A DNA stretch of 64,000 nt from Candidatus Dormiibacterota bacterium (GTDB lineage Bacteria > Chloroflexota > Dormibacteria > Aeolococcales > Aeolococcaceae): positions 192,001 to 256,000 of the forward strand of contig CAVPXI010000004.1 in NCBI GenBank assembly GCA_963709585.1, written 5' to 3'. This document shows positions 1 to 64,000 of the stretch, piece after piece. The notes beneath the pieces are model-generated. The model saw only the letters and a list, made by a program, of their open reading frames with translations. It made no database searches and was not told the origin of the DNA. How positions within the stretch are numbered: position 1 is the first letter of the stretch; each line of letters begins with the position of its first letter. The translations under genes were made by a program, and so were the position numbers.

Positions 1-993
1 GATGGTCAAGGTGGCGCGCCGATCGGGATCGGCCACCAGGCCGTCGGGGTCGACGATAAGCAGGCGGTCGGCACCACGGACCAACTCCTGCACGCCACGA
101 GACGTGGGCGCGGCGCCGAACTGGATGACGAGGTCGGGATGATGCTGCTCCCGGAAGGCGGCGTCGGCGGCAAGCAGCGCGCCGGCTTGAAGCGCACCTG
201 CGCGGCCGTGTCCATGGGGCGATTCGCGAAGCCCCGAGTGGGGTTCGGCGTGGAGGGGCCAGCCACGCTCTGCGCACAGGTCGACGAGTCCCGCGGGCAC
301 AACCCGGAGCCGCCCCGCCACGACCGCGACCCGATGGCCGGTGTTCACCTCGCGCAGGAACGCGGGCATGCGGTCCACCGGACGATGCGTGGTCGTCAAT
401 GTCGTGTAGGTGATCGACGGCGCGTCGATGGCAGCGCCGCTCGGCAACAGCGGCTCGCGAAAAGGCAGATTCAGGTGCACCGGGCCCGGCGGAGGAAACC
501 GGACCGCGTGAGTGGTTGCCTCGACCCCGAACTGGGCCCAGCGATGCCGTTCGCGATCTCCCGCCACGGGAACGCCGGTGTCACAGAACCATTTGACGTA
601 GCTGCCAAAGAGATTCTGCTGGTCGATGGTCTGATTGGCGCCGACACCGTGTAACTCCGGAGGCCGGTCGGCGGTCATCACGATGATCGGCACGCGCCCC
701 ATGCATGCTTCGACGACGGCCGGGAAGTGGTTTGCGGCAGCGGTACCCGACGTGCAGAACATCGCCACAGGTTTCCCTGATCCGGCGGCGATGCCCAACC
801 CGAAGAACGCAGATGAGCGCTCGTCGACGTGCACATGCAGCGTGATTCCCGGGTGACGAGCAGCCGCCAGCGCGATCGGCGTCGATCGTGATCCCGGTGT
901 CATGCACATGTGCTCGACGCCTCCGCCCACGAGACCGTCGAGCAAAGCCGTCACGCACGCGAGCGCGATATCCCCTTCGCCGGGTTCCGTCAC
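1..993 (-). CDS. menD: SEPHCHC synthase MenD (3' end runs off the window)
   Basis: Manual translation from GTG 993, which overlaps the menC stop: MTPGSRSTPIALAA..HVDERSSAFFGLG..CTSGTAAAN..TADRPPEL..GANQTIDQ. Not in the ORF track because there is no stop in the window. Confidence 0.93.
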   Translation of the reverse strand, partial: MTEPGEGDIALACVTALLDGLVGGGVEHMCMTPGSRSTPIALAAARHPGITLHVHVDERSSAFFGLGIAAGSGKPVAMFCTSGTAAANHFPAVVEACMGRVPIIVMTADRPPELHGVGANQTIDQQNLFGSYVKWFCDTGVPVAGDRERHRWAQFGVEATTHAVRFPPPGPVHLNLPFREPLLPSGAAIDAPSITYTTLTTTHRPVDRMPAFLREVNTGHRVAVVAGRLRVVPAGLVDLCAERGWPLHAEPHSGLRESPHGHGRAGALQAGALLAADAAFREQHHPDLVIQFGAAPTSRGVQELVRGADRLLIVDPDGLVADPDRRATLTI

Positions 994-1847
994 GCGGTGA
1001 CCAGCAGGCGCATGTCCACCGATGGCCGCCGCGGGATGAGCCAGCCCAGGGTGGGGATGAGAGGATCGCTGACCACGTCCGACGCAAGCAGCAGGGCCGT
1101 GCCGGCGCCGTGGGCGAACGGCGCGTCCGGCAGTGACGCAGCGAGCGCGACCACCGCGGCGAGTCCGATGGACGTCTCCAGGGCACTTGACGCGATCGCG
1201 GGAACGCCGCTCTCCTCTGCGGCTCGGAGCGCCTGGCGCACTCCGCCGATGCGCTGAGGCTTGAGCACGATCACATCGGCGGCCTCGAGCTGGCGGAGGC
1301 GTCGCGCGTCAGCAGTCGCCCTGATGCACGACTCCGCGGCGACAGGCATGCCGGCACGGCCGCGCAACGTCGCGAGCTCTTCCAGCGACGCGACCGGGTC
1401 CTCGATCAACTCGATGTCGTAGGCGGCGAGTTGCGCCAGCTCGCGAACGGCGGTCTCGACATCCCATGCACCATTGGCGTCAAGGCGGATCTTGACGTGC
1501 GGGCCGCACGCTGATCGGACCGCTGCGACCCTGTCGAGCGATTGCTCGTCGCCGACCTTGACCTTGACGGTGGCGCACCCCGAGCTGAGCGCGAGTGCCG
1601 CGGCGGCGTCAGGCGCGAGCCGCGGGACCATCGCGTTGACGGCGACGCGATCGCGTGCCTCCGCTGGGAACGGCAGCGTCGCCGCCTCGAGCGCCGATCG
1701 CTCGGCCGCCGCGCGCTCGGCATCGCCCCAGCTTGGCAGTGGCGAGAATTCGCCCCATCCGGCAGGACCCTCGATGAGGTATCCGCTGCGCATGGTCACG
1801 CCCATGACCGGGTGGCGCAGCGCGACGCTGAAAGGCAGACGCTTCAC
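990..1847 (-). CDS. menC: o-succinylbenzoate synthase
   Basis: Enolase-superfamily motifs GWGEFSP, KVKVG, RLDANGAW, IEDP, AAES, SSALETSIG. GTG start overlaps the menA stop. Confidence 0.9.
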   Translation of the reverse strand: MKRLPFSVALRHPVMGVTMRSGYLIEGPAGWGEFSPLPSWGDAERAAAERSALEAATLPFPAEARDRVAVNAMVPRLAPDAAAALALSSGCATVKVKVGDEQSLDRVAAVRSACGPHVKIRLDANGAWDVETAVRELAQLAAYDIELIEDPVASLEELATLRGRAGMPVAAESCIRATADARRLRQLEAADVIVLKPQRIGGVRQALRAAEESGVPAIASSALETSIGLAAVVALAASLPDAPFAHGAGTALLLASDVVSDPLIPTLGWLIPRRPSVDMRLLVTA

Positions 1848-2742
1848 GACGCAAGCAGCGCGCCCGCGAGGACGGCGCCGAACACCAGTTGCAATCGCGT
1901 GATGCCGATGAGCGCGGGCACGAGCGCCCGACCTTCGGCGGTGCGCACGGTGCGCAGTGGCGCGAACGCGAGCGGAATCGTCAGCAGCGTGAGCGCGACG
2001 AGCCACGGCAGCGTGCGAACCAGCGCACCCGCCGAGGGCAGAAGCAGCGCGATCACCACGATCGCCACGAGGAGGTTGCGGCTTCGCGGCGCACCGAGGC
2101 GCACCGCGAGGGTTCGCTTGCCCACCGCGCTGTCGGTGGGAATGTCACGCAGGTTGTTCACCATCAGCAGCGCGCACGCCAGCAACCCGACCGGAATCGC
2201 GAGCCAGAAGACGCTCGCGTCGAGCCGGTCCTGCTGGACGAACGCGGTGCCAGCCGTGGCCACGAGACCGAAGAAGACGAACACCGAGATCTCGCCAAGC
2301 CCGCTCGCAGCGTATGGCTTCGGACCGCCCGAGTAGAGCGCCAGGGCGAGCACCGAGAGCGCGCCTGCGGCGATGAGCCAGGGTGTGGTGAGCAGGGCGA
2401 GGACGAGCCCGGCCACGGCGGCGATGCACACCGTTGCGATCGCCGCGGTCGCGACCGCGCGCGGTGGCGCGAGGCCCGACGCGACCAGGCGCCGCGGCCC
2501 GATCCGCGCCGCGGTGTCGACCCCGCGCACGCCGTCGAAGTAGTCGTTGGCGTAATTCACACCGATCTGCAGGGCGACGGCGACGACCAGGGCGAGCAGG
2601 GAGCGTGGAATCGAGACCGCGCTCCGGCCGGCCCAGCCGCACCGACGAGCACGGGAACGATTGCCGCGACCAGCGTTCGCGGTCGCGCACCGATCCACCA
2701 GACGGCGAGCGGACCCGGCCGGGGGGCCGCCTCCGCGATCAC
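1844..2742 (-). CDS. menA: 1,4-dihydroxy-2-naphthoate prenyltransferase (one frameshift near 2635)
   Basis: [11 protein letters not shown]-terminus in one frame; [22 protein letters not shown] and [10 protein letters not shown] in the next. Adding 1 nt gives about 299 aa. Confidence 0.88.
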
Positions 2743-3563
2743 GGCCGGTGGGGGAACTTCGCGAAGTCGGGTTTGCGCTTCTCGACGTACGCGTTGCGGC
2801 CTTCCTGCGCCTCCTCGCTCATATAGAAGAGCAGGGTTGCGTCGCCGGCGAGCTGCTGCACGCCGGCGAGACCGTCGCTGTCGGCGTTGAAGCCGGCCTT
2901 GAGCAGGCGCAGCGCGAGCGGGCTCATCTCGAGCATCCGGTTGCACACCGCGACCGTCTCCTCCTCGAGGCGCTCGAGCGGGACGACCCGGTTGACCAGC
3001 CCCCAACGCTCGGCGGTGGCAGCGTCGTACTGCTCGCACAGGAACCAGATCTCCTTGGCGCGCTTCAACCCGATGGTTCGGGCCAGGAGCCCGGCGCCGT
3101 AGCCGGCATCGAACGAGCCCACCTTGGGTCCGGTCTGACCGAAGCGCGCGTTGTCGGCGGCGATGGTCAGGTCGCACACCAGGTGGAGGACGTGGCCGCC
3201 ACCGATCGCGTAGCCCGCCACCATGGCGACGACCGGCTTGGGCAGGCGCCGGATCTGCACCTGCAGGTCGAGCACGTTGAGGCGTCCGATCCCGGCGGGA
3301 TCGCGATAGCCGTCATCGCCGCGGACGCGCTGGTCGCCGCCCGAGCAGAACGCCTGGGTGCCCTCGCCAGTCAGCACCACGACCCCGATCGTCGGATCGT
3401 CGCGGGCAATCTCGAAGGCGCGAGACAGCTCGAAGAGCGTGGTCGGCCGGAACGCGTTGCGAACCTCCGGCCGGTTGATGGTCAGCTTGGCGATGCCGCC
3501 GGCGGTCTCGTAGCGAAGGTCCTCCCAGTCGCCGGTCGCGACCCACTCCACGATGGCATGCAC
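2739..3563 (-). CDS. menB: 1,4-dihydroxy-2-naphthoyl-CoA synthase
   Basis: [50 protein letters not shown]. Confidence 0.97.
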
Positions 3564-3640
3564 CTCACGTTGAACTCGAATCGATCGCTCTCGATGGTAG
3601 CCCGCCAGGGTCCGGGCGGGCGGCGGGGTACGCTCGGCGG

Positions 3641-4813
3641 ATGACCGCGTCCGAGCTACGCCGCGTGCTGCGTGTGGGCGACATTGCCGCCGTCACCCTG
3701 AAACCTGGCGCATCGTGGCTCCCGGTTCTCCGCCGCGCCCGCGAGGTGGGCGCGGCGATCCTGCCGATCGACATTCGCCTCTCGAAGCCCGAGCGCGCGG
3801 CGCTGGTCGTCATCGCGCAGCCGACCGTGATCGCCGACGAGGCAGGAATCCGTCGGGCGGACGGGGAGCCGATCGATCCCGAGATCGCCCTTGTCATCGC
3901 CACGTCTGGAACCTCGGGTCAGGCACGGCTGGCTGAACTCCCCGCGGTCGCGGTGGAGGCGGCGGTGGTGGCCTCGGCCACGGCCATCGACGCCCGCGCC
4001 GAGGACCGGTGGCTCTCCTGCCTGCCGCCGGCGCACATCGGCGGACTGCTCGTTCTCGAGCGCCATCTACTCCTCGGGGCGCCGATCACGTTCCGGCGCC
4101 GCCTCACACGCTCGGTCGTGGCTCGGCTCGGCGACGCGCGTTTCACGTCGCTGGTGCCCACGCAGCTCGCCCGCCTGCTCGACGTCGATGCCGACCTCGC
4201 CCGCTTCCGGGCGATCCTCGTCGGCGGATCGGGGGTGGATGCCGAGCTCACGACCAGGGCGGCGAAGGCCGGTCTGCGCGTGGTGCCGACCTACGGGATG
4301 ACCGAGACCTGCGGCGGGGTCGTGTACGCGGGCCGCCCGCTTGCCGGCGTGGAGGTGCGCGCCGCGGGCTGGGGCGAGCTGCTCGTGCGCGGGCCGACGC
4401 TCATGCGCGGCTACCGGCTCGATCCCGCCGCTTCGCTCGCCGCCTTCGAACCGGGTGGGTGGTTGCGCACAGGAGACGCCGGCGAGGTCGATACCGATGG
4501 GACGGTCCGCGTGCACGGGCGGATCGCGGACGTGATCGTCAGTGGCGGCGAGAAGATCTGGCCGGCGGAGGTCGAGGCGGCGCTGATGAGCCATCCGGAC
4601 GTTGCGGGTGCCCTGGTCTCGGCGAGCCCCGACCGCGAATGGGGCCAGCGGGTGGTGGTGCGCGTCGTCCCGCGACGCCGCTCGAACCCACCCACGCTCG
4701 ACTCGCTGCGCGATCACGCAGCGCAGACGGTTGCCCGGCACAAGCTGCCCCGCGAGTTGATCATCGTCGAGCGCCTCGACCGCACCGCACTGGGGAAGAT
4801 TCGCCGCCGTTGA
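3641..4813 (+). CDS. menE: o-succinylbenzoate-CoA ligase (AMP-binding)
   Basis: TSGTSG, SLVPTQL, TYGMTET, TGD, SGGEKI; divergent from menB. Confidence 0.88.
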
Positions 4814-4817
4814 CCGC

Positions 4818-5633
4818 TCAGGAGACGGCTGCGAGGTATCGCGGAGGGTCGGTGTCAGACCCCGCGTCGACCCGCTCGATGCCACCGTCACGGACCAGCT
4901 TGTCGAGATGCGCCTGGACGGTCCAGGCGGCGAGGGGATAGACCTCGACCGGGTACCCCGCATAGAGCGTGGGGACGAGGTCCATGGGCGTGAACGCTGG
5001 CCTTCCCTGGGCCGCGGCGAGCACCTGCGCCTCGCGCTCCAGGCGGTGAGCGATGTACTCGTCAATCAGCGCCCCCGCGTTGTCGACGCGCTCGCCATGC
5101 CCGGGCAGGATGGTCAGCGGTTGCAGCGCGCGCACTCGGCGCAGCGACTCCATGTAGTCGGACATGTCGCCTTCGCCGGGATGGACGACCGATGTGGTGC
5201 CGTTCAGGATGTGATCGCCGGTATAGAGCGTGCGCGTTGCGGGGTCGAGGAAGCAGAGATGGTCGCGCGTGTGCCCGGGCGTGTGCACGGCGATCAGCTC
5301 GAGGTCGCCACGGCGCATGACGTCGCCGTCGGAGAGTGCCTGCGCATGCTCGTTCCCCGCCGACGGGTCGAAGCAGTGCACGGTCGCTCCAGTCCGCTGC
5401 GCGAGCCGCAGCGCCAGCGGGCGATGGTCCGGGTGCGAGTGGGTGAGCACGATCGTCGTGATCCGGCCGGCACGGGCGCCCGCGGCGTCGAGGATGGCGG
5501 CGAGATGACCGTCGTCGTCGGGGCCGGGGTCGACGCACACCAGGGAGGTGCCGCCGGCGAGGTACGTATTCGTCCCACGACCCGTGAACACCGACGGGTT
5601 GGGTGCGAGCACGCGCGTCGGGGGGCTGGTCAC
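4818..5633 (-). CDS. MBL-fold metallo-hydrolase (LACTB2-like, C-terminal winged helix)
   Basis: APNPSVFTGRGTNTY, THSHPDH, TPGHT, GDH, PGHG; GTG overlaps the NUDIX stop. Confidence 0.85.
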   Translation of the reverse strand: MTSPPTRVLAPNPSVFTGRGTNTYLAGGTSLVCVDPGPDDDGHLAAILDAAGARAGRITTIVLTHSHPDHRPLALRLAQRTGATVHCFDPSAGNEHAQALSDGDVMRRGDLELIAVHTPGHTRDHLCFLDPATRTLYTGDHILNGTTSVVHPGEGDMSDYMESLRRVRALQPLTILPGHGERVDNAGALIDEYIAHRLEREAQVLAAAQGRPAFTPMDLVPTLYAGYPVEVYPLAAWTVQAHLDKLVRDGGIERVDAGSDTDPPRYLAAVS

Positions 5634-6313
5634 GACGATCCGCCCTGCTCGGGCTCGAGTGCCATCCAGCGGGCGATGATCTCCGGGGTGATCTCGGTCT
5701 CCTCGATCGGGTGCGCACCGAGCGTTCTCAGGATCGCGTCGACGGATCCGAGCCGGGCAAACTCGTGGCACATCACCCGGGTGGGCGGCATGATCGCTGG
5801 AAGCTCGAGGCCGAGCATCTGCTCCGGCCGGTGCCACCCGCCCTCGACGGCCTCCGCCGCGTGCACGCACACCTCCTGGCCGCCCGGTGCGGCGAGCGCG
5901 AAGAACCTCGTGTCGTAGCGACGCCCCTCGCGTGGCGGCGTGATGAGATGCCCGATGTAGACAAGACGCTCGGGCGCAATCACCAGGTCATGTTCGGTAA
6001 GGGTCTCGGCGAGGTCTCCACCCGCAAGCAGCTTCGAACGGGCCGCTCCGATACGTGCCGCGAGGTCGCCATCGCTAACGCCGTCAGCCCCACCGCCGAT
6101 GAGGATGCCGACCTCCTCGAGCACCTCGCGGACGCCGGCGACCGCGTACGCCGCCTCACCGCTGCCGTCCGCGGCGTCCAGCGCGCCACCGGGGAAGACG
6201 AATGCCCCCGCGGCGAAGCTGCTCCGGCCCGGACGGCGCAGCATGCAGACCTCGACGCCTCCGTCGACGTCGCGCAGCAGCGCAACCGTGCTGGCCGGGA
6301 TCGCGACACTCAC
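5630..6313 (-). CDS. NUDIX hydrolase
   Basis: FVFPGG...GVREVLEEVG Nudix box; ITPP...RRYDTRFF. Confidence 0.85.
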   Translation of the reverse strand: MSVAIPASTVALLRDVDGGVEVCMLRRPGRSSFAAGAFVFPGGALDAADGSGEAAYAVAGVREVLEEVGILIGGGADGVSDGDLAARIGAARSKLLAGGDLAETLTEHDLVIAPERLVYIGHLITPPREGRRYDTRFFALAAPGGQEVCVHAAEAVEGGWHRPEQMLGLELPAIMPPTRVMCHEFARLGSVDAILRTLGAHPIEETEITPEIIARWMALEPEQGGSS

Positions 6314-6379
6314 CTACGCATGGTATGAGTGCGGTGATCGAGCACGACTCGACCGCCGATCGCGTCACCATGCCCTCCG

Positions 6380-7150
6380 ATGTCATCCCACCTCGAGGTC
6401 GCGCTGGAGCTCGCCGACATCGCCGATGCGATCACGCTGGCGCGCTTCCGTGCGCCTGATCTGCGCGTCGACACCAAGGCCGACCGCACCCCGGTGACCG
6501 ACGCCGACCGCACCACCGAACAGGCGCTTCGTGGCGCGTTGCAGCGCCTGCGCCCGGGGCAGGAGATCGTCGGCGAGGAGTTCGGTGGCCACGCGCAGGG
6601 TGAGTGGCGCTGGATCCTCGACCCCATCGACGGGACGGTGAACTACGCCAACGGTGTCCCGGTCTGGGCATCGCTGATCGCGCTGATGCGCGGTGACCGC
6701 GCCGTCTGCGGCGTGGTCTCGGCGCCCGCGTTGGGCCGGCGATGGTGGGCGGCGACCGGCCAGGGTGCGTTCACCGGTTCGGGACAGCGCATCCACGTCT
6801 CGGGGACGCCGGTCCTCGAGGAGGCGTATGTGTCGTGCACCGACGTGCGTGACTTCGCGACCCGTCGTGGTGAGCGGGGGTTCCGCACCGTGCTCCAGCG
6901 GGCGCGGGTGGTGCGAGCCTTCGGCGATTTCTGGTCCCACATGCTGGTCGCCGAGGGGGTGATCGACGTCGCCGTCGAAGCCTGGGTCAACCCATGGGAT
7001 GTCGCCGCGACCCAGGCGATCGTGATTGAAGCCGGCGGCCGCTTCAGCGATTTCGACGGCGAGGTGCGCATCGACACCGGCACCGTGATCACCACCAACG
7101 GCCTGCTCCATGACGAACTGGTGAGCCTGATGGGAGATCGTTCCGAGTAG
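6380..7150 (+). CDS. hisN: Histidinol-phosphatase (inositol monophosphatase family)
   Basis: KADRTPVTDAD, GEEFG, WILDPIDGT, GVPVWASLI, PWDVAA. Confidence 0.8.
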   Translation: MSSHLEVALELADIADAITLARFRAPDLRVDTKADRTPVTDADRTTEQALRGALQRLRPGQEIVGEEFGGHAQGEWRWILDPIDGTVNYANGVPVWASLIALMRGDRAVCGVVSAPALGRRWWAATGQGAFTGSGQRIHVSGTPVLEEAYVSCTDVRDFATRRGERGFRTVLQRARVVRAFGDFWSHMLVAEGVIDVAVEAWVNPWDVAATQAIVIEAGGRFSDFDGEVRIDTGTVITTNGLLHDELVSLMGDRSE

Positions 7151-7155
7151 CTAAA

Positions 7156-7186
7156 CGAGACTGAGTTTCATGTAGACTTCGGTCTC
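7156..7186 (+). promoter_or_regulatory. Imperfect inverted repeat / possible Zur- or Fur-family operator before the metal ABC operon
   Basis: CGAGACTGAGTTTCA resembles TGAnAAT-ATTnTCA boxes; GAGACTGA...TCGGTCTC can pair right before ATG 7187. Confidence 0.35.
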
Positions 7187-8128
7187 ATGAAATTCTCCTA
7201 TCCTCGCCGCAGTTCAGACATGGCCCGGATGACAGCGGCCGGGCTCGGACTGATCGTCCTGGTCAGCGCGTGCGGCGCGACCTCCAGCCAGGCGGCGCCG
7301 GGCACCATTGCAGTCGTGGCCGCCGAGAACGAGTACGGCAACGTCGCTGCCCAGATCGGCGGGAAGGACGTGTCCGTGACGTCCGTTGAGAGCAACCCGA
7401 ACACCGATCCGCACACTTATGAGGTCAGCCCGAGCGTGGCCCAGGAGGTCGGGGCCGCCGAGCTGGTCATCCAGAACGGCGTCGGCTACGACAACTACAT
7501 GACCAAGATCCTGTCGGCGTCACCAGGCCAAACTCGCAAGGTCATCAACGTGCAGCATCTCCTCGGGCTTCCTGACAGCACGCCAAACCCGCATCTGTGG
7601 TATGACCCGACAACCATGCCGAAGGTGGCCAACGCGCTGGCTGCCGACTACGCGGCACTGAAGCCGGCCGATGCCTCGTATTTCACGACGAACGCAAGCC
7701 GGTTCATCGTCTCGCTCAACCCCTGGCTGCAGGCTCTCGCGAGCTTCAAGTCGCAGTACGCCGGGACGCCGGTGGCCACCACGGAACCGGTCGCGGACTA
7801 CATGCTTCAGGCGGCGGGCGCCGACAACCTGACACCCTTCAAGTTTCAGGCGGACATCATGAACGGGGTCGATCCCGCACCCCAGGATGTGTCGCTCGAG
7901 ACGGGTCTGTTCACTCAGCACAGGGTCAAGGTGCTCGTGTACAACCAGCAGGTCACCGACACGCTGACGCAGACCTTCATCAGCGCCGCACAGTCCGCGA
8001 AGATCCCGGTCATCGGCGTGTACGAGACGATGCCGACGCCCGGCTACAACTACCAGTCGTGGATGCTCTCGGAGGTCGCTGCGCTGCAGAAGGCCGTCGC
8101 CGACGGTATCTCCACGCAACACTTGTAG
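7187..8128 (+). CDS. Zn/Mn ABC transporter substrate-binding lipoprotein (ZnuA-like)
   Basis: Lipobox VSAC; DPHTYE, NGVGYD, NPHLWY. Confidence 0.9.
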   Translation: MKFSYPRRSSDMARMTAAGLGLIVLVSACGATSSQAAPGTIAVVAAENEYGNVAAQIGGKDVSVTSVESNPNTDPHTYEVSPSVAQEVGAAELVIQNGVGYDNYMTKILSASPGQTRKVINVQHLLGLPDSTPNPHLWYDPTTMPKVANALAADYAALKPADASYFTTNASRFIVSLNPWLQALASFKSQYAGTPVATTEPVADYMLQAAGADNLTPFKFQADIMNGVDPAPQDVSLETGLFTQHRVKVLVYNQQVTDTLTQTFISAAQSAKIPVIGVYETMPTPGYNYQSWMLSEVAALQKAVADGISTQHL

Positions 8129-8130
8129 AC

Positions 8131-8960
8131 GTGCAGGGACGCGCCGCCACCGGCTCGGACGAGATCCTCGCCGTCGACGCCATCAGCGTCACCCTGTCCG
8201 GGCGCGAGATCCTCCACGACGTCACCTTCCACATCAATGCGGGTGAGTTCACCGGGCTGATCGGCTCGAACGGTGCCGGCAAGACAACGCTGCTCCGCGT
8301 CATCCTCGGGCTCATCAGCCCAGCGCCGGCACGGTGCGCGTTGATGGTGGAGGGCAGCGTCAACCGCTCATCGGCTACGTGCCTCAGCGGATCACGCTCG
8401 ACCCGGACATGCCGTTGCGCGCGCGCGACCTGGTCGGGCTCGGCATCGACGGTCAGCGGTTCGGACTGCCGCTGCCGTCGTCCACACGACGCAAGCAGGT
8501 CGACGACATGCTCGAGGCCGTCGACGCAACGCGCTTCGCCAACTCGCGGGTCGGCAACCTGTCCGGTGGCGAGCAGCAGCGGATCCTCATCGCCCATGCG
8601 CTGATCAGCCGTCCGCGCCTGCTGCTCCTCGACGAACCGCTCGCGAACCTGGACCTCGGCAGCGAGCAGGAGGTGGTGGACCTGCTGGCGCGAATCGCGA
8701 GGGAGCAGCGGATCGCCGTGCTTATCTCTACGCACGACATGAACCCATTGCTTCCCGTGATGGACCGCATCGTCTATATCGCGAACGGACGGATTGCGAC
8801 CGGGACGACCGCTGAGGTTGTCTCGAGCGAGTCGCTCACCAAGCTCTACGGAGTCCACGTCGACGTCATCCACGTCCACGATCGCATTCTCGTGGTGGCG
8901 GGACGCCGCGAGGAGGCGCTTCAGCACGGGGACACCGAGTCGATCGTCGAGCTGGTGTAG
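8131..8960 (+). CDS. Metal ABC transporter ATPase (frameshift near 8320)
   Basis: GSNGAGKTT in one frame; GYVPQ, LSGGEQQR and LLLDEP in the next. Adding 1 nt in a C-run restores about 276 aa. Confidence 0.88.
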
Positions 8961-8962
8961 CG

Positions 8963-9862
8963 GTGCCCGGATTCCTTTCACCGATCATCGAGCCAGGCTT
9001 CTTCTCCAACCTGCCGGTGCAGACCGCTCTTGTGGTGGGTGGAGTGGTCGCTGTCGTATCCGGCATCGTCGGCACCTTCACGGTCATGCGTGGCCAGTCA
9101 TTCGCCGGTCACTCGCTGGCCGACATCGGCACCGCGGGTGGGTCGGCGGCGTTCGTGCTCGGGATCAGCCCACTGTTCGGGTACGTCGCGATGAACCTGA
9201 TGGCTGCGGGGGTGATGGAGTGGATCGGGATCCGGCGGCCGCGGGGACGTGACCTTGCGACTGGAATCGTGCTCGGCGCGGCGCTCGGGCTCGCCGCGCT
9301 GTTCCTCTACCTGGACACGACGGGGTCGAGCACCACCGGGGCGACGGTCAACGTTCTGTTCGGGTCGATCTTCACCCTGCCCGCATCCATGGTCCCGGTC
9401 ATCGCGATCTTCAGCGTCGTCGCCGCCGGCATCGTGCTCGCGATGTACCGCCCGCTGATCCTGAGCTCAATCAGCTCCGATCTCGCCACGGCTCAGGGCG
9501 TTCGGGTTCGCCTGGTCGGTATCGGCTATCTCATCGCGCTCGCGTTGGCGGTGTCGCTTTCCGCGGTCACCATCGGCGCCATCCTGTCGACCGCCCTGCT
9601 GATCGGACCCGCGGCAACCGCGCTGCGCATCACCAACCGGACGGGTCGCGCCGCGGTGATCGCGGCCGGCATCGGGGTCATCGCGACCTGGCTCGGCGTG
9701 CTCCTCGCTTACGACAGCTACTACTGGTTCCCAAGCGGGGGTGGCTGGCCGGTGAGCTTTTTCGTCGTCACCCTGATCTTCCTCGGGTATCTCGTTTCGC
9801 AGCTTCGGTTTCGCGGACGCTCCGTTGCAGTACGCCGCTCGACCGCCGCGCAGGCAGGCTGA
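8963..9862 (+). CDS. Metal ABC transporter permease (ZnuB family)
   Basis: Multi-TM; SFAGHSLADI, LFGSIF. Confidence 0.88.
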   Translation: MPGFLSPIIEPGFFSNLPVQTALVVGGVVAVVSGIVGTFTVMRGQSFAGHSLADIGTAGGSAAFVLGISPLFGYVAMNLMAAGVMEWIGIRRPRGRDLATGIVLGAALGLAALFLYLDTTGSSTTGATVNVLFGSIFTLPASMVPVIAIFSVVAAGIVLAMYRPLILSSISSDLATAQGVRVRLVGIGYLIALALAVSLSAVTIGAILSTALLIGPAATALRITNRTGRAAVIAAGIGVIATWLGVLLAYDSYYWFPSGGGWPVSFFVVTLIFLGYLVSQLRFRGRSVAVRRSTAAQAG

Positions 9863-10710
9863 TGTTCTCGGACCTGATGCTCAACGCCTGGGGGTCGGCG
9901 TCGATCGTCGCCATCGTCGCGGGCGTGGTCGGGTTCTTCATCGTCCTGCGCGGGTCCGCGTTTGCGGCGCACGCGCTACCCAACGGAGCGTTTGCCGGCG
10001 CGGCAGGGGCGAGCCTCATCGGCGTCGATGCGATCGTCGGGCTCGCGGTGTTCTCCGTGCTCGGGGCGCTGACCATCGCCGGCCTCGGGCGGCGGGCTCG
10101 CCACGACGTCGCCACCGCACTTGTCATCGTGTTGATGCTCGGCCTGGGATCGCTCTTCCTGTCGATGACCACCGAGTACGCGCCGGTGATCTTCTCGCTG
10201 CTCTTCGGCGAGGTGCTGGGTGTGAGCAGCAGCGAACTCATTCCCATCGCAGTGATCGGTGTGATCTGCATCGCCGCGATGTTTCTGGTGTATCGACCCC
10301 TGATGTTGTCCTCGGTGATGCCCGATGTTGCAGAGGCACGCGGCGTCGGCAGCGGTCGCATGGAGGTCATATTCCTTCTCGTCGTCGCGCTGACGACCAC
10401 GATGGCGGTCCCGGTCGTCGGCGCGCTGCTCATCTTCAGCCTGCTCATCAGTCCAGCTGCCGCCGCCCGGTCGTTCACGAACAAGCCGTTGACGGCCATC
10501 AGCCTGTCGGTGCTGATCGCGCTGGGCACGGTGTGGTCGGCCATCGCGCTGGCGTATCTGTCCAACCTTCCGATCGGGTTCTTCGTCGGCTCCATCGGTG
10601 CGGGGACGTACGCCGCGGGCAGGGTGTGGGCAGCGTCGCGGCGAAACCGGCATTCGTCACCGCGCGTGGGATCCACAGGACGCCGGACCGTCGGCGCCGA
10701 GAGTGGATAG
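9862..10710 (+). CDS. Metal ABC transporter permease (second subunit)
   Basis: Multi-TM; FAAHAL, LLFGEVLGVS, VGALLIFSLL. Confidence 0.88.
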   Translation: MFSDLMLNAWGSASIVAIVAGVVGFFIVLRGSAFAAHALPNGAFAGAAGASLIGVDAIVGLAVFSVLGALTIAGLGRRARHDVATALVIVLMLGLGSLFLSMTTEYAPVIFSLLFGEVLGVSSSELIPIAVIGVICIAAMFLVYRPLMLSSVMPDVAEARGVGSGRMEVIFLLVVALTTTMAVPVVGALLIFSLLISPAAAARSFTNKPLTAISLSVLIALGTVWSAIALAYLSNLPIGFFVGSIGAGTYAAGRVWAASRRNRHSSPRVGSTGRRTVGAESG

Positions 10711-10750
10711 CCCCGGACCGTCGATCAGGCGTCGCGGGTAAGATCTGCCC

Positions 10751-12031
10751 GTGCGACAGCGGCCCCGCGCCGAGCGTTCCCGTCCCTTCGGATTGATCGG
10801 CGCGCTGATCCTCGCGGTGCTGGCCGCGGCATGCGCAACCGTCGCGGCATCCGGGCCGGTGCCGTTCCGCGTCGGGGCGATCTTTCCGCTCTCCGGAAGC
10901 ACGGCTCCGGGCTCGACCGACGAGTATCTCGGCGCGACCCTTGCGGCGCAGATGGTCAACGCCCAGGGCGGCGTCGCCGGCCATCCGATCTCGCTCGACC
11001 TGCGTGACGTCGAGGACCAGAGCCAGATCCCCGCCGCGGTGTCAAGTCTTCACGCTGATGGAGTTCCTGTCGTGATTGGCGCATACTCGTCGCAGCTCTC
11101 AATTCCCGCCGCGGCGGCAGTGTCGGCGGCGGGGATGGTGTACTGGGAGACGGGCGCGGTCGCCGACCGGGTGACCGGCCAGGGGTCGCCGCTGGTGTTC
11201 CGTGTCGGCGTCAACGGCGCCGAGCTCGGCAGCAACTCCGGGACGTTCATGCTCCAGGAATTGGTGCCGCGGATGGGCATCCCCATCAACAAGATTCGCG
11301 TCTCATTCGTCACCGCGGACGACAACTACGGTCATTCGGTCGCGGATGCCACTCGCGCCGCGCTCGAAGCCGGTGGGATGAGCATAAGCGGCGAATCGAT
11401 CTACAACCCCTACACACCCGACTGGGCCCCCGTAATGCGCGCGCTCGCCGCCGAGAAGCCCGACATCCTCGTGCTCTCGTCGCACATCCAGGACGGCATC
11501 GCTTTTCGGCGGGCGTTCCTCGCCGCCGGCCTTCAGGTCAAGGTGTTCATGGGCACGACCATGGCGCAGTGCGACCAGGACTTCGGCAACGTGCTCGGCT
11601 CGGCGGCGGTCGGTGTCTTCGCGTCGGATCGTCCCCAGGGCGACTTCAACCCGGGCGCCCTCGATCCGCAGGCGCGGGGGCTCTACAACCGGTTCGCGGC
11701 CCTGTGGAAGCAGCGCACCGGCGCGGCCGCTCCGGACGAGGAGGGGATCGCCGGCTTCAGCGCCGCCTGGGTGCTCTTCGCCGAGGTCCTCGGACGGGCC
11801 GGCGATGTCAGCGCCGGGAGCGTCGCCGCGGCGGCGCGAGCACTCGACCTCCCCAGCGGCAGCCTCCCCAACGGCGGCGGCGTGCTGTTCTCGACCGCCC
11901 GCGATCAGCTCGGCCAGAACACCCGGGCTGCGGCGGTGGTGTGGCAGTGGCAGGCGCCCCGGCACAGCGTCGTGGTCTGGCCACCGGTCTACGCGACCGG
12001 TCAGGTCAAGCTTTCGCTCTCCTCCGGGTGA
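10751..12031 (+). CDS. ABC substrate-binding protein, LivJ/branched-chain amino acid type
   Basis: Signal peptide; VGAIFPLSG, NAQGGVAGHPI, VIGAYSS, VVWQWQ..VVWP. Confidence 0.8.
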   Translation: MRQRPRAERSRPFGLIGALILAVLAAACATVAASGPVPFRVGAIFPLSGSTAPGSTDEYLGATLAAQMVNAQGGVAGHPISLDLRDVEDQSQIPAAVSSLHADGVPVVIGAYSSQLSIPAAAAVSAAGMVYWETGAVADRVTGQGSPLVFRVGVNGAELGSNSGTFMLQELVPRMGIPINKIRVSFVTADDNYGHSVADATRAALEAGGMSISGESIYNPYTPDWAPVMRALAAEKPDILVLSSHIQDGIAFRRAFLAAGLQVKVFMGTTMAQCDQDFGNVLGSAAVGVFASDRPQGDFNPGALDPQARGLYNRFAALWKQRTGAAAPDEEGIAGFSAAWVLFAEVLGRAGDVSAGSVAAAARALDLPSGSLPNGGGVLFSTARDQLGQNTRAAAVVWQWQAPRHSVVVWPPVYATGQVKLSLSSG

Positions 12032-12064
12032 TTGGCTGAAGCCGGATCGAGGCATACTCGAACC

Positions 12065-12544
12065 ATGGAAACAGCGACGTTCGGCGCAGGATGCTTCTGG
12101 GGTGTGGAATCGGTCTTTGAACAGGTCGACGGGGTCACCGCGACCAAGGTCGGGTACACGGGTGGCTTCACCCAGGCGCCCACGTATGAGGACGTGTGCT
12201 CACACCGCACCGGGCACGCCGAGGCGGTCGAGATCACCTTCGACCCCGCTCGGGTGAGCTACGACACGCTGCTCGACATCTTCTGGATGAACCACGACCC
12301 GACGCAGTTGAACCGCCAGGGTCCGGATGTCGGTGACAGCTACCGAACGGCGATCTTCTTTCACTCACCGGAGCAGGAGGCCGCCGCGATTGCGTCGAAG
12401 AAGCGGCTCGAGGAGTCGGGCCAGTACCGCCGCCCGATCGTCACGGAGATCGTTCCCGCGGCGCGGTTCTGGGACGCCGAGGAGTACCACCAGAAGTATT
12501 TTTCCCGGCGCGGTATCGCCGCGACCTGCAACATCCCAGCCTAG
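12065..12544 (+). CDS. msrA: Peptide-methionine (S)-S-oxide reductase
   Basis: [25 protein letters not shown]. Confidence 0.97.
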
Positions 12545-14586
12545 CGCACGGTTCCGTCGCGGAGCACCGCCAGCACGGATTCCCCGTAGCGGTCGAGCTT
12601 CGCCGGACCCACCCCCGGGATGCCGGCCAGGGCCCCGGCGGACGTCGGACGGCGCTCGGCCATCTCGGCGAGGGTCCGGTCGTGAAAGACCACGTAGGGC
12701 GGGACCTCCGCCTGCCGCGCAATCTCGAGCCTCCAGGTCCGCAACGCTTCGAAGCGCGCCGCGACCTCCGGCGTCATCGCGAGCGCGGGTGCGCCCCCGG
12801 TCGCGCGAGTGCGCCGGCCGCTAGCACGCTTGGGTTGCGACGCACGCACGTCGACATCAAGGGCTTCCTCGCCGCGTAGCACCGACGTCCCCCGAGGCGT
12901 GATCCTCAGCGTCGGCTTCTCGCCGTGGCCGCGGCTGATACAGCCCAGCTCGACGAGTCGTTCGAGCAGCTCGCGGATTGCCTCCAGGTCCCAACCGCGG
13001 AGTGCGCCGAACCATCGGAGCTCGGCGACCCAGGGACGCGACGCCGTCCACGCGTCGACGGAGCCGCGCAGGATCGAGGCGATTCGAACACCACCGAGGT
13101 GGTCATCGAACCGCGCCACGCTGGCGAGCGCCGCATTCACATCGGCGGGGTCGACGGCCGCGTACGGCGCGCGGTTGCTGTCGAGACAGTTGTCGCACGC
13201 CATGCACCTCCGAGCGACGCCCTGCTCGCCGAAATAGTCGGCGATGCGCGCATGCCGGCAGGTGCGTGAGCCCGCGTACTCCATGACCTGGTTCACCCGC
13301 GCGTAAGCGTTGGCCTTGAGCAGCGCCTGCTCTTCGAAGTCGACGGGCGCTCCGGTCAGGCGTCGAATCCCGCCGTCCGGCTGGATCACCTCGGCGCGGC
13401 GCAACAGGTCGAGCGCGGCTCGTGCTCCGTTGATCGGGATGCCCCGCGCCTGCCAGTCGTCGATCGCGTCGCTCCCCTCACGGAGCAATTCGCGGTACAC
13501 GGCGCGGACCGCGTCGCGCTCGGGGTAGGCGTGCTCGATGAAGAACTCCTGCAGCTGGCGGTCGGCGGGGCTGTAGAGCAGGATGCACTCGGATGGTTCG
13601 CCATCACGGCCGGCGCGACCGGCCTGCTGGTAGTACTCCTCGAGGCTTCCGGGGAAGTCGTGATGGATCACCCGGCGGATGTCCGGGAAGTCGACGCCCA
13701 TGCCGAACGCCGAGGTGGCGACGATCGCCTGCAGACGGCCCGCGGCGAAGCCCTCGTGCACGAGCTGTCGCGCGTCCCCGTCGACGGCGCCGTGATACGA
13801 GGCGACCGCGACCCCGGCACCGGCGAGCAGCTCGGTGATCTCGTCGGTGGATCGCCTGCTCCCGCAGTACACGAGCGCGCGGCCCCTGCCCGGTTGCACG
13901 AGGCCCAACAGGGCGTCGCGCTTGTCGGCCGCGCCGCGGCAGCGGATGACCGACATGGTCAGGTTGTCGCGGACGAACCCGGTGATCCGCTCGACGGCTG
14001 CTCGCAGGCCGAGACTTGCCGCGATGTCCTCGCGGACCCGCGGGGTCGCCGTCGCCGTGAAGGCGCCGACCGGCGGGCGGCCGCACGCCGCGATGGCGTC
14101 GCCAAGGCGTCGGTAATCGGGGCGGAAGTCGTGGCCCCAGCTCGAGATGCAGTGCGCCTCGTCGACGACGAAGCGATCGACGGACAACCTGCCGAGGTTG
14201 TCGAGGAAGCCGGGGGCGCCGAGACGCTCCGGGGCGAGGTACAGGAATCGAAGCTCGCCGTCCGCCGCGGCTCGCAGTGACTCGGCCCGGTTTGCCGCGC
14301 TGACCTGACTGTGCACGCAGGCGGCGGGAACACCGAGCGCGTTGAGGCGCGCGACCTGGTCGACCATCAGTGCGATCAGCGGCGACACCACGAGGGTGAG
14401 ACCGCCGCCGGCGATTCCCGGGACCCAGTAGGCGATGCTCTTCCCGGAGCCGGTCGGCGCCACGAAGAGCACGTCCGCGCGCGCCTCCGATGCGGCGACG
14501 ACGTCGGCCTGCCCGGGTCGGAACTCCGCGAATCCGAAGGTCTGCTCGAGGACCGCGCGAGCCCGAGGCGAGGGCTCGAGCGGCAT
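12541..14586 (-). CDS. recQ: RecQ-family DNA helicase with RQC and HRDC domains
   Basis: [68 protein letters not shown]. Confidence 0.93.
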
Positions 14587-14988
14587 CAGCTCGCCGACTT
14601 CTCCAGCTTGAGCGCGCAGGAGTTCATGCAGTAGCGCTGGCCGGTGGGCGCCGGGCCGTCGGGGAAGACATGTCCGAGGTGCCCGCCGCACTTGGCGCAG
14701 CGGATCTCGGTGCGCGGGATGAGCATGCTCCAGTCCCGATGCTCCTCGACCGCCGTCTCATTCAGCGGGGCAAAGAAGCTCGGCCAGCCGGTCCCCGAGT
14801 TCGAACTTGGTGTCGGAGCCGAACAGCTCGGCGCCGCAGCCCGCGCACGTGTACACGCCCTTGTCATCCACGTGCACGTACTGCCCCGTGAATGGGCGCT
14901 CGGTGCTCGCCTTGCGGAGCACGGAGTACTGCTCAGGCGTCAGGCGCTGACGCCACTCGTCGTCGGTGAGGGTGATCTTCTCGTCCAT
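14586..14988 (-). CDS. msrB: Peptide-methionine (R)-S-oxide reductase (+1 frameshift at about 14800)
   Basis: [21 protein letters not shown]; then GTGWPSF, GHLGHVF, RYCMNS. Removing 1 nt gives 133 aa. Confidence 0.93.
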
Positions 14989-14993
14989 GATGC

Positions 14994-15992
14994 TCAGGTT
15001 TTACCCCGTTTCGCGGGACTCGACGCATACAGTGCCGCGGCCGCGGCATGAGTCTCCGCCATGTGCCGACGCAGCGACGCCGGTTCGAGCACCTCGACGT
15101 TGGCGCCCCACCGCAGCAACCATGGGCGCATCTCAACCTCGCCGGCAACGTCGAGCCGCACCTCGATCCCGCCGCCGGGCAGGTCTGTCCGTCTGGCACG
15201 GGCGGGCCATGGGGTCTCATCGACCCACTGACGCGCCTCGGGTGAGAAACGCAGCACCACCCGGTCGGCGCCGGCGCCCTGCCAGATGGCCCACGAGGCA
15301 CCGAGCACTATGTCGATGTCGAAGTCGGCCGGGACCGAGAACGTTGTCGGCAGCAGGCGCGCCGACCGGATACGGTCGAGCCGGAACGAGCGAACCTCGC
15401 GGGACACGGAGTCGCGCGCGAAGACGTAGATGTGCCGCCCCTCTGCGGTCGGCTGGATGAAAAACGGACGAAGATCGCGACGGGTCTCATTGCCCTTGGC
15501 GTCGACGTAGCGAACCTCGATCTCGCGGTGGCTGACGAAGCCGTCGATCACGGTGCGTTCGACCTTGAGCCGCTCGGTGTCAGCCGGCTGGCGCTCGGCG
15601 GCGATAAGGGTCCGGCGCAGGTATTCGCTCACGACCGGCACGCTCAACGCGCGCGAGAGGTGGGCGAGCGCGCCGACCAGCGCGGGATCCTGCTCGGTGC
15701 GCACCTGCTGGAGCAGGCGCACGGCCACAAGGAGCAACGTGGCCTGGTAGTGGTCGAGCTGCAACGGGGGCAGCAGGCTGCCCTTGCCGATCCGCCAGCG
15801 ACCTCCGGTCTCCTCGACGTCGATGCCGGCGCTGTCGCGAAGGGTGGCGACGTAGCGTTGCACCGTGCGCGGGTTGACCTCGAGCTCGTCGGCGAGTTGA
15901 TTGGTGGTCAGCCCGACCTCGGTTTCACAGAGGCGTGCGAACAGCTTGATGACGCGGAGTTGCTTTTCTCCCTTTTCGTACACGCGTGGCAC
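14994..15992 (-). CDS. HTH-WYL-WCX transcriptional regulator
   Basis: w[18 protein letters not shown]; WYL domain R..P...[16 protein letters not shown]; WCX domain [14 protein letters not shown]. Confidence 0.92.
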
Positions 15993-16001
15993 ATGACGAG
16001 C

Positions 16002-16531
16002 CTAGCGATTTGCCGGGGCCGCGGACTCGATGTCGAGTGTGTAGCTGAGCAGCACCATCCCGTCCGGTCGTGCCTGCGGGCTGGTGGGCGCGAAACCAAG
16101 GCTTGCATACAGCTGCTGCGCCGCCGTCATGACCGGGTCGGTGTCCAACGTCATGACCTGCTTGCCGTGGGCCCTCGCCGCATCGATGCACGCCAACATG
16201 AGGCGGCGAGCAATCCCCCGTCCACGATGGTCCGGGCTCACCCCGAGCATACGGACATGCGCCTCGTCTGGCGCCAGGGGGTCGGCCACCCCGGGGCTGA
16301 TTCGCGAGTTCGAGCTCCAGGGTTACCGATCCCGCGATGACGCCATTTTCCACCGCCACCAACACGATGGCCCGGCCGGCCCGGCTTCCCACGTCGGCGA
16401 TTCTCGCCAGGTACGCCTCCCAGCCGGGCGAGTCAGGCGTCAGAAACTCGCGGAAGGCGCGCACGGTCGAACTCGCCTGCGGCCTCGTACTCGAACTCGC
16501 GGATCGGGCGGATCTCGATCTCGTCAGGCAC
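16002..16531 (-). CDS. GNAT N-acetyltransferase (two +1 frameshifts, about 16310 and 16470)
   Basis: IEIRPIREFEYEAAGE / TVRAF...VLVAVENG / RMLGVSPDHRGRGIAR...AQQLYASLGF. Removing 2 nt gives 175 aa. Confidence 0.85.
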
Positions 16532-16538
16532 TGAGAAA

Positions 16539-16579
16539 ACCCTACGCGACAGACATCTGTCGCCGGAGCCGCTCATGGT
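16539..16579. promoter_or_regulatory. Divergent promoter with palindromic operator GCGACAGA-CA-TCTGTCGC (16546-16563), candidate WYL-regulator site
   Basis: Perfect 8-bp arms. Rightward: TGTCGC-N10-CATGGT, then ATG 6 nt later. Leftward: -10 TAGGGT (16544-16539), 7 nt before the GNAT GTG. Confidence 0.7.
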
Positions 16580-16585
16580 TGCGGC

Positions 16586-16837
16586 ATGGATACGGACACA
16601 GCGGCGCCGATCGACACCGCGGCCGCCGGCGACGGGCCCTACCTTCGGCGCGCCCAGGAGTTGGTGGCCGCGAGAGGGGATCTCTTCCTGGCCGGGCCGG
16701 GACGCTCGGTGCGGCTCGCCGCTGTCAGCGGCCCGCCGCGGGACCGGGCGGCCTCGAAGCTCCGGCAGGCGAGCCGGCAGCTCACGCTGCCCATGCCGCG
16801 CCAACCCACGCGCCGGCGGCCCAGGATGGTGCGCTGA
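16586..16837 (+). CDS. Hypothetical 83-aa protein with QLTLPM (beta-clamp-motif-like)
   Basis: Fills the gap between the promoter and the nuclease gene; TGATG stop/start overlap at 16835-16839. Confidence 0.65.
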   Translation: MDTDTAAPIDTAAAGDGPYLRRAQELVAARGDLFLAGPGRSVRLAAVSGPPRDRAASKLRQASRQLTLPMPRQPTRRRPRMVR

Positions 16838-19800
16838 TGCGATACCTCGAGGACGGCTGTCCCGTGTACACGGCCACGGACCTCTGCGACTACCTCGCGT
16901 GCGGGCACCTGGTCGCGCTCAAGCGGCGCATCGCTGCCGGCGAGCCGATCAAGCATGACCGGACCGCGCTCAGCGAGGTGCTCGCGAATCTGGGTGCGGA
17001 GCACGAGCAGCGCTATCTCGACGCGCTTCGGGCACGGGGCTTGACCGTCAAGGCGTTCGAGGACGACCGCGACCGCTACGCGAGTACCGCCGGCGAACTC
17101 CGCGCTCTTGAGGCCGAGACCGTCGAGGCGATGGCTCAGGGTTTCGAGGTCATCTATCAGCCCACCTTCTTCGACGGGCGCTGGATGGGTCGCGCCGACT
17201 TCCTGCTTCGAGTTCGAGACGCCGAGCGCCCGGTGGCCGTGGGCGTACGAGGCGGCTGACGCGAAGCTCGCCCGCCGCGTGCGTTCTGAGGCGATCCTCC
17301 AGCTCTGTGAGTACTCGGCGCACCTGGAGCGGCTCCAGGGGACGCCGCCCGCGCTGATGCAGCTGATTCTCGGTGACGGCGTCGAGCATGCATATCGGAT
17401 CGATGAGTTCTCCGCGTACCACGCAGCCGTGAAGCGGGACTTCGAGGTGGCGATGCTCGCCGAGCTCGGCAGCACGTACCCCGACCCGGTCGAGCACTGC
17501 AACACGTGTGGATTCGCCGCGCGCTGTGCAGCTCAGCGAAAACAGGACGATCATCTTTCCCAGGTCGCGCGCATGCGGTCGGGTCAGGTGCTCGCGCTGA
17601 AATCCGTCGGCATCGCCACCATGACCGCGCTCGCTCAGGTTTCCGCCGACGTCGAGCCTCCGGCACGTATGAGCCCGACCTCCTTCGGCGACCTGCGCGC
17701 CCAGGCGGCGTTGCAGCACACGGGTCCTCACGCTGACGGGGCGCCGCGACACGAGTTGCTCGATGCATGGGAGGTCGGACATGGTCTGTGTGCGCTTCCG
17801 AGTCCGTCACCAGGCGATCTCTTCTTCGACATGGAGGGCGACGGCCTCGCACGCGACGTGCCGCTGGAGTACCTCTTCGGTGCGGTCGACATGCACGGCG
17901 TGTATCGAGCGTGGTGGGGCCACGACGACGCCGGCGAGCGACGTGCGTTCGAGGGGTTCGTCGACCACGCCATCGCGCAACTCGAACGTTATCCGGACAT
18001 GCACATTTACCACTACGCCGCGTACGAGAAGACCGCACTCCGCCGGCTGATGAGCCGCCACGGCACCCGCGAGGAGGAGGTCGACCGCCTGCTCCGCAAC
18101 GAGGTGCTCGTCGACCTCTATCGCGTGGTGCGACAGGGAGTGCGGCTGTCCACCAACTCGTACTCGCTGAAGAAGGTCGAGCGGCTGTACATGCCGGCAC
18201 GCGAGGAGTCGATCGCGGACGCAGCGGGAAGCATGGTGATGTACGAGCGCTGGCTGAACAGCAGCCGCGATGGGGGCGATGGGGACGCCGCGCTCCTCGA
18301 CGAGATCGCGATCTACAACGAGCGCGACTGCATCTCGACCGCGCAATTGCGCGACTGGCTCGAGGCGCGTCGCATCGAGGAGGAGAGGCTTCGCGGCGCG
18401 CCCATCGAGCGTCCGGCGGTCGTCGAGCGCGACGTCAGTGAGGCCCTCGGCGCAAAGATCGTCGCGACCCAGGAGGTCGCGGCCGCACTGGTCGACAATG
18501 CCCCCCCGGACCCGGACCTGCAGACGGACGCCGAACGAGCGAGGTGGTTGCTGGCGCCGCTTCTGTCGTATCACCGGCGCGAGAACAAGGTCAATTGGTG
18601 GCGTCACTACGACCAGCTGGCGATGAGCCCGGAGGAGCTCGAGCGCGACACGTACGCGCTCGGTCCGCTCGAGATGATCGGCGCGCATGAGGAGGGCCGT
18701 CGCACCATCGAGCGGTACCGGTTCGAACCCCAGGAACACCGCGTCGGCCTCGGCGACATTCCGCTCGATCCTGAAACCGACGCGCGCTGGGCACCCGTCG
18801 CCGGGGAGGTGACCGAGCTCGAACTCGGCACGAGGAACAATCACACTGTCGCGCACTCCCGGTCAGGCAGAGCGCGGAGCCGTCCGCTTTCTGATCCAGA
18901 CGACACCGTTCGCGACCGATGCGCAGGAGGCGGCGCTCCTCGACCTCGGCCGCTGGGTCGTCGCCAACGGCCCGGATGCCGGCGGGCCCAATCGCGCCGG
19001 ACGCGACCTGCTGCTTCGGCTGCCGCCGCGCCTGCGTGACGGCACCGATTGCGTGCTCCGGGGCGCAGGGGAGACGGCATCCGAGGCTGCGATACGACTG
19101 ATCCTCGGCCTGCGGCGTGGATGCCTCCCGGTCCAGGGTCCGCCCGGAGCCGGGAAAACGCACATGGCCGCGCTGGCGGCACTCCGGCTCATTGCGAGGG
19201 GGCGCACACCGGTTGGTGTCACCGCCGTCACGCACAACGCGATTCGCACCCTGCTGGCGAAGATCGAGGAGCTGGCCCCCTCGCTTGGCATGACCGTGCG
19301 CATGCAACACCGCAAAGGGGACGGAACCGGTTCCGCCGCGATCCAGGTTGTCCGCAGCAACGAGATGGTCGAGGCGGCGGTCGTGGACGGCACCGTCGAC
19401 GTCGTCGGCGGAACCTCGTGGCTCTTCTCTCGCCCGGAGTTCGAGGCGGGTTTCGACACGCTCATCGTCGACGAGGCCGGCCAGATGTCACTCGCGGACA
19501 CGCTCGCGGTCTCGCGCGCCGCCCGCAATCTCGTCCTGGTGGGCGATCCGCGACAGCTCGCCCAACCGCTCCAGGGGAGCCACCCACCGGGCGTCGGGGT
19601 TTCCGCGCTCGACCATCTGCTCGGTGACGACGTCACCATCGCTCCCGACCGCGGCGTGCTGCTCGACCTCACCTGGCGAATGCATCCCGACGTGAGTGCT
19701 TTCGTATCGCGTTCCTTCTACGAGGGACGGCTGGGCTCGGAACCGCGATGCGCGAGCCAGGCGGTCGTCATCGACGGTGCCGCGATCACGGGCCTGCGGA

Positions 19801-20303
19801 CGGTGTTTGTGGAGCATCAAGGCGATCGCGTTCGGTCCGATGCGGAGGCGGGGCGTGTCGGCGACGTCATCGACCAGCTCATCCGATCCGCGTGGCGGGA
19901 CGACCGAGGCCATATGCGTGCGCTGTCGCTCGACGACATCGTAGTCGTCGCACCGTACAACGCGCAGGTCGCGTGTCTTCTCGAGTCGCTGCCGCCGGGT
20001 GCGAGAGTGGGCACCGTCGATCGCTTCCAGGGGCAGGAAGCCGCGGTCAGCATCTTCTCGATGGCGACGTCGAGCGTCGAAGACCTGCCGCGCAATCTCG
20101 AATTCCTGTTCAGCCTCAACCGCCTCAACGTGGCAGTGTCGCGAGCGCGCGGGCTCTCGATCCTGGTCTGCTCGCCCGAACTGCTCCGTGCTCGTTGCCG
20201 TACGCCGGAGCAGATGCAACTCGTCAATGCGCTATGCCGCTTTGTGGAGATGGCAGAGCCGTGGATCACCGCGCCGGTGGGCGCGATCATGCTGCCGGTA
20301 TGA
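16837..20303 (+). CDS. TM0106-family RecB/Cas4-like nuclease + RNase H-like domain + SF1 (Upf1/Dna2-like) helicase; two +1 frameshifts (about 17213 and 18822)
   Basis: YLAC, RADFL..EAADAK..QLCEY, CNTC..C; FFDMEG, YHYAAYE, YSLKKVE, YNERDC; QGPPGAGKT, DEAGQ, GDPRQL, APYNAQ, TVDRFQGQE, RLNVAVSRA. About 1154 aa after correction. Confidence 0.9.
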
Positions 20304-21013
20304 CCGCCGATTCGCTCAAAACCCGCCTGCTGCAAACGCTCGATGCGGCCTCCACTCGAGAGGCCGCGCTGCTTGCGCTGTGTGACGATTCCCCGCCGTC
20401 CGAGGCCGGTCGCTGGACCGCGAAGGACAACGTCGCGCACCTCAGCAGCTGGCGTGAGCATGCGACCCGTACCCTCGATGCGGTGCGCCTCGGGAAACCA
20501 GTCGAAGGACCAGCCAATGAGAGCGACCTTGACGGGCGCAACGCGGAGATCTACGAGGCTCATCGCGATAACTCGGCGGCCACGGTCCGTGCTGCCGCAA
20601 GCGACAGTTACGCGGCGCTGATCGAGGCGGTGAAGGCGTGCACCGACGAGGATCTGATTCGTGACCGCCCCGGTGACGGTGGCCCGGTGTGGCGTGTCAT
20701 CCCCGGCAACGGTCATGGTCACGTCGCCCAGCACCTCTCGTACTGGGCTGCCGAGCACGACGATCAAGCAGGCGCGGAGGACGCCGCGAGATGGGCATAT
20801 TCGCTTGACACCGATCTCTTCCCCGACAACCAGGCAATCGCCGACTACAACTACGGCTGTTTCTACGCGCGGAACGGACGTGCTGACGAGGCGCTGCCGC
20901 TGCTGGGAGCCGCCCTCCGGTCGCGTCCTGAACTGCGCAGCTTCGCGCTCGACGATGCGGACATCGAGCCCATCCGCGACGATCCCCGCGTGCAGAGCCT
21001 CCTCGGCCCCTGA
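20300..21013 (+). CDS. DinB/ClbS-DfsB-like four-helix-bundle protein with C-terminal TPR-like region
   Basis: WTAKDNVAHL and GHGHVAQHL His motifs; YNYGCFYARNG..EAL..L..A...D.D TPR-type end; ATGA overlap with the helicase gene. Confidence 0.75.
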   Translation: MTADSLKTRLLQTLDAASTREAALLALCDDSPPSEAGRWTAKDNVAHLSSWREHATRTLDAVRLGKPVEGPANESDLDGRNAEIYEAHRDNSAATVRAAASDSYAALIEAVKACTDEDLIRDRPGDGGPVWRVIPGNGHGHVAQHLSYWAAEHDDQAGAEDAARWAYSLDTDLFPDNQAIADYNYGCFYARNGRADEALPLLGAALRSRPELRSFALDDADIEPIRDDPRVQSLLGP

Positions 21014-21113
21014 TCGCCCCTCATGGACGGCTTTCTTCGCGCCTGAGTGGCTGACCCGAGAGGCTCTTGGTCAAACTTCGCAGGCCCTTTTCATGCCTGA
21101 TTCTTTCTGCTAA

Positions 21114-21131
21114 TATCTATTCAAGTAGATA
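21114..21131. promoter_or_regulatory. AT-rich palindrome TATCTA-N6-TAGATA, probable operator of the YtrA-type GntR
   Basis: Perfect 6-bp arms, 27 nt upstream of gntR. Confidence 0.6.
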
Positions 21132-21158
21132 AATACCCTTAGCGGGAACCACCGGACC

Positions 21159-21551
21159 ATGATCCACTTCCGTCTGAACGCCCAATCGGGCGTGGCCACC
21201 TATGTGCAGCTGGTTCATCAGGTGCGCCATGCCCTGCGGTCTGGACTGCTCGAGCCTGGGGATCAACTCCCCACAGTGAAAGAGGTCGTTGGATCGCTCG
21301 CCATCAACCCCAACACGGTGTTGAAGGCGTACCGCGAACTGGAACACGCCGGCCTGGTTGAAGGGCGCCCGGGAATGGGGACCTTCGTCCTGCGCTCGTT
21401 GGAGGGTCCGCCTCCCGACAAGCAGGCTGCTCTTCGAAAATCATTGCAGCGGTGGCTGCAATCGGCATTCGAAGCGGGCCTGAGTCCCGATGCCGTCCTT
21501 GCCTTTGTCGATGCAGCCATACGCGATGTCACAGAGGACAGCGTGGCATGA
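21159..21551 (+). CDS. GntR (YtrA subfamily) transcriptional regulator
   Basis: YVQL, PGDQLPTVKE, INPNTVLKAYREL, GMGTFV; short, followed by ABC genes. Confidence 0.93.
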   Translation: MIHFRLNAQSGVATYVQLVHQVRHALRSGLLEPGDQLPTVKEVVGSLAINPNTVLKAYRELEHAGLVEGRPGMGTFVLRSLEGPPPDKQAALRKSLQRWLQSAFEAGLSPDAVLAFVDAAIRDVTEDSVA

Positions 21552-22453
21552 CCGCCATCGTCGCGACCGGGCTCGGAATGCGGTACGGCAAACGTGTGGC
21601 GCTCCGCGACTGTTCGATGGAGATTCCTTCGGGAAGTGTCACTGCACTTGTCGGCCCCAATGGGGCGGGAAAGACCACGTTGCTCCTACTCGCTGCCGGA
21701 TTGCTCGCTCCAACCGCTGGAACGATCACTGTTCTTGACCGGACTCCCGATCGGGACGTGGAACTGATCTCACGAATTGGCTTCGTTGCGCAGGACGTTC
21801 CACTCTACGGGTCCTTCACCGTCGCCGAAATGCTTCGCTTCGGTCAAAAGATGAACCACCACTGGGACCAGCAACTGGCCCAGCAGCGGATGGAGAAGCT
21901 GCAAATCCCCCTGAATCAGCAGGTCCATGAACTGTCGGGCGGGCAGCGAGCGCAGGTATCGCTGGCTCTCGCCTTGGGGAAGAAGCCCGACATCCTGCTG
22001 CTTGATGAGCCCCTCGCCAGTCTTGACCCGCTGGCCCGGCGGGAGTTCATGCGCGTGGTGATGGAGACCGCCGCCGACTCGAAGATCACGATCGTCCTGT
22101 CATCCCACCTGGTCGCCGACCTCGAGCGTGTATGTGACCACCTTGTGGTCCTGTCCTCGTCGCGCACTCAGGTCGTGGGGGAGATCGGTACCCTGTTGGA
22201 CGGTCACCGCGTTCTTGTGGGGCCTCATTGCGACTCCCGCGAGCCCGACATTGCGGGTGTCGCGTCCATCGTTGAGAGGACGGACTCAGAGCGCCAGACC
22301 AGCCTCCTGGTCCGCACCAATGGACCGATTCTTGATCCAAAATGGATATCCGAACCAGTCACGTTGGAAGATCTCGTGCTTGCCTACCTGGCACGTCCGG
22401 GTGCGACCGCGCTTCCGGCCCCGCGAGCGATGACAGAGGCGTCCGCGTCGTGA
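21548..22453 (+). CDS. ABC transporter ATP-binding protein
   Basis: GPNGAGKTT, LSGGQRAQ, LLLDEP, SSH. Confidence 0.93.
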   Translation: MTAIVATGLGMRYGKRVALRDCSMEIPSGSVTALVGPNGAGKTTLLLLAAGLLAPTAGTITVLDRTPDRDVELISRIGFVAQDVPLYGSFTVAEMLRFGQKMNHHWDQQLAQQRMEKLQIPLNQQVHELSGGQRAQVSLALALGKKPDILLLDEPLASLDPLARREFMRVVMETAADSKITIVLSSHLVADLERVCDHLVVLSSSRTQVVGEIGTLLDGHRVLVGPHCDSREPDIAGVASIVERTDSERQTSLLVRTNGPILDPKWISEPVTLEDLVLAYLARPGATALPAPRAMTEASAS

Positions 22454-23451
22454 TGTGGTTGACGTGGCGCCAACATCGCGCACAGTTCATCGCGGGTGTG
22501 GTTCTCGGCGGTGTGCTGGTTGCCTTTCTGGTGGTCACGGGCTTGGGAATGCGCTCCACCTATGACTCCCTGGGTGTTGCCACGTGCCTGGCCGCTACGC
22601 CGGCGCGAGACTGCACCATGCTGTTCAGTCAATTCCAAAACCAATACTCGTCGTTGCAGTTCCTGATCCCGCTCTTCCTCCTGCTGCCCGTACTGCTCGG
22701 AGTCTTCTGGGGCGCGCCGTTGATTGCGCGTGAAGTCGAGCAGGGGACCTACCGGCTGGCCTGGACACAGTCGGTGACCCGCCGCCGCTGGACCGTCACC
22801 AAACTCTTCATTGTCGGTTCAGTCGCTGTGATTCTTTCGGCCATATTCTCGGCGGTATTGTGGTGGTGGGCAGACCCGCTGGTGGGGGACCCATCCGTCC
22901 AGCGCTTCAAATACGGCATCTTTGACTTACTCGGGGTTGTACCGGTTGCCTACACACTGTTCGCGGTTGCACTTGGTGTCGCTGCTGGAGTGGTGCTGCG
23001 GCGTACGACCGTCGCCATGGTGGCAACGCTCTGCGGGTTTGCCGTTGCGCGGCTGTTTGTGGAATTGGTGCTGCGCCCAAATTACCAACGCGCGGTCACG
23101 GCCGCTTACCCTCTCAGCTTCAGCTCCAAGACCGGTCCACCCGATGGCGCGTGGGTTCTCGCCGAGAACACCGTTACGGCGTCAGGGTTCGCCGTGAGTG
23201 GTGACTCCAACGGAGTCAGCCTCAGCTATGTCCCGATGCAGCACATCTGTCCCTATCTCACTCCTGTTTCGGCACCTGGTTCCGCGGCGATGCAGCAATG
23301 CCTCACCCAGAACGGAATTCACGTCGTCGCCACGTTTCAGCCGTACGACCGCTACTGGTTGTTCCAGGGGATCGAGTCCGCGCTGTTCATCGTCCTCGCG
23401 ATCGCGCTGGCCCTGTTCTCCATTTGGTGGGTGCGCAGACGGGTCCGATAG
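22450..23451 (+). CDS. ABC-2 type permease
   Basis: MWLTWRQHR, FWGAPLIAREVEQGT..WTQSV, RYWLFQGIE; multi-TM. Confidence 0.85.
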   Translation: MMWLTWRQHRAQFIAGVVLGGVLVAFLVVTGLGMRSTYDSLGVATCLAATPARDCTMLFSQFQNQYSSLQFLIPLFLLLPVLLGVFWGAPLIAREVEQGTYRLAWTQSVTRRRWTVTKLFIVGSVAVILSAIFSAVLWWWADPLVGDPSVQRFKYGIFDLLGVVPVAYTLFAVALGVAAGVVLRRTTVAMVATLCGFAVARLFVELVLRPNYQRAVTAAYPLSFSSKTGPPDGAWVLAENTVTASGFAVSGDSNGVSLSYVPMQHICPYLTPVSAPGSAAMQQCLTQNGIHVVATFQPYDRYWLFQGIESALFIVLAIALALFSIWWVRRRVR

Positions 23452-23457
23452 CCCGTT

Positions 23458-24255
23458 TCACGCCTGCGGCGGTGTCACCCGGAGGCGGTCGATGAACAAG
23501 CCCTGCAGCGAACGGCCGATCGGCCCCCGCTCATCGTAGAGCCTGCTGTGCGCGACGCCGACACCGTGCCGATCGACATCGGTGCTCGCGTCAAGGCAGA
23601 TCCATTCGCCCTCGGGCTGACGGTGCACATACACGGTCAGATCGGTGTTGATGAACATGAACTGTTGCCACGACAGCGCCGACGAGACGCCGTTGCCGAA
23701 ATCGGCCGCGGCAAGCGTGCGCTGCAGCGGCGTCGGCGTCTGACCCGCGATCAGCGGGATCGCGAGCCGCATCCACACGGTCGCGGGCCCCGGCTCCATG
23801 AACGACCCACGCGCGTAACGCATCTCGACACCGGTGCGGTGAAACGCGGGATCGTCACTCTCGGCGACATGTGCGGTCAACTCGGCCGGCCCCGGGAACG
23901 GCACCTCGAGCGGCGGCTGCTCGCCGAGGTCGAGGTCCGCGATGCGCATGCGCCACGCCGTCGCTCGGCAGAGTTCGGTGTTGCCGTCGGTGAGTGTCGC
24001 GGTCACCAGCTGGACGCGGCGGCCTTCGCGCTCCACGCGGGCGGAGACCTCAACGGGTCGGAGCGGCACCGGCCGGAAGATCTCAACGGTGATCCGTACG
24101 ACCGCCATGGGCGCCTCGGTCCGAAGCGCCTCCATGGCTGCGGCCATGAGCGCTGCCGGCGGGCCGCCGTGCATGGCGCCGCGATCCCAAGGCCCCCGCG
24201 CATGCTCGCTGGGCACGTAGCCGCGTTTGTGGGGAGTGAACAGCGCGTCGGGCAT
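23458..24255 (-). CDS. Thioesterase family protein (double hotdog)
   Basis: RGPWD..MHGGPP, REGRRVQL, AADFGNG, FINTDLTV. Confidence 0.85.
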   Translation of the reverse strand: MPDALFTPHKRGYVPSEHARGPWDRGAMHGGPPAALMAAAMEALRTEAPMAVVRITVEIFRPVPLRPVEVSARVEREGRRVQLVTATLTDGNTELCRATAWRMRIADLDLGEQPPLEVPFPGPAELTAHVAESDDPAFHRTGVEMRYARGSFMEPGPATVWMRLAIPLIAGQTPTPLQRTLAAADFGNGVSSALSWQQFMFINTDLTVYVHRQPEGEWICLDASTDVDRHGVGVAHSRLYDERGPIGRSLQGLFIDRLRVTPPQA

Positions 24256-24322
24256 CGCCGCATGGTGCACCAAGAAGCCCGTGAGCGGAACGCCACTCAG
24301 GCTGCCTGCTACGCTCGTCCTC

Positions 24323-25184
<862 letters not shown>

Positions 25185-25185
<1 letters not shown>

Positions 25186-26252
25186 TGGCCGGCATCGAGG
25201 TCACCGGGACCGCTCAACGGCGCTCCTGGGAGTCTGTGGGGCTGCCCGAGGTCGAGCGTGTTCGTCCCGGGCTCTGGTCGGTTCCCGTCCCGCTGCCGAA
25301 CAACCCGCTGCGCTACGTCCTCGTCTACCTGCTCGAGCTGGACGCCGGCGTCGCGGCCATCGACACCGGCTGGAGCACCGAGGAGGCCTGGAGCACGCTC
25401 GTGGCCGGGATGGCGGTGGCCGGGTATGCCCCAGCTGATGTCCAGGCGATCCTGGTCACGCACATCCATCCCGACCACTACGGGCTTGCCGGGCGGCTGC
25501 GCGAGGCCTCGGGGGCGTGGGTCGCGCTACATCCGGCGGACGCCGCGCTGATCCCGGCTCGCTACGGCCTGGGTATCGACGACCTGCTCGCGAACATGGA
25601 TGCCCTGCTCATCGACGCCGGCGTCCCCGACGAGGTGCGGACGGAGCTCACCGTCGCTTCGATGGGGATCCGCGAGCTCGTCGCCGCCACCGAACCGGAC
25701 GTGCTCCTTGAGGACCGGGTCAGGGTGCCCCTGCCGGGATGGGACCTCCTCACCCTGCACACGCCCGGCCACTCGCCCGGTCATGTCTGCTTCCACGATC
25801 GCAAAGGCAGGCTGCTCTTCAGCGGCGACCACGTGCTCCCGCGGATCAGTCCGAGCGTGGCGCTGCACGTGCAGCAGCCGATCAATCCGCTCGCAGATTT
25901 TCTCGACGCACTGCGCCGCGTGCGCGACCTGGACGTCGACGAAGTGCTGCCGGCGCACCAATGGCGGTTCCGTGGCCTGGACGCGCGTGTCGACGAGCTG
26001 CTCGACCACCACCGCCACCGGCTCGACGAGACCCATCAAGCGATCAGCGACACGCCGGGGCTCACCTGCTGGGAGACCACGCTCCGACTGCGTTGGTCCC
26101 GAGACTGGTCGCAGATCGTCGGCTACATGCGGCGCGCGGCGGTGGGCGAGACGCTCGCGCACCTGGTCCTCCTCGAAAGTTCGGGACGGGCGCGCCGGGA
26201 CCAGGAGCGGCCCGTGCACTGGTACCCGGCGGGTGACTCTTCAGGCGGATGA
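25185..26252 (+). CDS. MBL-fold metallo-hydrolase
   Basis: IDTG, THIHPDH, TPGHSPGH, SGDHVL, LPAH, ETLAHL. Confidence 0.88.
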
Positions 26253-27689
26253 GGGGGCGCGGACGGCCGATCCCGGCCAGGTCACGCTGATCACCCCGGC
26301 GAGAAGCGCCACGGCAACCAGCAGCACGGCGACCGACGCGATCCCTCGTCCCGAGGCGATCACGAGCGACGTCAAGGCGACGCCAAGCGCAGCCCCGAGA
26401 CCGCGCGCCATGTTCAGCAGTCCTCCGGCCGCACCGGCCCGCTGCAAAGGAGCCGAGAACATGGTCGCCGCGTTGTTCGCCGCGACGAACAGCCCCAGAC
26501 CCGCCCCGGCGACCGCCAGCGCGACCACGGTCAGGTCGTCCCGGCTCGCCGGGACGGCAAGCAGCGCCATTCCGGCGGCCGTCAGGAGCATGCCGGCGCC
26601 GGTCGGCACGCGGGATCCGATCCGGTCTCGGATCGCTCCGCCCAACGGAGCCACGACCATGAGTGCCACGGGAAGCGCGCTGAGCTCGAGTCCCGCCTTC
26701 ACCGGGCCGATGCGGCCCGACCGCTCCAGGAAGATCGGCACGGAGACGAGGCAGCCGAAGAGGACCACGTACGAGAGCAGCGCCGCGATCGCCCCGGCCA
26801 CGAAGGGCGGGATGCGTATCGACGCCGCGTCGACCACCGACCCGATCGCGCTCCGCTGTCGCATCACCGCGCCGACAACCAGGATGCAGGTGAGGCCGAT
26901 GAGAACAGGCTCGGCCCACACCGGCGTCCCCGATTGGGCGGCGAAGGACAGGGCTGCGAGAACCGCCGCCGGGATAGCCGCGAGGAGCAGGGTGCCGTAG
27001 GGATCGATGCGGCTGTCCGGGTCGTGCTGCGTGCTCCTCGGCAGCAGAAACCATCCCAGCGCCAGGCCGATCAGACCGATCGGGATGTTGACCAGAAAGA
27101 TCAGACGCCAGCCACCGAGCGCGGTGAGCACGCCGCCGAGGGCCGGCCCGACGCTGAGGCCGGCCGCCTGCGCCGCGCCCTGAACGCCCAGCCCGGTGCC
27201 GAGCCGAGAGGGGGGAAGCACGTCGCGGATCAGCGCGAACGAGTTCGCCTGGAGCATCACGGCGCCGATCGCCTGCACGAGTCTGGCCAGCACGAGGATG
27301 CCGAGCGACGGAGCGACCGCGCAGGCGGCAGACCCTGCCACGAAGATGCCGAAGCCATAGGTGTAGAGCAGCTTCCGACCGACCCGATCGGCGATCCTGC
27401 CCACCGCCGCAACCGTCCCCGCGAGGACGAGCACGTACACGAGCACCACCCATTCGACACTGGCGATGGATCCGTGTAGGTTTTTCCCGATGACCGGAAG
27501 GGCTGTGGACACGATGCTGGCGTCGAGCTGGCCCATGAAGGCGCCGACGCAGACCGTCCCCACCGCGAGCCACGGGGCGGCGTGCAATGCCCTGATGCGC
27601 GCCGGACGTCGCGGTTCGGTGAGGATGCGTGGGGTGGCGCGGCGCGGTCCCTCGGGCTCAGACACGGGTGGTCGGGCCTCCGCGCTCAA
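26241..27689 (-). CDS. MFS transporter (DHA2-like)
   Basis: FMGQLDASIV, GRIADRVGRK, WRLIFLVNIPIG. Confidence 0.9.
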   Translation of the reverse strand: MSAEARPPVSEPEGPRRATPRILTEPRRPARIRALHAAPWLAVGTVCVGAFMGQLDASIVSTALPVIGKNLHGSIASVEWVVLVYVLVLAGTVAAVGRIADRVGRKLLYTYGFGIFVAGSAACAVAPSLGILVLARLVQAIGAVMLQANSFALIRDVLPPSRLGTGLGVQGAAQAAGLSVGPALGGVLTALGGWRLIFLVNIPIGLIGLALGWFLLPRSTQHDPDSRIDPYGTLLLAAIPAAVLAALSFAAQSGTPVWAEPVLIGLTCILVVGAVMRQRSAIGSVVDAASIRIPPFVAGAIAALLSYVVLFGCLVSVPIFLERSGRIGPVKAGLELSALPVALMVVAPLGGAIRDRIGSRVPTGAGMLLTAAGMALLAVPASRDDLTVVALAVAGAGLGLFVAANNAATMFSAPLQRAGAAGGLLNMARGLGAALGVALTSLVIASGRGIASVAVLLVAVALLAGVISVTWPGSAVRAPSSA

Positions 27690-27866
27690 TCCGGGCCGGT
27701 GTGACCGCCATCACCCCATCATCCAGCACGGCAGCGCCCTCGACCGCGCGGTCCGGCGGCACATGTCTCCACCCGGTGACGGAACGATGGTCGCCGAGAT
27801 CAGACCGCTCTGGCGCTCCGATACTGCGATGACCCACCTGTCCACGCGCCCGGGAGGCCGCAACCC

Positions 27867-28256
27867 TTGACCCAGCAGCGCATCCTTCTCGCTGACGACG
27901 AACCGCGCCTCCTGCATGTGGTCGGTCTGTATCTCAGCATGGAAGGATTCGAGGTGCGAGAGGCGTCGGATGGGACCGAGGCGCTGTCGATGCTCGAGAC
28001 CGAAGAGTTCGACCTCGCCATCCTCGATGTGATGATGCCGGGGGTCGACGGGATCGAGGTGTGCCGGCACATCCGCTCGCAGCCGGGCACGCAGTCGATG
28101 CCGGTTCTGGTGTTCACCTCACTTTCCTCGGACAAGGATGTGGAGCGGGCCCGTCTGGCCGGCGCGAATCACCTGATCACCAAGCCGTTCAGCCTGCCGG
28201 GGCTCGGGGCGGTGGTTCGCTCGTGCTTCGAGGACGCCCCAGCGCTCACCGGCTGA
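27867..28256 (+). CDS. Single-domain response regulator receiver
   Basis: LLADDE, ILDVMMPG, TS, KPF. Confidence 0.9.
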   Translation: MTQQRILLADDEPRLLHVVGLYLSMEGFEVREASDGTEALSMLETEEFDLAILDVMMPGVDGIEVCRHIRSQPGTQSMPVLVFTSLSSDKDVERARLAGANHLITKPFSLPGLGAVVRSCFEDAPALTG

Positions 28257-28298
28257 CAGCGCCCGCGCGCTCGCTTTGTCGCCAGGCGCCGCCCGGCC

Positions 28299-29060
28299 TC
28301 AGGCGATCGCCCGGCTGAAGCGCCGCGCGCCCACCAGGACTCCGACGACCGCCAGCGCGGCCATGATTGCGAGGCCCTTGAAGACGTCGGGGTCCGAGCC
28401 GTGCCCGTTGAAGACATCGCGAGCGGCAGTGACGGCGTAGGAGAGCGGGTTCGCCTGCGCGACGTGCTGCAGCCACTCGGGTGCGAGCTGCAGGGGGAGC
28501 AGCACGCCGCTGAGGAGCAGCAGCGGCAGCGAGAGCGTGAAGATGAGCGGCGCGTAGGAATCCTCGCTCTTCAGCGCGAGCGCGGCCGCGTAGGCGAGCG
28601 ACGACATGCCGAGACCGATGAGCGCGACCAGTCCGAGCATGACGAAAACGCCTGACACGGTCGGTTGCAGGCCGAAGGGAATCGACAGCAGCAGCAGGAT
28701 CATCGATTGCACCACTAGCGTCAGGATGTCGCGGAGCGCGCGCCCGAGAAGGAGTGCGAACCGGCTCACCGGCGTCACCCGGAAGCGCTCGATGACACCG
28801 GCACGCAGCTCCGCGATCAGTCCGAAGCCGACGCCGCTCGCGCCGAACAGCCCGAGCTGGATGAGCAGCCCCGGGACGAACACGTTGTACGCACCCCCGG
28901 ATGGGAAGCCGCGCGTCTCGGTCAACGATTTGAGCAGGGGTGCGAAGAGGACCAGGTAGAGCACCGGCTGGAGCACGCCGATCGCAACCCACGCCGGGTT
29001 GCGCAGGAACACGAAGAGATATCGCTGGAACATCAGCCACGTGTCTTTGAGGAATTTCAT
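28299..29060 (-). CDS. ABC-2 permease (DrrB-like)
   Basis: QPVLYLVLF, FVPGLL, LSGVLLP, NPLSY. Confidence 0.9.
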   Translation of the reverse strand: MKFLKDTWLMFQRYLFVFLRNPAWVAIGVLQPVLYLVLFAPLLKSLTETRGFPSGGAYNVFVPGLLIQLGLFGASGVGFGLIAELRAGVIERFRVTPVSRFALLLGRALRDILTLVVQSMILLLLSIPFGLQPTVSGVFVMLGLVALIGLGMSSLAYAAALALKSEDSYAPLIFTLSLPLLLLSGVLLPLQLAPEWLQHVAQANPLSYAVTAARDVFNGHGSDPDVFKGLAIMAALAVVGVLVGARRFSRAIA

Positions 29061-29072
29061 GTCGATGCGCTC

Positions 29073-30017
29073 CTATGCCGCGTCGCGCAGCGAACGCCCG
29101 GTCTGACGCAGAAACACGTCGTCGAGGCTTGGACGGGTCAGCGACAGCGACGCGAGGGCGATGCCCTCGGCGTCGAGCGCGCGAAGGATCTGCGGCATCG
29201 CAGTCTCGCCCCGGTCGACGTAGAGGCGGACGACGCCGTCTCCCGAGGTGGCTTCGCGGACGAACGCCTGGCCGCGCAGCAGCTGGAGCACCTGGTCGCT
29301 CGCGTTGTCGGTGCCCACGATGACCACGTCGCCGGCGACCTGGCGCTTCAGCTCGTCGGGTGTGCCGAGGGCGACGATCCTGCCGTGATCGATGATCGCG
29401 ATGCGGTCGCAGAGCGCGTCGGCTTCCTCGAGGTAATGGGTCGTGAGGAAGACGGTCGTTCCGGTGTCGCGCAGTGCGCGCACCTCGTCCCACATCCGAG
29501 CCCTGCTCTGCGGATCGAGCCCCGTGGTGGGCTCGTCCAGGAACAGCAGTTGGGGCAGGTGCATAAGGCCGATCCCGATGTCGAGCCGGCGTTTCTGTCC
29601 GCCCGAATATGTCTTTGTCGGCCTGTCCGCGCAGTCGGCGAGCTCGAGCGCGGTGATGAGCTCGGCGGCCCGCTGCTGGGCTCGCGCCTTGGTCATGCCG
29701 TAGAGCCGGCCCTGAATGATCAGCTCGGCGCGACCCGGAATCTCAGGCGCGCTGCTCCCCTCCTGACTCACGTAGCCGATCTCGTAACGCACCTTGGCCG
29801 GGGCGTGGAGGAGGTCGAAGCCCGCGACCGTCGCCTCGCCACTGGTCGGCGGCAACAGCGTCGAAAGCATGCGCAGCGTCGTCGTCTTGCCCGCGCCGTT
29901 GGGCCCGAGAAATCCGAAGATCTCGCCCTTCCTGACGTCGAGGTCGACTCCGGCGACGGCTTCCACAGCTCCCTTGCGCGACTTGAAGGTCTTGCGCAGA
30001 TTGTGGGTCTCAATCAA
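29073..30017 (-). CDS. ABC exporter ATPase (DrrA-like)
   Basis: GPNGAGKTT, YSGGQKRR, LDEPTTGLDP, TTHYLEEAD, PSLDDVFL. Confidence 0.92.
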   Translation of the reverse strand: MIETHNLRKTFKSRKGAVEAVAGVDLDVRKGEIFGFLGPNGAGKTTTLRMLSTLLPPTSGEATVAGFDLLHAPAKVRYEIGYVSQEGSSAPEIPGRAELIIQGRLYGMTKARAQQRAAELITALELADCADRPTKTYSGGQKRRLDIGIGLMHLPQLLFLDEPTTGLDPQSRARMWDEVRALRDTGTTVFLTTHYLEEADALCDRIAIIDHGRIVALGTPDELKRQVAGDVVIVGTDNASDQVLQLLRGQAFVREATSGDGVVRLYVDRGETAMPQILRALDAEGIALASLSLTRPSLDDVFLRQTGRSLRDAA

Positions 30018-30090
30018 TTCGTGTCCCCTCCGGGATCGCGCCCTTGCGCGATTTGAAAGTCTTTCGCTGGCCGCTGATCTGAATGATCAA
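30010..30090 (-). CDS. 26-aa mini-ORF duplicating the ATPase N-terminus (MIIQISGQRKTFKSRKGAIPEGTRID)
   Basis: TTG start overlaps the corrected padR stop; its own stop overlaps the ATPase start; shares RKTFKSRKGA with the ATPase. Confidence 0.45.
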   Translation of the reverse strand: MIIQISGQRKTFKSRKGAIPEGTRID

Positions 30091-30777
30091 TTCGTATTCC
30101 CCGCCGGAGACGTGTGGAGCAGCTTGGCGAGGTGGTTTTCCCGATGGCGATTGCGACGCTCCGAGTCGGCGGCGTGCATCGCCTCGAAATGCGCTCGGAT
30201 CAGCTCCTCGTTCCACACGAGCGCGCCGGACTGCATGTCCGCGGTGATGGAGTCGGATCCACTCGATCTCGGCCGCGGCGAGGGCGATCGCATGCTCCAG
30301 CTCGAGCAGCACGAGCCTCGGAAGGCCAAGGTCGTCCTGGGCCATCCTGAGGGTGGCCTCGAGGCCGGTCACCCGTACCCGGAGGCTGACGGTGCGGCTT
30401 GCCAGCGCAATCTCTGCGCGCTCCTGGGTGATGTAGCCGAGGAGGCCGACAGCGACGCGGAACACGGGCGTCTCATCGACAGGCGTCGAGAGCAGGTCGG
30501 CAAGCCAGTTCTCGAGCTCCTCGCTGCCCTCGGGCGTGATCCGGTAGACGGTGCGCTCCGGTCGCCGGCCCTCGCGGCTCGTCTCGATCGGCTCGATGTA
30601 CCCGGCCAACTCCAACTCCTCGATCGCCCGGTAGAGGGTCCGGGTCTTGCCCACTGCGTACGCCTTGTGGCGCTCCTTGAGCAGGCGCTGGATCTCGTAC
30701 GGATGGCAGGGCTGCTCGCTGAGCAGGCCGAGCGTGGTCAGGGCCACCATGTCTTTGGGCTGTGTGCGGATTTCCAT
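30087..30777 (-). CDS. PadR-family regulator (+1 frameshift near 30255)
   Basis: LGLLSEQPCHPYEI, LYRAI..L, RPERTVYRIT. Removing 1 nt gives ..EIEWIDSITADMQSGALVW.., 229 aa. Confidence 0.87.
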
Positions 30778-30779
30778 AT

Positions 30780-30798
30780 TGCGAATCGCACTATAGCA
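30780..30798 (-). promoter_or_regulatory. Extended -10 (TGcTATAGT) with adjacent palindrome TGCGA-N-TCGCA upstream of padR
   Basis: Read directly; the palindrome covers the predicted transcription start. Confidence 0.4.
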
Positions 30799-30825
30799 CG
30801 ACGCAATGAGCGCGATGAAAGGCGC

Positions 30826-32040
30826 TCAGTCCTCGGAGTGACGGGCGACCTCGTGGTGCTCCTGGAGGTATTCGCGGATCGCGATCAGTGCCGCGATGCC
30901 GTCTCCGACAGCGGATCCCAACTGCTTGGTCGACCCACGGCGGACGTCGCCGGCAGCGAACACCCCGGGAACGGAGGTGGCGAAACCGCCCTTGGTGTCG
31001 ACAAACCCTCGGGCGTCGAGATCCACGCTGCCGCGGAGAAACTCGGTGTTGGGATCGAGCCCGATGAAGACGAAGGCAGCACGCGGGGTCACCACCTGCT
31101 CCTCGCCGGTGGCGCGATCGCGAAGGCGGACCGACTCGAGCCGTCCGCTGCCGGCGAGCTCGACGACCTCGGTGTTGCGCTGCACCACGAAGTGCGGGTC
31201 GTTGTTCACCTTGTCCTGGAGCAGGCGTGAGGCGGTGAGCTCGGGCTCGCGCTGGACGACACGGATGCGGTTGGCGAACTTCCGGAGGAAGAGGCCCTCC
31301 TCGAGCGCCGAGTTTCCGCCGCCGATGACCAGAAGTTCCTCGGCGCCACGGTAGAACGGCCCGTCGCAGGTCGCGCAGAAGTGGACGCCGGCGCCGATGA
31401 GGTCGTCCTCGCCGGGAACGCCGAGGCGCCGATACGACGATCCGGTGGCGATCAGCACCGCGTGCGTCTCGATCTCCTGGCCGCTTGCCAGGCGGAGGCA
31501 GAGGTCACCCGCCTCCGCGCCCTCGGCGGCGACGTGCTCGACGCTCACCGCGCTGAGAAGTTCGACCTCGTAGCGACGGGCCTGGGCGATGAAGCGCTCG
31601 GCGAGGTCCGCTCCGCCGACGCCCTCCGGGAACCCCGGGTAGTTGTCGATGCGCTCGGTGACGCCCGCCTGGCCGCCGAGCCCGCTGCGCTCGACCACCA
31701 CGGCGTCGATGCCTTCTCGCGCCGCGTAGATGGCGGCGGCGAGACCCGCCGGGCCGCCGCCGACGATCGCCAGGTCGTAGCAGGTGCGCTTGGCCTCGAG
31801 GGTGAGCCCGAGCTTGTGCGCGAGCTCCTCATTGGTCGGATCGACGAGCACGTCGGTCGCGTCGAAAACGATCGTCGGAATCGTGCGCCCGCCCTTCTGC
31901 AGCTCCTCGACGTGCTCCAGGCCGGCGGCGTCCTGGTCGATATCGACCCAGTCGTACGCGACGCGCTGCTCGGCGAGGAAGCGCTTCGCGCGCTTGCAGT
32001 CCGGGCACCACGGGGCGCCGTAGACGGTGACCTGGGCCAT
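30826..32040 (-). CDS. Glutaredoxin-like domain fused to thioredoxin reductase
   Basis: YGAPWCPDC..TIPTI; GGGPAG, NYPGF, IATGS, CATCDG, GGGNSA, FAAGD. Confidence 0.92.
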   Translation of the reverse strand: MAQVTVYGAPWCPDCKRAKRFLAEQRVAYDWVDIDQDAAGLEHVEELQKGGRTIPTIVFDATDVLVDPTNEELAHKLGLTLEAKRTCYDLAIVGGGPAGLAAAIYAAREGIDAVVVERSGLGGQAGVTERIDNYPGFPEGVGGADLAERFIAQARRYEVELLSAVSVEHVAAEGAEAGDLCLRLASGQEIETHAVLIATGSSYRRLGVPGEDDLIGAGVHFCATCDGPFYRGAEELLVIGGGNSALEEGLFLRKFANRIRVVQREPELTASRLLQDKVNNDPHFVVQRNTEVVELAGSGRLESVRLRDRATGEEQVVTPRAAFVFIGLDPNTEFLRGSVDLDARGFVDTKGGFATSVPGVFAAGDVRRGSTKQLGSAVGDGIAALIAIREYLQEHHEVARHSED

Positions 32041-32546
32041 CAGGTGAGCCGGGTCAGGTCGGCGCTCACGCCGGACAGGGTCCCGAGGAATCGATCGACG
32101 ATGTTGCCCTTGGCGTCGACGATGATCACCGTCGGCGGCGCCGCGACGTTGTACTCGGAGGCGATTACTTCGCTCGCGTCGTTGACGCTCGGGTAGGCGA
32201 CGTTGTAATGCCGTTCGTAGGCGGCTCCATTGGCGCTGGATTCCTGCTCGTCCACACCGAGGAACAACACGCCTTTCGGCGCCCATTGCGCCCCAAGCGT
32301 GTTGAGGTCCGGTTGCTCGGCGTTGCACGGGGCGCACCACGATCCCCAGAAGTCGATGACCACGACGTGCCCGCGCGTCGACGACCAGACGAACGGCGCC
32401 CCGGACAGGGTCGGGGCGGTGATCGGCGTCGCCGGGCCGGTCGGCCCGTTGCCCAGGCTCGGCACGGAGGAGAGCTCCTGCTGCAGCCCGCACCCGGCCA
32501 CCATCACGGTGCACGCGAATGCGGTCACGAGAATGCGCACGTTCAC
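32040..32546 (-). CDS. TlpA/ResA-family thiol-disulfide lipoprotein
   Basis: Lipobox VAGC; DFWGSWCAPC, PPT. Confidence 0.88.
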   Translation of the reverse strand: MNVRILVTAFACTVMVAGCGLQQELSSVPSLGNGPTGPATPITAPTLSGAPFVWSSTRGHVVVIDFWGSWCAPCNAEQPDLNTLGAQWAPKGVLFLGVDEQESSANGAAYERHYNVAYPSVNDASEVIASEYNVAAPPTVIIVDAKGNIVDRFLGTLSGVSADLTRLT

Positions 32547-33370
32547 GGCGTGACCGCCATGTCCTCGAGCACGCTGCGTGCCAGGTTCTGGTCACCTTCG
32601 ACGATAACTCGCGAGCGGGCACCGGGGTCATCGGATCGTCCGCAGGCGAGCACCGTCAGCGTCGACAGGTCGAGCCGCAGCGTCAACGCCGGCCCCGCGG
32701 GAACGGTCGCTGCGGACCGCCCTTGCTCGCCGTCGAACGTGATCGAGCGCAGGGCGCCAGCGGGGCCGATGACGTCGAAGACGATCACCGTTCCGGCGGG
32801 CGGTCCGAGGCGCTCCTGGGCTCGATTGCCCACGCCCATCAGCATCCGCTCGCGGCTGTGCGCCGCGGGGAGACCGTCAAGCCCACCGGGCTCATGCAGG
32901 GCGCGGCGGATATCCTGCTCGTGAGCCCAGAGATCGAACACCCGGATGGCAAGCAGCGAACGCATCCTGGCCTCACCGAAGAGTCCACGACCCATCTCGT
33001 CGAGCTGCAAGTCCTCGAGGGTCGCCAGACGGGCCATCCGCTCCGCCGTGACGTCGCGATATTCGGCGAGCAGGTCCGCCAGGGGGACGCCACGCCGGGC
33101 GTCGACACCAACCTCCATGAACACCCCGGGTTTGCTTCGAATGTACGGGAGGCCGTCGGGCACGATGTGTTCGGCGCGCGCCCGCCCGACCAGGATGCTT
33201 TCGAGATCGGTGATGTGGGCGACATGGTCGCGCACCGTCCAGCCGGGACACCCGGTGGCGCGCATCGCCCGCTGGTCGTCGAGCGCTTCAGCCAGCTCGC
33301 CGACGTTCGAGAAGATCTCGGCGTAGGCGGTGCGGAAGCCATCCGCGGAGCTGATGTTCCCGCTCTCCAT
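32543..33370 (-). CDS. Maleylpyruvate isomerase family (MDMPI/TIGR03083) DinB-superfamily protein
   Basis: TGCPGWTVRDHVAH, RVFDLWAHEQDIRRA. Confidence 0.87.
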   Translation of the reverse strand: MESGNISSADGFRTAYAEIFSNVGELAEALDDQRAMRATGCPGWTVRDHVAHITDLESILVGRARAEHIVPDGLPYIRSKPGVFMEVGVDARRGVPLADLLAEYRDVTAERMARLATLEDLQLDEMGRGLFGEARMRSLLAIRVFDLWAHEQDIRRALHEPGGLDGLPAAHSRERMLMGVGNRAQERLGPPAGTVIVFDVIGPAGALRSITFDGEQGRSAATVPAGPALTLRLDLSTLTVLACGRSDDPGARSRVIVEGDQNLARSVLEDMAVTP

Positions 33371-33443
33371 CGACGTGCAGCCTAGCGCGTCGCCACAATC
33401 AATCGCGATGCGACCAGGTGCAGATTCCGGCGGCGCGGCCGGA

Positions 33444-34145
33444 ATGACCGCCGTCAACTCGTCGGGGTTTCCGGCTCCGGCGGGCGTCTACGCCGTCCCG
33501 GTCGTGCTTGCGCCACTGTCGGGGCGGCTCCACGTGCTGCTCGTGCAGCGCGCGGAGGCGCCGTTCGCGGGGACGTGGGTGCTCCCCGGTGGCTTCATGA
33601 GCCCGAGCGAGCGGCCCGAGGAGACCGCCCAGCGCAAGCTCACCGAGAAGACCGGGGTGGGCGCCGTGTACCTTGAGCAGCTGGAGACGTACGGCGACCC
33701 ACAGCGCGACCCGCGTGGCTGGATTCCCACGGTCGCGTACCTGGCCCTCATCGACGCGGCGGTGCTGCGGGCCGACAAGTCCAGCGCGAGGTGGGAACCG
33801 GTCGACGCGCTCCCGCCGCTGGGGTTCGACCACGCGCGCATTGTCGTCGACGCCGTGGAACGGTTGCGCGGCAAGCTCTGGTGGTCGAACATCGCCGTCG
33901 GGCTGCTCCCGGAGCGTTTCACCATGCCCCAGGCCAGACACGTGTTCGAGGCGATCAGCGGTGTGACGTACGAACCGTCGAACTTCCGGCGCGAGCTGGA
34001 GCAGTCCGGGCTGGTGCGAGCGACCGGCTCGCTCGCCAAAGGTGGTCCTGGACGCCCAGCTGCGATGTACGAGTTCGTCGAGCGACAACCGGCATGGAGC
34101 CTGCGCCGCTCGCGTCCGCCGGCGATGGTGCGACGCCGAGTGTGA
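33444..34145 (+). CDS. NrtR-type regulator (degenerate NUDIX + wHTH)
   Basis: WVLPGGF, RKLTEKTG, YLEQL.TYG...RDPRG, LGFDH, FT, NFRR, GRPA..Y. Confidence 0.87.
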   Translation: MTAVNSSGFPAPAGVYAVPVVLAPLSGRLHVLLVQRAEAPFAGTWVLPGGFMSPSERPEETAQRKLTEKTGVGAVYLEQLETYGDPQRDPRGWIPTVAYLALIDAAVLRADKSSARWEPVDALPPLGFDHARIVVDAVERLRGKLWWSNIAVGLLPERFTMPQARHVFEAISGVTYEPSNFRRELEQSGLVRATGSLAKGGPGRPAAMYEFVERQPAWSLRRSRPPAMVRRRV

Positions 34146-34243
34146 CCCGCGGCAGCCCGGCTTCACTCAAAACCACGCGCATCGTTCACGATTCCGGCAA
34201 TCGGGCGCCCACCTCCGAGTGCCCTCCGTGAGGAGACCTGACG

Positions 34244-34759
34244 ATGACAGACCAACCCATGCGGCCCATACCGATTCCCAGGGTGGAAGAGCTGTTCACG
34301 CACATTCCGCATCCGCGCATCGCGCAGCGCAAGCACGAGAAGCCGGTGAAAGTCGACGACGGGCGTGTTGGGGTCAACGGCAAGGTCGCGCTGATCATCA
34401 CCGCGGTGGTCGGGACGATGTGGTGCGCCTACATCTTTACGTTGATCGCGTTGATCTCGCTACCGTCGGCGATCTCCAGCGGGCAGGCGATCGTGATCGT
34501 GGCCTGGATCGCGCAGACGTTCATCCAATTGGTATTGCTGCCGATCATCATCGTCGGACAGAACATCCAGGGCAAAGCGGCTGACAAGCGCTCCGAGCAG
34601 ACGTACGCGGATGCCGAGGCGATCCTCAGCGAGTGCCTGCAACTTCAGGCGCATCTCCAGGCGCAGGACACGGTGCTCGACAACGTCGTCGCGCACGTGA
34701 AGGAGCATCACGTGGAGTTGCAGAAGCTCTCCGCGAGAGTTGGACCCGCGCCCGCATAG
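34244..34759 (+). CDS. DUF1003-like membrane protein
   Basis: ITAVVGTMW, QLVLLPIIIVGQN..AADKR; SD-like GAGGAG upstream. Confidence 0.7.
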   Translation: MTDQPMRPIPIPRVEELFTHIPHPRIAQRKHEKPVKVDDGRVGVNGKVALIITAVVGTMWCAYIFTLIALISLPSAISSGQAIVIVAWIAQTFIQLVLLPIIIVGQNIQGKAADKRSEQTYADAEAILSECLQLQAHLQAQDTVLDNVVAHVKEHHVELQKLSARVGPAPA

Positions 34760-34875
34760 GCGCGGGCCGGCGCCCGGGCCTGAGCCATCATCGTGCGTCG
34801 CGGGGGTGTCTCCGGCATCTAGCGTTCTGGTGTGCCGTCTGCCCATATCAGCACACCCGTGCGGCGGTGACCGTG

Positions 34876-35880
34876 ATGACGTGCGCGCTCGGTCCGGACG
34901 CAGCGGGCACGGTGCTCATGCAGGTCCTGCGCGGTGCGCGTCGCAGCATCGACGGGGCGATCTACGAGGTCGGGCCGTCGTACCGGTGGGCGCTGGTCCG
35001 GGCGGCGGAGCGTGGGCTGCGGGTCCGCCTGGTGCTCGACGCGCATATCTCTGACGGCAATGGCGCGACCGCGCGGGCGCTGATCGCCGCCGGCGGCGAG
35101 TGTCGCGTGGCCGGACTGGGAGTGGACGCGGCGCATGGAAAGCTGCTGGTCGTGGACTCGACGGTGGCCGTCGGGACCGGGAACCTGATCTGGCGGGACG
35201 CCCCGCGAGAACGCCACAGTGGCTCGCTTCTTGCCGGGACGCGTGAGTGGTGGGTGACGGCAGCCGGGTCGCGGCGGCTGCATTGCGCCGCCGCCGAGGC
35301 GTTCCATGCTCACTGGACCACGGCCACGGCGCCTCCGCCGGCGTGGGGCGCGGCCCCACAGCGGGTGGCGCCCCCGATCGGCACGCCGATGCCCCAGTTT
35401 GCGCCGAGGACCCTCTGCGTGGCGTCGCGCCGGCTTCGCCTGATCATTGGAGGAGCCGAGGTCGGGCGGACGTTGCGGGCGATGATCATCGCCGCCCGCC
35501 GGCGGGTGCTGGTGACCGTCCCGTACGCGCATCCGAGTGCCCTGCCGGTTCGCGACCTGCTCGATCGGATGACCGAGGCATCGTCACGCGGGGTCGCCTG
35601 CGCACTCCTGCTCGGCGGCATTCCTGACCCGAACGATGCCCACGCGCTGACCGCATTGCCGTTCCCGGTACGCCGGATGGACCCGGCTCGCTCCACGTCG
35701 GGCCATGCCAAGGGCATGGTCGCGGACGCCTCGGCGCTCGTCTCCTCGGCGAATTGGAGCGCATCTGGCCTGGGTGGCAACTGGGAGGCAGCGCTGCGCA
35801 TCGACCACCCCGGCGCGGCCGCATACTACGCCGCCGCCTGGCGTCGCGATTGGGAGACAGGTCTCCGGATCGAGGTTTGA
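34876..35880 (+). CDS. Phospholipase D superfamily protein (two HKD motifs); start uncertain
   Basis: HGKLLVVD..GTGN; HAKGMVAD..SSANWS..NWEA. Confidence 0.82.
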   Translation: MTCALGPDAAGTVLMQVLRGARRSIDGAIYEVGPSYRWALVRAAERGLRVRLVLDAHISDGNGATARALIAAGGECRVAGLGVDAAHGKLLVVDSTVAVGTGNLIWRDAPRERHSGSLLAGTREWWVTAAGSRRLHCAAAEAFHAHWTTATAPPPAWGAAPQRVAPPIGTPMPQFAPRTLCVASRRLRLIIGGAEVGRTLRAMIIAARRRVLVTVPYAHPSALPVRDLLDRMTEASSRGVACALLLGGIPDPNDAHALTALPFPVRRMDPARSTSGHAKGMVADASALVSSANWSASGLGGNWEAALRIDHPGAAAYYAAAWRRDWETGLRIEV

Positions 35881-35909
35881 CGCCGGAAAGGCCCGGCTAT
35901 TCTGTTCGG

Positions 35910-38573
35910 ATGCCCGACGTCGAGCCACCGGGGCCCTCCGACCCCGCTCCGGCCGCTCCCGGACCCGCTTCGCTGACGCTCCCGGCGGTCCCGCTCCGGG
36001 ACAACGTCGTCTTTCCTTCGCAACTTGCGCCGCTCGCCGCTGGCCGGCCTCGTTCGGTCGCCGCCCTCGAGGCTGCCGTGAACGGAGACGGGCGTGTAGT
36101 CCTGGCGATCCAGCGCGATGCCGAGCGTGACGAAGCCTCGATCGACGACGTGCATACGATCGCCGTCATCGCCCATGTCGGCGCATTCCGGCGGCTGCCG
36201 GGCGGCGGCGCCCACGCGCTCGTCGAAGGCAAGGAGCGCGTGCGCATCGATGCCTTCGACGCCTCGGGTGACGCCTGGATCGCGACGGTCACGCCGATCC
36301 CGATCGAGACCGTCGAAGGCACCGAGGTGGACGCGCTCTTCGGGTCGGTCCGCACGCTCTTCGCCGAATACGTCAACGCGGGCGCTCAAGTCGGCGCCGA
36401 TACCGCGGTCGCGATGGCCCGCGCCTCCCAGCCCGAGTTGATCGCCGACATTGCCAGCACGTGTCCCGATTTCGGATTCGACGATCGCGTCGCCCTGCTG
36501 CAGGAGACCGACACGATCGCGCGCCTGCGCAAGCTCATCCCGCTGCTCGCGCGCGAAGTCGAGGTCGCGCAACTGCGCACCAAGATTCACGAGGACGTCC
36601 AGAAGACGATCAACAACTCGCAGCGCGAGCACATCCTTCGCGAGCAGTTGCGCGCCATCCGCAAGGAGCTCTCCGAGCTTGACGACGCCGGCGAGGACGA
36701 CGAAGACCTGAGCGCGCGTGTCGAAAAAGCGGGCATGCCCGACAACGTCAAACAGCGCGTCCTCAAGGAAGTCCATCGCCTCGAGCAGATCCCGAGCGCC
36801 TCACCCGAAATGGGCATGGTCCGCACCTGGGTGGACTGGCTCCTCGACCTCCCCTGGTCCGACCCACCTGCCGAGACACTCGACATCGAACGCGCCGCCG
36901 CGATCCTCGACGAAGACCACTACGGCCTGACGAAAGTCAAGGACCGCATCCTCGAATGGCTCGCCGTCCGCGAACGCATCCGAGCCAAGAGCCTCGCCGA
37001 GCTCGCGGCAGCAGAGGCAGCGAAAGCAGAGTCAGAGAGTGCAGCTCCGGTTGAAGCGGGCGTTGCCAGCGAAGACGCCGCCCAGGAGGCGGAGGAAGGC
37101 GCGACCATCGGAACCGCTCCGACAGGACCCGCCGCACTCGTGCCCGCGCCCTCAGGACAAGCCGCACTCAACACAGCTCCCAAAAGGCGCACCTTGCAGA
37201 CCCCGATCCTGTGTTTTGTCGGTCCGCCAGGCGTCGGCAAGACGTCGCTCGGCCGCAGTATCGCAAGAGCACTCGACCGCAAGTTCGTGCGCATGAGCCT
37301 TGGCGGCATCCGCGATGAGGCCGAAATTCGAGGCCATCGTCGCACGTACATCGGAGCATTGCCGGGACGGATCATCCAGTCGATGCGCACGGCCGGGACG
37401 CGCAACGCGGTCATAATGCTCGACGAGATCGACAAGGTGGGCGCCGACTTTCGAGGGGATCCGTCGGCGGCATTGCTCGAGGTGCTCGATCCGGAACAGA
37501 ACTGGGAATTCAGCGACCATTATCTCGAGGTCCCGTATGACCTCTCGCAGGTGCTGTTCATCACCACCGCGAACATCGCCGAGACCATCAGCCCACCGCT
37601 TCGCGACCGGATGGAGATCATCCGCATCACCGGATACACCGAGCAGGAGAAGGTCCAGATCGCGGAGCGCCATCTTGTTCCCCGACAGCTCGATCAGCAT
37701 TCGCTCGACGCGAATGAGCTGACGATTCCACGCGACACCATCATCGCGATGCTCCATGGATACACGCGCGAAGCCGGTGTCCGTCAACTCGACCGCACCA
37801 TCGCCGAGGTCGCGCGCAAAGTGCCGCGCAAGCTCGCTGCCGGTGCGACGCCTCCCGTGGTCATCACCCCCGAGGACCTGTCCGACCTTCTCGGTCCCCG
37901 GCGGCACGACTACGGCGAGGCGCAGGAACAGGATGAGATCGGTGCGGTCACCGGGGTCGTGGTCAGCGAGGTGGGCGGCGACATCATCACCGTCGAGGCG
38001 CTTGCGATCGAGACCAAGCCGGACCTGGTGCTGACCGGGCAACTCGGCAGCGTCATGGAGGAATCCGCCCGCGCCGCACTGTCGTGGGCGAAGGTGCATG
38101 CGGTCGAATACGGCGCGCCGCGAGATTTCTTTGACACCCATGCGATCCACGTGCACGTCCCCGCCGGTGCGATCCCCAAGGATGGTCCGTCGGCAGGAGT
38201 GACCATGGCGACGGCGATGGTGTCGGTGGCGTCCGGCCGCCGGGTGCGGCGCGACCTCGCGATGACCGGCGAAGTCACCTTGCGCGGCAAGGTGCTGCCC
38301 ATCGGCGGTGTCAAGGACAAGCTGCTCGCGGCGCATCGCTCCGGATTGAAGACGTTCATCCTGCCCGCCAAGAACGTGCGCGACCTGTACGAAGTTGACA
38401 AGGAGATCCTCGACGCGATCGTCGTGGTGCCGGTCGATAACGTGGGCGAGGTGCTCGACCGCGCCCTGGTCGAGTCGGACGCGCCGCGCCGGCGCGAACG
38501 TAGGGGTGCGGGATTCGTGCTCCCGATCACCGCTGCTGACGTCATAGGCCCGATCAACGCCGGCCCCGCCTAG
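35910..38573 (+). CDS. lon: ATP-dependent protease La
   Basis: PLRDNVVFP, DHYGL..VKDRI, GPPGVGKTS, DEAEIRGHRRTY, PKDGPSAG, GGVKDK. Confidence 0.97.
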   Translation: MPDVEPPGPSDPAPAAPGPASLTLPAVPLRDNVVFPSQLAPLAAGRPRSVAALEAAVNGDGRVVLAIQRDAERDEASIDDVHTIAVIAHVGAFRRLPGGGAHALVEGKERVRIDAFDASGDAWIATVTPIPIETVEGTEVDALFGSVRTLFAEYVNAGAQVGADTAVAMARASQPELIADIASTCPDFGFDDRVALLQETDTIARLRKLIPLLAREVEVAQLRTKIHEDVQKTINNSQREHILREQLRAIRKELSELDDAGEDDEDLSARVEKAGMPDNVKQRVLKEVHRLEQIPSASPEMGMVRTWVDWLLDLPWSDPPAETLDIERAAAILDEDHYGLTKVKDRILEWLAVRERIRAKSLAELAAAEAAKAESESAAPVEAGVASEDAAQEAEEGATIGTAPTGPAALVPAPSGQAALNTAPKRRTLQTPILCFVGPPGVGKTSLGRSIARALDRKFVRMSLGGIRDEAEIRGHRRTYIGALPGRIIQSMRTAGTRNAVIMLDEIDKVGADFRGDPSAALLEVLDPEQNWEFSDHYLEVPYDLSQVLFITTANIAETISPPLRDRMEIIRITGYTEQEKVQIAERHLVPRQLDQHSLDANELTIPRDTIIAMLHGYTREAGVRQLDRTIAEVARKVPRKLAAGATPPVVITPEDLSDLLGPRRHDYGEAQEQDEIGAVTGVVVSEVGGDIITVEALAIETKPDLVLTGQLGSVMEESARAALSWAKVHAVEYGAPRDFFDTHAIHVHVPAGAIPKDGPSAGVTMATAMVSVASGRRVRRDLAMTGEVTLRGKVLPIGGVKDKLLAAHRSGLKTFILPAKNVRDLYEVDKEILDAIVVVPVDNVGEVLDRALVESDAPRRRERRGAGFVLPITAADVIGPINAGPA

Positions 38574-38583
38574 TCTTTCGGTC

Positions 38584-39237
38584 GTGACCGACACGCTCCG
38601 CGACCTCGTCGAACTGGCAATCGTCGTCGATCCCACGTTCGATCAGAACTGCTACGTGCTGCGCCGGCGCGACACCACCGACGTGCTGATCGTCGACCCC
38701 GGATTGCAGCATCCGCAGGCACTCGCGCTGCTCGAGCAGGGTGGATTGCGCTGTGATCGGATCCTGCTCACCCATGGTCATCCCGACCACGTGAGTGGGG
38801 TCCCGGCCGTCAAGGCCGCCTTCGGATGCGCGGCCGCGATCCATCCCGATGATCGCGAACAACTCGAGGCGGTGCATTATCTTCCCGGCGTTCCCGATGA
38901 CCTTCCCGATGTGGTCTGCGAGGAAGATCTGAAGGACGGCGAGCTGCTTCGCTGGCACGGCCTCGACATCGAGGTGGTGCACACGCCGGGTCACACGCGC
39001 GGCTCGGTGTGCTTCCGCATCGGACCGGATCTGCTCTCTGGCGACACGCTCTTCAACCGGGGTGTCGGTCGCTGCGATCTGCCCGGCGGGTCGTGGCCCG
39101 CACTCGTCTTTTCGATCGAGCAGCGCATCTACACGCTGCCTCCCGAGACGGTCGTCTACCCCGGGCACGGCCAGCGGACCACGGTGGAGGAGGAGATGCA
39201 CGCCAACCCGTTTGTGGTGCATCCGCGATACCGCTGA
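38584..39237 (+). CDS. MBL-fold hydrolase (glyoxalase II/YcbL-like)
   Basis: QNCY, THGHPDH, TPGHTRG, GDTLF..GVGR.D, YPGHG. Confidence 0.9.
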   Translation: MTDTLRDLVELAIVVDPTFDQNCYVLRRRDTTDVLIVDPGLQHPQALALLEQGGLRCDRILLTHGHPDHVSGVPAVKAAFGCAAAIHPDDREQLEAVHYLPGVPDDLPDVVCEEDLKDGELLRWHGLDIEVVHTPGHTRGSVCFRIGPDLLSGDTLFNRGVGRCDLPGGSWPALVFSIEQRIYTLPPETVVYPGHGQRTTVEEEMHANPFVVHPRYR

Positions 39238-39274
39238 TCCCGGGAGCGTGTGCTACGGTGATCGAGAGGGGGCG

Positions 39275-39907
39275 ATGAGAATGAGCTACATCATGCGTGC
39301 AACACTGGCGATCGGCGCCTGCGCGGTCATGGGCGCGACCGCCGGATGCGGCGGCGATGCAACGATCGCAAACAAGATATCGGACCCCGCCGCCGGACTC
39401 CCGTCGGTATCGGCTTCGCCCTCCGTCTGTGCCAATCCTCAGGTCACCTCCGCGACGTCTCCAGTCACCCGGCTCGCGCTCACTGTCAGCGATCTTCCCG
39501 CCGGTGGACCGCCGCTGGAGCAGATCAGCGACGGTGAGATGAACAAGACGGCGAATACCGATCAACGTGGATTTGCAAATACCGGCAACACCTATCGCGT
39601 CGAGGATGACGTCGTGCTCGACACCTCGACGCAGGCGGCGGGCGCGGACTATCCGCAGTTGCGCGATGCGGTGAAGGCGCAGTTTGCGACGCTCACGAGC
39701 ACATCGTCGCCGGCGACGCTCGGCTGTCAGGCCGATGAGTTCGTGGGCAAGGCATCGACCGGCTACAGCCAGGTCGGCATGGCGTTTCAGGACGGCGATG
39801 TCATCGTTGTGGTTCTGGTGGTCAACTCCGCGGGTCCGGTCGATGCGGCGTTCGCCTCGGCGGTCGCATTGGCGCAGGATCAAAAGATCGTCGCTACGGC
39901 GACCTGA
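39275..39907 (+). CDS. Hypothetical lipoprotein
   Basis: Signal peptide with TAGC lipobox; LTVSDLP motif; SD-like GAGGGG. Confidence 0.7.
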   Translation: MRMSYIMRATLAIGACAVMGATAGCGGDATIANKISDPAAGLPSVSASPSVCANPQVTSATSPVTRLALTVSDLPAGGPPLEQISDGEMNKTANTDQRGFANTGNTYRVEDDVVLDTSTQAAGADYPQLRDAVKAQFATLTSTSSPATLGCQADEFVGKASTGYSQVGMAFQDGDVIVVVLVVNSAGPVDAAFASAVALAQDQKIVATAT

Positions 39908-39910
39908 CCG

Positions 39911-40492
39911 TCAGTCGGTCCTCCCCAGGCGCTCCAGGAGCTCGTGCAGGATCGCGCCGGTGACGCCCCAGATGACGCGACCCGACGCCTCGTAGTAGTG
40001 CACCCGGCCGCGCATGCCGTTGCGTTCTATCTCTCGAACGGTGTGCGGCGCCGTCATGAGGTCGGCGATATCGATGCGAAACCATTCCGCGATCTCGAAG
40101 TCGTCCGTTCGCAACTCGATCGGACCGCGCTGCAGCCCGACGACGGGCGTGAGCCAGCGACCGGATACCACCGTCGAGAAGGGGGAGAGGACGCCGAGAA
40201 CCTCGACGCGGTCGGGTTGGATGCCCAGCTCCTCCTCGGCTTCGCGCAGTGCTGTGGCGATCACGCCGACATCGACCATCTCAGTGCCGCCACCCGGGAA
40301 CGCGATCTGACCGGGGTGGTGGCGAAGCTCCTCGGAGCGGAGCACGAAGAGCAGCGGCACCCCGGGTGTTGCCGGATCGCACAGGAGCAACACCAACGCC
40401 GGCCGAAGGCCGTCAGGCGCGATGTCCACCAGCTCGCGCGGATCGCGGACCGCCCTGCGGAGTCGATCGATGATCGACGCTGCGGTTGTCAT
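39911..40492 (-). CDS. CoA pyrophosphatase (NUDIX)
   Basis: LRHHPGQIAFPGG, ALREAEEELG, IWGVTG. Confidence 0.9.
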   Translation of the reverse strand: MTTAASIIDRLRRAVRDPRELVDIAPDGLRPALVLLLCDPATPGVPLLFVLRSEELRHHPGQIAFPGGGTEMVDVGVIATALREAEEELGIQPDRVEVLGVLSPFSTVVSGRWLTPVVGLQRGPIELRTDDFEIAEWFRIDIADLMTAPHTVREIERNGMRGRVHYYEASGRVIWGVTGAILHELLERLGRTD

Positions 40493-40542
40493 CGGGCGAC
40501 CCTGCAGCCTGCGCACCGGGTCGAGGCCGTACGCTTGGGCCG

Positions 40543-40833
40543 ATGAGCGCCGCAACGCCTGCTGAGACAAAGCCTCGACGACGCTGTGCGAAATGTGGTG
40601 GCGAGTTGCGCTTCTCGCACCGCGAGTACGCCGGCCGGGGAACGGCGGCCGCGGTCCTGCGTTGTGCCGCATGCGGTGACGTGATCCATGACGCAGCGCG
40701 TGAAACCGTCCAGGCGCCGCAACGCCATACGTCGAAACGTCATCGCGATCTGGACGAGGGCCCTCCTCCGAACCCGGTCATCGATCCGGAGCTTGCCGCG
40801 CGGCTGCTGGAATCGAGCGGCGATCCCGGCTGA
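40543..40833 (+). CDS. Small hypothetical zinc-ribbon protein
   Basis: CAKC...CAAC; fits the gap between its neighbours. Confidence 0.6.
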   Translation: MSAATPAETKPRRRCAKCGGELRFSHREYAGRGTAAAVLRCAACGDVIHDAARETVQAPQRHTSKRHRDLDEGPPPNPVIDPELAARLLESSGDPG

Positions 40834-40834
40834 T

Positions 40835-41641
40835 TCATCGTCCCGCGGTCGCGGTCGCGCGCCCCGCCGGTGCGAAGCGCTCGAACCACTGCAGAACCTG
40901 GGCATTGACGGTGTCGCGGTCGACATCGACGGAGATCGCGTGGCCGCTTCGCGGCAGCATCGTCAGCTCCACCGCAGCGCTGCCGATCAGCCTTCGCGCG
41001 ATCTCTCGCGCGCAGCGCGGATCGATGGATCGATCCCGTTCGCCATGCAGGACCAGCACCGGGGCGCGGATCTCGGCGAGCTGGTTGCGGACTGCGGCGC
41101 ACAGGCGGCGGAGCTCGTCGATGCTCCGCGTGGGACGGAGGCCGTAGCTGTACAGCTCCTCGACCGCGTCGGGGTGCCAGAGGTCGACGTCGTCGCCCGC
41201 GCGGTGCCAGCGCACCACCCGTTTGATCACCGGCAGCAACGGCGCAAGCGGCCCGCTCAACCAGATCGGCGCCGCCAGCGACGCGACCGCGCGGACGCGC
41301 AGATCGCGCGCGGCGAGGTGAAGCGCGAGCGTCGCACCCATCGACTGGCCTGCAACCACAACGGCGTCGCACTCGGAGGCGAGGTCGTCGAACGCCGCCG
41401 CGACACTCGCCGCCCAGTCCTGCCAGCGCGTCCCCTCGAGATCTTGCGGGGTTGTGCCGTGACCCGGGAGCACCGGTGCGTGGCACGTGAATCCGTGTGC
41501 GGCGAGCGTCTCGCCGAGGCGGCGCAACTCGGGCGGGGTACCCGCGAACCCATGGATCAGCAGCGCGCCCCGAGGGCCATCACCGAGGTGCCACGGCCGG
41601 ACGGCGTCAGGGTCGAAAGGCGCGAGCGTGCGGGCGGTCAT
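40835..41641 (-). CDS. Carboxylesterase (alpha/beta hydrolase)
   Basis: IHGFAGTP, LPGHG, GQSMG, HGERD, SGH. Confidence 0.88.
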   Translation of the reverse strand: MTARTLAPFDPDAVRPWHLGDGPRGALLIHGFAGTPPELRRLGETLAAHGFTCHAPVLPGHGTTPQDLEGTRWQDWAASVAAAFDDLASECDAVVVAGQSMGATLALHLAARDLRVRAVASLAAPIWLSGPLAPLLPVIKRVVRWHRAGDDVDLWHPDAVEELYSYGLRPTRSIDELRRLCAAVRNQLAEIRAPVLVLHGERDRSIDPRCAREIARRLIGSAAVELTMLPRSGHAISVDVDRDTVNAQVLQWFERFAPAGRATATAGR

Positions 41642-41706
41642 GACTTCGAGTATATGGATCGCCCTCGCGAGCCTCGGTGCTACCGTCGCCCGCCATGGGC
41701 GAGGAG

Positions 41707-42723
41707 ATGATGCGGCAGGCGCTCGAGACGGTCGTAGCCGGCCGCTCACTGGATATTCCGACAGCTCGGGCGGTGATGGACACGATGATGGAGGGCAAGG
41801 CGTCAGCAGCCCAGGTGGGGGCGCTGGTTGCGGCGTTGCGCACCAAGGGCGAGACGGTCGATGAGCTCTCCGGCATGGTCGAGTCGATGCGAGCTCATGC
41901 CACACCGGTCCCCCTGCAAGTCGATGCCGTGGACACCTGCGGCACCGGCGGGGACGGCGCGGGGACGTTCAACATCTCGACCGCCGCGGCGCTGGTTGCC
42001 GCGGGTGCCGGCTGTCCGGTCGCGAAGCACGGCAACCGCGCGGCGTCATCACGGTGTGGCAGCGCAGACGTGCTCGAAGCTCTTGGCGTGGTGATCTCCC
42101 TCTCGCCGCAGGGCGTTCGCCGTTGCGTGGAAGAAGCCGGGATCGGCTTCCTGTTCGCTCCCGACTTTCACCCGGCGTTGCGCCACGTCGCCGCGGTCCG
42201 TCGCGAGCTCGGGATCCGGACGGTTTTCAACGTGCTCGGCCCGCTCGCGAATCCCGCTCGGGTTCGCCGTCAATCCCTGGGTGTTTCAAACGCGAGACTT
42301 GCGCCGATGATGGCCGAGGTGCTGCATCGATTGGGACACGTCCACGCGCTCGTCTTCACCGGCCCCGACGGCGTTGACGAGCTTGGGGTTGCCGGGAGCG
42401 CGCGATGCTTCGAGGTGACCGTCGAAGGCGTGCGCGATTTCGTCCTCGACCCGCGCGACGTCGGGCTCGAGGCGGCGCCGTTCGACGCTGTGCGCGGCGG
42501 TGATGCTGCGGCCAACGCCGCGACCATCCGGTCAGTTCTCGAAGGTGAGCGTGGACCGCGTCGTGACGTCGTGCTGCTCAACGCCGCGGCAGTCCTGGTC
42601 GCGGCCGACCACGTCACGACCCTTATCGACGGCGTCGCCGTCGCCGGCAGGTCGATCAACTCCGGCGCCGCAGGACGCTCATTGGAACAACTTGCTCGCG
42701 TCTCGCACGAGGAGGCCGCGTGA
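41707..42723 (+). CDS. trpD: Anthranilate phosphoribosyltransferase
   Basis: DTCGTGGDG..TFNIST, KHGNR..SS..GSADVLE, RTVFN.LGPL.NP. Confidence 0.96.
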   Translation: MMRQALETVVAGRSLDIPTARAVMDTMMEGKASAAQVGALVAALRTKGETVDELSGMVESMRAHATPVPLQVDAVDTCGTGGDGAGTFNISTAAALVAAGAGCPVAKHGNRAASSRCGSADVLEALGVVISLSPQGVRRCVEEAGIGFLFAPDFHPALRHVAAVRRELGIRTVFNVLGPLANPARVRRQSLGVSNARLAPMMAEVLHRLGHVHALVFTGPDGVDELGVAGSARCFEVTVEGVRDFVLDPRDVGLEAAPFDAVRGGDAAANAATIRSVLEGERGPRRDVVLLNAAAVLVAADHVTTLIDGVAVAGRSINSGAAGRSLEQLARVSHEEAA

Positions 42724-43415
42724 GCCGCGCGTCGTCGTTGCTCAGCCTGCAGCAGATCGACGATCGGATCGCGACGCTCACCTCCGATATCGCAGCGCTG
42801 GAAGCATCGCTCCGGGGCGATCCCGAGCTCGATCGCCTGCGTGCCGCCGAGGCCGCGGCCCACGAGGAGCACCGGACGCTCGGCGCCGGTGCGAGGCTCG
42901 CCGAGCTCGAGGCGGCCTCGCTGCAGGCGCGCATCCGCGAGCTGGACCGCCGTCTGTACGGGGGCACGGTGCGCAACCCCGCCGAGCTCATCGAGATGCA
43001 GCGCGAGCTCGGGGCGATGCGTGCGAGATTGTCCACGGCTGAGGACGACGCTCTCGAACGCATGGAGCAGGTGGATCGGTCCCTCGCGAACCTCCACAGC
43101 GCATCCGCCGGCGTGGCCGCACGTGAATCGCAACGAAGCAGCTCGATGGAACCGATGCGCGCACGTCTCGCCTCCCTGACCGCCGAGCGCGTTGTCCTGA
43201 CCGCCGAACGCGAAGCGCTGCGTGCCGAGGTGGACCCCGGCGATCTCTCGCTGTATGCGCGAATCGCCGCTCACCGCCGCCCTGCGGTGACCGGACTTGC
43301 GGGTGAGTTCTGTGCAGGGTGCCACATGCCGGTATCGAACGAGGAACGCCGTGCGGTGCGCACCGGGATCGGGCTCACGCAGTGCGCCAACTGCGATCGG
43401 ATCCTCGCCCCGTGA
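42720..43415 (+). CDS. Coiled-coil + C4 zinc-ribbon protein (CT398/DUF164 family)
   Basis: LLSLQQIDD, LYGG, CAGC...CANCDRIL. Confidence 0.88.
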   Translation: MSRASSLLSLQQIDDRIATLTSDIAALEASLRGDPELDRLRAAEAAAHEEHRTLGAGARLAELEAASLQARIRELDRRLYGGTVRNPAELIEMQRELGAMRARLSTAEDDALERMEQVDRSLANLHSASAGVAARESQRSSSMEPMRARLASLTAERVVLTAEREALRAEVDPGDLSLYARIAAHRRPAVTGLAGEFCAGCHMPVSNEERRAVRTGIGLTQCANCDRILAP

Positions 43416-43858
43416 CCGCGACCGTGATCGCCTACACCGACGGCGCCTGCTCCGGGAACCCGGGTGCCGGCGCATGGGCATACCGGATCGAGTGGCCCGA
43501 CGGCGCCATCGACGAAGCCGCCGGGGGTGGCCTCGACACCACCAACAATCGCGAGGAGTTGAAGGCGGTCCGCGAAGCGCTGCTGCGCATTCGCGCGCGC
43601 ACAGGTGACGATCCCGCGTGGCGGATCGTGGTGCGCACCGACAGCCTCGGCGTCATCAACTGGCTCACCGGGTCGTGGAAGCGCAAGAAGAATCTCGACC
43701 TTTACCCGACCATCGACCCGCTCATCGACAGCCGGGTGCGATTCGAGCACGTGCGCGGTCACAGTGGCAATCCGGGGAACGAACGCGTCGACAGCCTCGC
43801 GGTGGAGGAGACGCAGCGGATCATGGCCGGCCACGCCGGCGGAGGTGGTGCGCGATGA
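43412..43858 (+). CDS. rnhA: Ribonuclease HI
   Basis: YTDGACSGNPG, TTNNREEL, TDS, HVRGHSG..GNERVD. Confidence 0.95.
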   Translation: MTATVIAYTDGACSGNPGAGAWAYRIEWPDGAIDEAAGGGLDTTNNREELKAVREALLRIRARTGDDPAWRIVVRTDSLGVINWLTGSWKRKKNLDLYPTIDPLIDSRVRFEHVRGHSGNPGNERVDSLAVEETQRIMAGHAGGGGAR

Positions 43859-44751
43859 CATATTCGATAGTGGCTCGGGACCCGCAGACCGGAGACCTCG
43901 GCGTTGCGGTGCAATCCCACTGGTTCTCGGTGGGCTCGGGGGTGACCTGGGCGGAATCCGGTGTCGGTGCGATCGCCACCCAGTCGTTTGCGGAACCCGC
44001 CTACGGACCCCGCGGGCTCGCCCTCCTGCGCCTCGGCGTCGACCCGGTGACAGCGCTCGCGGCGCTCACCGGCGCGGACGCCGATCAGGGCCGCCGCCAG
44101 GTCGCCTTCGTCGACGCCGGTGGACGAGTAGCGGTGCACACTGGTGACCAGTGCATCGAGGCTGCCGGGCACGTAACCGCCGGCGGGGTCTCGTGTCAGG
44201 CGAACATGATGCGCGGTCCCGAGGTGTGGCCGGCGATGCTCGACGCGTACCGGGCGTCGGACGGCGATCTCGCCGATCGTTTAATGGCCGCGCTCGACGC
44301 CGCCGAGGCCGCGGGCGGCGACATTCGCGGGCGTCAGTCGGCGGCGATGCTGATCGTCAAGGCGACGGGTTCTGGCCAACCATGGCAGGATCGAATCGTC
44401 GACTTGCGCGTGGACGATGCGCCGGATCCGCTTGGCGAGCTGCGCCGCCTGCTGTCCGTGCACCGCGGCTACGAGCACATGGAGGTCGCCGAGCAGCGCG
44501 AGAACGCCGGTGACATGACCGGGAGTCTCGAGGCTTACGAGCGGGCGCGCACGCTGCTTGCCGGCAACGACGAGGCAACCTTCTGGGCGGCGATTCTCAT
44601 GGCCGGCGCCGGGCGAGCGGATGAGGCACGCGAGCTGCTCGCCGACATCACGTCGCGCGAACCCGGCTGGCGCGATCTGCTGCTGCGCCTGCCGGCGGCG
44701 GGGCTCCTGACCGACGGCGATTCGACGCTGGCGACCCTGCTGGGACAGTGA
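43855..44751 (+). CDS. DUF1028 (Ntn-hydrolase-like) protein with TPR-like tail
   Basis: MTYSIVARD, GVAVQS, ATQS, GGDIRGRQSAA, DLRVDD. Confidence 0.87.
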   Translation: MTYSIVARDPQTGDLGVAVQSHWFSVGSGVTWAESGVGAIATQSFAEPAYGPRGLALLRLGVDPVTALAALTGADADQGRRQVAFVDAGGRVAVHTGDQCIEAAGHVTAGGVSCQANMMRGPEVWPAMLDAYRASDGDLADRLMAALDAAEAAGGDIRGRQSAAMLIVKATGSGQPWQDRIVDLRVDDAPDPLGELRRLLSVHRGYEHMEVAEQRENAGDMTGSLEAYERARTLLAGNDEATFWAAILMAGAGRADEARELLADITSREPGWRDLLLRLPAAGLLTDGDSTLATLLGQ

Positions 44752-44758
44752 GGGGAGT

Positions 44759-45133
44759 GCAAGCCGGCCGATAAGCCGGGTTCTGTCCTCCTCCGCGCGG
44801 CGGATGAGGGACGGTCATCCATCTGGGACGCCGGTTGCCCGGCGCCTCGAGCGGCCCACCTGAGACGCGGGAAGCGAGCAACTCCTGAGCGCCGAAGCGC
44901 TCGGTCTCTGTTCGGCCTTGCTCCGGGCGGGGTTTACCTGGCCGGCCGGTCACCCGGCCGCCGGTGGGCTCTTACCCCACCATTTCACCGTTGCCCCGGA
45001 CAGGTCCGGGGCTGTGTCATTTCTGTGGCACTCTCCTTCGGGTCACCCCGACTGGGCGTTACCCAGCGCCCTGCTCTGCGGAGCCCGGACTTTCCTCGGA
45101 CGGCGTGCGTCCGCGACCGTCTGGCCGGCTTGC
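44759..45133 (-). ncRNA. rnpB: RNase P RNA (type A)
   Basis: Minus strand GAGGAAAGTCCGGGC, AGTGCCACAGAAA, GGTAAACCCC, GAGCAA, ACAGAACCCGGCTTA; terminal GCAAGCCGGCC/GGCCGGCTTGC helix P1. Confidence 0.97.
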
Positions 45134-45196
45134 GTGTCGAGTCTATCCTCTGGAGCTGCCGGACACGACATCCGCTTTGAGGAGGATCCGCCGACC

Positions 45197-45901
45197 ATGC
45201 ACAGGCGTCTGCTGCTCCACGCCGGGGGTGATGGGGCGTCCGCGCGCTCCGCGGTGATCGACCACCTTCGCGGGGCTCGCCGCGCGGTGATGATCCCGTA
45301 CGCCCAGAGCGACCACGATCGCGCGACAGCGCGGTTCGCCGAATGGCTCGCCCCACACGGCATCGAGATCGCCGGGGTGCACACCGGGGCCGATCCCGCC
45401 GCGGCCGTCGCCGGCGCCGAGGCGATCTTCGTCACCGGCGGCAACAGCTTCCGGCTGGTCAGCGCGCTCCATCGACTGTCGCTGATCGACCCGGTTCGTG
45501 CTGCGATCGACAGCGGGATTCCCTATTTCGGCGCGAGCGCCGGTGCCAACGTCGCGTGCCCGACCATCCGGACAACCAACGACATGCCGATCGTGCAACC
45601 ACCGAGCTTTGAGGCCTTCAACCTGGTGCCGTTCCAGATCAACCCCCATTACATCGATCCGCCGCCGCCAGAGGCCCGCATCGGCGAGACCCGCGAGGAA
45701 CGCTTGATCGAGTTCCTCGAGGAGAACGAAGCGACCGTGGTGGCGCTCCGGGAGCAGAGCTGGCTCGAGGTCGACGGCCCTTCGATGCGCTTGCGCGGGA
45801 CGGGCGGGGCAGTGCTGTTCCGGAGGGGCGCCGAGCCCGGGCAGCTGTCCGGCGGAGCGGATCTGTCCTGGCTGCTGCTGGAAACCCCGCGCTACGGGTG
45901 A
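45197..45901 (+). CDS. pepE: Dipeptidase E (peptidase S51)
   Basis: GGNSFRL, GASAGANVA.PTIRTTNDMPI, FQINPHY, GETREERL.EF. Confidence 0.93.
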   Translation: MHRRLLLHAGGDGASARSAVIDHLRGARRAVMIPYAQSDHDRATARFAEWLAPHGIEIAGVHTGADPAAAVAGAEAIFVTGGNSFRLVSALHRLSLIDPVRAAIDSGIPYFGASAGANVACPTIRTTNDMPIVQPPSFEAFNLVPFQINPHYIDPPPPEARIGETREERLIEFLEENEATVVALREQSWLEVDGPSMRLRGTGGAVLFRRGAEPGQLSGGADLSWLLLETPRYG

Positions 45902-45919
45902 TGCGTACATTTGTTTGCG

Positions 45920-45985
45920 TTGACGCCTCACCACACACCTGTTAGGGTTCGGCCCGCCGGTGGAGAAAAGTGGTGAGTAGTGGGG
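45920..45985 (+). promoter_or_regulatory. dcw promoter (TTGACG-N17-TAGGGT, extended TG) followed by three MraZ-binding repeats
   Basis: GTGG at 45960, 45970 and 45980, an exact 10-nt period. Confidence 0.85.
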
Positions 45986-45993
45986 ATACCGAC

Positions 45994-46497
45994 GTGACGA
46001 CGGCGAGGCTCGAGCAAACGCAGGTCGCTCTGCCTGCTCCAGCGCACTTCTGCGGAACTTACCGTCATCGTATCGACGAGAAGGGCCGCGTGGCGATTCC
46101 CGCTCAGCTGCGCCGCTTCCTCCCTGAAGGCAGTGTCGTCGCCCCAGGTCCCGAGCATCGCTTGATGATCTGGCCCCCGGACGAGTGGGCGATCCAGAAA
46201 GACCTCTTCCGGCGCACTGCTGAGACTCCCGCTCAGGAGCGTCGCTTCCTGCGCCGTCTCACCGGCAACAGCTACCCGTTCGAGCTCGATGCCCAGGGGC
46301 GTCTGCTCCTGTCGGCGCATCACCGGGCGTTCGCCCAGATCATCGACATGGTCGTCTTCGTCGGACTCGACACAGGCGTCGAGATCACCGCCGACGAGCG
46401 CTGGCAGGAGCAGGAAGAACTCGATCCCGACGAGTTCACCCAGGTCTGGGACCTGGTCCACCAGCGCGGCACGCCCGCATCTCCGTCTCCGGCGTGA
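45994..46497 (+). CDS. mraZ: Division/cell wall cluster repressor MraZ
   Basis: IDEKGRVAIP, LDAQGRLLL. Confidence 0.93.
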   Translation: MTTARLEQTQVALPAPAHFCGTYRHRIDEKGRVAIPAQLRRFLPEGSVVAPGPEHRLMIWPPDEWAIQKDLFRRTAETPAQERRFLRRLTGNSYPFELDAQGRLLLSAHHRAFAQIIDMVVFVGLDTGVEITADERWQEQEELDPDEFTQVWDLVHQRGTPASPSPA

Positions 46498-46524
46498 GCG
46501 CCCCAGACGGACCGGCCTCGTTAC

Positions 46525-47541
46525 ATGACCATCCCCCTGTCGTTCGTGGCCGGCATGGGGACGCTCGTCGGTGCCACGCCCGGTGCCCCGTCGCTTGACG
46601 GCGCGGGCCACCGGCCGGTCCTTCTCACACCCCTCATAGAGAGCCTGCAGCCCCGGCCCGGGCAGATCGCCGTCGACGCCACCTTTGGCGCCGGCGGGGT
46701 CACGGGCGCGCTTCTCGAGCGCGTCTCCCCGGGCGGCCGGGTGATCGCGATCGATCGCGATCAGAGCGCTGTCGACGCCGGTCGCGCCCGTTTCGGCGCA
46801 GGCGGCGCCATCGAGATCGTCCAGGGTGACTTCGCCGACCTCGAAGCCATCGTCCACGCGCACGGCGTGGCGGCGGCAGACGTCGTCGTCTTCGACCTCG
46901 GCATCTCGTCCCTCCAGCTCGACGACCCGGCCCGCGGCTTCAGCTTCCGCCTCGACGGGCCGCTCGACATGCGCATGAACCCGAGCTCCGGCATGACCGC
47001 CGCGCACCTTGTCGACTCGCTGACAGCGGACGAGCTGACCTCGATGATCCGTGACTACGGCGACGAGCGGTTCGCGCGATCGATCGCAACGCGAATCGTC
47101 AGAGCACGGGAGCGGACGCCGATCACCACCACGACGCAGCTTCGCGAGCTGGTCGAGCAGGTGGTGCCCCGGCGGTTCTGGCCGAAGCGGATCCACCCGG
47201 CGACGCGCACCTTCCAGGCGCTTCGCATCGCGGTGAATCACGAACTGGAAAGCCTCGAACGAGGCTTGCAGGCAGCGATCAGCATCCTCCGGCCCGGTGG
47301 GCGTCTTGGGGTCATCTCATTCCACTCTCTCGAGGACACCCTTGTAAAGAATGCACTCCACGTCGCAGCTCAGAATTGTGTCTGTCCGCCCCAACAGCCC
47401 CACTGCACCTGCGTCCACCGGGCCACACTCTTTCTCCTCACCCGCAAGGTGATCCGGCCGGATTCCGCGGAACTGGCCACGAATCCGAGATCGCGCTCGG
47501 CGCGCCTGCGGGTGGCGGAGAAGCTCGCCACCGAGGGGTGA
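46525..47541 (+). CDS. rsmH: 16S rRNA m4C1402 methyltransferase
   Basis: HRPVLL, DATFGAGG, DLGISSLQLD, PLDMRM, HPATRTFQALRI, FHSLED, NPRSRSA. Confidence 0.97.
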   Translation: MTIPLSFVAGMGTLVGATPGAPSLDGAGHRPVLLTPLIESLQPRPGQIAVDATFGAGGVTGALLERVSPGGRVIAIDRDQSAVDAGRARFGAGGAIEIVQGDFADLEAIVHAHGVAAADVVVFDLGISSLQLDDPARGFSFRLDGPLDMRMNPSSGMTAAHLVDSLTADELTSMIRDYGDERFARSIATRIVRARERTPITTTTQLRELVEQVVPRRFWPKRIHPATRTFQALRIAVNHELESLERGLQAAISILRPGGRLGVISFHSLEDTLVKNALHVAAQNCVCPPQQPHCTCVHRATLFLLTRKVIRPDSAELATNPRSRSARLRVAEKLATEG

Positions 47542-47580
47542 CGAGCGCCGCCACTTCTCTACGCCTCACTTCGCGCCCCA

Positions 47581-47606
47581 GGGGAGAGCCGCGCCTGGCT
47601 CTCCCC
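47581..47606 (+). other. Perfect 10-bp hairpin in the rsmH-ftsL spacer
   Basis: GGGGAGAGCC-N6-GGCTCTCCCC; no U-tract. Confidence 0.6.
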
Positions 47607-47689
47607 GCCACCACTCCCGTCGCCCGGCCCGGCACCGTCGGTGCCCCTCCATCGTCCACCTCAACGTTTCACCACTGGAGATCAGGGCA

Positions 47690-48172
47690 GTGCCCAACTT
47701 GCGTTTCGCACGTGGAGTCGACCGAGCGTCGACCCCGACGGCTGCCGGCGTCGACGACGTCCCATTCGAACCGCTGGTTCGGCGGCTTCGCATCCGTCGC
47801 GGCGGCCCGCGGACGCCGTTGCCATTGCTGCCGGTGATCGCGATCGCCGCCGGGATCGGCATCGCGTACGTCAACCAGACGGCGCACGTCACCACGGCCA
47901 CCTACCAGGCCACGCGCCTCGCCTCCCAACAGCAGCAGCTCGTTGCCCAGGACTCGCAGCTCAGCGCTGAGCTCTCCCGCCTGCAGTCGTCGGAGCGGAT
48001 CATCTTCGCGGCTCAGGAGATGGGCATGCGCCCGGCTGGGAAATGGGCGTTCGTCGTTTCGGCGCCGCATAACGTACTCACGTCGCCGCCCGCCGAGCAG
48101 CTCACCGGCAGCGACACCAACGGCACCCTGCAGCAGCTGATCGGCGCACTCGACGGTGCATGGGGTCGATGA
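47690..48172 (+). CDS. ftsL: FtsL-like cell division protein
   Basis: Single TM, leucine zipper, SERI..AQEMGM; sits between rsmH and ftsI. Confidence 0.75.
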   Translation: MPNLRFARGVDRASTPTAAGVDDVPFEPLVRRLRIRRGGPRTPLPLLPVIAIAAGIGIAYVNQTAHVTTATYQATRLASQQQQLVAQDSQLSAELSRLQSSERIIFAAQEMGMRPAGKWAFVVSAPHNVLTSPPAEQLTGSDTNGTLQQLIGALDGAWGR

Positions 48173-49941
48173 ACCCTCGCCGCCGCACGCCGGGCTCGGC
48201 ACGGTCGGCGCACGCGCACGCGCTCTCCGACGCGCCCGATCTGCGTCGTCGCGGGCTCTGGCTGGTGCTCGCGTTCCTCGCCATGGCAACCGCCGTCTTC
48301 GGCCGCCTGGTTCAGGTCCAGGTGATCCAGGGGAAGGCGCTCGCCCGCGCGGCAGCCGCGTCGCACACCACGTCGATCACGCTGCACGCCACTCGCGGCG
48401 TGATCCTCGACCGTAACGGACGCGTCCTGGTGAGCAACGTCCAGGTCTTCGACGTGTTCGCCGATCCCGCGCTCGTGCCGGCCGCGGATCGCGAGCAGGT
48501 GGCGGGCATGCTCGCCCCGATTCTGCAGCTCAGCGCGAGCCAGGTCCTGCGCGCTCTCAATCAGCCCAATCAGTTCGATTACCTCGCCAAGGGCGTCTCC
48601 CAGGATGTCAACGACAAGCTCCAGGCACTCGGCCTCAGCGGTGTCGGCACGATCCCGTCCGAGCAGACCGTCTACGATCCGTCGCCCGTGCCCGGCGATT
48701 CGTTCGCCGCCAACCTGCTCGGCTTCGTCAACGCCGGCGGTGTCGGTCAGTACGGCCTCGAGGGGTACTACAACTCGATCCTGTCCGGCGTCACCGGACA
48801 CGAGTCCACCCTGACCGACGTCAACGGCAACGCCATCGTCCTCAGCAGACAGCAGATGGTTCCTGCTAAAAATGGCGATAACCTGCAGCTCGGGCTCGAC
48901 TCGCAGATCCAGTACTGGGCCGACCTGGCGATCGCCAACGGGGTGAACTCGTCGAAGTCCACGTCGGGCACCCTGATGATCATGGACACCAAGACCGGGG
49001 CCATCGACGCCTGGGCCCAGTACCCCTCGTACAACGCCAACAACTTCGCCTCCGCGAGCATCGCGAACTTCCGCGACCTGGCGGTGACCCAGCCCTACGA
49101 ACCGGGTTCGATCATGAAGGTCATCACCTTCGCCGGTGGACTCAACAACAACGCCTTCACCCCGAGCACGGTCATCGACGAGAAGCAGCAGCGGATCGAT
49201 GGCTACCTCATCCATGACTGGGATCGGAAATCGCACGGCAACGTCACCATGCAGTGGGTGCTCGACAACTCACTGAACAACGGGGCCATCGACGCCGAGA
49301 AGATGGAAGGCCAGAACGCGTTCTACAACAACCTGCTCGCCTTTGGCATCGGCGCCCCCACCGGGATCGACCTGGCCGGCGAGGTCAACAACCCACTGGC
49401 GCCGGCGTCGTCGTGGAATGACCTGCGCTACGCCGAGGCCTCCTTCGGGCAGGGGCTCGTGACCACGCCGGTGGAGATGCTGGCCGCGGTGAACGCGGTC
49501 GCCAACGGCGGCATCTGGGTGCAGCCGCACGTCGTCGATGCCGTCGTCAACCCCAACACCGGCAAGGCCACGCCATTCGTGCCGGTGACCCGCCGCGTCA
49601 TCTCCGCCGCCGCCGCGAATACCCTCGCGCACATGATGGTGGGTGTGGTGAACGACCCGGGCGGCGAGGGCAAGCGGGCAAAGATCCCCGGATACAGCAT
49701 GGAGATCGCGGGCAAGACCGGCACAGCCCAGGTCGCGCTCCCCAACGGGGGAGGCTACGGCCCCAACGTGGTGGCGTCCTTCGTGGGTTTCCTGCCGGTC
49801 ACCAACCCGCAGTTCACCATGATGGTGATCCTGAACAACCCACAGGTGAGCGCCGGTAATCGGTTCGGCTCCATCCTCGCCGCGCCGATCTGGAAACAGA
49901 TGGCCGAGATGATGATCGACGACTGGCGCATCGAACCGTGA
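48169..49941 (+). CDS. ftsI: Class B penicillin-binding protein (FtsI/PBP2)
   Basis: RGVILDRNG, GLEGYY, YEPGSIMK, SLN, KTGTAQ. Confidence 0.92.
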   Translation: MNPRRRTPGSARSAHAHALSDAPDLRRRGLWLVLAFLAMATAVFGRLVQVQVIQGKALARAAAASHTTSITLHATRGVILDRNGRVLVSNVQVFDVFADPALVPAADREQVAGMLAPILQLSASQVLRALNQPNQFDYLAKGVSQDVNDKLQALGLSGVGTIPSEQTVYDPSPVPGDSFAANLLGFVNAGGVGQYGLEGYYNSILSGVTGHESTLTDVNGNAIVLSRQQMVPAKNGDNLQLGLDSQIQYWADLAIANGVNSSKSTSGTLMIMDTKTGAIDAWAQYPSYNANNFASASIANFRDLAVTQPYEPGSIMKVITFAGGLNNNAFTPSTVIDEKQQRIDGYLIHDWDRKSHGNVTMQWVLDNSLNNGAIDAEKMEGQNAFYNNLLAFGIGAPTGIDLAGEVNNPLAPASSWNDLRYAEASFGQGLVTTPVEMLAAVNAVANGGIWVQPHVVDAVVNPNTGKATPFVPVTRRVISAAAANTLAHMMVGVVNDPGGEGKRAKIPGYSMEIAGKTGTAQVALPNGGGYGPNVVASFVGFLPVTNPQFTMMVILNNPQVSAGNRFGSILAAPIWKQMAEMMIDDWRIEP

Positions 49942-50897
49942 GGGAGGCCATCCTCGTCGGCGTGCTCGCCTTCGTGGCGGGTGTTGTCCTGTATCCAGCG
50001 TTCATCGGCCTGCTGGTGCGATTCGGGGCGCGTCAGCACGTCGCCTCATACAGTCCGGCGAGCCACCGCGCCAAGGAGGGAACACCGACGCTCGGCGGCG
50101 CGCTGTTCTGCCTGGTGGTGCTGGTCGCCTGGCTCGCCGTCGATCGCTCCCGCCAGGGGTTCATCCCGATCTTCGCGCTGCTCGCCGGGGCGATCGCGGG
50201 CGCCCTCGACGACATCGTCAACATCAACGACGCCCGGCGGCTCGGGCTCTCGGTGTGGCAGAAGCTCGGCCTTCAGGGCGTCACCGGCGTGCTCGTCGGG
50301 GTCGGGCTGACCATCGCCGGGTTCACCCATCAGTTCTTTCCCGGGCTCGGCGCACCGAACCTCGGCTGGGGACTCGCGGTGGTGGTGGCGATCGCGGTGG
50401 TCGCCACCAGCAACGCCGTCAATCTCACCGACGGTGTCGACGGCCTGGCCGCGTCATGCACGTCGCTCGTGCTCGTCGGCATCACGATCATCGCGGTGAT
50501 GCGCGGCGACCTCTCGGTCGCGATCCTCGCCGCGGCACTCGCCGGGTCGGTGACCGCCTTCCTCCTCTTCAACTGGTTCCCGGCCCGGGTGTTCATGGGT
50601 GACGCGGGGTCGCTGGCGCTCGGATCCGCCATCGTCGCGCTGTCCGCGGAATTGCACCTCATCTGGTTGCTCCCGGTGCTTGGCATCGTCTTCGTGGTCG
50701 AGGCGGCGAGCGTCGTGGTCAACGTCACCGCGATACGAAGGTTCGGCACTCGAGTGCTGCGCGCGAGCCCGATCCACCATCACTTCGAGGAGCTCGGGCT
50801 CAGGGAGCAGCGACTCGTCGCCGCCTTCGCAGCGGCGGCGGCGGCCGGCGCGGCGATCACCGTGCTGTTCGCGCGCGTCGCCGGGCCGGCGTCGTGA
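49938..50897 (+). CDS. mraY: Phospho-MurNAc-pentapeptide transferase
   Basis: KEGTPTLGG, DD, NAVNLTDGVDGL, FMGDAGS, PIHHHFE. Confidence 0.96.
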   Translation: MREAILVGVLAFVAGVVLYPAFIGLLVRFGARQHVASYSPASHRAKEGTPTLGGALFCLVVLVAWLAVDRSRQGFIPIFALLAGAIAGALDDIVNINDARRLGLSVWQKLGLQGVTGVLVGVGLTIAGFTHQFFPGLGAPNLGWGLAVVVAIAVVATSNAVNLTDGVDGLAASCTSLVLVGITIIAVMRGDLSVAILAAALAGSVTAFLLFNWFPARVFMGDAGSLALGSAIVALSAELHLIWLLPVLGIVFVVEAASVVVNVTAIRRFGTRVLRASPIHHHFEELGLREQRLVAAFAAAAAAGAAITVLFARVAGPAS

Positions 50898-52258
50898 CCG
50901 ACACGCCGGTGGTGGTGATCGGAGCGGGGCGGAGCGGCCTCGCTTGCGCGCTGACCCTCGCCCGGGAGGGCCACCACGTCGTGCTCGTCGATCGCTCCGA
51001 CACCCTCGCAATCCGGGAGCGCATCGCGCTGCTCCCCGCCACGGTCGATGTGCGTCTTGGCGGCTACCCCGACGATGTCGCGGCGGACGCGCTCATGGTC
51101 TGCCCGAGTCCGGGCGTGCCCTGGGACGCCCCCGAGCTCGAGATCGCTCGCAGTCACGGCGTACCCGTGCGCAGCGAGATGGACCTCGTCTTCGAGCGCT
51201 GCCGTGCGCGCATCTGCGGCGTCACCGGCACCAATGGCAAGACGACGACGACCGCGCTGGTCGCCGCGATCCTCGAGCGCGGCGGAGAACGCGTCCACCT
51301 CGGCGGCAACATCGGCGTGACCATGCTCGACCGTCTCGACGCGGTGAGCGACACCGACTGGGTGGTTCTCGAGCTGTCATCGTTCCAGATCGAGTTTGTG
51401 CGCGAGCCGCGCTGCGCGATCGCGTGCGTGCTCAACGTGACACCCGATCACCTCGACCGCCACGGCGATTTCGCGGCCTATGCCGAGACCAAGCGACGCC
51501 TGGTGCGATTCGCGCTCGATGACGCGGTCCTCGGCTTTGACGATCCGACCACGCGAGCGATGGCCGAGGTTGCACAGTGCCGCGTGCACGAGTTCGGTAT
51601 CGGCCCCGGCATCATCGACGGCGCGACGCGCAGCGGCGACGACGTGGTCGTCGTCGAGCAGGGCGCGGTGACGCCGGTGCTGCCGGTGGGTGACATCCCG
51701 CTTTTCGGGGAGCACAACCTGCAGAACGTGCTCGCCGCGGTCGCGGTCGCACGTGCCGCCGGGGTCGCGACGTCGCCGATCGCCGGCGCGGTGCGCGATT
51801 TCCACGCGGTGCCGCACCGGTTGCAGACCGTCCGCGATCGGGATGGCGTGCTCTGGATCAACGACAGCAAGGCGACCAACGTCGAATCCGCGACCGCGGC
51901 GCTGCGTTCCTTTCCGGGCCGGACCATCGTGTGGATCGGCGGCGGCAAGGGTGCCGGCACGTCGATCGAGCCACTCGCCGACGAGATCGCAGCTCGGGCG
52001 CGCCACGCGGTGCTCAACGGAGCGAGCGCGGGCGAGCTCGACGAGGCGCTCGCGCGGCGGGGCTTTGTCGCCCGCACCGTCGTCGCCACCCTCGAGGATG
52101 CAGTGGTCGCTGCCGCCGGGCTCGCGCGCGACGGCGACGTGGTGCTGCTCGCCCCCGGATACAAGAGCTTCGACCAGTTCCGCGATTTCGAGGATCGCGG
52201 TCACGCGTTCCGTGAAGCCGTCGAGCACCTCTCGACGCACGCTGTGAGCAGGGATTGA
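50894..52258 (+). CDS. murD: UDP-MurNAc-L-Ala:D-Glu ligase
   Basis: SPGVP, TGTNGKTTT, GGNIG, ELSSFQ, DHLDRH, NDSKATN, SFDQF..FEDRG. Confidence 0.96.
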   Translation: MTDTPVVVIGAGRSGLACALTLAREGHHVVLVDRSDTLAIRERIALLPATVDVRLGGYPDDVAADALMVCPSPGVPWDAPELEIARSHGVPVRSEMDLVFERCRARICGVTGTNGKTTTTALVAAILERGGERVHLGGNIGVTMLDRLDAVSDTDWVVLELSSFQIEFVREPRCAIACVLNVTPDHLDRHGDFAAYAETKRRLVRFALDDAVLGFDDPTTRAMAEVAQCRVHEFGIGPGIIDGATRSGDDVVVVEQGAVTPVLPVGDIPLFGEHNLQNVLAAVAVARAAGVATSPIAGAVRDFHAVPHRLQTVRDRDGVLWINDSKATNVESATAALRSFPGRTIVWIGGGKGAGTSIEPLADEIAARARHAVLNGASAGELDEALARRGFVARTVVATLEDAVVAAAGLARDGDVVLLAPGYKSFDQFRDFEDRGHAFREAVEHLSTHAVSRD

Positions 52259-53553
52259 TGGCGGCGAGGACCGGCAGGCTCACCGACGGCCTCGCTGGCA
52301 AATGGCGCTGGCGTGGTGGTGCCCGCGTGGCCGGTGCCTTCGCATCGGCGGATCGCGCCGCCGCAGCCGCCGGGGTCGACGGCTGGCTGATGATCATCGT
52401 CGTCGGCCTGGTCGGGTTCGGGTTGGTGATGGTCTACAGCGCATCCGAGGCGCTCGGTTTCCTCTGGTACAACGACCCCAACTACTTCTTCGCCCATCAG
52501 CTGCTCGGAGCGGCACTGGGCGGCGTCGGTCTCGTCGTGGCCGCGAAGGTCGACTACCACCGCCTCTCCCGGCTCGCGCGTCCGGCCATGTTCCTGATGC
52601 TCGTCCTGCTCGTGGTGGTGCTGATCCCGCACGTCGGTGCGCGGCATTTCGGCGCGCAACGCTGGTTCCAGGTCGGTCCGCTCTCGGTGCAGCCGTCTGC
52701 GATCGCCGTCGGGGTCGCGATCGTCTTCTTCTCGCGCTGGCTCACCGACCGGGAAGGTTCGGTGCGAACCCTGCGCGGCGTTCGCGACTACGTCATCGTG
52801 CTCGTGGCGCTCCTCGGCCTCGTGCTCGCGGAGCGCGACTTCGGCAGCTCGATCGTCATCGCCGCGACGGCGCTGATCCTGCTCGCCCTGGCCGGCGCCC
52901 GCAAGCGGCACCTCCTGTTGATCATCGTCGGCTTCGGAGGGCTGAGCTTCGCCCTGGTGGACCTGGTCGCCTACCGGGCAGACCGCCTCGCTCATTTCCT
53001 GAATCCCTGCGCCGCCGCGCTCGGCTCGGGGTTCCAGAACTGCCAGGCGCTCTACGCCTTCGGCTCCGGCGGAATCTTCGGGGTCGGGCTGGGCAACTCG
53101 GTGCAGAAGTACGAGTGGCTCCCCGAGGCGCACACCGACTTCATCTTCGCCATCATCGGCGAGGAACTCGGGCTGATCGGAACCGTCGCGGTCCTCGGGG
53201 CGTTCCTGTTCCTTGCGTGGCGCGGCGTTCGCGCCTCGCTTCGGGCGCCCGACCGATTCGGCGCTCTGCTCGCGGGAGGCATCACATCGTGGATCTGCAT
53301 GCAGGCGTTCATCAACGTGATGGCGGTCACCGGGGTCATCCCGACCACAGGCATCCCGCTGCCCTTCATCAGCTACGGTGGCACCTCGCTGGCGACCACC
53401 CTCGTGGGCATGGGCATCCTGCTCAACATCTCCGCTCAGGGTCGACGGCAAGGGACGACGAATCGTGCGCACGTTGATCGCTGGGGGGGGAACTGGGGGT
53501 CACTTGACCCCGGCCCTGGCGGTCGCGCTCGCCCTCCGAAGCGATCGGCCTGA
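52258..53553 (+). CDS. ftsW: SEDS peptidoglycan polymerase FtsW
   Basis: MVYSAS, GAQRW, QPS, LPEAHTDFIF..IGEELG, PFISYGG. Confidence 0.94.
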   Translation: MAARTGRLTDGLAGKWRWRGGARVAGAFASADRAAAAAGVDGWLMIIVVGLVGFGLVMVYSASEALGFLWYNDPNYFFAHQLLGAALGGVGLVVAAKVDYHRLSRLARPAMFLMLVLLVVVLIPHVGARHFGAQRWFQVGPLSVQPSAIAVGVAIVFFSRWLTDREGSVRTLRGVRDYVIVLVALLGLVLAERDFGSSIVIAATALILLALAGARKRHLLLIIVGFGGLSFALVDLVAYRADRLAHFLNPCAAALGSGFQNCQALYAFGSGGIFGVGLGNSVQKYEWLPEAHTDFIFAIIGEELGLIGTVAVLGAFLFLAWRGVRASLRAPDRFGALLAGGITSWICMQAFINVMAVTGVIPTTGIPLPFISYGGTSLATTLVGMGILLNISAQGRRQGTTNRAHVDRWGGNWGSLDPGPGGRARPPKRSA

Positions 53554-54568
53554 GGACGAGGTGGCCGTGGTCGGCCGCCGGGACGGGGTGGCCGAGCGCC
53601 TCGTGGTCGCAGCCGGTCTCCACCTCGAGACCCTCGACATCAGTGGAGTCGATGTGGGCAGCGCCGGAGGCGTTGCCCGCGCCACGACCCAATTGACGCG
53701 GGCCACCATCGCCGCGCGCCGGCTGCTGCGCCGGATGCGGCCCGACGTCGTCGTCGGCGCCGGGGGGTATGTGTCCGTCCCTGTGGTCGTGGCCGCGCTC
53801 GCCCAGCGCATCCCGGTGGTGCTGCTCGAGCAGAACGCGGTACCGGGCCGCGCGACCCGGATGCTCGCCCGTCGAGCCAGGGTCGTCGCCGCCTCGTTCG
53901 CGGAAACGGCGGCGCATCTTCCCCACGCCCGGGTCGTCCATACCGGCAACCCGGTGCGCGCCGAGGTCCGGGGCATCAGCGTCCGCCCGATCGGCGACCG
54001 GCTTCGCTCGATCCTGATCACCGGTGGGTCCCAGGGCGCGAGGCGGCTCAATCGAGCCGTGGCCGGATGCATGGTCGAGCTGCTCAGCGCCGACCCGGAG
54101 CTGAGCATCGTCCACCAGTGCGGCAGCCTCGACTACGCGGACGTGGAGCGCGCCGCCGCGGCGCTTCCCCCGCGGCTGGCAATTCGGTACACAGCCGGCG
54201 CCTTCTTCGACGACATGGCGGAGCGGATAGCGCAGAGCGACCTCGTGGTGATGCGGGCGGGCGGATCGTCGATCGCCGAATGCGCGGCGCTCGGGCGCCC
54301 GATGATCGTGGTCCCGTACCCGCATGCCGGTGGGCATCAGCGCCACAACGCCGCCCCCTACGTCGCGGCCGGTGCCGCCATGGTCATCGACGACGCCGAA
54401 TGCACCCCCGAGCGTCTGCGAGCCGAAATCACCGCGCTGGTCTCCGACCCGTCGCGGTGGCGATCGATGGCGGCCGCGAGCGCGGCGCTCGGCCTTCCGG
54501 ACGCCACCGACTCGGTGGTGCGGCTCATCGTCGAGGCAGCGGGCCCGACTCGGAGCCAAGCCGCCTGA
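53465..54568 (+). CDS. murG: MurG glycosyltransferase
   Basis: GGGTGGH, GGYVS, EQNAVPG, GNPVR, GGSQGA, RAGGSS..E, HQRHNA. Confidence 0.96.
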   Translation: MRTLIAGGGTGGHLTPALAVALALRSDRPEDEVAVVGRRDGVAERLVVAAGLHLETLDISGVDVGSAGGVARATTQLTRATIAARRLLRRMRPDVVVGAGGYVSVPVVVAALAQRIPVVLLEQNAVPGRATRMLARRARVVAASFAETAAHLPHARVVHTGNPVRAEVRGISVRPIGDRLRSILITGGSQGARRLNRAVAGCMVELLSADPELSIVHQCGSLDYADVERAAAALPPRLAIRYTAGAFFDDMAERIAQSDLVVMRAGGSSIAECAALGRPMIVVPYPHAGGHQRHNAAPYVAAGAAMVIDDAECTPERLRAEITALVSDPSRWRSMAAASAALGLPDATDSVVRLIVEAAGPTRSQAA

Positions 54569-54570
54569 CG

Positions 54571-55971
54571 ATGCACGTGCACGTTCTCGGTATCTGCGGT
54601 TACGCGACCTTCGGCGCGGCAAACCTCGCCCGCGAGCGCGGCGACCTGGTGACCGGCTCCGACGACCACGCCTATCCGCCCATGAGCGACGCGGTGACCG
54701 CCGCGGGGATCGAATGGGAGAACCACAGCGACCCGGCCAATCTCGACCGCTGGGGCGTCCCCGATCTCGTCGTGGTCGGCAACCAGACGCGCCCGGCGAA
54801 CCTCGAGCTCGAGGCCGTGCGCCGGCGCGGTATCCCCTGCGTCAGCGAGATCGAGTTCTACGTGACCCTCGCCGGCGACCGCTCCCGGCTCACCGTCTGC
54901 GGCACCCACGGCAAGACCACCACGGCGGCGCTGCTGGCCCACATCCTCGATCGCGCTGGCTTGGATCCCGGGTTCCGTCTCGGCTCGACATCGCTCGACC
55001 TGGGTGGCACCTCGAGACTGGGCACCGGGCCGTTCGTGTTCGAGGGCGACGAGTACACGTCGGCACCGTGGGACCCACGCCCGAAATTCCTGCACACCAG
55101 GCCGAACGCCGCGTGCGTCACCCGCCTGGAGCTGGATCACCCCGACGTCTACGCAAGCCTCGAGGCGTATCGCGCGCCGTTTGTCGAGCTGGCCGCGACC
55201 ATGCCGTCGGACGGGGTGCTCGCGGTCTGCGCCGACGACCCCGAATGCCTCGCCCTGCGCGACGCGGCCACCGCTGTTGCTGTCACCTATGGCACGAAGG
55301 CGGGGAGCGACTGGTTGATCCGACAAGCCCACGAGCAGGACGGCATGCAGCGGTTCCGCGTGGAGCGGAACGCCGGGGCACCGCTCGATGTGGCGCTCAC
55401 GTTTCCCGGGCTCCACAACGCGCAGAACGCCTGCGCCGCGCTCATCGTCGCCGAGTTTGCCGGTGTCGAATCGGCGATCGCGGTGGGCGCGTGCGCGGAC
55501 TTCCGTGGGCCCGCGCGCCGGTTTCAGATCCTCGGCGAGGTTGCGGGCGTGGCGGTCGTCGACGACTACGCGCATCATCCGACCGAGGTCGCGGCCGCCA
55601 TCGACGCTGCACGGCAGCGCTACCCGGGACGCCGCCTGATCGCCATCCACACGCCGCACACGTACTCGCGTGTCAGCCGGCTGCTCGAGGATTACCGGCG
55701 CAGCTTCAACGGCGCCGACGTGGTGATCATCGGACCGATTGAGGAGGCGCGCGAGCGCGGCATGCCCAGGACCGTGTCGAGCCAGGACGTCGCCGACCGC
55801 GCCGGGCCGTCTCACGCCGTCCACGTGGTCGAATCGAGCGACGAGGCGATCGACATGGTCACGCGGATCGCTCGGCCCGGCGATGTGCTCCTGGTGCTCT
55901 CCCTCGGCGGCTTCGACAAGCTGGCGCTGCGGCTCCGCGATGCCCTGGAGGCCCAGGGTGTCCGCAGGTGA
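54571..55971 (+). CDS. murC: MurC/Mpl-family ligase in the murC position
   Basis: GTHGKTTT, EGDEY, DHPD, DDYAHHPTE, PHTYSR; N-terminus Mpl-like (LGICG, YPPMS). Confidence 0.8.
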   Translation: MHVHVLGICGYATFGAANLARERGDLVTGSDDHAYPPMSDAVTAAGIEWENHSDPANLDRWGVPDLVVVGNQTRPANLELEAVRRRGIPCVSEIEFYVTLAGDRSRLTVCGTHGKTTTAALLAHILDRAGLDPGFRLGSTSLDLGGTSRLGTGPFVFEGDEYTSAPWDPRPKFLHTRPNAACVTRLELDHPDVYASLEAYRAPFVELAATMPSDGVLAVCADDPECLALRDAATAVAVTYGTKAGSDWLIRQAHEQDGMQRFRVERNAGAPLDVALTFPGLHNAQNACAALIVAEFAGVESAIAVGACADFRGPARRFQILGEVAGVAVVDDYAHHPTEVAAAIDAARQRYPGRRLIAIHTPHTYSRVSRLLEDYRRSFNGADVVIIGPIEEARERGMPRTVSSQDVADRAGPSHAVHVVESSDEAIDMVTRIARPGDVLLVLSLGGFDKLALRLRDALEAQGVRR

Positions 55972-56878
55972 CTGGCTCGACGCGTATCCGGGCGTGCTCG
56001 TCAACGAGCCCCTCGCGCGCCACAGCCAGTTCGGCGTCGGCGGCCCGGCGCGCTGGTTCATCACTACCCGAGACGTCACCGTGCTCGCGGAGCTGCTGCG
56101 CCGCTGCACCTCTTCCGGGATCTCGGTGACCATGGTCGGAGCCGGCAGCAACGCGCTCATCAGCGACTCGGGCATCCAGGGGCTGGTGGTACGCCACAAC
56201 GATCGCCGGGTCCGGGTCGCCGATGCGCACAGCCTCGAGCTCGGCGCGGGCTGCATGATGCCGCGCGTGGCACTCGACTGCGCGTTGCGCGGCCTTGCGG
56301 GACTCGAATTCGGCATCGGCGTGCCGGGCACGTGCGGCGCAAGCGTGTTCGGCAACGCGGGCGCCTTCGGAACCGAGCTGGCCGATGTTCTGATCGACTG
56401 CACTTCGCTGGGTCCGAGCGGGGAGCCGCTCACGCTCCCGGCGGCGGCGTGCGACTTCAAGTACCGCCACTCCCGCTTCAAGGACGACCTCCGCGGTCAT
56501 GCCATCGTCAGCGCTCGGCTGCGCGTCCATGACGACGACCCCGACCGGGTTCGCGAGCGCACCGACACGATCCAGGCGGAGCGCAAAGCGTCGCAGCCAT
56601 ACGGGATTCGCAGCCTCGGCAGCGTCTTCAAGAATCCGCCCGATGACCGGGCCGGGCGGCTCATCGAGGCGGCGGGCCTCAAGGGGCGACGATCCGGCGG
56701 CGCACAGATCTCACCAAAACATGCGAACTTCATAGTCAACGTCGATCACGCCACCGCCGCGGACGTTCTGAATCTCGTCCGCGTCGCGCACGACGCCGTC
56801 CACGAGCAATTCGGCGTCGATCTCGAGCGGGAGATCATCGTCCTCGGTGGAGAGGAACCGGGCGATGAGCGTGACTGA
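55958..56878 (+). CDS. murB: UDP-N-acetylmuramate dehydrogenase
   Basis: VGGPA, GSNAL, GLEF..GVPGT.G....NAGA, YRHS, GSVFKNP, KHANF, LEREI. Confidence 0.96.
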   Translation: MSAGDWLDAYPGVLVNEPLARHSQFGVGGPARWFITTRDVTVLAELLRRCTSSGISVTMVGAGSNALISDSGIQGLVVRHNDRRVRVADAHSLELGAGCMMPRVALDCALRGLAGLEFGIGVPGTCGASVFGNAGAFGTELADVLIDCTSLGPSGEPLTLPAAACDFKYRHSRFKDDLRGHAIVSARLRVHDDDPDRVRERTDTIQAERKASQPYGIRSLGSVFKNPPDDRAGRLIEAAGLKGRRSGGAQISPKHANFIVNVDHATAADVLNLVRVAHDAVHEQFGVDLEREIIVLGGEEPGDERD

Positions 56879-58064
56879 GCAGGTCAAGGTCGGCGTCTTC
56901 TTCGGCAGCCGGTCTGTCGAGCACGAGGTCTCGGTCATCACCGCGCAGCAGGCGATGGCGGCCATGCCCGCGGATCGCTTCGTGCCCGTACCCGTGTACA
57001 TCGCGAAGTCGGGCGCATGGTACACCGGCGACCAGCTGCTCCAGCTCGAACGGTACAAGGACATCGACCGGCTGATCGCGGCGTCGACGAGGGTCACCAT
57101 GCGCCCCGAACCGTCGAGCGGCGGTGAGCTCATCGAGGTCGAAGCCCGCCGGGGGTTGCTCGGAGGATCCGCTCGCACGGCGGCGCGCTTCGACGTTGCG
57201 ATGCCGCTCGTGCACGGCTCCAACGGTGAGGACGGCACGCTCCAGGGTCTGTTCGAGCTGGCAGCACTGCCGTACTGCGGATGCGACGTCGTGTCGGCCG
57301 CGGTGAGCATGGACAAGCGCCTGTCTCGAACCACGCTCCGCGGGGCGGGCATTCCCGTGCTCGACGACGTGATGATCTCGCGCGCTCGCTGGCTCGAACA
57401 GCCGGACGCCGTTCGCGCGCGACTCGCGGAGCGCCCCGGATTCCCCATGTATGTGAAGCCGCGCCGCCTCGGGTCGAGCATCGGTGTGGCGCGTGTGGAC
57501 GGTGACGCAGCGTTGCGCGACGCGCTCGAGGTCGCCTTCAGCTACGACACCTCGATTCTCGCCGAGCAGGCTCAGGACGGCAGCATCGAGGTCAATTGCT
57601 CCGTGCTCGGGTGGGGCGACGAAGTGCGGGTGTCGGTATGTGAGCAACCCGTGAGCAGTGGCACGCTCAGCTATGCCGACAAATATCTCAGCGGCGCCAA
57701 GGGAAAGGGCGGCGCCAAGGCACCGGCGTCGGGGATGAAGAGCTCACAGCGCATCATCCCCGCACCCATATCGGACTCGCTCACCAGCCGGATCCAGGAC
57801 ACGGCGATGTCGTCGTTTCGCGCCATCGGCGCCGCCGGTGTCACACGGATTGACTTCCTGGTCTCGCCGGAGCGTGATTCCTTTGTCGTCAACGAGTTGA
57901 ACACGCTCCCCGGCTCACTGTCGTTCTATCTGTGGGAAGCGTCGGGACTGCGATTCGACGCCCTGCTCGTCCGCCTCATCGACATGGCGATGGCGCGTCA
58001 CCGCGAGCAGCAGGCAACCACATCATCGATCGACACGTGGCTGCTCACCGGCCGGCCGGGCTGA
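56865..58064 (+). CDS. ddl: D-Ala-D-Ala ligase (long type)
   Basis: SVEHEVS, HGSNGEDG.LQG, MDK, KP..LGSSIG, SYADKY, RIDF, NELNTLPG. Confidence 0.93.
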   Translation: MSVTEQVKVGVFFGSRSVEHEVSVITAQQAMAAMPADRFVPVPVYIAKSGAWYTGDQLLQLERYKDIDRLIAASTRVTMRPEPSSGGELIEVEARRGLLGGSARTAARFDVAMPLVHGSNGEDGTLQGLFELAALPYCGCDVVSAAVSMDKRLSRTTLRGAGIPVLDDVMISRARWLEQPDAVRARLAERPGFPMYVKPRRLGSSIGVARVDGDAALRDALEVAFSYDTSILAEQAQDGSIEVNCSVLGWGDEVRVSVCEQPVSSGTLSYADKYLSGAKGKGGAKAPASGMKSSQRIIPAPISDSLTSRIQDTAMSSFRAIGAAGVTRIDFLVSPERDSFVVNELNTLPGSLSFYLWEASGLRFDALLVRLIDMAMARHREQQATTSSIDTWLLTGRPG

Positions 58065-58093
58065 GCGGCGACCTGCCTGGGGAGCGAGTGAGC

Positions 58094-58879
58094 ATGGCCG
58101 GGGGCGCTGGAGAGATCCCGCGCGCGGCGGTGGAGCAGCGGGGCAACGGCCGGCCACTGTTGCTCCTCCACGGCTGGGGCGTTTCGTCCGAGCTCTTTGC
58201 CCCGATTCTCGACGGGCTGCAGGCGGGAAGCCACCTGATCGTCCCCGACCTCCCCGGGTTCGGCGCCACGGCGGAGCCGGACGCTCCCTGGTCGGTGCAC
58301 GAGTACGCCGCCTGGTGCATCGCGTTGCTCGACCGGCTCGGGGTCGACAGCTGCGACCTGGTCGGACACTCGAACGGCGGCCGGATCGGGATCGTCATCG
58401 CCGCCACGTACCCCGGGCGGGTGCGGCGGATGGTGCTGACGGGAAGCGCCGGCATCCGGCCGCGACGAACGTTGCGCGGAGCCGCGCGGGTCCGGTCGTA
58501 CAAGGCGCTCCGAGCCGTGCAACGGTCGGGGGTGGTGCCCCAGGCACTGCGCCGGGCTGCCGGCCGCAATGCCGACCAGCGCGGCTCCGCGGACTATCGC
58601 GCGGTGTCGGGGGTCATGCGCGGCACGCTCGTCCGCATCGTCAACGAGGACCTCCGACCACTCCTGCCCACGCTCGACCTTCCGGTCCTGCTCATCTGGG
58701 GGGACCACGACACCGAGGCACCGCTCTCGGACGGCCGGGTGATGGAACGCCTCATCCCCGACGCGGGGCTGGTCGTGTTCGAGGGCGCGGGTCACTTCGC
58801 GTACCTCGAGCAGCCTGGGCGATTCTGCCGGATCGTCGAAGTCTTCCTGCGTGACGAGCAGGACGAGGGCTCGGCATGA
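58094..58879 (+). CDS. Alpha/beta hydrolase inside the dcw cluster
   Basis: LHGWG, DLPGFG, GHSNGG, GSADY, WGDHD, GHFAY. Confidence 0.9.
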   Translation: MAGGAGEIPRAAVEQRGNGRPLLLLHGWGVSSELFAPILDGLQAGSHLIVPDLPGFGATAEPDAPWSVHEYAAWCIALLDRLGVDSCDLVGHSNGGRIGIVIAATYPGRVRRMVLTGSAGIRPRRTLRGAARVRSYKALRAVQRSGVVPQALRRAAGRNADQRGSADYRAVSGVMRGTLVRIVNEDLRPLLPTLDLPVLLIWGDHDTEAPLSDGRVMERLIPDAGLVVFEGAGHFAYLEQPGRFCRIVEVFLRDEQDEGSA

Positions 58880-60540
58880 GCCCGCTCGTCGGCCCGCTGG
58901 TCGCGCTTGCGGCGATCGTCTGGCTCATCCTCATCTTTCGGATCGTTCTCGTCGCGGCTCGAATGTTCCAGATCGAGGAGTACGAATCGGTTCGCTTCCT
59001 GCGCTGGGGGCTGACCCGCCAGTGGCTTGCCCATCGCGCGGTCTGGCTTGGGCTCCTGGTTGGAGCGGTGGCGCTCAGCGCCGCGGCGGTGCTCCCCGCG
59101 GCGCGACCGGTCGGCATCGCGATCGCGTGGCTGGCGTCGGCCGCGGCGGCGCAGTTCACGTGGCGATGGACGTCGCCAAAGCGACCGCTGGTGATGACCG
59201 CCCGGATGCGCCGCCTGCTCATCGCCGGCGGATTCCTCGCGGTGGTGCTCGCCGCGGGGCTCGCGCTCGGCATCGTCACCCTGCACCCGGTCATCTCCGC
59301 GATCCTCGTGCTGATCGCGGGCGGCGTGGTCACCGGCCTCAGCGAGATCCTGCTGGTTGCTGCCAATGTCGTCACCAAGCCGGCGGAGGCGCGGATCCGC
59401 CGCCACTATCTCGGGCTCGCCGCGGCGCGCATGAAAGTGGTCGACCCGGTCGTCGTCGCCGTCGTCGGCAGCTTCGGCAAGACCAGCACCAAGCACATCC
59501 TCGCGCAGCTGCTCCAACCGAGTGTGAACACGCTGCCAACGCGCAAGAGTTTCAACACGCTGATGGGCGTGACCCGTGTGATCAACGAGGATCTCACCCC
59601 CGAGCACCGGGTTTTCATCGTCGAGATGGACGCTTACGCGCAGGGCGAGATCGCGGCGATGAGCGACCTCGTGCACCCGCGGATGGCGATCATCACCGCC
59701 ATCGGCCCGCAGCACATGGAGCGCTTCGGCACCATCGAGCGAATCGCCGGCGCGATGTATGAGGTCGCGAGCGCGCTGCCGGCCGATGGGACATTGATCG
59801 TATACACCGGGGACCAGGCCGGTGCCGTGCTCGCAGAGCGGGCGCGGGCGGACCAGCGTCACCTGATCCGCTACGCGCTCGCCGATGACGCCCAGATGGT
59901 GGACGCCGACGTCGTCGCGTCGTCGATCCGGATCGATTCGCACGGTGGCGCATTCCGCTGGCGCTGGGACGCCGAGGGCCTCGACCGTGAGGTGACGATC
60001 CCGCTGCTCGGACGCCACCAGGTAGCCAACGTGAGCGCGGCGCTGGCCGCGGTCCGCATCCTCGGGTATTCGATCGACGGGGCGATCACCGCCGCCGCGT
60101 CACTCGAGCAGGTCGAGCACCGCCTTCAGTTGATGGCCAGCGCGGGTCCGCTCACGGTGATCGACGATTCGTACAACGCCAACCCGGTCGGAGTCCACAA
60201 CGGCCTGGAGGTGCTCGCTGCGATGAGCGGGGCTCATAAATTCCTGGTCACGCCCGGGCTCGTCGAGCTGGGCGGCGTCGAGACCGAGGAGAACCGGCGC
60301 TATGGCGAGCACGCGGCGAAGGTGTGCGACCACGTGATCGTCATGTCCGCGAAGACGAGCGCGGCGCTGTGCGCCGGTTTGCGCGACGGCGGCATGGGCG
60401 AGGATCGTATTCATGTGGTCGACACCCTCGACGAGGCGACCATGCTGCTCCAGCGGCTGTCCCGCCCCGGGGACGTGGTGCTGTTCGCCAACGATCTCCC
60501 CGACACATATTTGCCCGTGGCGCGCGCACCTCGCGCGTAG
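58876..60540 (+). CDS. murF: MurF with N-terminal multi-TM extension
   Basis: About 170 hydrophobic N-terminal residues with FQIEEY; GSFGKTSTK, SFNTLMG, GPQHMERF, HRL, IDDSYNANP, TPGLVELG, NDLPD.Y. Confidence 0.88.
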   Translation: MSPLVGPLVALAAIVWLILIFRIVLVAARMFQIEEYESVRFLRWGLTRQWLAHRAVWLGLLVGAVALSAAAVLPAARPVGIAIAWLASAAAAQFTWRWTSPKRPLVMTARMRRLLIAGGFLAVVLAAGLALGIVTLHPVISAILVLIAGGVVTGLSEILLVAANVVTKPAEARIRRHYLGLAAARMKVVDPVVVAVVGSFGKTSTKHILAQLLQPSVNTLPTRKSFNTLMGVTRVINEDLTPEHRVFIVEMDAYAQGEIAAMSDLVHPRMAIITAIGPQHMERFGTIERIAGAMYEVASALPADGTLIVYTGDQAGAVLAERARADQRHLIRYALADDAQMVDADVVASSIRIDSHGGAFRWRWDAEGLDREVTIPLLGRHQVANVSAALAAVRILGYSIDGAITAAASLEQVEHRLQLMASAGPLTVIDDSYNANPVGVHNGLEVLAAMSGAHKFLVTPGLVELGGVETEENRRYGEHAAKVCDHVIVMSAKTSAALCAGLRDGGMGEDRIHVVDTLDEATMLLQRLSRPGDVVLFANDLPDTYLPVARAPRA

Positions 60541-60595
60541 AGCGGTCACGCCGGCTTCGCCTGGGAGATAATCGGCGCGGCTCCGTACGGCCACA

Positions 60596-60640
60596 ACGTC
60601 TCAGCACACGTCTCAGCCTGCGTATATGCAACGTCCTCAC
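60596..60640 (+). repeat. Direct repeats ACGTCTCAGC x2 plus a degenerate third copy upstream of the ftsQ-like gene
   Basis: 60596-60605 and 60608-60617 identical; ACGTCCTCAC at 60631-60640. Confidence 0.5.
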
Positions 60641-60657
60641 CGCACCGAGCACGCCCT

Positions 60658-61779
60658 GTGAGCACCGAGGTGCTCGACGAGCGGTCGCGCCACGTCGCCC
60701 TGGTTCGCGCCCAGGCGGCGCTCATCGCCGATTCGTCGCGAGCTGTGCGCCGGCTGGTGGTGAGCCCCGGGGCGAAGCTCATGTCGTCGCCGCGCAAACG
60801 GCGTCACGCGCGCCGCGGCCCGGCGCCGCCGCCACCCGTGGTCCCGCGGCACACCTCCTGGAGACGGCGGCTGATCGCGGCCGCGGCGCTCACGGTGCAG
60901 GTCGGCCTCCTGGCACTGGCGCTGACGCTCCCGGGGTTCCAGGTGCGGCGGGTGACCGTGGTTGGCACCCACCTGCTCACCACCGGCGCCGTGGTCGCCG
61001 CGGCCGAGGTACCCGAGCAGAGCATCTTCACGATCAACGGAGCGGCGATCCAGGGACGCGTGCAGTCGCTGCCCTGGGTCGCGAGCGCGATGGTCACCAC
61101 CGAGCTGCCCGCCACCGTGGAGATCTCGGTCGTCGAACGCGCGCCGATGCTCCGCATCCGTCGTGACGGCACCGACACGCTGGTCGCCTCGGACGGAGCC
61201 ACGCTTCCCGGAATCGATGCGACCCCGGCGGCGCGAAGCGGCATCCCGGTGCTGATCGATGACCGCGCCGGGTCCGAGCAACCGATCGACCCCCTGCTGG
61301 TCCAGCTGCTCGGCTCCATCGCTCAACGCTTCCCGGCGGTGTTCGGCTGCTCGGTTGCCGCGTACCTCTGGGGGGCCGACGACGTGGTCAGCCTCTGGAC
61401 GAGCACCGGATGGCGCGCGGTGCTGGGCCACCTCGACACCGAGGACTCCATGCGCGCTCTCCCGGCGCAGATCGAGACCCTCGCCGCGCTCAAGGGCCGG
61501 CTCGACTTCGTCAAGCCCACCTTCGGCTACGTCGACGTCGAGGCCCCCGCCTACCCGGTCAGCGGCGGCCACCCGGGCCTCCCGGCCGAGGTGACCGCAG
61601 CGCTCCTTCCGATCGCACCCACGATCCAGCCGCCGCCGGCGGCGTCCGCCGTGGCTCCGCCCACCGCGCCGCCGACCCCCCGTCCAACCCCGACCCAGTC
61701 GACGTCGCCGAGTGTCAGCCCGGCGTCCGGGATCACGTTGATCACCCCACCGGCGAGCACGCCGGCGGCGCCACCCTGA
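60658..61779 (+). CDS. ftsQ: FtsQ/DivIB-like POTRA protein with Pro/Thr-rich tail (start 60658 or 60781)
   Basis: Basic N-terminus, TM, FQVRRVTVVGT, LPWV..A.V...LPATVEISVVER.P, YVDV. Confidence 0.82.
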   Translation: MSTEVLDERSRHVALVRAQAALIADSSRAVRRLVVSPGAKLMSSPRKRRHARRGPAPPPPVVPRHTSWRRRLIAAAALTVQVGLLALALTLPGFQVRRVTVVGTHLLTTGAVVAAAEVPEQSIFTINGAAIQGRVQSLPWVASAMVTTELPATVEISVVERAPMLRIRRDGTDTLVASDGATLPGIDATPAARSGIPVLIDDRAGSEQPIDPLLVQLLGSIAQRFPAVFGCSVAAYLWGADDVVSLWTSTGWRAVLGHLDTEDSMRALPAQIETLAALKGRLDFVKPTFGYVDVEAPAYPVSGGHPGLPAEVTAALLPIAPTIQPPPAASAVAPPTAPPTPRPTPTQSTSPSVSPASGITLITPPASTPAAPP

Positions 61780-61792
61780 CCGAATAACGGTC

Positions 61793-62683
61793 CTAGCGGA
61801 CGCGGTCCCAGGGGCGCGCCGCCCGCAACGCGGAGAGGATCGCGCGCGTCGCCGGCGAGCGATTCATCGTGTAGAAATGCACACCGGGTGCACCCCCGGC
61901 GAGCAACTCGGCGCATTGGAGCGTCGCCCACGCCACCCCCAGCTGCAGCACCGCCTCGGGGTCGTCCTCGCGTGAGCGCAACGCCTCGAGGAGCGCCTCC
62001 GGGATGGTGGCGCCGATCTTCAACGTGAAACGGCGGATCTGGCCGACGTTGGTGACCGGCATGATGCCCGGGATGATCGGCACGGTCACTCCGGCCGCAC
62101 GCGCCCTCGGCACGAAATCGAAGTACGCCCGGTTGTCGAAGAAGAGATTCGTGATCAGGTAGCTGGCGCCCGCGTCCTGCTTGCGCCTCGCGGAGCGGAT
62201 GTCCTCGTCGGTGTCCACCAACTCCGGGTGCTTCTCGGGGTAGCAGGCGCCGCCGACGCAGAACCCGTATCGCGCGATGATCAACTCCATCAGCTCGCTA
62301 CCGTGCGCGAGCCCACCCGCAGGGGCGACAAAGCGCTCGACGCCCTCCGGGGGATCGCCGCGCAGCGCGAGCACGTTGTCGATCCCCGCGTCGCGCAGCC
62401 CGTCGAGGATGCCCTGGAGGTCGTCGACGGTCGCGTCGACGCAGGTGAGGTGCGCGACCGGCTCGATGTCGAGCTCTCGACGGATGCGGGTCACGAGGTC
62501 GACGGTGCGCGTGCGCACCGAGCCCCCGGCGCCATACGTCACCGACACGAAGGTCGGCTCCAGCTCGCGCAGGTGTGAGATCGCCTCGAAGAGCTGGCGC
62601 ACGCCGTCGTCGGTCTTCGGAGGAAAGAACTCGAACGAGAACAGGGGCTGCCGGCGGTCTTCGAGGACGGTGTCGAGACGCAT
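61793..62683 (-). CDS. metF: Methylenetetrahydrofolate reductase
   Basis: SFEFFPPK, SVTYGAGG, AHLTC, LALRGD, CYPEKH, PGIMP, HFYTMN. Confidence 0.96.
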   Translation of the reverse strand: MRLDTVLEDRRQPLFSFEFFPPKTDDGVRQLFEAISHLRELEPTFVSVTYGAGGSVRTRTVDLVTRIRRELDIEPVAHLTCVDATVDDLQGILDGLRDAGIDNVLALRGDPPEGVERFVAPAGGLAHGSELMELIIARYGFCVGGACYPEKHPELVDTDEDIRSARRKQDAGASYLITNLFFDNRAYFDFVPRARAAGVTVPIIPGIMPVTNVGQIRRFTLKIGATIPEALLEALRSREDDPEAVLQLGVAWATLQCAELLAGGAPGVHFYTMNRSPATRAILSALRAARPWDRVR

Positions 62684-62710
62684 GGTGACCACCATGCTAC
62701 GGTCCGCGAA

Positions 62711-63753
62711 ATGCTTGCGGTGTACGCGTCGGCGGTCGGCGGCGATGACCCGCTGGCCAACCTCGCCGTCGGCGAGCTGTCCGCACCCGTGCCGCAGGCC
62801 GGTTGGGCCCGGGTCAAGGTGCGCGTCGCATCCCTGAACCACCACGACATCTGGACCCTTCGCGGAGTGTCCTCGTCCGAGGTGACCCCGCCGCAGATCC
62901 TCGGCTGCGACGCTGCCGGCGAGGTCGACGGGTACGGCGGCGAGCCACCACTGGGCGCGCCGGCGTTGGGGGCGAGGGTCGTCGTCTACCCGATCGTCAC
63001 CTGCGGGCAGTGCCCGGCCTGCCTCGCCGACGAGCCGCTGGGCTGCCGGTCCTTCCGCATGCTCAGCGAGGCACCACTCGGCGGTGCGCTCGCCGAGTAC
63101 GTCGAGATCCCGGTCGCGAATCTCGTCGCGCTGCCCGACCAGGTCAGCTTCGCCGACGCAGCATGCCTGCCGACCGCCTACCTGACCGCGTATCGAGCGC
63201 TCTTCGTTCGCGCCGGACTGCGGCCCGGGATGAGCGTGCTCGTGCAGGGGGCAAGTGGCGGCGTCGCAACAGCGTGCATCCTGCTCGGACGGCTCGCGGG
63301 CATCACTGTCTATGCGACGTCGCGCGATGAGGCGAAACGGGCATTCGCCGTGGACCTCGGCGCCGAGGCGGCGTTCCCGGTGGAGCGCCAGACGGCGCGT
63401 GCGATCGTCGGTGCGACCGGGGGCATCGGCGTGGACGCCGTCGTCGACACCGTCGGCGAGCCGACCTGGGACCTGAGCCTCCGCGCGGTGAAACCGGGAG
63501 GCGTGGTCGTCGTTCCGGGATCGACCGGTGGTCCGAACCCGCCGCGCAGCTCAACCGGATCTTCTTCAGGAGCCTCACCGTCGCGGGAACCACGATGGGA
63601 ACTCGCGGGGAGCTGCGACGCCTGGTCGATCCGAGCGCCACCGGCGCTCTCCGGCCCCTGATCGGGTCGACCCATCCGCTCGGCGACGCCGCACGAGCGT
63701 TTGCCGAGATGGCGAGTGGCGACCTGCGCGGGAAGATCGTTCTCGAGGTGTGA
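62711..63753 (+). CDS. Zn-binding alcohol dehydrogenase / quinone oxidoreductase (MDR); frameshift near 63542
   Basis: SLNHHD, GCDAAG, CGQCPAC, PTAYLTAY, QGASGG. Adding 1 nt continues QLNRIFF..GTTMG..GKIVLEV*. Confidence 0.88.
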
Positions 63754-63964
63754 GCACGCGCGGCGAAGACGCGTCGCGAAGCGTAGACGCCGTGAACGCG
63801 CGGTGTTACGGTTGCCCGGCTTCAGCCGTCCAGTGACCGCGGCGGACGGGGCCTCGTCCAGAAGGTGCAGTGGCGAGGTCCTGTCCGTGTCTCCAGGGTT
63901 GGCTCGAGACGGGTGCTTCGATCTCCGGAGCCTGGGGTTTGACGGGCTCCCGCCTCTCGAGGAC

Positions 63965-63980
63965 AACCAACATGTTGTGG
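63965..63980 (+). promoter_or_regulatory. NrdR box
   Basis: AACCAACATGTTGTGG fits acaCwAtATaTwGtgt; TTGACG -35-like hexamer at 63939-63944. Confidence 0.75.
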
Positions 63981-64000
63981 CATACTGGGGGTGCGAACCC

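Follow-up and report, generated by a model that had tools for sequence, protein, structure and literature searches.

The divergent locus described here, which is part of a stretch of 64,000 nucleotides of Dormibacteria DNA (the window), is probably the home of a LexA-independent DNA-damage regulator of this class that resembles DriD and PafBC. This reading is based on gene content, conservation, promoter geometry, the pattern of the regulon, and the co-occurrence of regulator and binding motif, all of which were read directly from the genomes. PafBC and DriD are known WYL-domain alternatives to LexA for turning on DNA repair. PafBC of mycobacteria is a heterodimeric WYL activator working by sigma adaptation, and DriD of Caulobacter crescentus, a homodimer of the wHTH-WYL-WCX type, activates a damage response that does not depend on SOS. 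WYL activators are known from Actinobacteria, Alphaproteobacteria, and Moraxellaceae.

Organization of the locus

Two gene strings diverge from a common spacer (Table 1). The gene order proposed in an earlier note on this DNA, GNAT-WYL-MsrB-RecQ on the minus strand and orf83, a TM0106-family nuclease-helicase, and a DinB-TPR gene on the plus strand, was confirmed, as were the tight coupling of the genes, whose junctions are gaps of 5-9 nt or stop/start overlaps, and the 54-nt spacer between the start codons of GNAT (16531) and orf83 (16586), which holds an 18-bp palindrome (16546-16563). The order is syntenic in 20/20 loci of the genus, flanked by msrA/ABC-transporter genes and a GntR/ABC pair, and the DinB-TPR gene is found in 19 of these 20 loci. 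The G+C content of the locus is flat (0.68-0.69) and a base-composition anomaly is absent. RecQ scores 356 bits with TIGR00614 (cut-off 220); its ATG start at about 14580 was placed by the onset of the orthologue alignments (residue 37-38), the longest ORF extending to 14691.

Table 1 Features of the divergent locus (positions in the window)
Feature	Position	Strand	Remarks
RecQ helicase	12541..14580	-	Pfam DEAD/Helicase_C/RecQ_Zn_bind/RQC/HRDC; closes regulator operon
MsrB (methionine-R-sulfoxide reductase)	14586..14988	-	SelR; two pieces/frames in the window
wHTH-WYL-WCX transcription factor	14994..15992	-	HTH_11 1.3e-7, WYL 2.9e-10, WCX 1.8e-18
GNAT acetyltransferase	16002..16531	-	Acetyltransf_1 1.5e-14; GTG start 16531; opens regulator operon
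-10 hexamer TAGGGT, minus-strand operon	16539..16544	-	2 nt off palindrome, 7 nt off GNAT start codon
Operator palindrome GCGACAGA-CA-TCTGTCGC	16546..16563	.	8-bp arms, 2-bp non-symmetric centre; -40 to -23 relative to orf83 ATG
Weak -10 hexamer CATGGT, plus-strand operon	16574..16579	+	11 nt after TGTCG, 6 nt before orf83 ATG; no -35
orf83	16586..16837	+	Matches no family
TM0106-family RecB/Cas4-like nuclease + RNase H-like exonuclease + SF1 (AAA_11/AAA_12) helicase	16837..20303	+	TIGR03491, RNase_H_2, AAA_11/AAA_12
DinB-fold (DUF1706/DinB_2) + C-terminal TPR_END	20297..21013	+	Start overlaps helicase stop

Five frameshift sites are apparent in the window, two in GNAT (~16309 and ~16471), one in MsrB (~14800), and two in the helicase gene (~17213 and ~18822). 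At each of them, the short-read contigs of three runs (X1, X2, and X3) are one base shorter; in relatives, MsrB occupies a single frame, and the GNAT orthologue in L038 is intact (175 aa). The frameshifts are one-base insertions of the assembly, and gene decay is excluded. The idea of an operon that would have to be repaired is not supported, the genes being intact in the short-read data.

In its intact form, the nuclease-helicase comprises about 1153 aa, and the open frames of its relatives are unbroken (1110-1317 aa). Its middle piece scores 224.4 bits with TIGR03491 (cut-off 97.45) and 2.2e-26 with RNase_H_2; the N-terminal piece alone scores weakly (0.0036) because the assembly error splits it. 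Visible motifs are GRADF, DAK, and QxxxY of the nuclease, CxxCx5C, DxE of the exonuclease, and Walker A and B together with further helicase motifs. The protein has more than 6000 homologues, and the literature searched contained no paper on the TM0106 family (TIGR03491). It corresponds to the long form of this family fused to an SF1 helicase, with a score above the cut-off, and is Dna2-like in logic; the family description mentions neither a switch of the damage type nor a coupled ORF with a clamp-type motif ahead of the gene.

Operator and divergent promoters

The conserved core of the operator is CGCGACA-N6-TGTCG, which is invariant in 21/21 loci of the genus, with variable centre and flanks; GCGACA-N6-TGTCGC occurs once in the window compared with 0.03 occurrences expected from shuffles. 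Both palindrome and linkage, whose conservation in relatives had been named as a check, are conserved. The WYL gene and the operator are adjacent in genus g1 (21/21), in a clade of 58% identity (13/15 loci), and in the genera g7 and g9; three loci in families f3 and f5 encode a WYL homologue (33-35% identical) without an adjacent perfect palindrome. In two loci, an insertion of 1.5 kb separates GNAT from the operator, which remains with orf83; the minus-side -10 (TAnnGT) is retained in 19 of the 21 aligned loci and is gone in these two. A sigma-70-type promoter was sought in 16350-16750 and none was found, nor was a terminator-like site found. Since the ATG of orf83 follows only 6 nt past the -10, the mRNA of this operon is probably leaderless.

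Relationship of the regulator to known WYL factors

All three expected domains (winged HTH, WYL, and WCX) were detected in the regulator above the Pfam cut-offs, and it aligns to DriD (8tp8_A) and PafC (7p5x_AX) with an E-value of about 1e-7; other solved WYL proteins match too. Like DriD, it is a single-gene WYL factor with a site at its own gene, the site is a palindrome with CGAC/GTCG half-sites over the -35 position at a fixed distance to the -10, the targets are devoid of a -35, and recA and recJ (here in genus g10) belong to the predicted regulon together with a small effector protein. The DriD site ATACGAC(X)7GTCGTAT is a palindrome (PMC10853764); in promoters without a -35, it covers part of the -35 position and keeps a constant distance to the -10 (PMC13004042). 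The base-reading arginine pair and most ssDNA-contact residues of DriD are also kept: in an HMMER alignment to 8tp8_A, whose chain numbering is native + 20 and whose identity to the regulator is low, R42 and R46 correspond to Arg37 and Arg41 of DriD, the contact residues Y168, R178, R189, Y192, R204, and R207 are identical, and W206, Y240, and S172 are replaced by F, W, and K, respectively. On the other hand, the identity to DriD is only about 25% (E 1e-7), the half-sites are arranged as CGAC-N8-GTCG and thus differ by 1 bp from the N7 spacing of DriD, the centres are G+C-rich rather than A+T-rich, the targets are mostly leaderless, and the lineage is Dormibacteria rather than that of C. crescentus. 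The small effector of DriD, DidA, acts on the divisome protein FtsN (PMC10853764), whereas the small protein encoded here carries a clamp-type motif.

For PafBC, the promoter motif is tGTCgg(N10)tA(N3)T, whose 5' element spans -23 to -28 (PMC8635444). The sequence TGTCGC-N10-CATGGT in front of orf83 matches the spacing of this formula exactly; with the ATG counted as +1, TGTCGC occupies -28 to -23. A further likeness is Lhr, which is a target in mycobacteria as well as in the Lhr-type loci of Dormibacteria. Unlike the pafB-pafC pair, a single WYL gene is present at the locus; genome G000 (88.8% complete) contains only two WYL genes, which are unlinked (135 kb apart) and of which the second has a different upstream inverted repeat, and a search for PafA in this genome gave no match. 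Because the site is a full palindrome, the sequence suggests that the regulator is a homodimer which, unlike PafBC, binds DNA on its own.

SiwR of Mycobacterium smegmatis is a homodimeric WYL factor with an imperfect palindrome of about 19 bp upstream of the -10 of a divergent operon encoding DinB-superfamily proteins (PMC10693628). The combination of a WYL factor, a palindrome upstream of a -10, and a divergent operon with a DinB-type gene recurs here, with the difference that the regulon is wider and the DinB-like gene comes third and last in its operon, whereas the adjacent DinB genes are the only targets described for SiwR. Comparative evidence thus supports the resemblance to PafBC, DriD, and SiwR that had been claimed.

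Predicted regulon

In G000, the pattern (CGACA, at most one mismatch)-N6-TGTCG-N11-NANNNT yielded 23 hits compared with 2-12 at nine other spacers. The exact operator/-10 pattern was found at 4, 7, 9, and 8 sites in four genomes (0, 1, 0, and 0 for a reversed-pattern control), and a start codon is located 6-9 nt past the -10 in 20 of 28 distinct site orientations. For the palindrome CGACA-N6-TGTCG by itself, no enrichment was seen (16 vs. 2-16 at other spacings), and its share in crude non-coding DNA (8/16 vs. 36/125) is only suggestive. A UvrD+PDDEXK helicase-nuclease is encoded downstream of the pattern in G000, G016, G019, and G030, the recurrent orthologous targets in several genomes include three or four unknown proteins, and in genus g10 the targets comprise recA, RecJ, and an operon of a small ORF and Lhr; unknown small proteins are also encoded behind such promoters. 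In a set of 101 Dormibacteria genomes, 233 sites (control 13) were counted in the 52 that encode a WYL homologue (E ≤ 1e-40) and 34 (control 10) in the 49 that do not, a co-occurrence that rests on few events because related genomes are non-independent and split by family; leaving out four unpublished genomes, 220 sites remain in 48 WYL-bearing genomes. Regulator and motif are both absent from families f2 and f4 and both present in f1, f3, and f5. In G000, the boxes at lexA, recA, and lhr are GAAC-N4-GTTC-like and do not correspond to the operator palindrome, so that this genome has a separate SOS system.

The locus had been regarded as a self-contained module, a view that does not hold, since the same operator/-10 design occurs at several other promoters per genome and tracks the WYL homologue. 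The proposed link to DNA damage is supported by the comparative evidence, the predicted regulon comprising the UvrD+PDDEXK protein, the TM0106 helicase, Lhr, recA, and RecJ.

orf83 and its clamp-type motif

In an alignment of 26 orf83 sequences (A1), the residues M1, Y19, R22, Q64, L65, and P68 are invariant and are encoded by several synonymous codons. The motif QLxLP is present in 25 of these sequences, the remaining one reading QLAFP, and orthologues show the variants QLSLPL, QLTLPL, and QLALPL; in 19 of 19 distant representatives (R/G)Q[LM]xLP[LI] is retained. With 39 representative clusters among 1.84 billion proteins, orf83 is, as judged by its sequences, a real, narrow protein family. 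Two subfamilies differ in the N-terminal helix and have the clamp-type motif in common. The structural model contains a single predicted helix and a disordered tail, with the motif in a coil region. No contig covering orf83 was obtained from one RNA-library run. Beta-clamp-binding motifs follow the consensus QL[SD]LF or QLxLxL. The QLxLP(L) of orf83 looks like such a motif and lies in a predicted disordered tail; no other known domain is present in the protein. QLSLPL is listed as a strong clamp-binding hexapeptide (PMC4478557).

A tentative extension of these findings is that orf83 may found a family of damage-induced, leaderless small clamp-docking proteins with a C-terminal QLxLPL, which would partner whichever large helicase is encoded behind them, i.e., the TM0106 nuclease-helicase in this genus and Lhr in others. 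In such a scheme, orf83 might either be an adaptor taking the helicase to clamps at stalled forks or gaps, or a checkpoint blocking polymerase access to the clamp.

Proposed mechanism and alternative interpretations

For the locus as a whole we propose a scheme in which DNA binding and ssDNA sensing by the regulator, the sign of its control, and the roles of all enzymes are inferred. The wHTH-WYL-WCX protein, as a putative homodimer, would bind CGCGACA-N6-TGTCG, whose promoter-proximal half-site lies on the plus side at -28 to -23, 11 nt upstream of a weak -10 without a -35. Single-stranded DNA derived from damaged DNA would fill the WYL pocket, and the bound regulator would then recruit or adapt RNA polymerase, giving rise to a leaderless transcript of orf83, the TM0106 nuclease-helicase, and DinB-TPR. 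The good -10 (TAGGGT) of the leaderless GNAT-WYL-MsrB-RecQ operon on the minus side lies right beside the site; because of this position, operator occupancy probably autoregulates the regulator operon, repression being the simplest form. Further promoters of the genome that share the operator/-10 design would make up a small regulon. The TM0106 triple enzyme is predicted to resect and unwind damaged DNA by a Dna2-like logic, and orf83 may engage the beta sliding clamp via its QLxLPL tail.

Activation and repression are indistinguishable by sequence alone, and the WYL protein could instead be a repressor of the BrxR/CapW type that keeps both operons off until ssDNA binds, with the same regulon and the opposite sign on the plus side. 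CapW and BrxR are wHTH-WYL-WCX repressors acting on palindromes, and CapW senses ssDNA (PMC11662680; PMC9186387); the minus-side operator, which adjoins the -10, is in a typical repressor position. We nevertheless consider this reading unlikely, since weak -10 elements without a -35 and a fixed operator distance of 11 nt, maintained across unrelated genes and genera, are characteristic of PafBC and DriD, which are activators, whereas a repressor would need no fixed phasing. A BrxR/CapW-type position directly in front of a known defence system such as BREX or CBASS was looked for, and no PADLOC system adjoins the locus.

It is very improbable that the plus-strand operon represents an inducible, WYL-regulated anti-phage defence with the nuclease-helicase as effector and accessory proteins, although WYL regulators frequently flank defence systems (PMC9122601) and the helicase domain shows similarity to models of DpdJ and of Mokosh MkoA, in the latter case to the C-terminal part (2e-44). 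The PADLOC matches are confined to the generic helicase core and leave orf83, the nuclease part, and DinB-TPR without a match; the similarity to Mokosh is limited to residues 285-477 of the C-terminal piece (positions 891-1093 of the MkoA model), and the system-specific architecture beyond the helicase core is absent. Among the neighbours, PADLOC detected no defence-system proteins, the hits being restricted to generic helicase-core and CRISPR-associated WYL models. Core-genome synteny and flat base composition speak against defence, as do the co-regulated repair genes (UvrD-nuclease, recA, RecJ, and Lhr) and the presence of Lhr, a repair helicase, in the same position in another genus, so that this alternative was not borne out. 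We regard it as similarly doubtful that the palindrome is bound by another factor or has a merely structural function (hairpin, terminator), the proximity of the WYL gene being incidental. A longer G+C-rich inverted repeat surrounds the palindrome in Lhr-type loci and might fold into a hairpin; however, the adjacency of WYL gene and operator is maintained across the genera and the clade named above, motif abundance follows the WYL homologue across the class, the half-site CGAC is the one read by the conserved DriD arginine pair, and the terminator search was negative.

Significance

The statement of the earlier note that this combination of genes has not been described holds for the literature searched. 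With the reading as a DriD/PafBC-like regulator, the same WYL damage logic would now extend to Dormibacteria, an uncultured soil lineage. Its promoter code is readable (palindrome, N11, weak -10, leaderless start), so that the regulon can be predicted from sequence alone. Two unknowns would be placed under damage-type control, namely the very widespread TM0106 nuclease-exonuclease-helicase and orf83, whose conserved features are only a helix and a textbook clamp-binding motif. If clamp docking by orf83 were true, the TM0106 enzyme would obtain its first defined cellular context, a clamp-coupled role in processing damaged replication intermediates that is controlled by WYL and ssDNA.

Organization and conservation of the divergent locus

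The earlier note had described two tightly coupled gene strings diverging from a short spacer that holds a palindrome, and this layout was confirmed: genes and palindrome are located as claimed (see the table), the divergent start codons lie 54 nt apart, and the junctions within both operons are overlaps or gaps of 5–9 nt. The source genome, G000, comprises 3.52 Mb in 24 contigs at 88.8% completeness, the window being G000:C4:192001-256000.

Features of the divergent locus (window coordinates) and of related loci of the source genome G000
Feature	Location	Strand	Sequence
MsrA	12032-12544	+	
RecQ	12541-14580	-	
MsrB	14586-14988	-	
wHTH-WYL-WCX regulator	14994-15992	-	
GNAT acetyltransferase	16002-16531	-	
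Spacer palindrome (operator)	16546-16563		GCGACAGA-CA-TCTGTCGC
orf83	16586-16837	+	
TM0106-family nuclease / RNase H-like exonuclease / SF1 helicase	16837-20303	+	
DUF1706/DinB_2 protein with TPR_END domain	20297-21013	+	
GAAC-N4-GTTC-like box just upstream of lexA	L114 (G000:C11:84477-88094)		GAACATCCGTTT
GAAC-N4-GTTC-like box just upstream of recA	L115 (G000:C23:252641-256426)		GTACAAATGTTC
GAAC-N4-GTTC-like box just upstream of lhr	L116 (G000:C4:281262-284873)		GAACATCCGTTC
Site at UvrD+PDDEXK promoter	L108 (G000:C21:95725-103725), at 4001		
Two palindromes, 1.9 kb apart	L107 (G000:C7:310737-320700), at 4001 and 5939		
Second WYL gene	L002 (G000:C4:341386-345117)		
Inverted repeat just upstream of second WYL gene	L002, 1420-1465		AGGAC-N7-GTCCT

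Of the 36 further genomes of the genus, 34 have the helicase, in most cases as a single open frame of 1110–1317 aa; it was found in none of the 24 from the neighbouring family f2. All 20 fetched loci of the genus conserve the order RecQ-MsrB-WYL-GNAT / TM0106, 19 of them with the DinB-TPR gene (it was not found in locus L043), and most are flanked by msrA and an ABC binding-protein gene. The G+C content of the locus is flat (0.68–0.69). The locus behaves as core genome, not as an island. The msrA gene is convergent to recQ and msrB lies within the WYL operon; the adjacency of WYL and MsrB genes is also retained in other genera, and together these placements hint at an oxidative-stress side of the response.

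Frame changes in the window

Reading frames change at two sites in the GNAT gene, one in msrB and two in the helicase gene, and each break corresponds to a single surplus base within GAGT[T]CGA when compared with the nearest relatives, the loci L055 and L004 (94% and 96% nucleotide identity, respectively). The earlier note had taken the operon to need repair. Gene decay as the cause is ruled out by the relatives, by genome-wide motif rates and by short-read contigs. Across G000, GAGTCGA occurs at 133/Mb and GAGTTCGA at 118/Mb, whereas the values are 301/Mb and 50/Mb for other assemblies of the genus, sampled over 283 kb of loci, giving ratios of GAGTTCGA to GAGTCGA of 0.89 and 0.16. In short-read contigs from three DNA runs (X1, X2 and X3), exactly one letter is absent at 14800, 16309, 16471, 17213 and 18822, and no further indels are listed for them within 14700-18900. 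Contigs of X2 and X3 span all five positions; those of X1 span three of the five, are otherwise identical to the window and, because X1 may be the source sample, are independent in sequencing chemistry only. As the extra bases are missing from these contigs, the population carries intact genes that require no repair. The insertions resemble a base-calling error that recurs systematically at one motif, which contains GANTC and TCGA and is possibly methylated. The DnaN gene of G000 is split in the same manner, and such errors probably also reduce the completeness estimate of this genome.

The TM0106-type enzyme and orf83

The translated enzyme contains nuclease motifs (GRADF, DAK, QLCEY, CNTCGFAARC), exonuclease motifs (FFDMEGD, YNERD) and helicase motifs (GPPGAGKT, VDEAGQ, VSRAR). 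Its family exceeds 6000 proteins (at least 6238 at E ≤ 1e-10 among 8000 scored), a literature search found no paper on it, and PADLOC models match the helicase core only. One homologue, P0117 (1290 aa), carries a C-terminal GNAT domain; this fusion was left out as evidence for a link to the local GNAT gene because the fused domain shows no specific similarity to the local protein (E 0.31).

The small ORFs of TM0106-type loci and of the Lhr-type loci described below align with each other (26 sequences), with M1, Y19, R22, Q64, L65 and P68 invariant. These invariant residues are encoded by two to five synonymous codons, and the orf83 protein itself is therefore under selection. The N-terminal helix varies between the two subfamilies and the tail is constant. 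A profile search of 1.84 billion representatives returned only 39 clusters at E ≤ 1e-3, nearly all of 65–90 aa, and (R/G)Q[LM]xLP[LI] is retained in all 19 distant representatives fetched. Among 301 genomes of the phylum, convincing matches (E ≤ 1e-14) were confined to G000, G035, G179 and the unpublished G233; 18 weaker ones (E 2e-4 to 9e-3) were treated as noise, and neither a WYL gene nor Lhr lies close by in the two such genomes inspected (G283 and G143). Searches of Pfam, NCBIfam and PADLOC yielded no match to orf83 and the ESM Atlas no usable one; an AlphaFold model (pLDDT 63) predicts a single helix at residues 18–34 and places the QLxLP-type motif in coil. The general consensus of beta-clamp-binding peptides is QL[SD]LF or QLxLxL. 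The hexapeptide QLSLPL, documented as a strong binder of the beta clamp (PMC4478557), occurs literally in several orf83 orthologues.

Palindrome and flanking promoters

The sequence GCGACA-N6-TGTCGC matches once in the window against 0.03 matches expected, and in the alignment of the window with the 20 genus loci CGCGACA-N6-TGTCG is invariant (21/21), with variable centre and flanks. In two of these loci a multi-pass membrane-protein gene of about 1.5 kb, in the orientation of the regulator operon, lies between palindrome and GNAT gene (L046:10260-11750 and the same place in L049); it parts the GNAT gene from the site, which remains beside orf83. On the plus side the palindrome is followed by 11 nt, a weak -10 element (CATGGT), 6 nt and the ATG of orf83, and this -10 element fits NANNNT in all aligned loci. 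A transcript from the orf83 ATG would be leaderless, and the palindrome would then occupy -40 to -23. The minus side has a good -10 element (TAGGGT, in the form TAnnGT conserved in 19 of the 21 loci), separated by 2 nt from the palindrome and by 7 nt from the GTG of the GNAT gene. Neither a sigma-70-type -35/-10 pair nor a terminator was found in the operator region. Contigs of the single RNA-library run X18 cover parts of the MsrB, WYL and GNAT genes and 17732-17886, with none on orf83, and this coverage has no bearing on transcription or 5' ends.

A probable regulon beyond the locus

The bare palindrome CGACA-N6-TGTCG occurs 16 times in G000, which is not above the counts at other spacings, and it was therefore dropped as proof in favour of a spacing test of operator plus -10 element; its non-coding share is 8/16 versus 36/125 for other spacings, by a crude coding mask spanning 67% of G000. 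Palindrome plus -10 element gave 23 matches in G000 at a spacer of 11, compared with 2–12 at spacers of 7–10 and 12–16. The exact pattern has 4, 7, 9 and 8 sites in G019, G030, G016 and G179, versus 0, 1, 0 and 0 for the reversed-pattern control, and a start codon follows 6–9 nt past the -10 element in 20 of 28 distinct site orientations. In different genomes the site heads orthologous genes, among these the orf83 operon, the gene of a 959-aa UvrD helicase with PD-(D/E)XK nuclease that diverges from a Sir2 gene, and the genes of a 424-aa protein and of three small proteins, all four lacking a family; one site is adjoined by a DUF222-HNH gene. In G179, of genus g10, the site heads recA (with a 219-nt leader), RecJ and an ADP-ribosylglycohydrolase. 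The proposal of a self-contained module consequently does not hold, since operator plus -10 element is over-represented and heads genes elsewhere in several genomes.

At the UvrD+PDDEXK promoter of G000, divergent from the gene of a Sir2-family deacetylase, the site and the -10 element CAGAAT recur in G016, G019, G030 and other genomes of the genus. A further stretch (L107) carries two palindromes, one adjoined by a nucleoside 2-deoxyribosyltransferase-like fragment, and has almost no high-GC3 ORFs; it is possibly foreign or decayed DNA, controlled in the same way.

Co-occurrence of site and WYL homologue in the class

WYL orthologues of about 58% identity are found in other genera of the same GTDB family, for example Ca. 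Amunia (G179), and 13 of 15 such loci have the same palindrome near the WYL gene; in all 13, TGTCG-N11-(G/C/T)ANNNT-N6/7-ATG is aimed at an ORF of 65–76 aa. In the annotated Lhr-type loci the helicase Lhr comes next after this ORF, and on the opposite side of the site lie DUF1345-WYL-(M20)-MsrB and, further out, RecQ. Mycobacterial Lhr is PafBC-induced (PMC9841417). Genera g7 and g9 likewise have the site abutting the WYL gene. The WYL homologues at three loci of families f3 and f5 have no adjoining perfect palindrome (the nearest lies 1.5 kb away in one), and the adjacency is therefore not claimed class-wide.

The class was represented by 101 genomes. A WYL homologue (E ≤ 1e-40) is present in 52, which together have 233 pattern sites (control 13), and lacking from the other 49, which have 34 (control 10), a contrast that rests on families f1, f3 and f5 versus f2 and f4, as kin are not independent. 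Three or more sites occur in three of the 49, two of which are only 79–82% complete. Leaving out the unpublished genomes G233, G331, G398 and G415 gives 220 sites in 48 WYL-bearing genomes (control 11).

Relation to known WYL factors and to LexA

The local WYL protein aligns to DriD (8tp8_A) and PafC (7p5x_AX) with E of about 1e-7. DriD contacts the palindrome ATACGAC(X)7GTCGTAT via Arg37 and Arg41 (PMC10853764), and both base-reading arginines are retained (R42, R46). Of nine ssDNA-contact residues, six are likewise retained and two are exchanged for another aromatic residue. In the promoters concerned, which have no -35 element, the site of DriD overlaps the -35 position and keeps a constant distance to the -10 element (PMC13004042); SiwR binds as homodimer to a 19-bp imperfect palindrome 5' of the -10 element of a divergently transcribed DinB operon (PMC10693628). 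For PafBC the motif reads tGTCgg(N10)tA(N3)T and its upstream element occupies -23 to -28 (PMC8635444), a spacing that the plus promoter of the locus matches exactly. Identity with PafBC itself is ruled out, because G000 (88.8% complete) gave no match to PafA and has no paired WYL genes. The second of its two WYL genes encodes a protein of 330 aa, about 30% identical, and adjoins a HAD-like hydrolase gene; the inverted repeat upstream of it was read by eye, an automated search of that region having returned none, and the gene is probably a separate regulator with a different site.

In place of the palindrome, lexA, recA and lhr of G000 have GAAC-N4-GTTC-type boxes, and a LexA system therefore coexists with the WYL-type regulon. 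Judging from its box, Lhr seems to be LexA-controlled in G000 but WYL-controlled in the Lhr-type genera.

Conclusions

A literature search found no paper combining Dormibacter with WYL; a preprint on YprA helicases mentions Chloroflexota, WYL domain and DNA damage once each. From these comparisons we infer that the WYL protein binds DNA and senses ssDNA, which sign its control has, and that orf83 binds the clamp. The observed arrangement is real and exceeds what chance would give. On its best reading, the locus houses the regulator of a LexA-independent damage regulon in Dormibacteria that resembles those of DriD and PafBC; in the flagship operon of this regulon, on the same reading, an uncharacterised triple enzyme of Dna2-like type is coupled with a micro-protein bearing a clamp motif.
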